The notes under the pieces were generated by a model, which saw nothing but the letters and a program-made list of their open reading frames with translations, made no database searches and had not been told where the DNA came from. The position numbers and the translations under genes were made by a program. Below, one piece after another: positions 1 to 64,000 of a stretch of 64,000 nucleotides of DNA. The stretch is from Epiperipatus broadwayi (lineage: Eukaryota > Animalia > Onychophora). The stretch lies in contig JAQFVV010000003.1 in assembly GCA_028023455.1 (NCBI GenBank), forward strand, positions 8,928,001-8,992,000. Direction: 5' to 3'. Positions within the stretch are counted from its first letter, which is position 1. Each line of letters starts with the position of its first letter.

Positions 1-36
1 GATGTGAATAAATGATAAATAAATGAGTGTTCTAAC

Positions 37-134
37 TTTTTTTTTTCGTATGTCAAATGCTTTGACTGGGGGGCGAACCTGGGCCAGCTGCTTGGAAGGC
101 AGCTATGCTAACCACTAGGCCACCAATGCTTGAC
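37..134 (-). mobile_element. tRNA-Gly(TCC)-derived short SINE / retroposed tRNA, copy 1
   Basis: Minus strand 129-58 reads GCATTGGTGGCCTAGTGGTTAGCATAGCTGCCTTCCAAGCAGCTGGCCCAGGTTCGCCCCCCAGTCAAAGCA (Gly-TCC anticodon arm intact, T-stem broken). It has a GTCAA leader, a TTTGACATACG trailer, an A-run tail and a degenerate TSD atgagtgttctaac (23-36) / atgaggatgctaac (135-148). Confidence 0.85.
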
Positions 135-430
135 ATGAGGATGCTAACTTAATTACAAATGATCACAGAAAACCAGTTTGATTAAACAAAAATGAACATT
201 TGTTAATATAAATAATAACAACAATGATAATAATAATGATGATGTAAATGAAGAATCAAATAAAATGTTTTTTGTTGAATAGTTTCCACTTAAACTGATT
301 GCTATTTATCTATTATACTTATTAGATTATTTTATTGATGTATCTATTATGTGCTGTATGTAGACAATGCACTAAGAAACAAACAGGTTATACACTAGCA
401 CAAATATTGCTGAATATCCTGGCACCTCAC

Positions 431-506
431 TGACAATGCCAGAAGCAGAAACTGGTCTGGGGTTGAGGATATTCTCAAAGCTTGTTAAGACCTTATTTTG
501 CAAGCT
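431..506 (-). other. Candidate internal coding exon of an unidentified host gene
   Basis: Locally GC-richer open frame SLQNKVLTSFENILNPRPVSASGIV between an AG acceptor (508-507) and a GTGAGG donor (430-425). No homology recognised. Confidence 0.25.
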
Positions 507-1892
507 CTATATATAATATAATATTTATTATTTACAACAAAAAATTTACATAAACAAAAAACAGTAATTTACAGCTCAAAATCTTCTTTATGTTAGTGCT
601 GAAAATCCCACAACATTTTCTATTGTGTACATTGATGTTATTTGTAATCCATACTTATTCCAAGTTATTAGCATTCCAATAAAATGATCTATTTTGATGA
701 CTTGTTTTTATTTTTAATAAAGTATTCCACACTTAGCATCTTACAATGTTTAATCCAGGCATTATTTATATAATTTTTTAAAATATCCTTGTTAATTTAC
801 ATTCAATAATTCACTCTGGTATATCACTATTTATCACAGATAAATTTAACCAAAGTTATTTTGTGGCTTCCCATAATATTTATTTTTACTTTCAAATAAA
901 CTTAATTATATATATATGCACTAACTTTTGTCTATTTGTCTAATGAAACAAATGAAAAAGAGAATCTAATTTAAGATCAAGGGCTTAAAAAAATTTATCC
1001 CAATTTATATCATGCTTTTGTCATTATCCTAGATATTATTTTTATGACATTTTATATTGTAATACTTCAAATTTTACTTATTTCCCTAACCAATATCTTA
1101 TTCAGAGCCAAATCTATCCATTTGTTTATTCTATATAAATTTTTTTCTAATAAATTGGCATTCCATGTTGTTAAAATGCCGTTTACAAACCTTTATAAAA
1201 TAAATATTACACAATATGTTTTAAAAATAATAAAATGTAATTCTACTAATCAAATACAAAATAAATATTCGATCCTATTTATCTTTTTTTATATACCATA
1301 ATCAATATTTTAAATACCAGTTTTAAATAAAATAAATGTTTTTAAGATAATATTTTTAATACATTTAATTTAATGCCATCTAATCATACCAATATTCCCA
1401 TATTTTAACAATAATTTAATATTTTATTTGGTTATGTTTAAAGATTATTTTTGAAATGTATGTAGTAAATAAAACACCAACAAATAAATTTATCAATATA
1501 TACTTTATTTTATTATATCCCTAGCATAATATATTCATTAGTTTTATTATATCATCCTTAGAATCAAATAGCCAATACTAATCTTAAAATTTTCTCACAA
1601 AATAAAGAAATAAAAAATTTTGATACATCATCTTTTAAAAATATGCACTGTCATTTTATGATGATTTGGTTTTTTTAAATTTGTATTCAATGACATGATA
1701 AACCAGTTTAATTACTTTTAAATGAAATGATTTTAGAACTAAAAATAAGCTAACAAAATTTTTATGTCCATAACATCACCAAGTTTACATTCAAATTCTA
1801 TGACTACAATATATATTGAGGAAAATAAAACAGCATTAACTTAAAAAAGGAAAGATATAAATAAAACCTAAATAATAATTTTAATTAATAAG

Positions 1893-2620
1893 ATGATTGA
1901 GACTAAAGATGTATATAAAAAGTCATAGTGGGATAGAAGTGGATGATCCAATAAAAGAAGAAAATCTAAATACTATAGGACATATGTTTTTAAAGTCATT
2001 AAAAGTAAAAATGGAGACACCATTGAAAAACAAAAAGTTGATGGTAAAATAGTCATTAGCCAACAATGTAGAAAAAAAATGGAAGAGAATATTGAAAAAA
2101 TGATAAGACTGATAAATCCAAAAATAATAAGAAAATGCTCAAGTTTTTTTTTTCCTCATATGTCATAGCATCGGCCAGGATGCAAACCCACAACTGTCTG
2201 CAACCAACTACTTGCTTGCAAGGCGGTTGTGATGATCTCATGGCTAACAACACTTGACAGAAAATGCTCAAATTGATAGAGAAATTATTAAAATATACAA
2301 ACCTAAGAGAGATTTAAACTTGATGTGAATAATAGAGGAAAAGCTGAAAGTATTAGAAGTTTTTAGCAAACTCTAAAAATGCTGGACACACCATAAAAGA
2401 TGATAAACTTGATAACAGGGATAAAACTACTGCAGCAAACCCTAAAACTGTAATTAATGTTATAGAAGAATTTAAAACTGATATAGACAGTGTACAAGAT
2501 CATAAAATTGATGGGAACTTTGTTCATAGAGGATGGACTAGAAAAAACTAAAATTGATGCAGTAGATGCAAAATATGGTGCAGGAAGTGATATCAAGGAA
2601 TTGCCCAGTGATAACTTTGA
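1893..2620 (+). pseudogene. Decayed coding-like purine-rich segment interrupted by SINE copy 2; identity unknown
   Basis: Patchwork of short open frames rich in K/E/D (e.g. YRTYVFKVIKSKNGDTIEKQKVDGKIVI, IEEKLKVLEV) with stops and frameshifts; continuous across the SINE TSD. Confidence 0.25.
2143..2258 (-). mobile_element. tRNA-Gly-derived short SINE, copy 2 (diverged)
   Basis: Perfect 13-bp TSD AGAAAATGCTCAA (2130-2142 / 2259-2271). Minus strand has the GTCAA start, GCCTTGCAAGCA anticodon-arm remnant, GGGTTTGCATCCTGGCCGATGCTATGACA and an A-run tail. Confidence 0.8.
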
Positions 2621-4659
2621 AATATAAAAAATTGTTAATTAAAGATAATATTATATATAACTTTACAAGGATAGTTGAATGCGCTACTAAGTGACGTTTA
2701 TATTTTTTGTTCTTTTTAACAAATTTTAATTTCTGTATTTTCTAATATTTATTTATAAGTTTATGTATAACTTTGTTATCAATATAAGAAGAGAATTAGG
2801 CATTAAAAATGAAGGAAAAAGAATGTATAAATATAAAAATAATGAATGTTGAAATGATCACTATGATGATGAAGAACTGATTTGGTCATTGTTTATAAGC
2901 AAGGTGAAGATCAAGATAAACTGAAACAACTACAGTTTAAATTTTATTGAATATATTAAAATATTGTATTTTGTTGAAGATAAAATAATAGAAAATAAAC
3001 TTGATTTAAATTTGCCCTTCATAATATATTTATCCATTGATTATGTGATAAACCTACTGTAGAGAATTTGATGATAGGAATTATTTAAAATATTATGTCT
3101 AGAAAACATTATTAATAAATAAAATCTTAAATGAAATTGTTAAGACCATAGGTGATCTGTTGATTTTGATGTCTGTACTCCTTATTGAGAATAAAGTTTA
3201 GGTATTTGTTGGATATGTTTCTCATAATTGTCATAAAAAGATGTTGCTAAGGATCCAAGTTAGGTTTTTATAGTAACTGGAGAATTCATGAAACTCATGT
3301 TAGATGTCTCATAACTTGTCTTTTATATTTGTTGAAACTACCTGATTTAAATATAGTTTTTGTCAAGCAAATTGTTTCTCAGGTGCTTAAATTTAGTCAT
3401 CTATTGATATTTAATCAGTTGTTTATTTTTTGGTGTCTCATATGTTGCTTTCTAACATTTTAATAGTTGTTGCATTCTTGATTATTTCATTTTTTAATTA
3501 TTCTTGAGATTAGCTTGTAGCTGGATTATGTTACAAATTAGATTAAGAAATATGTAAATAACAATATTACACCAGAAATTTACAAGTTTTCAAAAAAAGT
3601 GGGATAACATAGTTATGGATGGTGTTGCCATTGGTGAAGAGGAAACCAAAACTTAGATTATATAATCCAAAATATTTTGTAAATCACATTTTAGGAATCT
3701 TATATAAACTTATTAATATTTTTTGCCTTCATAACAAAAAAATTTATTCAAAGTTATTTTATAGTATTTGAAATATTCTGGAGAATCAAAAAAAAAAAAA
3801 AAGGTTCAAAAATAAAGTGTTTTGTATGCAACTATAAAAGTTGTAATCTCACAATAAGATGTGTTGGTCTAATATTTAAATAAAATTGCAGTCATTAATG
3901 TAAATAACAGAATTAAAAACCTGATTAATGTAGATCAAATACATCTTGTAGGTTTAAAACAAGTTCAAAACAAACATAAAGCAAAATCATGAATACATCA
4001 ATGCATATTTGCTAAGCACAAAACAAACCCTAATGGAAACAAATCAAATATTGTCTAGTTGAAAAAGAAAAACTTACTGTTATATAATGCAAAGATAGGA
4101 GCTTTAGAAAGCAGAAAAATGTGACAAAACAGAATAAGGATTTGGATTGTAGATATAGTTTATATAGGTATAGGAGTGCATTATACATTTACCTCTGGAA
4201 GTAAAATTTAAAAAAAAATTCATGATAAATTGTATGACAGTAAAAAAAAAATGTATACATAAAAGAATGAAAATGAGTTATGAACTTGAATACAAGTTAG
4301 AATAAAAATATGTGCTTATAATGATGTCCAAGAATAATTAATGTAAGAGGATGTCAAAACATGACAAACTACCACCAATGGTGATCAAGTGCATGACCCA
4401 GCTTGGTTGTAATGCTCTGCTGACTTGATTTCTAAATGTTGTTTGAACAAAACGCAAATAGTTCAGTTATATATTATAAAGGAATTTAATTTTAAATATT
4501 TGAAGTTAAAAATTGTTTTTTTTTTTTTTGATGATGTATGTGCCATAACTTCAAAGAACTTTGCAGCAAGTCGTTATGATTAAGAATCAGATTGTAATGT
4601 AGTGAAGTCATAACTTTTTCACACTGCAACAAAACTGGGTAGAGTTGGAGTGTGGAGTG

Positions 4660-4890
4660 GAGTGAAGCCTGTCCATTAAATTATGAAGATTGACTATCTT
4701 AATATATATCTGAGCACTTATTGCATATATGTGTAGAGATGATAATCTGGACCAACTGACAATTGCTGGTTTAGCATGAAATACGGATATTGGTGATTAT
4801 TTATCTTTTCGACATATGTTTTCAAGTGTATCAATGTTATGAGATAGATTGGAGAGTGGTGGGTTGTGAGAAAGTCTGTGCTCACATCAC
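4660..4890. repeat. Dispersed repeat family X, copy 1
   Basis: tgaagcctgtccattaaa...gatgataatctggaccaactgacaattgctggtttagcatgaaa aligns with 38720-38900 (same orientation) and with both units at 32810-33775 (opposite orientation). Confidence 0.8.
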
Positions 4891-6139
4891 TCTACATATA
4901 GTATATTAAATGTGGATTCACGAGTTAAATGTTGTTGGATTAAAGTTCAATTCTGTAACATTTGATGCTCAAATGTTACATGATCTCTGACTGGCAAACC
5001 ATTTAATTATGCATATTTATTAGCTTCTTTCAGTTTTGTTTATTTATATTTACTATCAATTATTAGAATTTTTAATCTTTTTTCTTTTTGGGTGACAGTT
5101 TAGTTTTAAAGATCTTATAACTACTATTAGCTTAGTTATCATGGTTACTATGATATTTCCCTCTTATAGATAATTACTGATACAATTAAAAACAAAATTA
5201 TTTTTTAGTCATCTCAGGGTTTAAGTGCATTGGCATGTAGAACACTTAAAGTTTTTTTTTTTGTTTAGATAACTTTGTTACAATAACAGTTGTAAATACT
5301 TAATGAAAAGATTGAACAAATAAATATTATTAAACTAGCAGCAGAAATCCACTCTTCCTTCTTCTTTTTGTTTCTTTCTCTAACAGTTTTATGCGTATTA
5401 ATTAGTTTAATTGTGATATTAATTCAAAAGCAGTGAATTTTAAAATTGTCCTAATAATACTTGCATAAGTCCTGAGATTTGAAAATGCATTTAATGTATG
5501 TGTAAGTTAAATAATTGTTTATTCTCTGATTTTAGTGAAATATTCTAAAGTATCAGATTTTGGAATCTTAATTAGATTATATATAATAAAAAATACTTTG
5601 GCTACATGACCTAATCGTTGCTTTTTTTTAAATTCTCAATTACAACATAGTCAGTCTCTGATTATATATGTCTTTTTTTCTATCTCTTTTTGTCCCAACA
5701 TATATATAAATTAATAAAAAATAAATTTTTAAGTTTTTTAAATTTCTAATTTGCTTTGCAACCCTGTCGCTGCGATAGTAATACATCATAAAATAAGGCT
5801 GTTGCTACTTTCACATTACAGACTAGCATTTTAAAATTATTTTAAAATTATTTTTATCTGCATTTTTATATTCATAATTATCAATTTTTATCACAAAAAA
5901 AATGAAGAAGGATAGCAAGTTTATTTTTGTTGATGTCTTAATATATATACACATAATTGTTAAATAATGGTATATACTGTGTACACAGTAAAAACATCTG
6001 TTCTGCATATATACAAGTATGTTAAATATATCTACTGTACAATATATATATATGTATTATAATTATTTTTTTTGATGATATATAATTGTAGAATATATAT
6101 GTACATGCCACATATGTCTAATAATATCTATATAATATA

Positions 6140-7390
6140 AGAAAAAAGAAACGTAGGTTTCCCAATTAAACAAGTAATATATTGTCAAATCCGAACTTGT
6201 AAAAAACAATTACCAGCAAACACACATCATCTTTATCTCTGCTTTTCTTACCTGGCTTGATGACAATATTATCACCACATTCTATAAACAATATTTTTGT
6301 GTAACAGATGGTTGGCCCATATTACCACTCGGTGGAATTCTATCCAGTATATACTTAAACCATTTTGAAGACAAACTCCTTCCTAAATACTTCAATACCA
6401 CTCCCAATCTTATTTATACTTGCTATGTTGATGATGTGTTTATCACCAAATCTATAACATTCATCAGCAATATTTAATCACATCTCCAGGTGCATTATTC
6501 TATCATTCATTATTACTTGGGAAGACTCACACAATGAACTTAAATATTTGGACATCCACATACAATGAGATGCAAGTCAACTAAACTACACTGTGTGTAT
6601 TAAACCTTTGGAAGTCAGAGGCTTCACACAACTTAAATGAAACTCTCCATGCCCACCCAAATTTGGAGGTTGTAATTATCACTTATGTAAATTTGAAGTC
6701 TCACAAAACTAACATCGAACAATATTTAAAAGACTTCACTAAAATTGAATTCAATAAAGCCATCTTACAAAAAAGGTAAAACAATTTTACCAAAAGTTAA
6801 ATTCTAACTCTCCCAAAGATGACAGACCATGGCTTTTCCTTTTAAACATCCATTCACTTACTAAAAACTTTATTAAAACCTTCTCTCCTTTTTTCAAACT
6901 AAGTTTTCAAACCTCCTTTCAGCCAATAGATTAATTAATAATTCAAAAGAATGCATACCCTCTGATCAGATTTCTCACACAGGATACAAGATTCCATGCC
7001 TCCAAACTAGTTTCAGTGCCATATACTCTTGAAAATGCCACACATCTCTCTCCACTTATGTCTCTCAATATTGTTACTTATACAAAAGAGCTATTAATAA
7101 ACCCAAATACAATTTCATCTTTTTAAAACATCAAGGTCCACTGATCATATATTTGAACTGTCTTTTACTTCCATTGTATCCATAGAACACCATGACTCTA
7201 AATGTCAAATCAAAGATGCATGGCTTATAGCTAACAACATCTACACTATAAACTGAGAGAAAGCATGCTTTTCCCTTTCCAAAAAAATGAACTTTCTAAT
7301 CCACTTTGTATATCTTTAAAAATTTGTATTCCACATGCTTATACAAGCCATTTGCTATGATTATGAGAAGATAAAACTTCGTACTTAGCT
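6140..7390 (+). mobile_element. Decayed Penelope-like element (RT plus GIY-YIG endonuclease remnants)
   Basis: Frame from 6301 gives DGWPILPLGGILSSIYLNHFEDKLL...CYVDDVFI (PLE RT motifs). Downstream remnants: WEDSHNELKYLDIHI, GYKIPC (about 6980) and KCQIKDAWLIANNIYTIN (GIY-YIG C-terminus). Many stops and frameshifts. Confidence 0.8.
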
Positions 7391-8499
7391 TCACCATTGC
7401 CTGCATTTTAGCACATTTAGACATATTAATATCTATATAATAAATACACACTATGTATTAAAAATGTGTACAAGGGTTTGGTTTGATAAGTATTGGGGAA
7501 AGGCTTGGAACTAAGTAGCATCCTACTTTACATGAAAATTTTATTTAATTTTTTTAGATTTTAATTTAATATATCTGTATAAAATTATATGAATTACAGT
7601 TTTTGGAGGCCTGTATAAATAATGTATTGAGATGATGGAAAAGGTTTATATTTTTAAAATTACCACTTTCTTTAAAACATTATTTAAAATTTTCTTGTTT
7701 ACATTAATATTAAAAAATAATTGAAAAGTTTATTGATTGGGAATTTACATAAAGTTTAAGCACTACATGTGCAGAATTGAGCTTCAATCCAGAGAATTTT
7801 AAGCAGTCTACTATTTTACTATTGCATTAAATGCTCAAAGGTCCATTAACTATTAACTCCATTCGACAGAGAAGAATGTGATTGTTATAGATTATAACTG
7901 ATTTCATAATCTTATATAAAATATCTGTTATAATAAGATATGTTTTTGATAACTTTTTAAAAAAATTCTATTTTGGTTATTATTTAATTATATTCATTTT
8001 GTTTCCTTACTTACTTAGAAAAAAAAAATTACTTGTAATTACTATAATTGATTGGTTTCTATTTAAATCTAATTTCTGTCAAAATGAATAATTCAAAGCA
8101 TGAACACTTAATTATACAAGTCTTGTCCTGTCAGGGAAGGTGTGTTATTTTAGAAAAAAAATTGTTTTAGATTTAGAAAACCGTATATATGTACCATTTA
8201 ATGAATATTTATGCATCTTAATAATACAGACGCATTAGTTAATTAGTTTATGATGTAGTTTAAATATTGTAACATTAGTTTGAATTTGCTGTGGATGAAC
8301 AATCGATGACAGTCTTTTATTAAAAATATTATTCGCTGATATGAAATGACTTCTTCATAGATGAAGTTTTTATGTATAGGTCTAATCCTCAAAACCGTTT
8401 TAGCAAAGTTAAATAAATATTCAATTTTTTCGAGATCACTATATGCTACAATAAACATCCGTTTTGCATTATTATTATTATTATTACAAAATCATTTTT

Positions 8500-10320
8500 C
8501 CAAGCCTGAAATTATGTCTTTTTTTTCTATCTCATTTTATAAAAATAGCTTCATGAGTTTCTATCTTTACATTGTATAGATATAAATAAAAAATCATAAA
8601 ACCTTTATCTCTTATTTTTTTTATCTTCAAATTTTATCAGTTTTCTTTTTTCCACTTTCTACAATTCAAAAATAATTGTACTAACTCACACTTCTCCATA
8701 TAAACTACATCTACAGCCCGAATCCTTATTCCATTTTTGCCTTCTTTACTTTGTATCTAAAGCTTCTGTTTTTGCACCAAATAACAATAAGCTTCCTTTA
8801 GTGTTATTGTATATTCTTTTATATTCTATATAATATTTATTTCTACAAAACTCCTAACTGTTTTTATTTATTTCTTATAACTGTTTCTTCCTCTTAATCA
8901 ACTTAGTATTCATTCTTTCCTCATTGTTTCAGAATGCTTTTTTTTTTTTTTTTTACATATTTATCCCATGTTTTGTATAAAAACATAAAAATAAATGGAC
9001 AGTTTCTTACTTTTGGCTATTATAAAATATTTATTGCCTAATATGTTCATATAACCTAATCAAAAACTATTTTTTATTTATCTATTTTCATGCATATATT
9101 GTAGTCTTCCCAGAAATTTTAATTTTCTTTTAATTTCTATCATTAAAAAGGAAAGTCCTTGGCATTTTGCTTCAAAGAACCTCATTTGTTAGTCCCAATT
9201 TATCATTCAATGCATATGTATATATTTATTTTTTTATATTTTATCTAAAAATTTCTAAATTCTTGACCAATACAAAGTTAATCAGTTCTAAATAATAAAG
9301 TAGGCACTATCATTCCTTTCCAAATAATTTTATATACCTCATATTTATCATATGAGAAATTTGCCAGACTTTTAATTAGTTTTTTTTTTCAATATTTTGC
9401 TTTTTTCTTAATTCCATTTCATAACTATTTATCTAATTTCTTTTTCAATTTAACAGAGTACTTACACAGAGTACTTAAACAATTATATTCCTCTACGTCT
9501 TTAAGACAAAAATCTTCCATCTTTTATTCATCATTTCTATCCATTCTTTTAAATATTAATATCTTATATTTTTTCTCAGTGAGTTAAATTTTTTTTTTTT
9601 TTTTACTATGTTCACTTCTCTAACAACAAATTCACTATTTTGAAAAATGTGTCACATGCAAAAAAAAAAAACAACAACTATATTATTTATCCTCATTGTT
9701 TTGATTTTGGAAATACATAACCCTCTCTGTGTTTCTAATCTTTCTAGTTTAACTTTCAATTCTCTTAGAAACAAAATAAATAATCATAATAATAGTATAT
9801 TTTAACATAATTTCACATTTCACTTTTATTAATTTTATACCTCACAATTGATATTTATAAAAAATATCCCTGTAAATACTTTTAATCATTCTTAAGAATC
9901 TCACTTTTATTTCCATATTTTTATGACTTCTCTACATTCCTTTCCACCTTATCACAAGCTTTTTTTATATCTAAAAGTGCAATATCTGATAGCTAATTGA
10001 ATAAATTATCTGTTTTCTTAATGAAATCCATTCAGCTTCTTTCTCAATATTTTATTCTTTTTCATCCAGATCTTAATCTTATTCAGTAGTATATATGTAA
10101 TTGTTTTATTAATTATGGAAATTATTGCTGCTAATATTTAGCTAGTTTACAGCCTATTTTTTACATTTCTTTACATAATGATTTAATTCTCATATCTTTT
10201 CATTTATCTAGAATTTTATTATTAGTAGTAAAAAAAATATTTTAAAACCATCTTTTGCCTATATTCCCATATCTATTATCATTTCAGCTCCCATACTATC
10301 CTATTGTTTTTTTTAAAATT
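8500..10320 (-). mobile_element. Highly decayed non-LTR retrotransposon (LINE) ORF2 remnant
   Basis: Minus-strand DIALLDIKKACDKVER (about 9945-9990) resembles the RT FLDxKKAYDxV motif; FACDT-like at about 9655; strong strand asymmetry. Confidence 0.5.
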
Positions 10321-10346
10321 TACTTATGAGAAAGGAGATGGAATGC

Positions 10347-10559
10347 ATACTCAATTGTCCAATCACTTTCCTGCTTTTTATTTTCCACCCTTTTTTTACA
10401 GTTTACAGTTTTGATTACTCCAGCAATCTTCTTCAGAATGTTATATCTCCTAATCTCAACTTATAATGTTCTGAATGGGGCAATCAAAACTAAACTGTAG
10501 AAAAAAGCCTGGAAAATAAAGCATTGTAAAAGTAGTAAAGTGATTGGACAATTGAGTAT
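10347..10559. repeat. Fold-back palindrome with hammerhead-like motif in its arms
   Basis: atactcaattgtccaatcacttt at the left end is the reverse complement of aaagtgattggacaattgagtat at the right end; arms about 95 bp. Minus strand 10436-10404 reads CTGAAGA-A-GATTGC-TGGA-GTAATC-AAAAC-TGTA. Confidence 0.85.
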
Positions 10560-11049
10560 TATATGGTATACATTTGGCAATGCAATAAGAAAGAATAATT
10601 TTTAAACATCCCTCACTTTATCAATGTAAAATTATAATACATCCTTTATTTTTTTTCTAATCAATAATATATTTTAGATTTTGCCTAACCATGTAAAGTT
10701 TCCTTTCATATATTTTATTAAAATTATAATTTTTTATCCATCTTTCTTGCACATCCTTTTTAATAGTACTCCATTTATATTTTATACTTTGTCAATTTCA
10801 TTAATATGATTATTTATATCATCTACAATAAATAATTTACAATTATTTTTCTTAAACTCATTATGTCCCTACATAAACATGATCAGATATTTACATATAT
10901 ACTTAAATGCTTGAATGAAAGTGTCAAATCTTGTTAAAGATTCAATATGGACATTATTGATTAATACTCACTTGATCATAAAAAAAAATAATCAACAGTT
11001 ATTTGTAGCATTTTAAGATATAAAAATAGATTATGTTAAAATACATAAA

Positions 11050-11940
11050 TATATATTGTGAAGAATCTTAAAAATATGGGAATAGATTTGGAATTGATAA
11101 CAATGATTTTAAAGGATTATAAATTGATGCTTTTCATATATATATATTTATTTATTTAGATAGGTAGTGATATACATTTAGAACTGGAGTTTTTTGTATT
11201 GGTCAGAAAAATCAGACATTTTTAGATGTAATTTAAACTAGAAAGTAAATATGTATTGAATGTAAATTATGGTTAGAAAATGAGGCTATTTGAGCAGAAA
11301 TGAGATGAACTTCTTTTTTGATGAGGAGACTTAAACAAGATTAAAAATATCTGGGAGGTTACAATATATATATAAAAACAGATTAGTAAAAATAATATTG
11401 ATTAAATTATTTGGAGAGAATAACTAACACAAAATTAATAGATAGAGAATTCATATATTTATGTAAGAAATAGGGTAAAAACATAAATTGTATATTATAT
11501 TTACATAATTATAGAGGTGGATAAGACAATAGACAAATTAGTTAGAGAAAAAATAATGCTATGAAAAATGAATATAAATTAAAAATACACATATGCAGTA
11601 TATTAAAATATAAAAAAAATGTAGAATATGAAAAGATGTGGGACAATAATACAAAAAGCTCATTATTCTTTAGTGCAAAGATAAACCCATTGGACATCAA
11701 AGAATAGAGGAAAAATTGGATAGTATTGAACATTTCATTTTGGAGTATAGGTTATTGATAAAAGATAAGAAAAAAATGTATCAAAAATAAAAGAAACCTA
11801 AAGAGTGAAAGATATAGAAATGCTAGAAAAAAAAAACAAGTTAGAAAAAGTAATTGGTAATTATAAATTGGAAAAGTGTAATAAAATAAAAGAAAATTGG
11901 TTTACTAAAATATATAATGATTTTAGAAAAAGAGAATGTT
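11050..11940 (+). mobile_element. Decayed LINE 3' ORF2 remnant (possibly RTEX-like)
   Basis: KMWDNNTKSSLFFSAKINPLDIKE at about 11630-11705 resembles the C-terminal YDNxxGSxLLFxAR motif; A-rich sense strand. Confidence 0.4.
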
Positions 11941-11960
11941 TAACTTGGCAAGAAAGAGTT

Positions 11961-12115
11961 TAATACACCATATACTCCTTAATTAACACTTTACAATGCA
12001 CTTTTAACATATGATTTAATTCTTCTTGCTTACAGTTTCAACTGCCATGCAAAAAGAAATAAATCATGTTAAAGGTCCATTGGAAAGTGTTAATTAAGGA
12101 GTATATGGCATATTA
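11961..12115. repeat. Fold-back palindrome whose loop holds the 3' half of a hammerhead motif
   Basis: Arms 11961-12029 and 12049-12115 (ccatatactccttaattaacacttt / aaagtgttaattaaggagtatatgg). Loop ttacagtttcaactgccat reads GGCAGTTGAAACTGTAA on the minus strand. Confidence 0.85.
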
Positions 12116-13081
12116 TATATATACAATTAATCAGTGCAAATAAGGAGAAGAAACGGAAAGACATTTTAATATTTCAGTCAAAAAGGAGTTTGTATATTGT
12201 CTATCACAAAAACTCCCGACTTCTTGGAAAATGAAGCCATTTTACATTATATAAATGTGATATAGAAAACTCATGTGAATTTTTTTTTAGTTTAGTAAAC
12301 ATTTCATAATAAAAACATTTCAATAGCTTTCATTTTTTTTTGTAGTTTGCTCTCTTATTTATTTATATATAAATATTTATTAAAATTAGCAAAAATCTGT
12401 AAAATATTAGTATCAAAAATGATATTAATTGTGCTATTTACAAATAATTTTTTAATCCTCTTTCCTTTCTTGTTATCTCTCTTCTTCCTTTCAGTTTTTT
12501 TTTTTTTTGTCAATTTTATAATTGTAATATGCATTTATTAAATTTATCTTCATTTTAATACTAAATAAATAGCAACATACTTTCTACTGAAATAATAATA
12601 CTGTGTATACTGTTCCATTTGAAAAAAAACAACAACAATTTTTAACGTAAATTTTAATTAGTTACTCCAAAGCCAAAGAATTTGGAATCAAAATTATTAA
12701 ATTTCGGAATCAAATTAGTTCAAAAAACAAACTGAATGTGACACCCTCCTCCCCAATTCTCTTTTAACTGTTTCTTAAACCATGTTGTTAGAATATATAG
12801 ATTGTAGATCATATGCTGTAAATGATTGTTTTAATGAATTATTTTTAATTTTACTTCTTAATACTTAAGAATTGCGTGGATTACTTATAGATGATTAACT
12901 TTTAAAATAAAATGTAATAAAATCTTTAATTTTATGCATTATCGTACATTTTTCAAACAATGTTTAAAATTATGTTTATTTTAATTGAAGACTGAATAAT
13001 TATATTATTATTGTAAATATTTTCATATTTTGATGAATAATAATAATAAATTTTTTTAGAACAAATAAAAAATATCGATTA

Positions 13082-13155
13082 CTCATAAGGATATCCAGCT
13101 GTTGTAATTGGTTAAAAATTGTAATTACAACTAGAAAGCAATTGATCCTTATGGG
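13082..13155. repeat. Small imperfect hairpin
   Basis: cataaggat / atccttatg outer stem and gttgtaatt / aattacaac inner stem. Confidence 0.6.
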
Positions 13156-14716
13156 ATTTTTATTATTTTGTCAAATTTAGGAATGATTGATTATAATATA
13201 TTAGTTTGTTTTATGGAAAAGTTTAAATTACCAGTAAATATTTATTGTTTATTTTGCTTAGTTGTTAATACATTTTTTTTTAAAAGGTGTGTATTCATAA
13301 AGCTTCTGTCTAAAGGGTATTAAGATGTGTTTAAAAAACGACAGATTATTATTAAAAATAATGGTTTATTTCTGGTGTAGTTAAAACCCAGGATTTTGCC
13401 ATTAGACCTGTTAAACATTTAAATAATAATGAATAAAATAAAATCCCACTGCTATTCATCATAAAAACCTATTTTAAAGCTATATTTAACAAAAACAATA
13501 GTTAAAAAACATTTTTTCATTATTTAAAAAATAATATATATATATGATTATCCCATATACATTCTAAACAAGCACAATACTGATTTCTTTCTTTGGGAAG
13601 ATAAGGCTGACAACAGATTATAATGAAGAACTACAATTACACAAGGTCTTAAAAGTCTTTCAGAAAGAAAACTGCAGAAATAGTTAGAAGACATCAGCAT
13701 AAAATATCAAATAAAATAGAATAATGAACTGGCAAATTCTACATGTGGATGCATTTATAGTTCAGGGCTTTGTATAGTCATCGCAAAAATTAATCTCTAA
13801 TATGTCATTATTATTTTTATTCTTATATCTTATTATTTTCTTTTTGTGGAGTATAAAAAAGATCCCCGATTCATTTTTAATATGATGTTGACTACCATTT
13901 GCATAAATAATTCCATATATGTTAAATATACAATATTTAAACTATATTAAAGAATATTAAACTATTTTTCATGAAGTGTAGTGGTTAGTGCAGTGCCTAT
14001 TATACTACTATCTGGGATTAAATGATCCTTAAAATTTTTTCCAGGAACAAGAAGATTTAAGATTTTCCTTTCAGTTTGTCAAATCATCTATGTTTAATAT
14101 TGGATGGTAAATGGATATATAGAAATAAGTAATTTAATTTGGATTGCCAGAAAGAATTAATATCTGACTGTAAAAACAATATGATTATAATATGATTTAG
14201 CCTTAAATTGGGGAAGAGAAAATTTGAAGTTATATTTCTGCATATGCCAATTTCATAGTCTACTTTTACTATTTATAAAAAAATGTTTTCATTACTCTCT
14301 GTAATGTTACATATTTTTCACAACATCCACAAAAATTTATATTATTTATATCACATATTGGAGAGATTATGATGAAGTATAACATCATTATATTATTAAA
14401 ATTACTGCTTAATCTTAAACTGTATAAGTTGGAACATGTTGGCTGAAAGAAATGTTTTTACTATGGAGTAAATCTGATCTGCCAAAAGATTTAAATAGTC
14501 TACAAATATGGTGCCTTTATAAGAGCTAGAATTGCTCTGATTGTAATCAAAAAATAAAAATATAGCAGAGTTGCTGTTTATGCTATATTTAGTTCCAATT
14601 TTTCATTTTGTGTACATTGTATATATTAGCTTATATTTGTTGATAAGTTTTGAATACAATAGAATGTGTTGCTTACTGAACTGCACTTATTATAAGTATT
14701 TTTCAACATGCTTATA

Positions 14717-14935
14717 TATATATAAAATACATATTTTGCAGGTTCATCCATGTTAAAAACTTTTAATATTAATATACTGACGTTTCGACTTGGTCACACA
14801 AGACATCCACAGAGTTATAAAAGATTTACCTTTTATAACTCTGTGGATGGCTTGTGTGACCAAGTCAAAATGTCAGTATATTAATATTAAAAGTTTTTAA
14901 CATGGATGAACCCACAAAATATGTATTTTATATAT
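14717..14935. repeat. Near-perfect 219-bp palindrome made of two inverted copies of a minimal hammerhead-like motif
   Basis: Arms of about 107 bp with a 6-nt loop (atttac) and 5 mismatches, 4 of them CpG-type transitions. Minus strand of the left arm reads TATAACT-CTGTGGA-TGTCTTG-TGTGAC-CAAGTC-GAAAC-GTC-AGTATA. Confidence 0.95.
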
Positions 14936-15163
14936 TTAACCCATGCAAATCTTCGTTTTAACATATACATATATAGTAATGATCAGACTAGCATATTTCA
15001 CAATTTTACACTTTCTCTATTTATTTATTTACATAAGTTACATGGGCACCATCTGGTTTTAAGTATCAGGAAATAAATTAATACATATATATTTAAAACA
15101 CTATTTTATTTAATATAACGTAACTATTATTCAGCTTCATTTTGCAGAAAACATAAGTTACTC

Positions 15164-15188
15164 CTGATGAATGACAGTGAAACATGCA
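15164..15188 (+). ncRNA. Possible decayed hammerhead core
   Basis: CTGATGA-atgacagt-GAAAC-atgca. Both core boxes present, but stem II is only about 2 bp and the NUH triplet is missing. Confidence 0.3.
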
Positions 15189-16527
15189 ATCTTACATAAA
15201 AAAAATAACAAATGATGTAATAATAATTTATTTACAAGTGTACTTATTAATTGTACAATTTATTTTCTTTAATAAAATTAGCAAAATCATTTAGTTTTTT
15301 ATACATCATAATATCAATATATTAATAGATAATGTAACACATTCATCATATCTTTAACCCCAACTTCAATAAACTTAAATATAATTCTATGCATTTATAA
15401 ATCCATAAATACAAACATTTCCTTGACTCATATGTCTCCTAGTACTTACACATGCAAATGTTCTATATGGGATAGACATCAATGCTATTTTTATTACAAT
15501 AATCATAAGGAATGGTCTTTTTACATCCGAATTCTAAACATAATTGTTTATATAATAAGTAAAAGGGATAATCATATTGGTCCTAATCTTAACTGAATAA
15601 ACCTTCTATACTTTTGTCTTCTAAACCTAATTTAATACAACTATAATTTATACAGGGATGACTCATTCTGAGATCGATCACTATCTCCTTAAACTGATGT
15701 GAACATATATTAAACATTGAACAAACAACTGTGCATATATAAGTCAATCCAAATTTTCAGTAATCAGATATAAGTTTAACTACAAACAAATGAGTCTAAT
15801 AGAAATAATTACATCATCAACCATAATTCTTTTTTACCTTTTCCTCTTATTAATAACTTATATAAAATTCAAAAGCTTAGCATAAATATGTGATATATAA
15901 TAATTATTTTTTCTTTAAAAAATAATTTTAATAAGTAAAGAGAAATTATTACAAATTCATTTTTTTTGACAGTTTCTTTTAAAATAATACCAAGATAATA
16001 AACCTTGTTTCTAAATCCAAATTATTTAAAATAAAATATAAATCACTCTTTAAATTTGCCTAAACAAAATAATTGTCATTTACTCTTTTTCTGACAAATA
16101 TTAAAAGTCTGTTTACGGTTATATTTAATATAATCTTGCAATTTCTGTCTTTTAAATAAGTGCTAATTCTTCATTTTAACTGGAGTTATTCAAAATATGA
16201 TTCAAAAGTGTTTCAGATTAGATCTAGCTAACTATTAATGGTGTTCTTCATTTTTATTCACAAGGCCCGGGGTTTGAATGAAGTAGTATTTAAATCTAAT
16301 TTAAAGGAAAAAAAACTGATTTTATATCAAAATTTAGTTTTCTCTTGAACCTTTATTTTTTTTTATTTTTTTTTTTAAAAAACAAACAAATTTGCATATC
16401 ATTTTGCTTAGAGAAAAAAAAAGCAACTTTTTTTTTGTTTATTGAAATGAATAATAGATTGTTCATTCCAATATATATATATATAAATTATAATATTGTC
16501 ATGGATAAATGATGATTCATATTATTA

Positions 16528-17344
16528 ATTTTTGGAGATTCAGTATAGTAAAAATAAAATAGCTAAATAGTTGATGTTTCAGTACAACAATAAGTACTTT
16601 CAAATAATAACAATATTTCACTTTTCTTACACTTTAAAGCAAAATATATTTATTTATTCTTTACAGTTTCGACTGTTCCTAGCAGTCTTAATCAGATCTT
16701 AAACTGTAATGAATAAATAAATATATTTTACTTTAAACTGTAAGAAGACTGAAATGTTATTATTACATATTATATATATATAAAAAAGCAAAAATAAAGA
16801 AGGAAAGAGGTAAAGAAAGTATTGAAGAATAAGTATTTTTCTGGGAGATTCTTCTTTATCAAATCATATGAATGTGTGTGAGATTTAAAATCATTATTAT
16901 TTTTTTCTTTTATTTTCTCCTCATACAGAAATTATATTGGTTGAGAAATTTTAAAAAATATTTTATCCTTCAATAGCTTTTTTCAAATATTGTTTATTTT
17001 CTTCAATTCATACTTCTCATTTATGCTCTTGGATTTTTTAAAAATCTTTATCACTTCCCTTAACAGTCTCTGGTCATATTATCCATTTTTTTCTAGAATA
17101 TGTTTTGTTAAAATTGATCTTATGTTTAATTAATTTTATGTGTGAATAAAGGCTGATGAATTGCTTTTTTTTTAAATTGCCAAAGTGTATGTATTTTTTT
17201 TGCTTATATTTATGCTACAATTTTAAATCTCACACACATTCTCATAATTTAAAAAAAAAGTTCTGAGAGAGAGATAGTACTTGTTATTGTATTGAAATGT
17301 CAGCTATTTAACTACTATTTTTACTACATAGAATTTTCAGAAAT
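16528..17344. repeat. Large interrupted inverted repeat with hammerhead-like arms
   Basis: 16528-16597 is inverted relative to 17276-17344, and 16867-16891 relative to 17220-17245. The right arm reads AGTT-CTGAGAGAGAGAT-AGTAC-ttgttatt-GTATT-GAAATGTC-AGCT; the left arm minus strand has GAAACATC, so both can derive from GAAACGTC by CpG decay. Confidence 0.75.
16601..16827. mobile_element. Hammerhead-bearing palindrome inserted into the left arm of the larger inverted repeat
   Basis: Arms about 16603-16669 and 16701-16765. Centre on the minus strand: CTGATTA-A-GACTG-CTAGGAA-CAGTC-GAAAC-TGTA. Flanked by aataagtacttt (16589-16600) / aataagtatttt (16828-16839). Confidence 0.75.
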
Positions 17345-17907
17345 CAATATATATGTAATACATACAATTCTATTTATATTGTGCATATACAAATTAAGAT
17401 TATACTGTAGTTTTAAAATGAAAAAAAAAATTAAATAATAAATTGAGAAAATATATTTAAATGTATGTGTTTGATTTATTCACATTCACTTAAAAAAAAA
17501 AATTCAATAATAAATGTTTACTGTACAATATCTTTATTTTTAAAATAAAATGAATAGTGAAATGTCATATTTTCATCTCAATTAAAACACCCATGATAAT
17601 ACTCTTTCCTTCAATAATTTTTTTAGCAGTAACATTATTAGCAGAATACAACTTATGTAATTGTTTAGATGATCTTCATATTGATCCTGGCATCTATACA
17701 ACTATTTCTACCTGCCATTACTCATTTCATTTTCTTTTAAATTTTTTGAGCTTTAAGATTTCTGACACAATATAAAAATGATTTACAGATCTTTCTTTTA
17801 TGAATTTTATTAAATTTCATAAAACTTTTAGTTTTATGCTTAGAAAACATTATTTTATTTGCATTATTGTATACATCACATTTGGAAAGGAATCATCATC
17901 ATCATTA

Positions 17908-20736
17908 TCAACCATTATCAATCCACTGCAGGATGAAGGTCTCTCCAAGTTTAATCCATCTTCTCCGATCTTTAGCTTCTCTTCTCCACATCACCCCTAC
18001 ACATTTTCTTATTTCATCCATCCATCTTACATGTGGTCTCCTTCTGGGTCTTTTACAATCTCTTGGAATCCAGTTTAAAATTTCAATTGTCCATCTATTA
18101 TCATCTCTTCTAGCAATATGTCCAGCCCAACTCCACTTCAATCTTTTAATTTTTTCAATGAGGTCAGTAACACCTGTTTGTTCTCTTACCCATACATTGC
18201 GTTTTCGATCTCTTCTTGTTACTCCCAACATACATCTCTCCATACTTCTTTGAGTGGTCTGAAGTCTCTGTATTGATCTTCTATTAAGTGTCCAAGTCTC
18301 AGATCCATAAGTAAGAACTGGTAAAACACATTTGTTAAAAACCTTTCTTTTCAAACACATAGGCATATTTCCTTTTAATATCAAGTTATTTCTACCAAAA
18401 GCACTCCAACCAAGTTTAATTCTATGATTAATTTCCTCTATTATGTTTCCATCTGTATTAATAATCTGACCAAGGTATTTGTAACTCTTAACTTCTTCTA
18501 ATTCATCATAATCAATCTTTATTTTCATATTTTGAGCAAATCGATTAAACATTACTTTAGTCTTTTTAACATTTATCTTTAGTCCTACTTTCCTACTTTC
18601 ATCTGATAACTCCTGCAACATTTCCTGCAGCTCGGAAGCATTATTTGCAAAAACAACTACATCATCTGCGAAATCTAAATGACTTAAATAATCTCCATTT
18701 ACTTTCACTCCTTTAGTTTCCCATTTTAATCCACAAAATACTTCTTGCAGCACTGCTGTAAAAAGTTTTGGAGATATGGAGTCACCTTGTCTTACACCTT
18801 TCTCAATGTTGACTTTCCCAGTATCATTATGTAATCTAATTGTTGCTGTTGCATTTTTATAAATATTCTTTAAAATATGACAATATCCTGGATCTATACC
18901 TTGATGATCCAATGCTTTAATCACTGAAGAAATGTTTATAGAATCAAATGCCTTTTCATAATCTACAAATCCAAAACATAATGACAACTCATATTCATTT
19001 GTCCTTTCTATAACTTCTCTCAATACTTGAATATGATCTACTGTACTAAAACCACTTTTAAATCCAGCTTGTTCTCTTGGTTGGTGAAAATCCAAGGTTC
19101 TCTGTAGACGAGTTGTAATTATCTTGGTAAAAATTTTATATAAAACTGATAAAAGGCTGATAGGTCTGTAATTTCTAATATCTTCTTTATCACCTTTTTT
19201 AAATATTAATATTATTACTGCATTCTTCCAATCATCCAGTACATCTTTATCATTTAGACATTTGGTATATAACTTTGCTAATATTTTTTCTGTTTCTTCA
19301 CCTGCTTCTTTTAATATATCAATTATAATTCCATCATTACCTGGAGCCTTTCCTTTTTTCATACATTTAATTGCATTTCTCACTTCTTCATTTAAAATTC
19401 TGGGCAATTCGGAAGATGTAATAGATATAGGAGGTACTTGTTCTTTATTACTATATAATTCTTGATAAAAATCTTCTACCAATTTCATAATGTCATCCCT
19501 CTTTTTAGTAATAATTCCATCTTTTTTCCTTATTGCAGATATAAATTTTCTACCAATACCAAAATGTTGTTTTACATTCTTAAGACTTTTATTTTCTTCT
19601 ACAGCTTTTCTTGCTAGTTCACAGTTATACTTTCTTATATCATTTTCAACTCTTTTCCGCACCATTTTACAAAATTCGAGATATTCAATTCTTTTTAATG
19701 CATCATTCTTGCATATCTTCATATTCCTTCTTTTCTTCATAAGTTCTCTAGTCTCAGTAGAAATTTTATTAGTCAATTGCTGCTTTTTTCTACCAGCTAT
19801 CTTTGTTGCAGTTTTTAAAAGTGTATCAGTTATTTTCATATTAATTTCATTCAAATCTGAATCATGTTCAAAATCTACTAATACTTGAAACCGATTTGTG
19901 AGTTCTAATTTAAATTCATTAGAATGTTTCTGAAGATTAGGAATATCAACTGTAAATATAGTTTTTCTTAATAATTTTTGTCTCTCTAGTTTTACATTAA
20001 CATGTATCTTACCCCTTACTAATCGATGATCACTTCCTGTGTTAAATTTATTAAGAACATTACAATCTTGAAATATGTATTTCCTGTTAGTCAAAATATA
20101 ATCCAATTCTGCTGTACCTTCATTTCGATGCTTCCATGTCCATTTCCTTCTAACATTTTTCTCAAAAAAAGAATTCATAATATAAAGTTTTTCCTTCTCT
20201 GCAAACTCCACAAGTCTATGTCCTCTCTCATTTCTATTACCATAACCAAAATTACCTACAACACTTTCATCTTTCATTTGTTTACCAATTCTAGCATTAA
20301 AATCTCCCATAACAATTTTAAAATGTTGTTTACTCTGATCAAAAGCCTTTTGTACATCCATATAAAAATCTTCTACTACTTCATCACTGTGAGAACTTGT
20401 TGGGGCATAAACCTGAATTATCTGCATTTGATATCTGCTATTAAGTTGTATAACTAATCTTGCCACTCTGTCTGATACACCATCAATCTCCACAATATTG
20501 TTCTTCCACTTTTTATTTATAATGAATCCTACTCCACTTGTATTTCCAATATTTGTGCCTTTATAATAGAGCATATGTCCACTTTTTAAATCAATTGTCT
20601 CTTCACCTTTTCTTCTAACTTCACAAAGTCCAATAATATCCCATTTAATATAAGAGAGTTCTTCTTCTAATTCTTGCAATCTTCCTTCACTTGAAAATGA
20701 TCTGCAGTTGTAAGTACCTAAATAAAAAGTCGTCAT
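17908..20736 (-). CDS. RTE LINE ORF: apurinic-like endonuclease plus reverse transcriptase (942 aa from the first ATG)
   Basis: APE motifs GTYNCRS, GLCEVR, GDFNAR, LDYIL, SDH; RT motifs NYRPISLL, EQAGF, DYEKAFDS, GVRQGDSISP, FADD, YKYLG; RTE-type C-terminus WAGHIARR...RRRPHVRWMD. No internal stops. Confidence 0.95.
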   Translation of the reverse strand: MTTFYLGTYNCRSFSSEGRLQELEEELSYIKWDIIGLCEVRRKGEETIDLKSGHMLYYKGTNIGNTSGVGFIINKKWKNNIVEIDGVSDRVARLVIQLNSRYQMQIIQVYAPTSSHSDEVVEDFYMDVQKAFDQSKQHFKIVMGDFNARIGKQMKDESVVGNFGYGNRNERGHRLVEFAEKEKLYIMNSFFEKNVRRKWTWKHRNEGTAELDYILTNRKYIFQDCNVLNKFNTGSDHRLVRGKIHVNVKLERQKLLRKTIFTVDIPNLQKHSNEFKLELTNRFQVLVDFEHDSDLNEINMKITDTLLKTATKIAGRKKQQLTNKISTETRELMKKRRNMKICKNDALKRIEYLEFCKMVRKRVENDIRKYNCELARKAVEENKSLKNVKQHFGIGRKFISAIRKKDGIITKKRDDIMKLVEDFYQELYSNKEQVPPISITSSELPRILNEEVRNAIKCMKKGKAPGNDGIIIDILKEAGEETEKILAKLYTKCLNDKDVLDDWKNAVIILIFKKGDKEDIRNYRPISLLSVLYKIFTKIITTRLQRTLDFHQPREQAGFKSGFSTVDHIQVLREVIERTNEYELSLCFGFVDYEKAFDSINISSVIKALDHQGIDPGYCHILKNIYKNATATIRLHNDTGKVNIEKGVRQGDSISPKLFTAVLQEVFCGLKWETKGVKVNGDYLSHLDFADDVVVFANNASELQEMLQELSDESRKVGLKINVKKTKVMFNRFAQNMKIKIDYDELEEVKSYKYLGQIINTDGNIIEEINHRIKLGWSAFGRNNLILKGNMPMCLKRKVFNKCVLPVLTYGSETWTLNRRSIQRLQTTQRSMERCMLGVTRRDRKRNVWVREQTGVTDLIEKIKRLKWSWAGHIARRDDNRWTIEILNWIPRDCKRPRRRPHVRWMDEIRKCVGVMWRREAKDRRRWIKLGETFILQWIDNG

Positions 20737-21021
20737 CAAATGGCAGCCTGGGTCCGCCTCCAGGATATTCTTAGCACCCTCCGCCTTCGGCCACCAACCG
20801 CTGCCTTGGTTGGTGACTTTACAGCCTCCTGGGATTAAGGGCTATGCTTTATTTTTGTCTGTCATAATTGTATAATTGGGAAAAATCTTTACCATTTACA
20901 CAAACATTCATTCTGCCTTATCAGGCACTGAGAAGAAAGACCATGGTGTTTCTTGATCTTAAACTCAGAGGTAAAAAGCCAATAAACTCACCACGCTGGC
21001 TAATGCATGTTGGTGAGCAGC

Positions 21022-21187
21022 CCATCCATGTTCATATACTATATGAATAAACATATAGTAATAACAGCTGCAACGACAAGAACGTATGGAGTGGACATTA
21101 GGAATTTGCCCTGCTCGGTTCCTTTAAGGCCTCCAAGAGGAATCAAAGGGTCTCCTTTCAGTTAATAGCAAACTCCTTTCTGCAGCC
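21022..21187 (-). ncRNA. HDV-like (nested double pseudoknot) ribozyme forming the LINE 5' end; catalytic C appears as T
   Basis: P1 GGCTGCA/TGCAGCT with G1-U wobble; P1.2 GGAGTTTGCT/GGCAAATTCC; P2 CCA(C)TCCAT/ATGGATGG; P3 ACG/CGT; L3 TTCTTGT; P4 TACTATATG/CATATAGTA; J4/2 TGAAC. G1 coincides with the TSD boundary. Confidence 0.8.
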
Positions 21188-21478
21188 TTGGAAAGGAATA
21201 TAAAGCAAAAAATAAACTATGTGTTTTCAATATAAGCCAAAGAAATTAATAAATGTAATCATATATAGTTCCCCAAGGAGAAAATGATTGCTTCCATATT
21301 ATAAAATTTATTAAATTTATGAATTTTAATGTTTTTATTTATTTACACTTTTTTTGGATAGTAAATAATAGAATTGTATACTGATAACAGCATATATCAA
21401 AACTTCACCATATGATTGCACAATTTCATAATTTGGTTAACACAGTGTAGAGATGAACAGTAAGAGCTCACACGACAA

Positions 21479-21592
21479 GGACTTAAATGATTTATAGATG
21501 ATAAGACATTTTTTGGATTGAAAACAATACCTGATCGGACTTAAATGATTTAAATATGATAACATTTTTGGATTGAAAACAATACCTGATCA
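21479..21592. repeat. Tandem duplication of a 55-59 bp unit
   Basis: ggacttaaatgattta..atgataa(ga)catttttggattgaaaacaatacctgatc occurs twice. Confidence 0.9.
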
Positions 21593-21780
21593 TCATCATA
21601 TTTTACAAAGATCAGAGAATAATATTATTGGAGGTATCTGAAAATTATTTCACTATTTGTGAACTTCATAATCTGAATTAAATCTGTTATATTCATCTAC
21701 ACATGTTAATTTGTATAAAATATTAATAATCTTGAATTATTTTAATTCTTCCATTAGCATATATGCTATAATGTATTTAT

Positions 21781-21781
21781 A

Positions 21782-21817
<36 letters not shown>
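21781..21817. repeat. (TA)n(TG)n microsatellite
   Basis: Read directly from the sequence. Confidence 0.9.
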
Positions 21818-22180
21818 ATGCACATTATGAAATATTCTATAACTTTATTAGCTTAATTGCTTGTATTAGACAATTTATTTATATTTTGTATTTTTTTTAA
21901 TAAACTGATGTTATTGTATTTGTTTAACAAATATCATCAATGCTTATTGAGAGAATTTTATGCTTTTGACAATCCATAAAACTATATCCATTGTAGTCAT
22001 AAAGATCATCATGAATTAGAAGCCAGAATAAAAAATACTATACTAATGTGCTGTAACACAATTATTACCAGCCTAAGACTGAAAATGAATGATATTAGTA
22101 AGTTTCAAAATTAGATAAATATGGCCATGCATAAAATACATTTAATGATCATTTTATTGTAAAAAGAAAGTAGCAATAAT

Positions 22181-23730
22181 ATCATCATCATCACCATCAT
22201 TATTCAACCATTATTGATTAAATGCAGGGTTAAGTGCTTTTCAAGTTTAATTCAGTTTCTCTGATTTTTAGCCATTCTTCTACACATCACACCAACAAAC
22301 CTTACTTTATCCATCCATCTCTCATGTAATCTGTTTTTTGATTTTTTTATAATTCCTTGCGATTCAATTTAAAACATCAGTTATCTATCTGTGATCACCT
22401 GTTCTAAAAATATGTCTAACCTAGCTTCATTTCAGTCTCTTAATATTTTCAATGATGTCTGTGATATCTATTGATTTTCTCATCTATGTCTTTAATTTTC
22501 TGACTTTTTGTTACTCCTAACACATACCTTTTTATATTTCATTGAATTGTTTGAAGTTTCTATATTGTGTTCTTTTATTAAGTATCCACAGCTCAGATCC
22601 AACTAAGAAAAGACATATATTAAAAACCTTTCTTTACAAACATGTAGGCATAATTCTTATTGATACTATATTATTTATATCAAATGCACTTCATACAATT
22701 TTAATTCTATGATTAATTTTATCTATTATATTTCCAGTTGTAATATAATATGAACAAAGTATTTATAATTGTTAACTTTAATTTATGATTATGAAACTTT
22801 GTTTTTTTTTTTCTTTTGAGAAAATTCATTCAACATTATTTTAGACTTTGTTAATATTATCTACAGTCCTATTTTCTTACATTCATTTGATAAATCTGCA
22901 ACATTTTCTAAAACTCTAAAGCATTATTTGCAAAACAACCACATTATTTATCATGAAAATCTCCCATGATAATTTTTGTATGATCAAAAGCGTTTTGTAT
23001 ATCCATATAGAAATCCTCTATGCCTTTGGTATAATGAGATCTTATTATGGCCTGAATTATATACATTTGATATTTTTTTATTAATTAATCTTGCTACTGT
23101 CTGATATAATACCAATCTCCACAATGTTGTTGTTTTTTTTTTTCACTTTTTATTTATAATGAAACTCACTTCACTTGTGTAGTCAATATTTGTATCTTTG
23201 TAGTAAAATATATATCCACTTTTATTTCTTTACCTTTTCTTCTAACATTATAAAGTTTAACAATATTCTATTTATGTTAGATAGTTTTTTCTTACTAAGT
23301 TCCTGCAATCTTTTTTTATTTGAAAGGGATCTCTCATTGTAGGTAGCTAAGTAAAAGTTCCATATTGAATGGCATTATGGAGCTGCAATCACAAGATTGA
23401 TTGTTGCTTTGATGGATGAATTCACAGCTTCCTGGGAATAAGTGTCATGATTTAGTTTTTATCTGTCATGTTTGCAAATATCTGTAAAAAACCATAAACA
23501 AACATTCATCTTGTCTTCAAAAAAAATTTAACTAACATTTCAATTAAAATCTATCAGGCAACTAAGAAGAAAAACTATGATGTTTTTTAATTTTAAACTT
23601 AAAAGATAAAAAGCTATTGAACTCATCATTCTGTTGTATGTTGGTGAGTGATCTATCCATATTCATTTATCATAAACTTAATCACTTAGTAATAACAACT
23701 ACAATGACAAGAATGTGTGGAGTGGACAAA
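22181..23730 (-). mobile_element. Decayed, internally deleted copy of the RTE LINE
   Basis: The (ATC)n tail and 3' ORF align with 17894-18660; after a jump at about 22970 it aligns with the endonuclease region (20340-20730) and with the 5' UTR/ribozyme region (gaatgtgtggagtggac vs gaacgtatggagtggac). Confidence 0.85.
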
Positions 23731-24649
23731 GATATTTCCTTAAGTATGTCAAATCATGAAAAATAACTTATTGAGTCTTTATATATGGAATTATTCAAGT
23801 AAAAAATTATTTGACTTATGGAATTATTGTTAAGTCTGCCTGTATTGAATTTAATAGTCTGTGAATGTATATAATCAATAATTGATCAAAAATTGTCAAT
23901 TTAAATTGTATATACATTAAATAATAATTCACTTTATAAATGGAATACATATAAATAAATAATTCATAGATATTTTTTATATAATTATTAAACACCAAAT
24001 ATATAGGCTTTGAGAATATAAAACAACATCTAATGTAAAATAGCTGACCAGAGCTATCAGTCTGTGTATGCATTTTGCATCATCAGCTTTATCGTGTATG
24101 TTAGAAGATCTGAATATATACTAGCCACGGTAGAATAACAGTAAAATATCTGGAAGGAGACTTGTTTGTTTTCAAAGCTAATAGCTCATTTTTATACTTA
24201 GTTAATGCAGCACATGTTTAGGTAAGTGATTAATGCCTTTTATATGGTTAATATTTTATTAGATTGACAACAATTAGAATATGCCTATCTGCTTTACTTA
24301 CTCTTCCTGAAAATTAAAACAAAATAAAAGTGCTGATGATTAGAGGAAGAGACTAATATAATGAAGATGTTTCAATTAATGTGACGTTTAAAGTGGCTTT
24401 CATCTCATACTTGATCATTAAAGAGAAGAGTCTTGCACTTTCTATAATGGAAGAACTTTTTTGATTCACAGGTAGCATATATGTCTGCTTCATTCATGAC
24501 GGTAGTTTAAATTATAGCTATGGAAAATTGATTGGAAAATTGTCACATTTCAATTAAATTTAAGATTTTTTTTTTCAGTTAGTCAGCTCATAGCCAACCT
24601 AACTATCTCTAGCTATTCTTAGAAATAAAAAAAAGATGACAACTAGTAA

Positions 24650-25180
24650 AACCATCACTACGTATATGCTTAAAGAAAATTGCTTTCTTTTTCGTTATTT
24701 TTTATTTGTAGTAGGGGAGATAACATTAATTTCTAAAAGTAAATTACAGTACTATATTAGTGTTAGTTTTTTAAATATTTTATTTCATGAAATGAATTTA
24801 AATTAATATATTCTTTATTTCAATTATTTTGCAATTAAGTGCCATCTGACTCTAACACATCAATCAAAGAACAATTCTTTTCCAATTAGCAGATGATCGA
24901 CCTGGCGAAATTTTATTCCCTAAATTCAGTTAGCGTTTAATTTAAATTAAGAACTTGTATTTTGTAACGTACATTTTATTACAAGTAATGCTTCTCAAAA
25001 TTTTTATTTTCGGGATTTCTTTAAACTCAAAAATATATATATCGAGAGCCCAAAGAAATCTCTTTGTGCGAGTCGTATCAATTATATGTATTAAAATTAA
25101 TAAAAAAAATCATTTAACAGTTTTAGTAAAATAACATTATTTCTTAAAATCATATTTAAAAAAGAAAATAACGGAAAGAA
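24650..25180. promoter_or_regulatory. CpG-retaining patch, candidate unmethylated regulatory region
   Basis: Cluster of CG dinucleotides (gatcgacctggcgaaa, ttcggga, atcgagagccc, gtgcgagtcgta) in an otherwise CpG-poor background. Confidence 0.3.
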
Positions 25181-25224
25181 TTGTCTTGATTTAAAATTTT
25201 CAAAATATTTTTAGATTTAGATAT

Positions 25225-25635
25225 CCATCTATTTATTTATCTGTCTCTGTCTGTCTAATATTTACTTACCTACTATCTATTTATCTGTCTATCTCTCTAT
25301 CTGTTTATATGCCTGTCTTCCTAATTGTCTGCTTGTCTTTTACCAATCGATTGACTAATATTTTTAGATATTATCTATCTATGTATTTTATCTATTTATT
25401 TACCTATCTATCTGTCTGTGTATTTCTGATTCTTTATGTCTATCTGTCTGTTTAATAATCTATCTGTTTATTTGCTTATCTACCTATCTTCAACCTAATC
25501 ACTTTTTATTTACGTTTTCTATCTACTTATTTGAATGTGTACTCACACCTCACTTACCTAATTACTTAGCTTTTTTCCCCCATCTGCCTGTTTGTTCATC
25601 CATATACTTATGTATCTATCTACTTGTCTATATCT
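25225..25635. repeat. Degenerate (TATC/TGTC)n simple-repeat tract
   Basis: About 400 bp of tatc/tgtc/tatt variants. Confidence 0.85.
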
Positions 25636-25806
25636 ATGATATTTAATATTTTTAACAATGGTTTAAGGGTAAATGAGAAAATATCACAGTTTTCTATTTT
25701 ATCTAGACTAGAAATATGAAGATTTTTTTCTCTCCTCATTTTATTGATTTTTTCAAGGAAAAACAAAAACGTTTGGAATCACATACTGAAAATAGATAGA
25801 AATCAT

Positions 25807-25920
25807 TTACCCGCTAATATTGGAATATCTAACAAAGAGTTCTGAGATTGCTTAGAATTTTCTTACCCGCTAATATTGGAATATCTAACAAAGAGAGTTC
25901 TGAGATTGCTTAGAATTTTC
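25807..25920. repeat. Recent tandem duplication, 56/58 bp units
   Basis: ttacccgctaatattggaatatctaacaaagag(ag)ttctgagattgcttagaattttc occurs twice, identical except a 2-bp indel. Confidence 0.95.
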
Positions 25921-27109
25921 CTCAGACATTTAAGGTTTGATGAACATAGAAATAACTTGAAATATCTAGATTTGGATATGCATTATGGATAATCAATTGA
26001 TTTTTTTTGCCTATAGTATCCTTTAATCTGCACATGTACAAAGTCATTGTTCAAAGTAATATAAAAAATATGCCCAATTCAGTTTGATGTAATGATAAAG
26101 TAGTGAACTTTTTCAAAATTTTAGTGACATATAAAAATATTTTTTAAGCTTAGTGCTTGTCACAGCTGGTAAAAGTGATTGTCTTGAAATCATATTTTGG
26201 AATTTTACTGTTACATATAACATATCTTATTTTCACAAAATAAAAGAGGCACAAATGCTAACACTATTAAATGTAACATGTTAAGTTGTGGTTTGAATTT
26301 TGCAACATATTGTTTTTATATAATAAAATAAACTCATTTTTGTGATATAATAAGTTTTTGTTAAAAGTATTGAGTGTTTAGATTATTTTAAAGTCAATTT
26401 TTTATTTCCGAATGTATGGTTTAACAAAATCAATATGGTTTTATAGCATGGCCAAAGAAATGTAGTGTGTTCTTTTTTTTTTTTTTTGAAAGAAAATTTT
26501 ATTTCAGAAAAAAAGAAAGTAAATTCAAAATTTAATGGTAATGATGAACTCAGAAGCCTCAGCAGGATGATGTTGCGGCTAGTGGTGAAGGCACATCACA
26601 TTACTATTATATATTATTTTATATTTACAGTCAGTATCATCTGAAAATCCATGACTTTTATCTATTAAATAATTAAATCTGGTTAGCCATTTTCTAATTA
26701 TTTTTGGATCTAAAATGGCTATTGTTAAATGAAAAAAAAATTAGAATTCTATTTAGAAGCAGAAAAAATTCAATCACCACCCATCCTAAAATTAATCTCA
26801 AGTGTGATTATAGTACTTAGATGCATAACCACAAACTATGAGGCCTTTTAGAATGTAAATTTTATCTAGTTTAAAAGAATTACATTTTTGTGATAAAGAT
26901 AATTTGATTACTTAAATAATTAGTCTGAAAGTTCAAAAACTGTCCAAAATGTAGAGTTCTAATTATAAAATAATCTTTAACTTAAATGGTAATAAATATT
27001 AGATATTAACTTTGTATAGCATTAAATGTATATGAAAATAGAACAGAGGTGACTAAGTTTTATTTAGTCCTGGAATAAATAAACAAATTCATCATACTAT
27101 ATTAATAAA

Positions 27110-27355
27110 TTAAAATATAGAGCAGAAACCATCTATCTGCACACTTTTTGATGTAAGCAACATTTGCTAAGTATGTTGAGATTTCAGAGTAAAATTAACA
27201 CTAGATATACATATGGTATTGTTAATTAGATATGATTTTATAATTGATAGTGCTGTATTTATATATAATATTAATTCCACTCCAAAATTTCAACAATTTA
27301 ACAAACTCAATTCTATTTATGTCAAAACCATAAAAATAGAATCTGCTCTATTCTT
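27110..27355. repeat. Old decayed fold-back element
   Basis: atagagcaga / tctgctctat ends; gttgagatttcagagtaaaattaa roughly inverted to ttaattccactccaaaattttcaac. Confidence 0.45.
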
Positions 27356-29841
27356 ATTTGCTAATATCATGTGATGGATTTATTTTATTATTTCATTCCT
27401 TTCTAATTTTAGCTCAAATAAATAATCACTTAAATTCAAACTTTATTTAGAACATCAACAAAAAGTAGCAGCAGCAACAACAACAAAACAAAGAAAACAT
27501 TGGTATTTAATTCAGTTATTTTAACTCTTTTAGAAGGAAGCCAAACATTTCATAGATGGTGCAAGTAAAATGTGTAGCTAGTCAATGAACATCAAAATAG
27601 AGGATAAAACTACTTATAGAAAAGTATCTACAAACTATCTTTCCAAAAAACAGCTGTATTTCTAGTTATCTGTAAACCAAAAAATAATCTAGGATAACTA
27701 TATTATAATAATATAATATTAATGAAAAGAACCTCATTATATAGTTTGGTTTGACTAGAATTTGTTATAATTGGGACTTTTTTCTTCAAATAGTTCAGAT
27801 TTTTTCAAAAATACTGGCAGCAAAATAAGTATCTGGATAATTGTTATTAGGAAAGTAAATAAAGCTCAAGATATTCTGGCTTATCAGTTATTATGGGCTC
27901 TAAAGAAAAATATATATGTAATATGATTCACCTTAAGGTCTAATGAATGGAGGGTGTGCACCTATTAAAACTGAACTCTATTTTTATTTTTAACCTTAAT
28001 TAATTTCATGGGATAGCAACATAAATAAAATGATTACATATCATAATGGTAGGAAGAAGAGGTAGATATATACAACAAGTGGGTTTAATACAAATTCGAA
28101 TAAATATTTTAAATAAAATGATTAAACTCAAATATATACATTTAATTTAACAAATACTCTAATAATAATGATGAAGTAACCTAGCACTGAAGTTAAGAGT
28201 AATTATTATACAAGTATTTTTTTTTTCTAGATTTAATTTAAAATTAAATAATTTTGCTTCTGGTAATCTTAATATTACTGATCATTATCATTTTAAAATA
28301 CTACTGTTATCCCTGTATATCACCCAGGGGATTGCATGATTTCTCAAAGTTAGTGAGAATTACATACATATTTTTGGAATGAGTTTGAAAAACAAAAACA
28401 AACTAAATTAATTAATAATAAATAAAAAAAGCTAACAATTTACTTACAATAAATAAATAAAACTGCTATTAGATAAATACAACGTATTGAAAATAAAAAA
28501 AATATTTATAAATGTCAAAACGTAAAACCTTATGGATAAATGTAAATATAAGATTTTACTATAATAGAATTGTCTTAACATTTTAAACTTTTAAACCATG
28601 GTTTTCTGCAGATAGTAATCCAGTCTTGATAGGGATTATTCTCTTCATGTACTGGTGATGATAGATAGTGTAGATGAGCTCCACTAAAGAAAGATATATA
28701 GTAGGTCTTAAGTGTGGTATGGTTTTAAAACCGTAATTATTGCACTCTGTGCAACTTCAACATTTGTTTGAATACAATTGCATGATTTCAGATCTTTTGA
28801 CTAGTATGGTTTCAATTTTCTAGCCAGTCATGTTGTGGCTGATGTGAATGGAGTATTGAAAAATATTTTCAAATAGTCATCAAGATACAACTATCAGAAA
28901 CTTTTCTGAGAAAGACTTTTAATTAATGATTTTGCCTATCCTCACCAAATCATTCTGCACTGGTTTTTTTTTTTTTAGCTAAAATTTAGACTAGATTACT
29001 GTCATTTTGCTTTTCAGGTTTATTTATATGTTCTGACATGTATTTAATATCTAATATGTAATAAAGTGTGTATTTATTTATTTCAGATGTTATCAAAAAC
29101 AACTTTATATAGATTTAATGATTTGATTTAATATATGTTTTTCTCACAACATATTTTCTCAATATTTTCTTCATTCATTAAATTCTTTTTATAAATGATT
29201 ATATAATCAAAAATAGTTGTTTTATTTATTTATAGTAACAATTGGAAGAAAGAAAAATCTTGACTGAACTTTGAAATTTGTTGCCTAACTTTCTCAATTT
29301 TAGTGCTTCATAATTTTTAATAATGTATTTAGATTTTCTATTCACTTTATTACAAGAAAGAGCAAATTATTTCTTTAAAACCTCAATCAAATTTATTTGT
29401 AATCATTAAAACTAATTTTTCTCTCGTCTCTTACATAATATGAATTATCATTTTATCAGTTATAATTTTACAAACTACCTTTCTTTTATAGTATTAACTT
29501 GATAAATCATTTTTCTTTTAATTTCTTAAATTGGTGTAATTTAAATTACACATATATTTAATACTTATTACATATGACATAATATCAAATTTTATTAATT
29601 AATCTATCAGTTTTTTAGTAAACTTTTTTTGACCATGCAGCTTTGTAATATAATTAATTTGAGCTGATATCCAATTTATTCTGTTACAATATATATGCAT
29701 TAATGAAAGACTTCTTTTATCAATGTCAATAGATTTGCAAAAAAATTAAATTTTGATCTTTTCCCCCTAACTTGCCTTAGTGCAAAATGCATCTTATTTT
29801 ATATACAATATTCATACATAAAGTAGTTTTTGGGTTAAAGA

Positions 29842-31618
29842 GTATGTTATTTTTGATAACTTCCCAATGTTTTAATGAAATAGCATCCACCATTGTCAAG
29901 ATTAATTTTCAAAGAAAAACTGCTAGATCTCAAATAATAATGAGATTGAGTGTAAGGTAAAGAATGAGATTAAGCATGAAGTAGTTGAATATTCAGAAAA
30001 TGTGGATTAACAAAATGTTTATTTTCTTTAGCTTCACTATTAATTGATTTCCAAGTTTATATTAGAACAAAGAGATAAAATAAGAGATCTCCACATGGCT
30101 GGAATAAGATGTGCTTTATGAACTTGAAATCAATTAATGGTGAAACTGAAAAAACAAAAGAGGTATTTATGTATTAGTCCTGCAACATATATTAGACCTG
30201 CCACACCTTTTCACATTTGTATCAATCTGCTGATAACTTTTTAATCTGTACACTTGGATCTTGTATAAAATTAAAATGATAAATTTGTCAAAATGGTCCA
30301 TGTGTACATGATATTTTTTCACAAGATTTATAAAGTTATCAGTGGTCTGAATACATATGTGAAAAGGTGTAGCAGTTCTAATATGTGATAGAAATTGCAC
30401 CAGACTAAATCTAATAACACTAAAAATAATAATTTCTAACAATACTAAAAATATGGATTTCACATAAAAATCAATCTTAAAAAGTATTGATTTGACATAA
30501 ACAATCTAAAATCTGACATGCATTATGGAATTCCCAAATATTACTTTAAATACAAACAAAACAGTCATTAAATTACAAAATACCATAAACATTACAAAAA
30601 ACCCTAAAATATACACATACAGTACTTACCATGTAACATATAACAAGAATTGATTCATGATGAAATAATCAATTTGTCTGGTCTACTTTATTTTAAGTGG
30701 ATAAATTTTTTTCCCAAAATGGAAACTAAAAGTAAAAGTTTTATTTCCCCCAAAATTCATATTTACTTAACACATGATTGTATTTGTGGTTCATATGAAA
30801 ATGATTGTAACTGGCATTTTATAATTCAGCACTTTTATAGGCTTTCCAATAGTCAGAATAAATCATCTATTCCTCTTTCATATTTTGTTTGATGGCCTCC
30901 ATGAGAGTTGCTGCTGTTTTATCATTAATTGTCATGATAAAACCCTGTCACTCTTCTTGCACAACCACCAAACATCCACTACTTGGAAACAATTCATCCA
31001 GCTTGTTTTTTTCCTTTTAGCGAAAAGGTTCTCATCAATTTTGATGATTTTGATAGGGCCTTCAATTTTACATTTTCTTGAAAATATAAAGTAACATTCA
31101 TTTTAATAGCAGATAGATTATAAATTATCATTTTGTATTGTTTTTTTTTTTTAAAAAGAAATGGATTATTAATCAGAAAATTATGAAAATGAAATCAAAA
31201 TGAAAAGTACATATACTTACTTAAAATTATGAATACAAATGAAGTAAAAAATAGTTAAAAAAATACAATTCACAGCACTAAAGATCTTGTCAGAATGAAA
31301 TCTGGACAGTAACTGAGAGTGTAAAATTATCACAAAAAGAAACTTGTTATTGAAAGACATCTCAGAGTTTATTTGACATAATCACAAGGTTACACATTTG
31401 TCACAGATGTGAAATGGCATAACATCTCTACATTACAGGACTAAAATTTAAGTACTAAAAAGATTATGTTAATCCACATATTCTGAATTCTCAACTACTT
31501 CACACTCAATCTCATTAGTATTTGAGATCTAATGGTTTTTTTTTGAAAACTTAATCTTGACAATGGTGGATGCTATTTTGTCAAAACATTGGGAAGTAAT
31601 CAAATAAAATATGCATAC
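29842..31618 (-). mobile_element. Decayed Merlin (IS1595/ISXO2-like) DNA transposon with about 170-bp TIRs
   Basis: TIRs about 29842-30030 and 31450-31618 (aatagcatccaccattgtcaagatt / aatcttgacaatggtggatgctatt). Minus strand 31070-30780 encodes, with frameshifts and stops, KIEGPIKIIKIDENLFAKRK / WMFGGC / NDKTAATLMEAIKQN / IYSDYWKAY / HFHMNHKY. Confidence 0.85.
30174..30408. repeat. Fold-back palindrome inserted inside the Merlin element
   Basis: atattagacctgccacaccttttcacat / atgtgaaaaggtgtagcagttctaatat; pairing continues toward the centre. Centre ttaaaatgataaatttgtcaaaatggtc could be a decayed CTGAAGATGACAAATTTGTCGAAACGGTC. Confidence 0.85.
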
Positions 31619-32092
31619 GTATGTATAAACATGAAATTAACATAACTTAATGTGCATGTAATTAAGTGGAATAAAGTACTCTTTGCAGGCTATGGATAAA
31701 CAACATTATGTTGAACAAAGGGTCAAGAGTAGAATGAATCCCCAATTCTTGTAGCTTTTGATATTTATAAGCTTTACCTCTGCCAACATTAATGAAAATT
31801 AAGAGTGAAATTAATGTATCATTCAAATAAAATATGGTATTTAATAATTATTAAACTAATCATGTATCCAAGGGGAGAAATAGAATATCTTTTGACAATC
31901 TTGTTTTAATATCAGATAGAAATTAATAAATGTAAGCATTAAATTAGAATAGCATATGTGTATATAATTAAAAAAAAGTAAATCGCTCTCCCTCAGGCAT
32001 CAATAAATAACTCTTTGTTAGTGGTGGATCAAGAATGAAACTTTGCTACTTACTTAAGATTTTGATGTTTATAATTTTAATTTTACAAACAC

Positions 32093-32322
32093 TGGTGGAA
32101 ATTCAGAACTAGCCAGATGAAAACATAATATTAATAATTATTAAATCAATAATCAATTATGCAGTGATAGAGACAGAATCTCACTTTTAATAACCTTGTA
32201 CAGAAATTAATAAGCTTATTAAAAGTGAGATTCTATCTCCATTCTTGTATAATTTATTATTTTAATAATTATTAATATCATATTTTCATCTGATATATTG
32301 AGTTCATTCTGAATTTCCATCA
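32093..32322. repeat. Fold-back palindrome
   Basis: tggtggaaattcagaa / ttctgaatttccatca outer stem; agaatctcacttttaataa / ttattaaaagtgagattct inner stem. Confidence 0.9.
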
Positions 32323-32809
32323 TTGTCATCCAGTGCAAACTTACAAACATCAAATGCTTAAAGAATAGGTGGGTTATTATTTATTCATAGAATAAGATAA
32401 TAATTTATTAAACTTAATTATATGTAAACATAATAAATGCCATATTTTTTAGGAAACACATATTGATAGTAACTGTGTTTTTCATAGATTAGTATTAATT
32501 CTTTCTTTTTTTTAATTAGATTAGAAATTATTTTATATTTTTTCTTTGATAAAAGTTGATTAATAATCATGTATGTATTATGTATTTTTAAAGAATATTT
32601 ATTATCAATAATAAACTATAATATGATATTTTAAAGGCAAATTTATATACTGTGCATAAAAAAAGTACAGTGTTGGTATAGTGATGTTTTAGGAGTTATG
32701 ATGTCTTGGGCTAACTGAATAAACATGATTGAATTGAAATATATATTAGAAGCCATATATATATATATATATATATATTATAATTAGCTTATTCATATCA
32801 TTATATAAT

Positions 32810-33444
32810 TAGCCTATTCAAATTTCTTATATAAGTAAACAGCCAACAGACTTGATCACATGCATGTGAAAAAGATAGATAATTACCAATAATCATATTT
32901 TATGCAGAACTAGCACTCATCAATTGGGCTAGATCATAATCTCCCACACATATACGCAATCAGTGTTTGGCTTATATTAAGATAGCAATTCCTTAAACTT
33001 TAATGGACAGGCTTCAATCTTTCTCATCCTTCTAACTTTTCAACTGTCCATTTCATTGGAAAACCAATGATGGAAAGCTCAAAGCCCTTAGTAGATATGA
33101 TATTGTAGTCATACCCATGTAGACATTGTGTTAATCTAACCCTCATATTATTGGACCATTACATATCCAGAGTTTAACAGGAAGGGGATGGGTTAACTTT
33201 ATAGATGTAACCTATTTTCAGTGCAATATGTAATTAACCTATTCATTAAGTATACTGAATGTTTCTTATGTAAGTAAATAGAGGGATTTTAACTTAAAGA
33301 CTTTTCAGTCTATATTCATCTTCCATCTCAAACAACCAACACATATACCCATATACATGTGAAAAATATACCTGATCCTCAATATATGTATTTTGTGTAG
33401 AACCAGCACTCATCAATTGCACCAGATCATAATCCCCCCCCCCC

Positions 33445-33485
<41 letters not shown>

Positions 33486-33775
33486 ATCAGTGGTTGGCTT
33501 ATATTAAGATAGCAATTCCTTAAACTTTAATGAACAGGCTTCAATATTCTCACCCTTCCAACTATTCAAACATTCACTTCATTGAAAAACCAATGATGGA
33601 ACACTCAAAGCCCTTGGTGGATTTGATATTTGTAATCATACCCATGTAGACATTATGTTAATCTAACCCCTCATATCATTGGACCATTACATATCCATAT
33701 ATTAACAGGAGAAGGATGGACTAACCTTATAGATGTAACCTATTTCAAAGGCAATATGCAGTTAGCCTATTAATT
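32810..33775. repeat. Tandem pair of 430-520 bp units of repeat family X (possibly Penelope 3' end / pLTR)
   Basis: 32810-33250 aligns with 33250-33775 along its length; the second unit has a C-run/(AT)n expansion. YIKIAIP*TLMNR weakly resembles the PLE endonuclease C-terminus. Confidence 0.85.
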
Positions 33776-34529
33776 CACAAACCCATTCAGCCTTGAACAT
33801 TATTACACTTATTATTTAAGTAATACTTTGGGTGCAATTTGAAATTTATAATTACAGTTTATAATGTTATGATAGATTACTTATTAGTCTCCATTCAGAA
33901 TAGGTTATATTTATCTATTTAAAGAGTTTTATTTAAACTTCTTTGTATCAATAGTTTCAATCTCTGTGGTTCATTTGCAATATTTAGTGTCTATGTAAGT
34001 ATATTAGATCATTAATAAAGGTGGAATTCCACCTTTACTGATAAAAGGAGGTTGCCTTGACAACAGTTTGAAATTGTTGATTGTTATTGATATTGGGATT
34101 GTCAAAGTGCTGGTTTTAATTATATATAATTATTAAATAATGAAGCAATGAATACATATGTAATTTTGATAAAAGAAAACTAATCGTTTATTTAAGCTTT
34201 ATGAACATATAGCACTCCACATCAATAACTGTTTAAAAGAATTAGTGGTCTTTAAGCTTTCTTATTAAAAAAAAATAAATTAAAAAATATATATACATGC
34301 ATACCTATTTATAAATCATTCTATTTTCATATGGTTAAACATATTTTAAAAAAAATCAGTCATATATTATTTAAATAGTAAAATGTGTATGTATATATAT
34401 ACACACACACATATGCATATATACATTTATGTAAGAAAAATCAATAAATGGATTCAACTGAAAATAGAACAGTTGTAATAGAAGTACTAGATTAACTGTA
34501 TATATTAATAGCTGGAATATGAATACATG

Positions 34530-35960
34530 ATCGATAACCTATTGTCGTGTTAGTGACTAATATTATGGTCATTCTCAAAGAGGCTATTATCAAGAGCAGG
34601 GTGATTTTTTTTATGGTCAATAAGATATTCTGCAAAAATATTTTTTAAATATGTTGTTTGTTTATAAGAACTGTTTTCTAAGTTAAGTTACTCAACCATT
34701 ATAACATTTGATGATGATTATCTCGAAAAATAAATGTCTTACATATTTATCTCTTTACTGATATATTTATAATTATAAAATGTTATAAGAAATAACTATA
34801 AATTATATTTTATAAGTTTCTAGTCCATTTGATTAATAAAAAGCTTAAAGCACCATGCAAACACACATAGTTTCAAAAGTTCTTGACCAATTTCGAATAT
34901 GTATATCACAAGGTTTTGTAGGAGTTAATTTTGAATATCCAGTAGTCAGAATTCACATATTTTATTATTTGAACATATCCTAAGAAAATAAAAGAGTTAA
35001 TTTGAATCTTATTACTTTTTTTATTCAATTGACAATATTTAAGTGAGCTTGCTATCGTTATATATATAAATGTCAACAATCTCCATATAAATAGATCTTG
35101 TTCTTTGGATTTGTAAAAGTCTCTCAGTGTGATACAATAAATGGGACAAAATAACTTTAAAAACAGATTAACTTCTAAATTGGTAAAAATTAATTTATAG
35201 CTTTGTGTAATTTAACATAGTAGTAGAGTGATGGACCCGAGAACTAGAGATTTCTAAATAAATTGAAGCTCGCTCTATTGTTTAACCAAATAACTAACAA
35301 TTGAGTGTTTTAAGACTAATTTACGTTATTCTTTCTTATTATAGTATACAAAAATGAATAAAATGATTTATTACCAGGCACCGGAAGTAAGAACCAGAGC
35401 CATGATTCATGGATTTGAGATGCGCCACAGTACTCAGGGCTATATTTATTTAAATACATTATCTAAGCATAATTCATTGAATGAAACTTAAGAAGGAAAT
35501 TTAAAACTGCGAAAACTGTTTCTTTTTTTTTACTCTTTTTTTTTAAACAATCATTTTAGGTTAACTTTTTCTTACTTTTTGAAAAAAAAAATTATTTATA
35601 TAAATTTGTTGAACCTGAAAATATATTTCATCTTTTCTGATATAAATTAAACTATCATAAATCATGTGAAAGAGCTGTTAAATGGGAAATGTTTCTTTCG
35701 TTCTCTAAAATAATATATATAAAGTTATTTTAATGAAAAAAGAACCGATAGTAGTAAATTACTCAAATATTTTAATAAATTCTAAAATTGCCTTCAAATG
35801 GCATCTAGACAATTTAAGGCTGCTTTAATTTAATATACGGGACTTAAAACAAAATTGAGATATTTAGAAAAGTAGAAAGAAAAAAAAATATGTGAAAAAG
35901 GTATTTCAACTCTTTTAAACCGACCGATTTATCTAGTTCTGGGGAATTGAAGGATTAAAA
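34530..35960. promoter_or_regulatory. CpG-retaining patch, candidate promoter region
   Basis: Numerous CGs (gatcgataa, gacccgaga, ctcgctc, accggaagt, gatgcgcc, aaccgaccg); ETS-like CCGGAAGT at about 35381. Confidence 0.3.
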
Positions 35961-37019
35961 AAACGTCATTACATAGCAAAGCAAAAAATATATATATTAC
36001 AAAAAAATATGCATTCTTTTCATCTCCCTTAAATTTAAAATAATTTTTTAAAACATTACATTATATAATTAGTTTTTACATCAGTGTTTATAAAAGAAAA
36101 ATTGTTTAGATAAACTAAATAAAATATCTCTTATGACATCAATTATTTTACTTGTTAATGAGATTTTTCCAGACTAGGGTGATTTAAATTGGATAACACA
36201 GTTAAATGCTAATTAAATGTAAACTAGTAAAGTTATATATTATTTAAGTATTTCATAACAATAATTATTTCATATCACTCTCCTTTATCACCACTTACAC
36301 AAACTTAAATAATTAATAGGTATTAGATTGCAGAGCTAGATAATTCAATTAATTTATGGCTACTGATTGTCTTTTTCAATTGAGAATCTGACTTTTTGCT
36401 TCTATTATACTATTTAGATAATGTGAAAACTAGATATTTACCAATAACCAAATATTAGTTGAGAATTCATTTGGCAACACCATCTAGAACAAAGGTTTCC
36501 AACAGAGTCTATATCTATCCTCTAGAATCAGTTGAAACGGAGTTTTAATGAAACTATAGTAGTCAAATGTAATTAATGAATTATTATTGATGATAGGAGT
36601 CATTTAAATAAGATCTATATTGTATTATGATATTTAACTTTTTATACATTTTCTTAACTAAATTCATTTATTTTAAAACTTTTATTGTTCTTTTAAAAGT
36701 CTTGCTTTATATTTTTTGTACAGTTAGCAAGTTATCCAGTGTAATGACTCTGTATACATGAACACTATATAATCATCATGTGCAGTTTTTATTTTTTTGT
36801 TTTGATGAACAGAATTATAGTATAGATTTAGAATGCATCTAAGATTAAAATTTAAGCATACATTAGTTTTATATTTATTTTATAGTTATTACAATTTATA
36901 ATAATATGTTAATTTGTACAAATAGTTGTAAATACAAATACATAACAGTTTTTTTGACAGATGTGATTATTTTTATGTGATTTTAAGAAATTTAATAAAT
37001 ATGTCAGTACCAAAAAGAA

Positions 37020-38710
37020 AGTGCCAGCAGTATTTCCAATAATATTTAGGATTTATTTTTATACATGAAAATAATACAATGCCTCCATGTCTTATCTGTG
37101 AAGAAGTATTTACTAATGCAACTATGACCCATCAAAGATGAAAGAGCACATTGAAAAAATGCACCATAATAATAAAAAAATAATGTAAAATATTTGAAAC
37201 ATTTAAAATAAAATCCTTTTATATTCAAAAACGGGAGTTCCCAAGTCATTTTTTAAACCATCCATTTCTAACAATGTTGAAGGTATAATGGAAAATGTGT
37301 AAAACAATATCCTCATATAGTTGATAAAAAAATTAATTTTACCTGAATTAATGAAGATAAATCCAGATCTAATATTAAAAAATATTCAGCTAATTAAAAT
37401 ATAATGTGTTATGGCATCAATGAAATGACCAAGATGTATAAACATCTTTATTATTTGATCTACAAACAAATCCATCCACCATTCACATAAATGAGGTACC
37501 TTTCAAAAAAATAGCATATTGATTATTTTATGTTCACCATTGCAGCCCCAGAAAAGAAGAAATAGAATTTTTTTTTTTACTTTTGAACAATTAGAGACTT
37601 CTAACACAGGTGAAATTATTTTTGATTGTTTTAATTTTTTTTTTTTTTTAGACAAATATAAAATACTTATTTTCATTGTAATTGTAGAGATTTGTGATGG
37701 AGCAAATAGGAAATATAGAGGATTTTAATTTACTTGAAGTTTAACTACAAATTATTTCATTCTTTTATGAATTAACACAATAAATGCCTATTAATGAACA
37801 CATATGCAGAAAAGATAATTTTTAAAAAAATATTCACTTTATCACTGCTTAGCATGCTTTTCATGTATTATGTATATCATATTTATTACTTATAGTATAA
37901 GTTATGAATATGATATATCGAAAACATGCTAGGCAGTAATAAAACGGAATATTTTTTAAGAATATATGTGAAGGAAAATATCTAGAACATTCAAACAGTA
38001 TATCATGATTTGTACAGAAAACATTTTGTTAAAAAAATAATAGTAATAATAATAAATTTTCTGATATTACTATAAATCTATATATAATTACTATAAATTT
38101 TATAAAATCAAAATATTAAATGAATATCTATTTTTACAATTGTGTGGTAGAAATGATAAAATATATAATTTGTAGCTCATACATATGTGCAGTTATCTGT
38201 CCAAAGTTGAAGATTAGTCAAAATGTATGATATAGTTATAGAATTACTCTTTCATATTGATGAACTTATGAACTATTAGATTTAAAAATATATTTACTTA
38301 TCAGATACTTTTTTTCAATTTAGCAATCTCCAAAATAAATTATATGAAAACAATATTAATCTTATTCAAGTGTGAACAATTATTCTTGGATTTTATTTTG
38401 ATCATTTTATATTCCTATTAAACAAATCAGACTTTCGATATTCTCACATAAGGCAAAATATCTGCTGAATGATATACTGATTATTTGAAATAGTTGAAAG
38501 AAGATATGAATGTTCACTTTAAAGATCTCAAAAATTTGGATGTAGTGTCAACAAGGATTGTTGATATATTTGATTGTTATATAATCAAAAATATATATTT
38601 CTTTGCAAGAAGAATTAATCAAAATGAAAGATCTCAAATTATGCAAAATTTAGAATTAAAAGAAAATATGGCAAAGATGGCCAAAATTAAAACATATATG
38701 AATTGTTATT
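37020..38710 (+). mobile_element. Decayed hAT (Buster/Charlie-type) transposase
   Basis: YLGFIFIHENNTMPPCLICEEVFTNATM/PSKMKEHIEKMH (BED-type zinc finger); CDGA-like at about 37695; KEDMNVHFKDL...EELIKMK near 38495-38630. Confidence 0.8.
37822..37959. repeat. Fold-back palindrome inserted in the hAT remnant
   Basis: ttaaaaaaatattcactttatcactgcttagcatgcttttc / gaaaacatgctaggcagtaataaaacggaatattttttaa; inner atatcatatt / aatatgatat. Confidence 0.85.
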
Positions 38711-38719
38711 TATATATAT

Positions 38720-38900
38720 CTTAATATAAGCTGAACATTGATTGTATATATGTGTGGAGATGATAAGCTGGACCAACAGACAAGTGCTGGTTTAGCATAA
38801 AATACATTTATTTGTGATTGTTTGTCTTTTCAATGTGTATATGATCAAGTGTGTCAGCAGTAGGAGATAGCAGGGATAGTTGAGAGTCATGTGAAAGTCT
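38720..38900. repeat. Dispersed repeat family X, copy 4
   Basis: atatatgtgtggagatgataagctggaccaacagacaagtgctggtttagcataaaa aligns with 4726-4790. Confidence 0.85.
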
Positions 38901-40464
38901 GAATTTAAACTGCCTATCTATTACATATTGGAGTGCAGGTGTAAAAATAGCGTGTACTGTAGAAAAAATTCATATATGAATTGTTATTGTTATTAGCCTT
39001 TCTAAATTTGTATTTAGTGGTGGAGATAAGTTTTAGATGTCTGATCAATTTATCAAGATAAAATAGAAGTAGATTAAATATATCAGAATATGGAGATTTA
39101 TAAAGAATATTAAGTAACTTTGAGATCACCATTTCAGACATTACATCTAAACATCAAGTCCAACTATCTCATTAATAATATAAATATTATTGTTATTTAT
39201 TTTATTTTACTGTACTTTTTGTATTATTGTTTGTAAATATTTTTTTATGTTTTCTATTTACTAATTTCATACTTGCATGCAGTATTATTTTGTACAATAA
39301 ATTATTATTGAAATATTTTTCTTATTACAATAAGTTGAAATTTTTTTTATTAAAACTAATATAAAACCATATTGACTAAAATTCCAAACACCATAATTAT
39401 CTTGATATTTTTAACAGTATGGGTATTAGGTACTATGTAGAGGTATTTGTCTTCATCTAAGAATTCTGGTTCTATTGAAGACAATTAGGTATTTCAAAAG
39501 ATCAAAAAATTTGTTGAAGACTAAAAAAAAATTGAAAATTCTATTTGCATATAGATTGCACTTCCATTTGAATCTATATAATAAACACATTATTTTTGAG
39601 TTATAGTAATAATTAAGTTTGAAAGGGTGATGATCTACTGAATGTTTTTTTTGTTGTTGTAAAGGATCATACTTTAAAAAAAAAAGGGGGGGGGAACTTC
39701 TAATCTAGAATTTAACATAATTATTTCATATAAACAGTTTTGATTAGAAAGAGTCTCAATTAAATTTACTGATACCACTGTCAGATAAAATATAATCTAG
39801 ATAAATTATAATATACTTTGGTATATACCATATTAATATTTACTAAATTAATGTAAAAGAAAATCCCAAAAAATAAAACTTTTTAATGCTATAGCAAAAT
39901 AGCAACTTATTTAATTTTAATATTATTTTATTAATCTTTTAAGGGCTCAGTAAAATTAATGATTTTAAATAGTGAGATACTAAAATAAGTTGTGCTAAAA
40001 ATTGGGAAGGAATGATGAAAATATATGGATGGTGATTAAAAACTATATATTAGTGGTTCTATTTTACAGCCTAGTTATTTTAATATAACATATGTATCTT
40101 TTCAGAAGAAAATTTTATTCTAGTCTAATTCTTTCATCTATTGTAAACTTGAGTAATCTATAGATGCTAGGTAGAAATATTTATTAATTTCATATCCAGT
40201 GTCCATTTCCCATGAGTAGGTTCTGGCTTTTGACTTTTGTCAGCAAGAACCATTGAACAAGCTTCAAATGTATTTATTTATTCAGAGGCTATCTTTTACT
40301 TTTTTTTTTAAACATTAAGCTACCAATGTTTTGAATGCAATCCAATTTTTTTGCATAGTTATATAGATATGACAGTTCAATATTTATATATTTAGATGTC
40401 CTCAGTTTTATAATAACTATAAATACCTACTTTGTCTGGTGCCAATTTAATTTGTGCTCATGGC

Positions 40465-40902
40465 CATTTTGAAATCTAATCAACAGCCAAAACCACCAGT
40501 GATACATCCAATAGATAAATGACATAAATATTGAATAAAAGTATTTCAAATTCATATTTTTAGAAATTATAAGCTAGTAAAAATAATATGCTTTATTTCA
40601 TATAGGCATATAGTATAATCTTTTAGTATTTGGAAATTATAAGCTTGGTTTGATCAAAATATTGCAACTTTTGACTGATACTTTGTATTGATCAAACCAT
40701 CCTTTCCTCTCCCTGCAAATTCTGGTGTTTTGCATGTTCATAAAATATTGAGATAAATTAAAAAAAAAAAACCCTAATAAAATAAAGTATATTATTTTTA
40801 CTAGCTTATAATTTCTAAAATATGAATTTAAAGTACTTTTATTCAATATTTATGTCATTTATCAGTTGGATATGTTAGCAGTGGTTTTTAGTTTTCAAAA
40901 TG
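40465..40902. repeat. MITE-like element or fold-back with about 135-bp inverted arms and an inner hairpin
   Basis: aaatgacataaatattgaataaaagta / tactttttattcaatatttatgtcattt; tagaaattataagctagtaaaaataat / attatttttactagcttataatttcta; inner ggtttgatcaa / ttgatcaaacc. Confidence 0.85.
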
Positions 40903-41725
40903 ACAGTGAACGCAAACTAAATCAGGGCCCTTTGTCTAGAATTGGTACATAATCAGAACGCATCACCTAAATTCAGTTTACACAATTCTTTTCAGAAAAA
41001 TTCTAATGATTCTACTTCAGTTCTAGCAACTATAGTAGGTTTGAATAAGGTACATTAAACCCAAAGATTCACTTGTATTAGATTCACATCCAAAAATTCC
41101 TCACAACAAAGAACATAAACTAAAAACTAGTCTGGAGATATAGAAAAGGATTTAATAGCTTCAATTAATGACTCAAGTTTACAATAGTGAGCAGAAATAA
41201 AGTGGAATAAGTCTTGTTAAATCCTGATAAATATTGTATTAACTGTCATCATGTATCATTTTTATTTTTAACAGAGTCTCTTTATATTTCTATATACTTT
41301 GTGAATAATTGAAATGTTTTTTTAATTTTACTGAGACTTAAAGATTGCTTCTAAAGTCATCTCTGCATAATTTTTATTACTTTTAACTTCTGCAATTTTT
41401 GCTTTGACTTATACATCCGTAATCATATTTTTCATTCATTTGTGAATTTTAGCAATTTGATATTTTTTGATAAGAAGCAGAGATTTGTTTGATTCTATTA
41501 CAAAGTATTTTGTTTTGTTATAGTGTATTTCTAAGGGTATATACTATTTTTAAAGGAACAATTTTATTATTAATTTGTCCTTGATTTTTTTCAAACATTT
41601 TACAAAATGCAATAATTTTAAAACAAGTCAATGTAAAATAATATTTCTGAAAATGATCATAATAGTAGTAAACTGCAGTATAAGTTATAACATAAGCCCA
41701 AGTAACTCATTTCAAATGGCTGTAA

Positions 41726-43560
41726 ATCATCATACTTTTCAATCATTATCAATCACCTGTAGAACAAAAATGACTCCAGGTTTAGTTTAATAGTTGTGAT
41801 CTATAGCGTCTTTTCCACATCCATAGGAAACGTGTATCCATTTCATTGCCATCTTCACCATTTTATTATTGTGTTTCAATAATATCATTAATTTCTACTA
41901 TTTTCTCAATAATGAATTCTATTTTCATCCACTCCTTGTTACTTCTATAAGCATACTTTTTTTACAAAGTTATTTCTATCAAACACATTCTATTAGAGTT
42001 TAATTCTTTGATTAATTTCATCCATTATGTTTTCACATGTATTAATAATTCAGCCAACTTTTTTAATTTGCGAATTTAAATATACACATTTAATTTTATT
42101 ATTATCAGTATTTTATTTTCTTTTTTTAAGTTATTCAAAATTACTTTAATTTTTTTAACATTTATTTTTAATACTACTTTGATTTCTTGCTTCTTTTTCT
42201 AAATTTCCTTGAAGTTCTGAAACATAATTTTTTTTAAAAACAACCACTTCATCTGTAAAATCTGGAGAACATATTAAATCTCAAAATATTTTTAACTCTT
42301 AGTTTACCATTTTATGGAATCACTCTATCATACTTCCTATTAATGTTAATCTTCTTAATGTCATCTTATATTCTAATCACTAATATTGCATTTGATAAGT
42401 ATTTTTTAGAAATGTACAATATCCTGTATTTATATATTGACATTATAAAATATTCATCTCCAAAGAAATGTTTATACATTCAAATACTTTTTTTTTTTTA
42501 CAATCTACAAATCTAAGCCAAGTTTGCAACTCATATTCATTGTCTTTCTATAACTTTTTAAAATATTTAAATGAAGTCTATTTTTCTATGATCATTTTAA
42601 AATAAAGCTTGTTTCTTTGGTTGATTAAAATTTCCTTCTACTTCTTCAATTAAGGTGTATATGGTGTATTATATTATATATTCTTTGGTTGATTTGATAT
42701 GAACATTATTGATAGGTGAGTTCTGTAGAAATATTGATGTAGATCATGTATAGAACTGTGAGAAGTTTGATAGGTCTTGTTTCTTAATATCTTTATTTGT
42801 GTCATTCGTAAATATCGATGTCATAGTACATATTTATTTTTTAGACATTTGAGCTTTATCAAATTTTTTTGTTTATTTCTTTACCTGCTTCTTGTAAAAT
42901 ATTTATAATATATTCATCATTTTCTGAAGATTTTTCATTCTTCATAGATTCAATTGCACAACAGAATTCTTCATTTTAAATATAGGGAAATTTCAAATAA
43001 TATTAATGGAATTATAAGGACAATTCTATTTTTTCATTCTTTGTTACTGCATAGTTCTTTGTGGATTTTCCCCCTATATTTTTTGATGTTTATTTTTTTA
43101 AAAATAGTAAAGGTCAATTTTTCCTCTACCCTTCCAATACTAAAATATGTTGTATTTTTGAGACATTTTTTTTTTAATATCTTATATGCTTTTTTCAGTT
43201 ATATATATATATGTCATTAATTCTTTTTTGTACAGATTATAGAATTTTAAACACATAATTCTTCTAAATGTTTATTTCAAAATATTTACATATTTGCCTT
43301 GTTTCAGTTGAAAATAACTGTCTTAATACAGCATTAACTATCTTTTCATTAATCTCTTTCAAATTTGAGCCATTTTGTAAGGCTGTTAATATTTTAAAAA
43401 GATTTACAAATTTTAATGAAATATTTCTGAAGATTATTATATCAACAATTAATCCTTCCTTTCTTATTAATTTTTGTGTTTCTAGCTCTGCATTGATATG
43501 TATTCTACATCTCCCCAGTGGCCACTTCCTGTGATAGCTATTTTTAAGCACATTATAGTC
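41726..43560 (-). mobile_element. Decayed, 5'-truncated and deleted RTE LINE copy
   Basis: 3' tail region tcatcat...aatcattatcaatcacctg; DFTDEVV for DFADDVV at about 42245-42265; ORF 43264-43551 (GRCRIHINAELETQKLIRK, FVNLFKIL...NLKEINEKI) matches the linker of the intact ORF. Confidence 0.8.
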
Positions 43561-46500
43561 TTAATGTATATTGTAACCATATGTTTAATCCTGTGGGTTA
43601 GATATATGTTTTAAAGCATTAACATTTTTTTATAAGATTATAATAACTAAATTTCTTTTCTGTACTATTTATAATAAAAATCTTAAGTTATGTGTTTAGA
43701 TAGTATGAGTTAAAGTAATTCAGTTAGCCTATTTAGTTATCAGTCATTTAAAAAGTTATCTTAGATAGTTTAATATTTGCTTGAAAGAATAAAATCAATA
43801 TTTTGAAACTAAAGAAGCATTAATCTAGAAGTTGCTATTTTCAGCTGGATTTAATAAATAAGGTTGTTTTGTGCTATCTGAAATGACTAGTTAACTTTGT
43901 TAGGATTTTTAATAGTTAATTTTTAAAATAAATAGGTTTAAAGTAATTGCTATGATTTATTAAATATCAGTTTATGTGAGGGTATTTAAAATCAGGGTTT
44001 AAAGGTAGTAAGTGAGATTAGTGTTAATTTTAAATATTAGTCAGTAACTAATTTATTTTCACTGTATTAAAAATGGTTATGTTTAGTGTGCATGCGTGTG
44101 TGTAGATATTTAGTGAATGCAGATGAAATATTGGAAGTTTAAAAGATGTATTAAAAGTAAGTGTATTTTTAAAAATGGATACATTCAATCGGTTTCTAAT
44201 TTTTTTTAAAAAATAAGCTTTTAAATAATACAAGAAAAAGGGTGAAAAAGAGGTATCTGAATAAAAAGAATGTTCAATCTGAAAAGAAATAGATAATTTC
44301 CAACAAGATTTAACTAATTTTCAATTAGTTATTAATATTAATTATTGTTAATAAAAATAATCAATATACTTATATCGAGTTAAGATATAGAATAATAAAC
44401 TTTTATAAAAGTATATTAAGTGTATATAAAAAAGAAGTAATGATAATTATTTAGAATTTTCTTACAAAATCATAATAAAAGATCAATTTATGAAAATCAA
44501 CCTTTTAATTATCATAAGAAAAAGACTGTATTCAGATTGTTTGTGTTAATACAAAAAACATAAGTATTCATCTGGAGTTTACTTATTTATTTGAATAGTT
44601 TTTCTAAACTACTGATTGATTTACGCATATTGTTATGTACTTAGGCAAGGAATAATTATAATTTAAATTTTGCAGTATCATAATTAATATTGCTTAAAAA
44701 CTTGACTTATTATAACAATAAAACTTCATAAAAACAATTTATAATTAAAATTATTCTTCTGTTCATTACTCCTCTAATTATCATTGCCATTAAAATGTGC
44801 TTTGAAAGACACTATTTGCTATTAGAATTATCTGATGTAAGTTCTTGTTATTATTTTGAAGTTGTTAAATTTCATTATTTTTCAAAATTTTTTATTATAA
44901 ATTCTCATCTTTGTGTCTGCTTTATCATAATGAAGGATTGTATGTGTGTTCCTATATTACCTCAAGAAAGAACAGGAAAAGGGAGTTGAACTAAGGAATA
45001 ATTTCCTTACCAAGAAAAAAACTTTTAATCTTAATATGTATAAAAAGAGTATTATAATATCATAAATATGTTTTTGAGAATGGTGTTTGAGGTACCAAAT
45101 TGGTAAGACACATAATAAAAAGGTATTTATTTTGTGAATTAGCTTTATTATTCCAGAGTTTTCTGAATGATTATTTAAAATTATATAAATGATTGTACAC
45201 AGAGGTATAACAACAGCTTTTTGTATATTTGAATGAAAGTTATAAATATAAGTATGTGTGTGAGAATTTTAAATAGTTTAGAAATAAAGTGTTGTCACTA
45301 TTATGCAATAATAGTTTTGTTGGTATACATATAATCTTAAATTGAGTGAATGAATTGTATACCTTTTGTATGTGCATGCAAGATGGATAATTATTCATAT
45401 GTTTATTATTACTATTAGCTCCATGCCTTTTATTATTAGTAATATCATTTTGAAGCAATTTTAAGTGGATATTATATTACTTTTATATGTATTTAGCCCC
45501 TCCATGAAAGAGAGGGTGTGGATCATTTATTCATCAGGACTGCTTGCACATAGTACTGGTACGCCATATTTTTACTAGTTCATATTTCCCTTATCCACTT
45601 TGCCTAGAATTTCAATATTAGAGTATATTTTGGTGTATATTCACAGGAATGTTCAGTTTTATAATTCATTATCAGCTCCACTATAATTTTTTAACTTAAA
45701 GTATATTATCAGTGTCAAGTCTAGTTATTTCCTCACCCCAATATAAGTATTATTAATGTTATAAGTTTTTTTATATTGCATAATATTTGTTGCTATTATA
45801 TTAACATCTATTAAGCATCTCCACACTGATTTTTATTTTTATTAAGAAAAGTTTATAATATCTCCTAGTAGGCTGGACAAAGGCATATACATATATTGTT
45901 TTACTTTATGGATACTGGATTGAAAATTAAGACCATATTTGATGAATAAGAGAAATATTGTGTTGTGAATATAACTTTTTTGATAAAATTGTAGAAATGC
46001 TTTTAAGAAAGATACATCTGTGTATAAAGTTGTTAATATTTGTAAATATAGTATAGTGAACTAAAAGAAATAATAATGATTATTGTAAATAAATATTTTT
46101 GTTATATGGATTATTATATGTTGCAAATAAATATTTTATTATTAATTAAGTATATTTATGTTTTGTTGCTATTATGACATCATTGCATTAGGACATCTGT
46201 TTTTCAGAAAATCTACTTTAATAAAGTTTGCATTAGCAATTTTTTTTAGAGTACATTTCAATGGTCATGTAATGTTTATACATTTATTTTGCTTAATAAT
46301 TATTTAATTAGTCTACTTGCATTTTTAAAAGATAACTGTTATATTATCTATTTCATTTCAAATGGCACTTGTTATGTAGTTGGCAGCATAAAATATACCC
46401 TATCTGTCTTCTACATTATTTTGATTAATCAAATTTGCATTAGAAAATATAAGATTTCTGTATTTTATAATCAGTAAAAGTAAAATAATTACATTTTAAT

Positions 46501-46756
46501 AATTTTAGTATATTTAGAAATATTTGTCAAGTTATTAATCTTATATTATTTAAGTATTTAAATGTTTTGTTCTTATGTAATTTTATTTCTACTTTCTTAA
46601 AAATATTAAGATTCCAAAATAAACCAAGAGAAGTGTCAAATGTTCCATGTTTAGCTTAAATAATAACCATCATATTTTTCATTAAGAAGTTAAAATATTA
46701 CAATTACCATTTAGTTTCGAGTGCATTTTATTCTGAATTTGAACCCTGAGATTAAG

Positions 46757-46935
46757 ATATTTTAAGGCATAAGATATTATATTTTAAACTTGCAAAAAAA
46801 CTTATATTTGAAATAAATATATTTCAAAACATATGATATATTTTAAAATTGCAAAGAATCTATATTTGAGATAAATATATTTTAAGGCAAAAGATATTTT
46901 GAATTATGAAAGAACCTTGTATTTTAATAATTATA
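46757..46935. repeat. Diverged minisatellite, about 57-bp unit x3
   Basis: Recurring atattttaaggca..agatatt...ttgcaaa..a.ctatatttga.ataaatatattt. Confidence 0.7.
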
Positions 46936-47077
46936 TTTAGTCATGATATTGTCTACAAGAGGACTCATACTCTGGTGTTTTAAAAATCCATGTTATATGT
47001 AGTCTGTTTATGTAACCTTTGATTGCTAGCTATCACCTCTTTGTTTGGTCAATGTATTGCAACCATTTGGACAGGTT

Positions 47078-47079
<2 letters not shown>

Positions 47080-47135
<56 letters not shown>
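47080..47135. repeat. (AT)n(GT)n microsatellite
   Basis: Read directly from the sequence. Confidence 0.9.
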
Positions 47136-47136
<1 letters not shown>

Positions 47137-47149
47137 TAGTCAAGATATA

Positions 47150-48179
47150 ATCATTATTTGGATGCTTAATTAATTATTCATTTCATCTTTGGACTTTTTA
47201 AAAAATGAATTCATAATATAAAGTTTCCTTCATCTGCAAATTCATTTTTTCTTCATAACCAAAGTTGTTCCACATTATTTTCTTTTTTAAATTGGTTTCT
47301 ATTCCTAATATTAAAATGTTTTTTATAAACAATTTGAAAATGTTTGATAGTGCTGATCAAAAGTATTTTGTAAATCTGTAGAAAAACCCTCTGTTTCTTC
47401 ATCACAATGACTACTTATTGGGGTATAAAATCCAAGCAATTTTTTTACTTGGTCTGATATATTCCATTTTTCACAATATTGATTTTTTTCCTTCATATTT
47501 TTAATACATGATAAATACCACATGATTTGCACTTCCAACATTTTTGCCTTTATAATAAAATACATGCCATTTTTTCTTCTAATTTAACAAAGTTCAACAG
47601 TCTCATTTAATATTAGATAGATATTTTTTTGTAATTCATGCAATCTTTATTTATTTGAAAAAGATTTATAGTTATAAGTAGCTAAATAAAAGATCATCAT
47701 AATGGCAATCTCTTCTGTAACTAAGGAATTCTTAGCATCATCTGACTCTAGTAATGCCCTGGCTAATAACTTTATATTCCCTAAGAAATAAGGACCATAA
47801 TTTATTATTGTATTTGATAAATGTATTGTAAATATAAAATAGAACCATTATTCAAATAAACATATACCCATATTCATTCTACTTTCAAAAAAATATCAAG
47901 CAATGTTTTAGTTGTAAATTATCAAACATGTTAGAAGTAAAACTATTGTATTTTTTGGTATTAGACTTGGAGATAAAAACTAATAAACTCACTATGTGGC
48001 TATTGTGTGATGGTGCTCAGCATATCAGTATTTATTTATTATGTGAATCATATGTTAATAACAGCTGCAATGATAGTAATATGTAGTGACATTAGAAATT
48101 TATCTTGCTTAATTTTTTAAGCCACTGAAGAGTAATCAACAAATCTTTTTTCAGTTGATAGTAAACTCATTTGTATGCC
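47150..48179 (-). mobile_element. Decayed RTE copy retaining the 5' UTR and endonuclease region
   Basis: aaaaaatgaattcataatataaagtttccttcatctgcaaa matches 20165-20205; aataacagctgcaatga matches 21060-21076; ends at gtaaactcatttgtatgcc, the same 5' end as the intact copy. Confidence 0.8.
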
Positions 48180-49063
48180 ATCCTTTTAAATAGCGGTCTT
48201 TATATGCATATTTTTTTAAATTTAAGATTTCACTTCTTTAAAAACATTTCTCATTCATCTAGATAGTTTTAAAATATATTTAGTTGTTGATTTATATATA
48301 TGAATTTTTATTCTTATCATACAAATATTTTTTGATAAATTTTCTTTACCGATTACATTATATATGTGGCACTCATGTTTAGAAACATTCATTGACTATT
48401 TTTAAATATAAGCACTGCATACTTTTATTTCGGATATATCATATTAAGAATTATTTTGTAGTATTACATAAAATATGTCATCTCAGTTTGTTGCAAGAAA
48501 AATTTAAATATAATGAAATCATGATACCTACTGGCAAAAAAAAAAAAAAGTAAATAAATAAAAACATTAAAATTTTTATGAGAATATATCACAACTGGTA
48601 CATTAGTAGCCCATTTTTCATCTTGCAACTTGCTAATTCTAATATGATTTCATTTATTAACTACATTTTTTTCATGTTAAATATATTGAGAGTACCGACT
48701 TAATTTTTTTTTTTAAATTGATGTAATGTAGTATTTCATTTTATAAAATGTTTTCTAAGCATAATCAAAGATAATTCATACTCTTAATAAGTGATAAAAG
48801 TGAAAACTATAAAAAAATATTTCTAAAAAATGAACCTTATATTAAAAAAGGATGAATCATTCATTAAACAAATAATGAAAAGGCAAGAGCATATTCATGC
48901 CATTGTTGTTTACACTCCTGAAATGGCAAAAGCTATAACCCACTTTAAAGCATATTTTTAAGCATTGAATTTATAGATAGAAGAATAAATGGATAGAATG
49001 TTTCTGTTAGACATTATTATATTGCATCAGAAAGCTTAAATTCTATTTAAAAAATCTGATATT

Positions 49064-49160
49064 TTGCAAGAAGTATTTTGTGAATTAAAATAGAAAGCTA
49101 AGGGAGTAAAAGTAAATGAAGATTATTTAAATCATCTAGATTTTGCAGATGATGTAGTTG
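49064..49160 (+). mobile_element. RTE reverse-transcriptase fragment in opposite orientation
   Basis: LQEVFCELK*KAKGVKVNEDYLNHLDFADDVV vs LQEVFCGLKWETKGVKVNGDYLSHLDFADDVV in the intact ORF. Confidence 0.9.
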
Positions 49161-49757
49161 GGAATTTCACACAATTTAATTAATTTAACTTTTCTATAAA
49201 AATGTATTATAAATATTAAATTTTGACTTTTAGTTTTTCTTTTAATCTTGGATTATATAATGATATGGCAACCCAACATTGATGACTTCCAACATATTCT
49301 ATCTGTTCATTTATTTTTGAAAATAAACTTTTAACATAAAATCACAATTTTTTGTGTGATTAGAATGCTGTAGACAACTAGAAACTTCACATAGATTAAG
49401 AATTAGTTTATCTTCTTTATAAAAATACATTATGGGTATTAAATTCTGTTCATGTGCTTTTAACATGGTCAAAATAATAACATTTTTACATTAACAACTG
49501 CTATTATATTTTCTCTATTTCATTTTTTAAATTAATAGAAATAATTTTATTATATGATTGCAAAGTTCTTTTGATTTATTATATACTGTTGAGAATCAAC
49601 AAATATTACATGTATGTACCTAGCATTCAGATTTTAACATGATTTTTTTAACAATTCAATATTTTCATTAACAAATAGGTTTGAAAATTGTAGTCTTGGC
49701 ATATATTTTTTTTAAAATCATATTGCCTGACCTAAAAATTAATGCAGTTCAGATTAA

Positions 49758-49860
49758 TAGTAGTAAAAATTTGTAAAAACTTTGTAATATATATATATAT
49801 ATCTATATATATATAGTAGTAAAAATTTGTAAAAACTTTGTAATATATATATATATATCT
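49758..49860. repeat. Tandem duplication with (AT)n
   Basis: tagtagtaaaaatttgtaaaaactttgtaa(ta)n occurs twice. Confidence 0.9.
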
Positions 49861-51209
49861 GGGAGTCAAACATACTGCCTGGGATTGGAATCTGGTGAAA
49901 CTTGGAAATTGTTTAAAGTAGCTGAGAATTTTTTAGTAAGCTTAGGATTCTTTTTGTATGTGTTTAACTGTAGTAATAGATAGATGTTTTATTATTTCTA
50001 GATAAACAAAAAAAGAAAAGCATAAAATCTTCTCCAATCAGCAGTTGACTAATTTGATTTTGTTTTGGAAAAATGCTGGAGATTCATTGATCTACATCAG
50101 ACTTTTTAAGTTTTTAAAATCTTTTACTACATATTGTAAACATTATCACAAAATATTCTAATTGATCTATTATACATCAAAATGAGGTATAAACTATGTT
50201 TATTTATATAAGATGTGCATTATTGCATGGAAAATATTTAAACAGAGTTTATATATATATATATGATTTTTATGAAATCTAGTATATGTTGTTTTTATTA
50301 ATGGGAATAATAATACCCCCCATATCATAAACACATTAAAGAAATCAAAAACTTTGATATTTAATATGTAACTAAATGTTCACATTTAATACATGTGTGT
50401 GTGTGCTTTAAAAAAACAACAACAATAATACACTTTCAATGCAATGCACTATAATCATGATTTCAAATTATGTTATTAGACTAAATCTTATTCCATTATT
50501 TGCTTAATTGCATGCTATCTGCTCTTTGATTAGTGATATCTTTTGCATTTAAATAAATCAAACTTCATAAGGTTTTCTATCATCACATTCTCCAATATCA
50601 AAGGATAGTAGAGGAGAAGTGATGATTTGAACAATTTTCTAGCCTTGATTTTATCATCTAACTGAGAATCATTAGATACTCATTAATGATAAATATTGAA
50701 TGATTATCCAGGTTGGCTAAATACCAGTTAACTGAGAGAAAAATCACAGGATTGTGACCAGATTGGATATGCAAATAGATATAATTATTATAGGTTGATT
50801 CAGTGTTATTACCCTGAGTAGTTCGTTGCAGTGGAAAGTGATGAACTTTGGAGGTAAAGATTCCTGGAGTGAAGTTCAACTCTGTAATTCTGATATTCAA
50901 ATGTTACATGATCCCTTGAGTGAATAACTACTTGATTACTTATTAAATGTTATTTCTTTTGTGCTACAGACACCCAGGATAAATTCTAAAATCTGAATAA
51001 GAACAGAAATTATTGAAAAAGCTAATTTGTACTGAAATCAATTGTTTCTTGAATCTCCAATATTGCAATCGAATTATGTTGTTTTTTTTATTTTAAAAAA
51101 AATCTTTTTTTTTCCATATTTATAAAAAGTGGAGAAAATGATAAGACTTAGCAAAGTCTTTGAGAAAATGGTGAAAATCGGGGTAAATAATCAAAAAGAT
51201 TAGTCTTTA

Positions 51210-51340
51210 AATTTAGCTTGAAGTTATAAATAGTCAGATTGAAATTGGTTTGTTTTGATTGTGTTATGAGGCAATTTAATTTAGCTAGAAAAACAGTTTA
51301 ATGCTTGGAAAGATTGATGGAGAAGGAAAAATAAGATATT
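51210..51340 (+). mobile_element. BovB-like RTE C-terminal fragment (different family from the intact LINE)
   Basis: RLKLVCFDCVMR / SLMLGKIDGEG resembles KLKLxYFGHxMR...LEKxLMLGKIEG. Confidence 0.6.
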
Positions 51341-52075
51341 ATTAATGAGATAAGTGAAATCCACCTTCGCCATGGTAAATGTGCTATTGAGGATCCGAAA
51401 AAAATAATAGATAATAAATTATTTTGGAAAATGTCTGTTTTCCAGAAATTGATGTCAATAGCAAGAAATAATATTAGTAAACACACCCTTATTATATATA
51501 TATATAACTTTAGTAATAATGAACTATGTAAAATATTTACATATTTATAATAGAATAAATTTATGTGACACAGGTATGAGTTTGATGAAACTACATCCGT
51601 AATGATACGATAAATTGTTTAACTTTAATGGTGTGTAATTCAAGTTATAGTCACGATGGCTAAACTGAAGAAGAGTTCAGACATTTATTTTCAGGAGTGA
51701 TACTTACATATTAGACCGGTGATGAGGTTTCACACGTATTAGTCTGGCAATAACTTTTTAACATTACAGTCTTGTAAAATAATATCTGCATGGGAAATTC
51801 TGACAAACTCAATCCATTAATTTTGATAAATAATAATAAGTAACTTTACTGAGTCTACAAAATAGCGACCCATAACCTTATTTAGTGAAAATAAGCAAAC
51901 ACGTATTTCCATTTTGAATTGAATCTAGTTATTTGCAAAAATGTCGAGAATTAATCTTATTTTCATGCAAAGTGGCTACCTATAACTTTATTTACTGGGA
52001 ATAAATGAATAAGTATTTACGGTTTTTTTTTTTGCTATAAATGATCTTACAACAACTAAATTTTTAGCAATATAC

Positions 52076-52183
52076 TTTTTTTTTCTTCTCGTGTCATAGG
52101 ATCAGCCAGGATGCGAACCCGCTAAACCGGGACAACTGCTTATAAAGCAGCTATCGCTAACCTCTCGACCACCAATGCTTGAC
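52076..52183 (-). mobile_element. tRNA-Gly-derived short SINE, copy 3
   Basis: Perfect 11-bp TSD TAGCAATATAC (52065-52075 / 52184-52194). Minus strand: GTCAA-GCATTGGTGGTCGAGAGGTTAGCGATAGCTGCTTTATAAGCAG...GGGTTCGCATCCTGGCTGATCC-TATGACACGAG plus A-run. Confidence 0.9.
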
Positions 52184-52307
52184 TAGCAATATACATTTAT
52201 TCTAATAAAAAAGGAAAGCAAAAGATTGTTTCTTACAATCGCTGGGGCCGACTGAAGTTTTTTTAATGTCTTTCAAAAATAGAAACAAAAACGTAGCTAT
52301 GACTTAC

Positions 52308-52489
52308 ATGAAAATATTTGTATCTGGAAGCTCACAAGTTATCACTCTTATACGATTTTGCATTTTTGTAAGATAACATGCTACATACACAAACTTCTCG
52401 CAGATAATTATTCGAATGTATGGCTGTCTTTTGAAAGTAGTGGATGACCGCATCTCCTCGGTAACGAGCAGTTCCCAAATTTTATTCAT
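52308..52489 (-). CDS. Candidate first coding exon of an unidentified host gene (60 codons, phase-2 donor)
   Basis: ATG-initiated frame MNKIWELLVTEEMRSSTTFKRQPYIRIIICEKFVYVACYLTKMQNRIRVITCELPDTNIF runs exactly to a consensus AT|GTAAGT donor (52307-52302) inside a CpG-rich patch. Confidence 0.5.
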
Positions 52490-52778
52490 TTCGTTGAATA
52501 AAATAAGTCATTCAAAAAAATTCACTCGGGAGGACTTAAAGAGGACAGTAAATCACGTGTACACCTTATTTCCGTCAGATAATCGATTAGTCATTCCATC
52601 ATTTTTTCATGACGTCCTAGCATACTTTAAATCATAAAATTAGCAGCGAAACCAATATTTTGACTAGCAACTTTCTTCTGATCAGTATATTCACGTAAAA
52701 AAATAATTCTTTTTTTTTTTTTTAGTTGATTGTAAATATGTTTAATTCAATCTTTATATTCACGACAAATACGTAAGT
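52490..52778. promoter_or_regulatory. Candidate bidirectional promoter / 5' UTR region
   Basis: Dense CpG cluster; CACGTG (52554), AATCGATT (52581), TGACGTC (52610); divergent plus-strand donor AC|GTAAGT at 52773. Confidence 0.4.
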
Positions 52779-55700
52779 ACCTAGGAGTGAAATCTGATGA
52801 GGAGTGTTAACGGAATAAAGGTTTAAGCTATGAGTGAATACAACTGAAGTAGATTGCCATGTTTTGGTCATGATGTTCCTGGATAAAAATTTGAGAGAGT
52901 ATAGGTTTGAATTGAACTATTTCTTGTTATTTCTTCTGAGTACATTGTCCTTCTTATTGTCAAATATTATGGAACGCTTTGCAAGCCATACAACCTTATT
53001 TATATTTACAAATGTATATGAAGTTATTTATCTCCCCAATTATTTTGGTCTTCATTTATTACAAAATAATACTTTTTTTTTTTTTTAACGGTATCTGTGT
53101 GAAAAGAGATATTTGGGATTTTTTTATTTATTCCGCAAATAATTAGAATTATTTGCAGAATAAGCAAATTTTTACCCGAATTTAAAATAACTATTTTACG
53201 GAAAATTGATTTTTTAAATCTTGAAATTGTGAATTAATCTTTATAATAAAAAGTATGAAATCAGCAATTCGTCTGTTCCCAGACTCCTCTAGGCTATTTA
53301 AAAGAGAAGCTTAACGGTTTTTTTTTTAACCCTGTATAGCAGTAAATGTTATTTACTTTGTAAAAGATTATTTATTTTAAAAGATTAAAAATAATAATAA
53401 TAATAAAGTAAAATTATTCATTATTCATAAATAATTATATTAAAAATGCATACTTAATTAATGCCATTTAATATTATCGAAGTAGTTTTTCAATGATTGA
53501 TATATATGTATTAAATTTATAATTGATGGAGAGGGTGAGAGTGAAAATTTTTAAATACTAAATATGATCTGATGATAGATTAAGAGATTTTTTTTTTTTC
53601 ATATTGAAATGTATAAATGTGTTTATTATTTCTTAAAGAAATTATCAATAAAAAAAAAATCTTCCTCCAATCATTTAACACTTTTTAGTCCCTATGAAAA
53701 TCTTACTCTTTGGGAGCAATAATCAACTCTATTCTTTACTTCAGAGCCACCTCCAGCAATATTAAAAAAATCAATTATCACTAGATGGTAATATCAATCG
53801 AATCTCTTTAAGAATTGATCTTAAAGAAGCAAAGAATATTTAATTTTTATATCCATATCTAGAAAATATATTTAATCTTTTACACTATGCAATCCAATAA
53901 TATTGAAGTTTGAATATTCTAAAATTTCTATAGTTAGTCCAGGTCAATACCATTATATTTTAGTAACCTCAGTTATGAGTCAGTTGCAGTTACCCTTGAT
54001 TCTGAGGTAAGGATCATAGCCACAGAAAGCATCATATTTCTGTTCCAATTTACATTCAACATATTATATAATTCATTTTATTTTGGTAGATTTTTATTCT
54101 GAGTTTGAATTCACACTACTATTGAGTGAAGATGTAAACCATATCTCATACTACTTTTTGGGTGCTGATCATTATAAATGAAGTACATTTAATCTGCATC
54201 CATGTACACACATAACTCAATAAACATCTTGTGCACAAATCCAAAGTTCATCATTAATGAGAGCCAGTAGCCAGAAACTATTGTAAAGATTTGATTGGTT
54301 CTATTATCTAAAGCCCATTAATTATTCAAGTTCACATAAATGATTAGGAAATAGAGTGAAGAGAACTGCTTAAAAAAGAATTTTGAGTATGTAGACCACC
54401 TGGTATAATTCTACTTAAAGCTGTAGTAGATATCTTTGTTTATGTTTTAAATAATATATAGCGTTTACTAATAATGGAGCTTTGTAAAAAGTGTTTCTGA
54501 GTTATCTTACAATATTGATATTGATTATAATACATTAAAGAGCAGCCTTTCAAACTATTGTGCATACACTAGACAACCTAAAGTGCAATGAACAATTTTT
54601 TTTAATTTACATAATTTTAAAATAAAAATACTTGTAAATATTAGTGAGAAGCTTAGTGTTTGATATCTTTGAGATGATACAATTTGTAGTCCTGATCTTG
54701 TTTTCGATTTTTTGATTGAATGATAGAAAAAACATTTCACATTTTCATAAATACCATCAAACTTTATAACATCTAGCAAAGCATTTTATTTTTGAGAAAA
54801 TATTCATTAAGAAAAATTTACTTTGAAATTATTGCCACAGAAGTTGAGTATAATGAAGTTGTAAAAGGGTTAAAATCGGATTCTTTAGTTTTAAAGTCAT
54901 TACATCTAGAACTCAGCTCTTTTTGTTTTTAAGCCATTCACATCATCATGTGATATATATTTTTATTAGGTTTATAATTTATATTATTTTATTCTGTTAT
55001 TGTACTTTGATGATGACCATTTATAATAGTTGAAACATTTCAGTTAAATAAAAAAAAAAGCATTAATTTGGAAGATTGGGTTACTGAAGATTGATATTTT
55101 GATAAAATTATATTAAAAAAATATTCTTAAGTCAATGAAAATTGAAATAGAAGTTTATAGAACAATTAGTTAGTATTAAAGAAACTATGAATTATACACT
55201 GATAATGGAGTATTTTCTATTATTATAAAATTATTCATATTATAGCAATTTTACCATATCTATTAACTTCATAGTTTTAGTAACAATGAGTTGAAAAAAA
55301 AAATTAAAAATTCATAAATTTGAATTTATACGTTATGCATACACATCCATCTGTATAAGCACAATCATTGATCAGCTCTCAATCTGCAATTTCCTCATCT
55401 TATGCCTTCAGTCAATTATGTGTTTGCAATCTCATTTTTGTTTTGGATTTATTACTATATTGTCTTTTTCATAATTGTATTATTTTTTTTTGTTGTTGAT
55501 TAATTTTTGTTGATGGCTTGGAATTTACTTTTTTTTTATTATTATAGCTGTATATGTATACTTCTGTTTGATACATATATGGGGTTCTTTATTATCTACA
55601 ATTTTAAGTATTTAATTAAGGGAAGAATTGGATCTAAATACCAACAAATATAAAAGGTTTAATGCATTTATTTTTTAAAATTAAATATTTTAGCTTAATA

Positions 55701-56256
55701 AGATCTCACTTATTAAATAATAATATTTACATGACATATCACTGTTTAAACTGCAACTATAGATTATATACTGTTGTCATTGTTAGATTCCATCAAATTG
55801 ACAGCAATTCCAAATAAAAGTGTGTGTACAGAAATATTCATTTTCTTTAATTTACTTAACAGTCTGTAAAGGTTTTGCAGTAAATCTCTATGGCTTTTTA
55901 TTATTACATGTATTTAAATATAAGCATTAGGGCTAATATAAAAACTGACTTTTTACAAATATTAGAATTTGAATTTCCAAAACCCAGTTAAACCAAATTT
56001 TGAATTTTTATATATATATAATTAAAATAATAGAAATATTTATACTTACTTAAAAAATCTTCAACTTATTTAATATTCATGGAAACTACAAAAATATAAT
56101 ATTACTCAATAAAAAACAAAAAAATAACTAAAATAAATATATTTTTTCAATTTATTTAATATTTGTGGAATTACAAAATTATAAAAAATACAATATACTC
56201 CACCTAAAAGCAAATTAAAAAAAATTAAAATAATAAAAATCCATACAATATATATA

Positions 56257-56496
56257 AAAAACAGTAGCAAACTATACCTAGTGTCACCCAGTGCAAGTCA
56301 CAGTAATCAATGGATGCTAGAAGGTTTATGCATAAAATCCCTATCTAGTTCCTTATCATCCAGTACCTACAGACTAGTTTAATGAATGAGTAGGCAATAG
56401 ATAAGGATTTTACATGCACACATTCTAACATCCATTGATTGTTTACTATGACTTGCACTAGATGGCACTTCTGTATGGAGAGTATGCTACTGTTTT
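56257..56496. repeat. Fold-back palindrome
   Basis: aaaacagtagca / tgctactgtttt; agtgcaagtca / tgacttgcact; aatcaatggatg / catccattgatt; aaaatccctatcta / tagataaggatttt. Confidence 0.9.
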
Positions 56497-57545
56497 AACA
56501 GCTTGTATAGGCATGGGAAATAATGATTATGTAATATTTTAATGATTTGCTACAGAATATATATATTATGAAGTTTTACTTCATTTGGTATTTTTTTTCA
56601 GAAAATATGATTTCTAAAAGACAAAATGTCTATCAAATGATTACTTAAAACTTGTTTTTATTCTAAATACAAAATTATCTAAAATAAAAAATACTCTCTT
56701 ATTGGCTAATGAACTTGGTATTATCATCTTCAGTACATCAAATAATTAATCTAAATTCTTTGTTCTTTTATTGGTTGTCTCAAATACTGGAAATATAATA
56801 TTTATTGTCATTTCTTCAGTTTTCTCAACCTATGAACTAATTTTTACATAGCTTTTTTGAGCATTGTCTGATTAATAGTTTGTATAATTCCAATATATTC
56901 ATAATTTGAATTTGTTTTCATACATAAATTTGGATATATTCTAGATAATATTTTTCCAGATAGCTCTAGGAGTTTTCACACTAGTGGAAACAAATTTCTT
57001 TGTTGAAATATTTTGTGGATTTTGCAAATATAGCAAAGTGGTTATCAATCTAATTTGTCTTTTTTTCTAAATTTGTAATTCTACAGCATTTAACAATTTT
57101 GGAACTATTTCCAGACTTTAATTCTTTACTTCATTTATCAGAAATTCAAATATTACTTTGTTTGGTAATAAATTGGCATTTTGCCACCCTAAGATCTTAG
57201 CAAACAAAGATACTGGCCCCAATTGTTTTAGGTTGATAATTTTAGGATATGAGCTTTATTCCACATATCATTCAAAGTTAAAACATCTCATTTTTTAAGG
57301 TTTTAAATTTTTCAAATATAACTTCTAATTAATTTCTAGTTTACAACATTTCAAAGGTAGAGTATAATGGTGTTTTAATCACATTGGCTTAAATTTATTG
57401 TATTTAAACTTGCCAGTTTTCACTCATTTGGTAGTAAAAACTAAAACTAAAATTATATTGATTTAAAAAAATCTGAAAATATATTTTTTGCAATTTATTT
57501 ATATATTTATGATAACTGATATTCAGGTTTATTATAATCCTTTAT

Positions 57546-57547
<2 letters not shown>

Positions 57548-57630
<83 letters not shown>
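57548..57630. repeat. (TA)n microsatellite
   Basis: Read directly from the sequence. Confidence 0.95.
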
Positions 57631-57631
<1 letters not shown>

Positions 57632-57714
57632 GGTATATTAGCACAGAATTATTTTATATTAAACATGAGAAATATATCCACCATAAAAGGCCCATATTTA
57701 GACTTCAATTATAT

Positions 57715-58030
57715 GCTAACAAAAACTAAATGTAAATACTGTAATAAAGCATCCTTTCCCTCCATACTATATATCACATTTCAAACATGAATTTATATAT
57801 TGAAATCACTTATGCTTTGTAATTTAAATACTATACCTCTAGATCAAAGCCCTTGTGCTGATTTTTTTTATTAATTTTTAGTATAAACATAATAATACAC
57901 TAACCAAAATTAAATGTAAATATGTTACTATGGCATCCATTATTCTCCCTTACTAAACATCACATTTAAAACATGAATTTATATACTGTAATCACATTTT
58001 CTTCATGATTTAAATAATATACCTCTGTAA
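57715..58030. repeat. Diverged tandem duplication, about 185-bp period
   Basis: atcacattt.aaacatgaatttatata...atttaaata.tatacctct occurs twice. Confidence 0.8.
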
Positions 58031-58289
58031 TTAAAAACACATTTTTCCGAACAATTTTTTAATGGCATAGACCATTGTTACTGCAAAATTGGTTGCTTTA
58101 TTAATTTTTTTGAAGATTTAATGTAAATTAAACAAAACATTTTAATTTTATATAAATAAATTTCTGAATTTTTTAATAAAAATAAAAATTTACATTTTTA
58201 AATATATCTGTTATATTCAATAGCTTTATAGCTTCAAATATATATTTACTAAAATGCTCTCTGAATTAATAGATATTGTTTATTTATTG

Positions 58290-58670
58290 ATAAGTATGAT
58301 ATTCATCTGAACTATATTAGGGAATTGACAGACCATGAAAGCATAGAGTAAGTTAATATCAAATCAGGTTTTCTGCAGCTGGATAACATGAAGTACAAAA
58401 ACCCTGGTTGTTTTTGTAATTTTTTAAAAATTAAATATATTTGCAATATTTTTTTTAATTTGTTAATTTAACAATTTTTTAAAAGAATTTAATGTAAATA
58501 TGTTTTTTTTTTATTAAACATTGATAATTTATAAAAGTTTGTTAACATTGCTAAGTATGTTGTTCATCTGAACTATATTAGGGGATTGACAGATCATGAA
58601 AGCATGGAGCACCTTAACATCAAATTACAAATCAGTGTTTTTGGCTATTTCTGCAGCTGGATGGAACCCT
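58290..58670. repeat. Diverged tandem duplication, about 260-bp period
   Basis: ttcatctgaactatattaggg.attgacaga.catgaaagcat...tttctgcagctggat occurs twice. Confidence 0.85.
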
Positions 58671-61600
58671 TTACTGTGAAATATATACTATAAAATAAGT
58701 ACTTGTATTGATTTTTTCCCCAGCATTTTTTATTTAATGGTGGAATTATTTCCTTCACATAATCATAGTGGTTGTAACATCTTCAGACAAACTTTCATTC
58801 ACCAATCAGACATCAGAGAAAATATAGATTTTATATATGATATTTTAATGTAAAATTTTAATTCATAAAAATTTCCTAGATGGCCAGAAAAGTAAAAATT
58901 TGGCAAAATAAGAGAGCTTTAACTCCACCTTGATGAATGATTTTTATATTTATGACTTCTTCTGACATCACTAATTTTTATGACATTATTTGAAAAACTT
59001 AGTTGGAATAACCAAAAACATGATTATTTGTGAATTTATTACAACTGTAGATTATTTTTGTACAATAATTATTATAAATCAAGAATATAAATTATTAATA
59101 CTTCATTTTGAATGGAAATATTTTATTTTAAAAACAAAACAAATTTTTGGAATGCAAATTTATTCTGTAGTTATTTACAAGCTTAGTTACATATGTAATG
59201 AGAGTTATTGGTAATGGATAGTGTGAAAATATTGTAATATTGTACAAAATATTAAGCATAATTTGATGGGAAATAAATATTTATCCATTCACATTTTAAA
59301 AACAAATGTCATATAAGCAAAATTTTATTGATTTTTTAAAATGAAACTATTCTTTCAAGCTATGATGATGTGTGAGGCTTTTTGTTTGATTACAATCTCA
59401 TTTTTAAAATATTTTCAGAAATAAAATGTTAATGTTTAGAATTTATTTCATTTGTAAACAAAAATATCTTAAATAAAGTCAAATTTATCACTTTCTTGTA
59501 AGTAATAATGGTTTAATTTTAAACTTAATATTGCAAATAGAGCAAAGAAAAGTTGAACACTTAAATGGTTTAATAGTTAAAATAAAAAATTGGAAATATA
59601 ATCCAAACAGTTGCTATGAACTATTAAAAAATATGATAGCTAAAGTTAATAAAAGTGCTAAACTATTTTGCTATCAAAAATAATACTTTTTTCTTGTTTG
59701 ACATAATTCTGAAGAATGCTCTTTCTTATGGGAGATTTTCTAAAAAAATTGCAAATTTTTCTAATTTGGTAAATTGATTGCTTGTAATTGTCAAGCAAAT
59801 ATGAAATCCACAGTCATTATATGGATCAAAAGAGTTAAAACAATTCTTAAAATAGTCATTTTCAATTTCTATGCCATCTTCTGATATGATGCATAAGAAA
59901 AGATAGTTGATTAATTATAAGTGGTAATTGGTCAAATTTTTTCACAGCAGTAGCACTATCATTTGTCATTGGAACTATATTGGTTGAAACAACTCTGTTT
60001 TTTTAACATCACAGGAGCTAGCAATTATAACTAAGCCAAAATTAAATCTTACAAAATGTTGTATATTGATATTCAAACTTCTGCAATTTCTTTTCCTAGT
60101 CCACTAGTCTAAAGTGATAGAAAAATTTCCCAATTCCTCTTAATACAATCTAATATATTTATAATTTCAAATTTGGTAATAAAATCTGTAATCCATTACT
60201 TTGGTAATGACTACACCCATTGTTGCCAAGACTTTTATATGAACATATGATTTGTAATGCTATAATGGACAATGTGTCCATTCCAGAAAGTTTTGCTATA
60301 ATTTTTTTTTTCTATAGTACTCCTATTAAAAAAAACCGGCTATTTTTTGTGAGCAGGAGGATTTAAGTATTTCCTACTTATCAGTCTTTTTTTTTTTTTT
60401 TTTATTAATTATTATTTTATGAACTGCTTTTAAAAAATTGTGGAGAATGCTGCTCAATATGACTCATCTTTTCCAGCCTTTTTGAAATTATTCCAAATCT
60501 CTGACTTATTTGCAACATTCATTTTGATATAAAAAATCAAATAAAATGTTTTAAATATTTTTATCAATGGCATTATTATTAAATAATAATGAAAGAATGT
60601 TATATTATTAGAATAAACTTTTTTATATATTATATTGCAATAACATTAACTTCCTATTCTTGCTTATAATTTAACTTGAAAGAGTCACAGCACATTATAT
60701 ACTGCATAATATGGGTGGTATGCAATGCTAAATCAGTCTGGTAGTCTATACACAAGCTGCTTTCTACTATATAAAATGGCATAATAAAAATGCATTTGTA
60801 TATTTACATATCAAGTATTCACCTAAAACATGAAGATTAATTTTATTACAATATGATTATTCTTCCATGTTATTTCAAATCAAAACATTAATGTTTTAAT
60901 TAAATAATTAATTATTTTTTACATATTAATTCTAGCATCTAAAACTAATTTTTTAAAAAAACTGGTTTCTAATGAGCATTTTATTTGTTATTCAACCATC
61001 CCAATTATCAACATGTAATTCATTGAACATAATTTTTCGTATCATATTAAAAATATGCTTCATTTTTTAATAATATATTTGTTTTTATTTCTTTATATGT
61101 GTACAGTCCAGATAATTCTAAGTAGTTATCTTCAATACTATAGTTTTAATCTATATCTTTTTTTTAAATGTAAAAGCAATTAGCGTATAACCATTTCTTA
61201 ATTTTGCTTTTATTGAATTGCCCTTTTAAATAAATGTTAATTATAAAGCAATACCAATAACATAGAATACCAATTATTAAAATTCAACTTACTAGAGAAG
61301 AAATAGTTTCTGATTAAATTCAAATCTCAGTGTTGTTAAATTTATCTTCTATATATTATTTCTAAATTTCAGATGTCTTTATAAAATAACTGCCCACTTA
61401 TAATATACCATTTTTTCAAACTATATGAAGATTTAAAAAACAAACACAAAACTTATTGACAAATTAGAAATAAAATGGAATAATATAAGTCACTAAGTAC
61501 ACTTCCTAATGACAATACTGGCTACTAAAACTTAAAAATATATTTATAACAAGTGTTAAAAGTTTAAAAAGTGATAATAAACCATGGGTGTAAAAATGTA

Positions 61601-63059
61601 GACATAAGATACCCCTCCCCTGCATTACCAGTGTTGAAGGCATTATAATATTACAATAGTGTTTAATATTTCTCTAGTGTAATTTTCACTACACCACTTT
61701 CATGTGGGGTAGGGACTGGTTTCTATCTACTTTAAACACTTTGTATTTTTACATTTAGCATAGCAACAATTATCTGATTACTACTAATTGACCTGAAATC
61801 TTAACTCTCTAATTTATACATTGATAATTATATATACTGACTACTAGATATCCAATAACTGTCATGTCTGGTGAAAATTAATTTTTTCTTTACTATTCCT
61901 GTTTATGAGGTTGTTGTTCTTGCGCTACAGTTTTATATTTATTTAAAAAAAATGTTGTTTTATTTTTTATATTAGATGAATGCCTAAATCTGACTGCTTG
62001 AAAAAAAATCTGAAAGACACCATGCCCATATTTAAATTTCAGCTTATGATCATAATCATATAGGAGCAGATGTCATGAGTCTCTTATAAACTAATTTTTA
62101 AAATAATCATGTTTTTACTAGGTTTCTTTAAATATAAAGAACCTCTTGGCATTATTAGATAGTGCATCTTCATACCATATCATGGCATATCCTTTGGTTT
62201 TATCTGGATGAACATGGAAATGTTATAAATCATATGCAACTTAAATTTTTTTAAAAGTAATTGACTAAACAGTTAATAAATAGATAGAGAATAAAAGATT
62301 GAGGTCTGTCTGGGTTGCAGTCATAAGTGTTGATACTGTAAAATTACGATTGATTTTGAAGTGATTTGTGTCTTTTGTTGTTGGGGAAAGAGATATAATA
62401 TTCATGAGTGCTGATTCCTTATTTTACATGTATTCAGTACTTTTAATCTTTAAGACGTTATGTAGAGAGCTCAATATATTTATAATTCAAGATGGTAAAA
62501 GCATTTGGTTAACTTTCTAAGTTTCTATACATTATTTTTGAAGGTATTAAGTTTATTTTAAGATTTTTTCAAAATAGTCTCTCTCTTCTATTTCTGCTAT
62601 TATTTGATTTTTAAAGTGTTTACACGATACATGGATACCTAAAACCATAGACTATACAGAATTCTATATAATATGAAATGTTTAGTAGATGTACACATTT
62701 AGACACCTACAAACATAATTAAATGAAAATAGAATAATGCAAAGATAATATAGTAATAACTCTAGAGAGAAAGAGAGAGAGAGAAATCACGTTTGATTGA
62801 ATAATAAGATGAGGGACTGCTTGACTGAAAGATGAATCATAATACTGCCTTTATGTGTATATAAAGAAGTGAATTCAAATGTATACATTTTTAATTTTTT
62901 ATTTAATACTTTTTTCAAATTGTAGATTATTGAAATCATGGACAGCAGAGAGTTATGAATGTAGTAAGGAGGATTACTGTAGTTTCCAAGATATTTTTAG
63001 TCATATTTTGCATTTAAAAATTTGACTTAATAATCAAAAGGAGTACACTAAAAGCTTGG

Positions 63060-63460
63060 CTAAACGTTTGTTTGTCAATAAATAAATCAGATTTAACATA
63101 GAATATCTGTTGTTAATGATTTGTAAAAATAAATTATGATTTGAAAATAATTTTCACAAATAAATTATTCTTATACGTTAATTTTAATTTTTTTTTTTTA
63201 ATTTTTGAATTTTCCAAGTTTCATTTCTTTTACCATATTTAATAAAGTTAAATATTTAATTATTTTAATAACGGCTTAATTAAAGCTGATTAATCTCGTT
63301 TTGAAAACTTGTAATTTACAATTTAATGTAAATTTGATAAATTAATTTTTTAAAAAAAATAATAAAAGATTGTCTGTTTTAATTTAATTTTGTGAGCGTT
63401 AAATTAAAAAAAAAATCTTTTTGTCGTTAGAGCTGTTTTACCAGGTAACATTCATTTTTG
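63060..63460 (+). promoter_or_regulatory. CpG-retaining patch ending in a splice-donor-like site
   Basis: Several retained CGs and CAG|GTAACA at 63445. Confidence 0.25.
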
Positions 63461-64000
63461 CGTTGTTATAATTGAAATCTTGAAATAAATTGTATTTAAT
63501 GTTTGATGAGTAATGACATTGCCATTGATGATGATTAAAGGTTACAGGCTGTTTACTGTATCATCCATTCTTAATTCAATTTGTAAGCAATTGGTAACCT
63601 ACATTTGTTTTAGTCCAGAATGATATTATTTTACTATTAGTCAATTCTAGTTCCCAGAAGCCTAAATAATTTATGAATACATTGTTATTGACCTTTAATG
63701 CATCATCATGTTTTTTTACAATCTTTTTTAAATTGCAGCTAACAATCACAGGCTAATAAAAATTATACCAGTGGATTATTGTAGAGCTTAAATAATCTGG
63801 TCCTGCCTTTTTTATTTTGGAAGATGCCTAACAAAAGATTGTGATTGGTTATTATTATAAAGAGTCTATCATATAAATATTTATCAGAATTTTTTAATTG
63901 CTGTTTGATCACTAATGCTTCTTTATTCAATTAATTGTAATGTGTTTTGGTCTTTGTCGTTGTTTAGGACATGAATGTTATTGGATATTTTCCATCTTCA

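Follow-up and report, generated by a model that had tools for sequence, protein, structure and literature searches.

A probable HDV-like ribozyme at the exact 5' end of an abundant RTE-clade LINE in Epiperipatus broadwayi, with the catalytic C replaced by U in one young copy

HDV-like ribozymes of RTE elements that carry a P1.2 domain are a class already described, known since 2009-2011; Webb et al. in 2009 and Ruminski et al. in 2011 reportedly described those of the drz-Agam-2 type in Anopheles RTE elements. In the genomic HDV ribozyme, the C-G-A-A of J4/2 corresponds to C75-A78 and the L3 residues are U20 and G25. Replacement of HDV C75 with U abolishes cleavage. At the 5' ends of RTE elements, cleavage by HDV-like ribozymes falls on the junction (PMC3774820, PMC6765202). 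The P1.2 domain, P1.2 activation and kinetics of drz-Agam-2-1 have been documented (PMC4908430). R2 elements also use HDV-like ribozymes, in whose assays the catalytic C is replaced with U as a test mutation (PMC3774820). In Schistosoma mansoni, the RTE Perere-3 carries a twister-variant ribozyme at its 5' end, and its copies with inactive ribozymes have been discussed as dead ends (PMC8501958). With regard to the ribozyme, the locus described here breaks little new ground: it extends the known cases by a single RTE family of at least 13,000 copies that probably has a large HDV-like ribozyme at its exact 5' end.

The window is the whole 64,000-nt stretch of DNA that was analyzed (contig JAQFVV010000003.1 of E. 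broadwayi, assembly GCA_028023455.1, positions 8,928,001 to 8,992,000). Like the 5.6-Gb host genome, it is AT-rich, with a GC content of 25% in both. An RTE-clade LINE copy spans 21187-17892 on the minus strand, with G1 at 21187 as its first base, and the coordinates of the ribozyme make sense solely on this strand, reading from 21187 to 21022. The sole long ORF of the window (17908-20739, minus strand) encodes an APE endonuclease plus reverse transcriptase and has Pfam matches to Exo_endo_phos and RVT_1. Homologues of the ORF, several of them annotated as endonuclease-reverse transcriptase, are 35-61% identical and come from psyllids, moths and others; the nearest protein relatives (P0001-P0003) share 58-61% identity with it. 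Three contigs labeled "human gut metagenome" also bear relatives of the ORF. The single ORF with APE and RT domains, the very short 3' UTR with simple repeats and the TSDs are those of the RTE clade. The genome contains many full-length copies at least 99% identical to the window copy. A 24-nt pattern around J4/2 is matched exactly at 13,473 sites, which gives the lower bound on family size. The element itself is young and full-length, and its RTE-clade LINE family is very abundant.

The initial annotation had placed G1 precisely at the edge of a TSD, and the 10-bp TSD TCCTTTCCAA does directly adjoin 21187. Many other insertions of the family are found in TA dinucleotide repeats, as seen in the 5' flanks of L011, L018, L125, L142, L144, L149, L160, L166 and others, which suggests a target preference of the RTE endonuclease.

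The ORF had also been called intact, a claim that stands for the 942-aa APE and RT frame but not for the ancestral reading frame as a whole. The frame from the AUG at 20736 stays open and covers both domains, but the ancestral start at 20865, 129 nt further upstream, is followed by TAG at codon 8. In ten intact relatives the long ORF begins at an AUG ~45 codons upstream of the APE domain, and this start encodes a conserved N-terminal extension of ~44 aa that closes in an EGAKN motif. Codon 8 is TGG in 38 copies of the family and TAG in 16 (~30% TAG), and the window copy shares the TAG with its close relatives L002, L005 and L006. The TAG is found on two subfamily backgrounds.

All elements of the HDV-like fold that had been proposed for the first 166 nt fit the sequence from 21187 to 21022 (Table 1). 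The canonical nested double pseudoknot is present, with P1 (7 bp), P1.1, P2, P3 (3 bp) and P4 in this order. The U and G of L3 are spaced as U20 and G25 of HDV, and the L3 C is available for P1.1. This helix comprises only one Watson-Crick pair (G-C) plus a U.U, which counts against the assignment. A subfamily variant in P4, A or G at 21054, maintains pairing as A-U or G.U. A pseudoknot-free MFE fold of the entire stretch regained P1.2, P2 and P4, and J1/2 folded alone forms the long P1.2 rod, with an MFE of -29.5 kcal/mol and a z-score of -3.2. The C-N-A-A that marks the catalytic C in J4/2 of HDV-like ribozymes is present in the family and absent from the window copy. By analogy with the described ribozymes, the first ~166 nt of the family probably encode a large-type HDV-like, double-pseudoknotted, self-cleaving ribozyme with a structured P1.2 and an extended P2.

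Table 1. Features of the RTE copy, with the corresponding elements of related leaders. Positions are those of the window unless a locus is named.
Feature	Position	Strand	Basis or remark
5' TSD TCCTTTCCAA	21188..21197	-	adjoins G1 without a gap; identical 10 bases past the 3' (GAT)n tail
P1 5' strand GGCUGCA	21181..21187	-	G1 (21187) is element base 1 and the nucleotide at the predicted cleavage site
J1/2, 86 nt, bearing the long P1.2 rod (peripheral domain)	21095..21180	-	MFE, z-score
P2 5' strand CCA[C]UCCAU, single bulged C	21086..21094	-	descriptor and MFE
P3 ACG/CGU around L3 UUCUUGU	21073..21085	-	L3 is 21082-21076; descriptor, direct reading
P1 3' strand UGCAGCU	21066..21072	-	7-bp P1, G1.U wobble
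J1/4 GU	21064..21065	-	G pairs with L3 C (one-pair P1.1); U opposite U
P4 hairpin, 9 bp	21037..21063	-	21060-52 with 21045-37
J4/2 UA-U-GAA-C	21030..21036	-	catalytic position 21034 is U; family majority C-G-A-A
P2 3' strand AUGGAUGG	21022..21029	-	8 bp and one bulge with the P2 5' strand
Conserved H-type pseudoknot	20977..21017	-	S1 21017-21011 with 20993-20987; S2 21001-20997 with 20981-20977
Ancestral start ATG at 20865 and in-frame TAG at codon 8 (20844-20842)	20842..20865	-	comparison with copies and relatives
APE endonuclease and reverse transcriptase frame, 942 aa	17908..20736	-	stop within the coordinates; Pfam
3' tail, GAT/TGA repeats, terminating the element	17892..17907	-	read next to the TSD
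3' TSD TCCTTTCCAA	17882..17891	-	perfect 10-bp match to the 5' TSD
Pseudoknot elsewhere	L041:620-678, L033:243-302, L044:163-216, L211:245-290, others		metagenomic RTE leaders
tRNA-like heads	L037:24-100, L031:70-150, L033:80-160, L032:15-130, L035:~1220-1300, L211:55-130		box A/B

The family resembles drz-Agam-2 of Anopheles RTE in its double pseudoknot at the exact 5' end, its large J1/2 (P1.2) and extended P2, and in a predicted cleavage 5' of G1 that sets the first base of the element. Unlike drz-Agam-2, to which sequence homology is undetectable, its P1.1 is cut to one pair, as in CPEB3, its host is a strongly CpG-depleted 5.6-Gb genome, and its activity is a prediction. With the genomic HDV ribozyme the family shares C-G-A-A in J4/2, the G1.U wobble, a 7-bp P1, a 3-bp P3 and a 7-nt L3 with the same U/G spacing, but it differs by the 86-nt insert in J1/2, the single pair of P1.1 and an additional C ahead of P2. 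This likeness implies no relation to the virus. Like the R2 ribozymes, the ribozyme would process the 5' end of a co-transcript and has its catalytic C in J4/2, whereas R2 inserts specifically into 28S rDNA and its cleavage site is often upstream, within the rRNA (PMC3774820); insertion of the RTE is dispersed, often in TA repeats, and cleavage is predicted at the junction. In Perere-3, as here, the TSD lies directly beside the ribozyme cleavage site (PMC8501958). That ribozyme belongs to another class, and the TSD is part of its P1, whereas the ribozyme of the window lies wholly inside the element.

The 5' ends of the copies are consistent with cleavage at G1. In an unbiased sample of 60 copies, taken in genome order without similarity as a criterion, 36 start exactly at G1 with unrelated upstream DNA. 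The others are 5'-truncated or, in a few cases, show a point change within the initial bases, and none of the 60 reaches further 5'. At least 22 of 30 similar copies likewise start at G1 with unrelated upstream DNA. G1 is the 5' end of the family, and the decayed copy near 48174-48180 of the window, for which the same end point had been reported at 48179, ends at about G1. We propose that the element would be transcribed within a longer host transcript, that the ribozyme would cleave immediately 5' of G1, and that the trimmed RNA, with a 5'-OH and the folded ribozyme at its end, would be translated and then reverse-transcribed. Full-length copies would then begin exactly at G1, beside the TSD, because the ribozyme would cut just 5' of this base. 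By analogy with the characterized RTE ribozymes, we infer co-transcription and self-cleavage of the parent RNA, and a loss of activity in the window copy.

The catalytic position was scored across the family using per-column counts over the first 240 nt of the copies. C is the majority base and C-bearing copies are abundant: C is present in 26 of 30 similar copies and in 44 of the 60 unbiased copies, and a manual count of the first 100 of the 13,473 J4/2 matches gave 60 CG, 17 TG, 17 CA and 6 TA. The ten nearest full-length relatives (at least 99% identical, compared over the first 210 nt) all have C at the equivalent of 21034; the U at this position is therefore a private CpG-to-TpG transition, in agreement with the CpG deamination that had been postulated from the window alone. 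The change probably arose at or after insertion and is of the methyl-CpG type. Both decayed copies in the window also have T at the catalytic site (TGAA at 23665 and TAAA at 48034), as previously read. By analogy with HDV C75U and with the C-to-U controls in HDV-like ribozymes, U at 21034 should abolish cleavage. By sequence, the window copy is a natural equivalent of the HDV C75U mutant and documents such an allele. One relative, L202, matches the window copy throughout the first 200 nt save for the catalytic base, which is C in L202, and the two form a natural near-isogenic C/U pair.

It is conceivable that the fold is real and serves mainly as a stable 5' structure, for exonuclease protection, translation or RNP assembly, in which case loss of the catalytic C would be minor for the window copy. 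Ribozyme folds have been reported to be cap-like and protective and to support downstream translation (PMC13708176, PMC8501958), and a conserved pseudoknot lies directly 3' of the ribozyme. Nevertheless, the hypermutable catalytic CpG is kept by the majority of the family, including all ten of the nearest young relatives, and the exact starts of copies at G1 would be unexplained without cleavage. A mainly structural role is therefore improbable, although it fares slightly better than the other alternatives. An HDV-like ribozyme that heads a young RTE, is dead in the window copy by CpG decay and is otherwise ordinary for its kind is, with good confidence, the preferred explanation.

The initial annotation had proposed a search with an HDV-like descriptor or a covariance model, and a descriptor recovers the fold. 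The strict descriptor comprised P1 with G1.U, P3, the L3 C, the J1/4 G, P4 closure, C/U-N-R-A in J4/2, and P2. It matches with G1 at 21187 and the C-site at 21034, only when U is permitted at the catalytic position, and it is still satisfied by 29 of 89 genomic copies. With C or U permitted, the same descriptor matches random sequence composed like the window 21 times per 1.28 Mb, or ~2 per window, so that a match by itself says little. Two other strict matches occur in the window, at 12147-12413 on the plus strand and at 45306-45027 on the minus strand, the number expected by chance. The first base of the element is defined independently, and the probability that a match would place G1 on it by chance is ~1.6e-5. 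Rfam searches of the whole window at the gathering score and of 20900-21300 at E <= 10 returned no match to a ribozyme family (HDV, CPEB3, drz), likely because of the 86-nt insert in J1/2. The 20 metagenomic RTE loci searched with Rfam at the gathering score likewise gave no ribozyme family match.

Among 38 distinct copies of the family, 96.5% of cells pair, and covariation is not above that of shuffles; the variation within the family in the ribozyme is neutral decay. A C-G to U-A change of the middle pair of P3 was considered as a compensatory change and dropped, since the non-compensating CA-CA combination associates even more strongly, and both combinations therefore reflect copy age. Beyond the family, strict and relaxed descriptors detected no HDV-like fold above the reverse-complement background in 80 loci from metagenomes or in a contaminant contig of one MAG, all with RTE relatives; the proteins of the metagenomic loci scanned are 31-55% identical to the window ORF. 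The fold is therefore without phylogenetic support beyond its own family. A search for a second RTE family in the same genome by means of the conserved downstream motif returned just point-mutated copies of the same family, and the viral contigs searched contained no RTE relatives.

An internal promoter or a transcription start at G1 could also set the 5' end, with the HDV-like fold being due to chance or non-catalytic. Sharp 5' ends occur in LINEs with internal promoters too. The lack of covariation above shuffles, of an Rfam match and of an HDV-like fold in related RTE lineages are all compatible with a promoter. However, the full descriptor, including G1.U, the 7-bp P1, C-G-A-A and the L3 residues, begins at base 1 of the element, a coincidence with the low probability given above, and this architecture has been demonstrated experimentally in RTEs (PMC3774820, PMC6765202). 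A promoter at G1 is for these reasons quite unlikely, marginally more so than a structural role, and self-cleavage is the preferred account of the 5' ends.

The loss of the catalytic CpG follows the general decay of CpG in this genome. The window has a CpG o/e of 0.22, with TpG and CpA in excess, and divergence within the family is 22-25% at CpG sites, 5.7% at other C/G and 1.9% at A/T. That the T at 21034 stems from an error in assembly or sequencing, or represents only one allele at a heterozygous position, is the least probable alternative: the T is a single-base difference from all ten nearest relatives, and near-identical repeats abound in the 5.6-Gb assembly, but the same CpG-to-TpG change occurs in ~17% of independent copies and fits the genome-wide decay, so that a real mutation is the simpler reading.

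The initial annotation had further suggested that host methylation could inactivate the family specifically at its ribozyme, and this idea holds only in a trivial sense. The catalytic CpG is retained in 62% of copies, compared to 46-65% for the five further CpGs located within the first 240 nt. CpG loss climbs with copy age, and the TG and CA products are equally frequent. Decay of the catalytic CpG at the pace of its neighbors, with TG equal to CA, indicates passive decay after insertion. About 40% of copies have lost the catalytic CpG, which is the normal fate in the family; death of the ribozyme is common and not targeted. The element has 22 CpGs (o/e 0.28), of which 6 fall within the first 200 nt, including 3 inside the ribozyme core. 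Such enrichment at the 5' end of an element otherwise purged of CpG is consistent with constraint on the active lineage.

The H-type pseudoknot directly 3' of the ribozyme has stems S1 (CUCACCA/UGGUGAG) and S2 (AGCCA/UGGCU), and its sequence can be recognized in the MAG contig as well as in 20 or more metagenomic RTE leaders. Compensatory substitutions are found in both stems, with five pairs changed on both sides. None of 500 shuffles reached the observed covariation score, and slid controls scored far lower. The pseudoknot covaries among lineages whose proteins are just ~45-50% identical. It has no match in Rfam, in the window or in the 20 metagenomic loci, and no description of it was found in the literature searched. 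In ten intact lineages the start codon lies 47-59 nt from the start of the motif, a few bases beyond the second stem. The pseudoknot may help the processed RNA, which would lack a cap, to be translated; it may act in cap-independent translation or in protein loading on such RNA. It could matter more than the ribozyme, since it could bear on the translation of uncapped, ribozyme-processed LINE RNAs. It could likewise be relevant to templates for RTE-based gene writing, in which the cognate 5' UTR is retained (PMC13708176).

Several RTE lineages have, in place of the ribozyme, a tRNA-like head upstream of the pseudoknot, with a box A similar to TGGCTCAGTGG and a box B similar to GGTTCGA. ARAGORN and Rfam called no tRNA in these heads. 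Their position suggests an alternative means of defining the 5' end. Tentatively, and with somewhat less than even confidence, RTE leaders may be modular, consisting of an exchangeable head that defines the 5' end (HDV-like, tRNA-like or the twister of Perere-3) and an H-type pseudoknot that is widely shared and lies a few bases ahead of the start codon.

Two minor features of the leader were also observed. Directly after P2, at 21022-21017 on the minus strand (element nt 166-171), GGCUGC repeats the P1 5' strand; this repeat could form 6 bp with the P1 3' strand, ruling out P1, and it is almost invariant across the family. Further downstream, a 67-nt stretch (element nt 232-298, window 20956-20890, minus strand) is missing in ~1/6 of copies. 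Copies that align to nt 1-231 alone were considered as non-autonomous derivatives, and instead represent a subfamily without leader nt 232-298. The start codon of the window family lies 85 or 152 nt from the start of the pseudoknot motif, depending on the subfamily.
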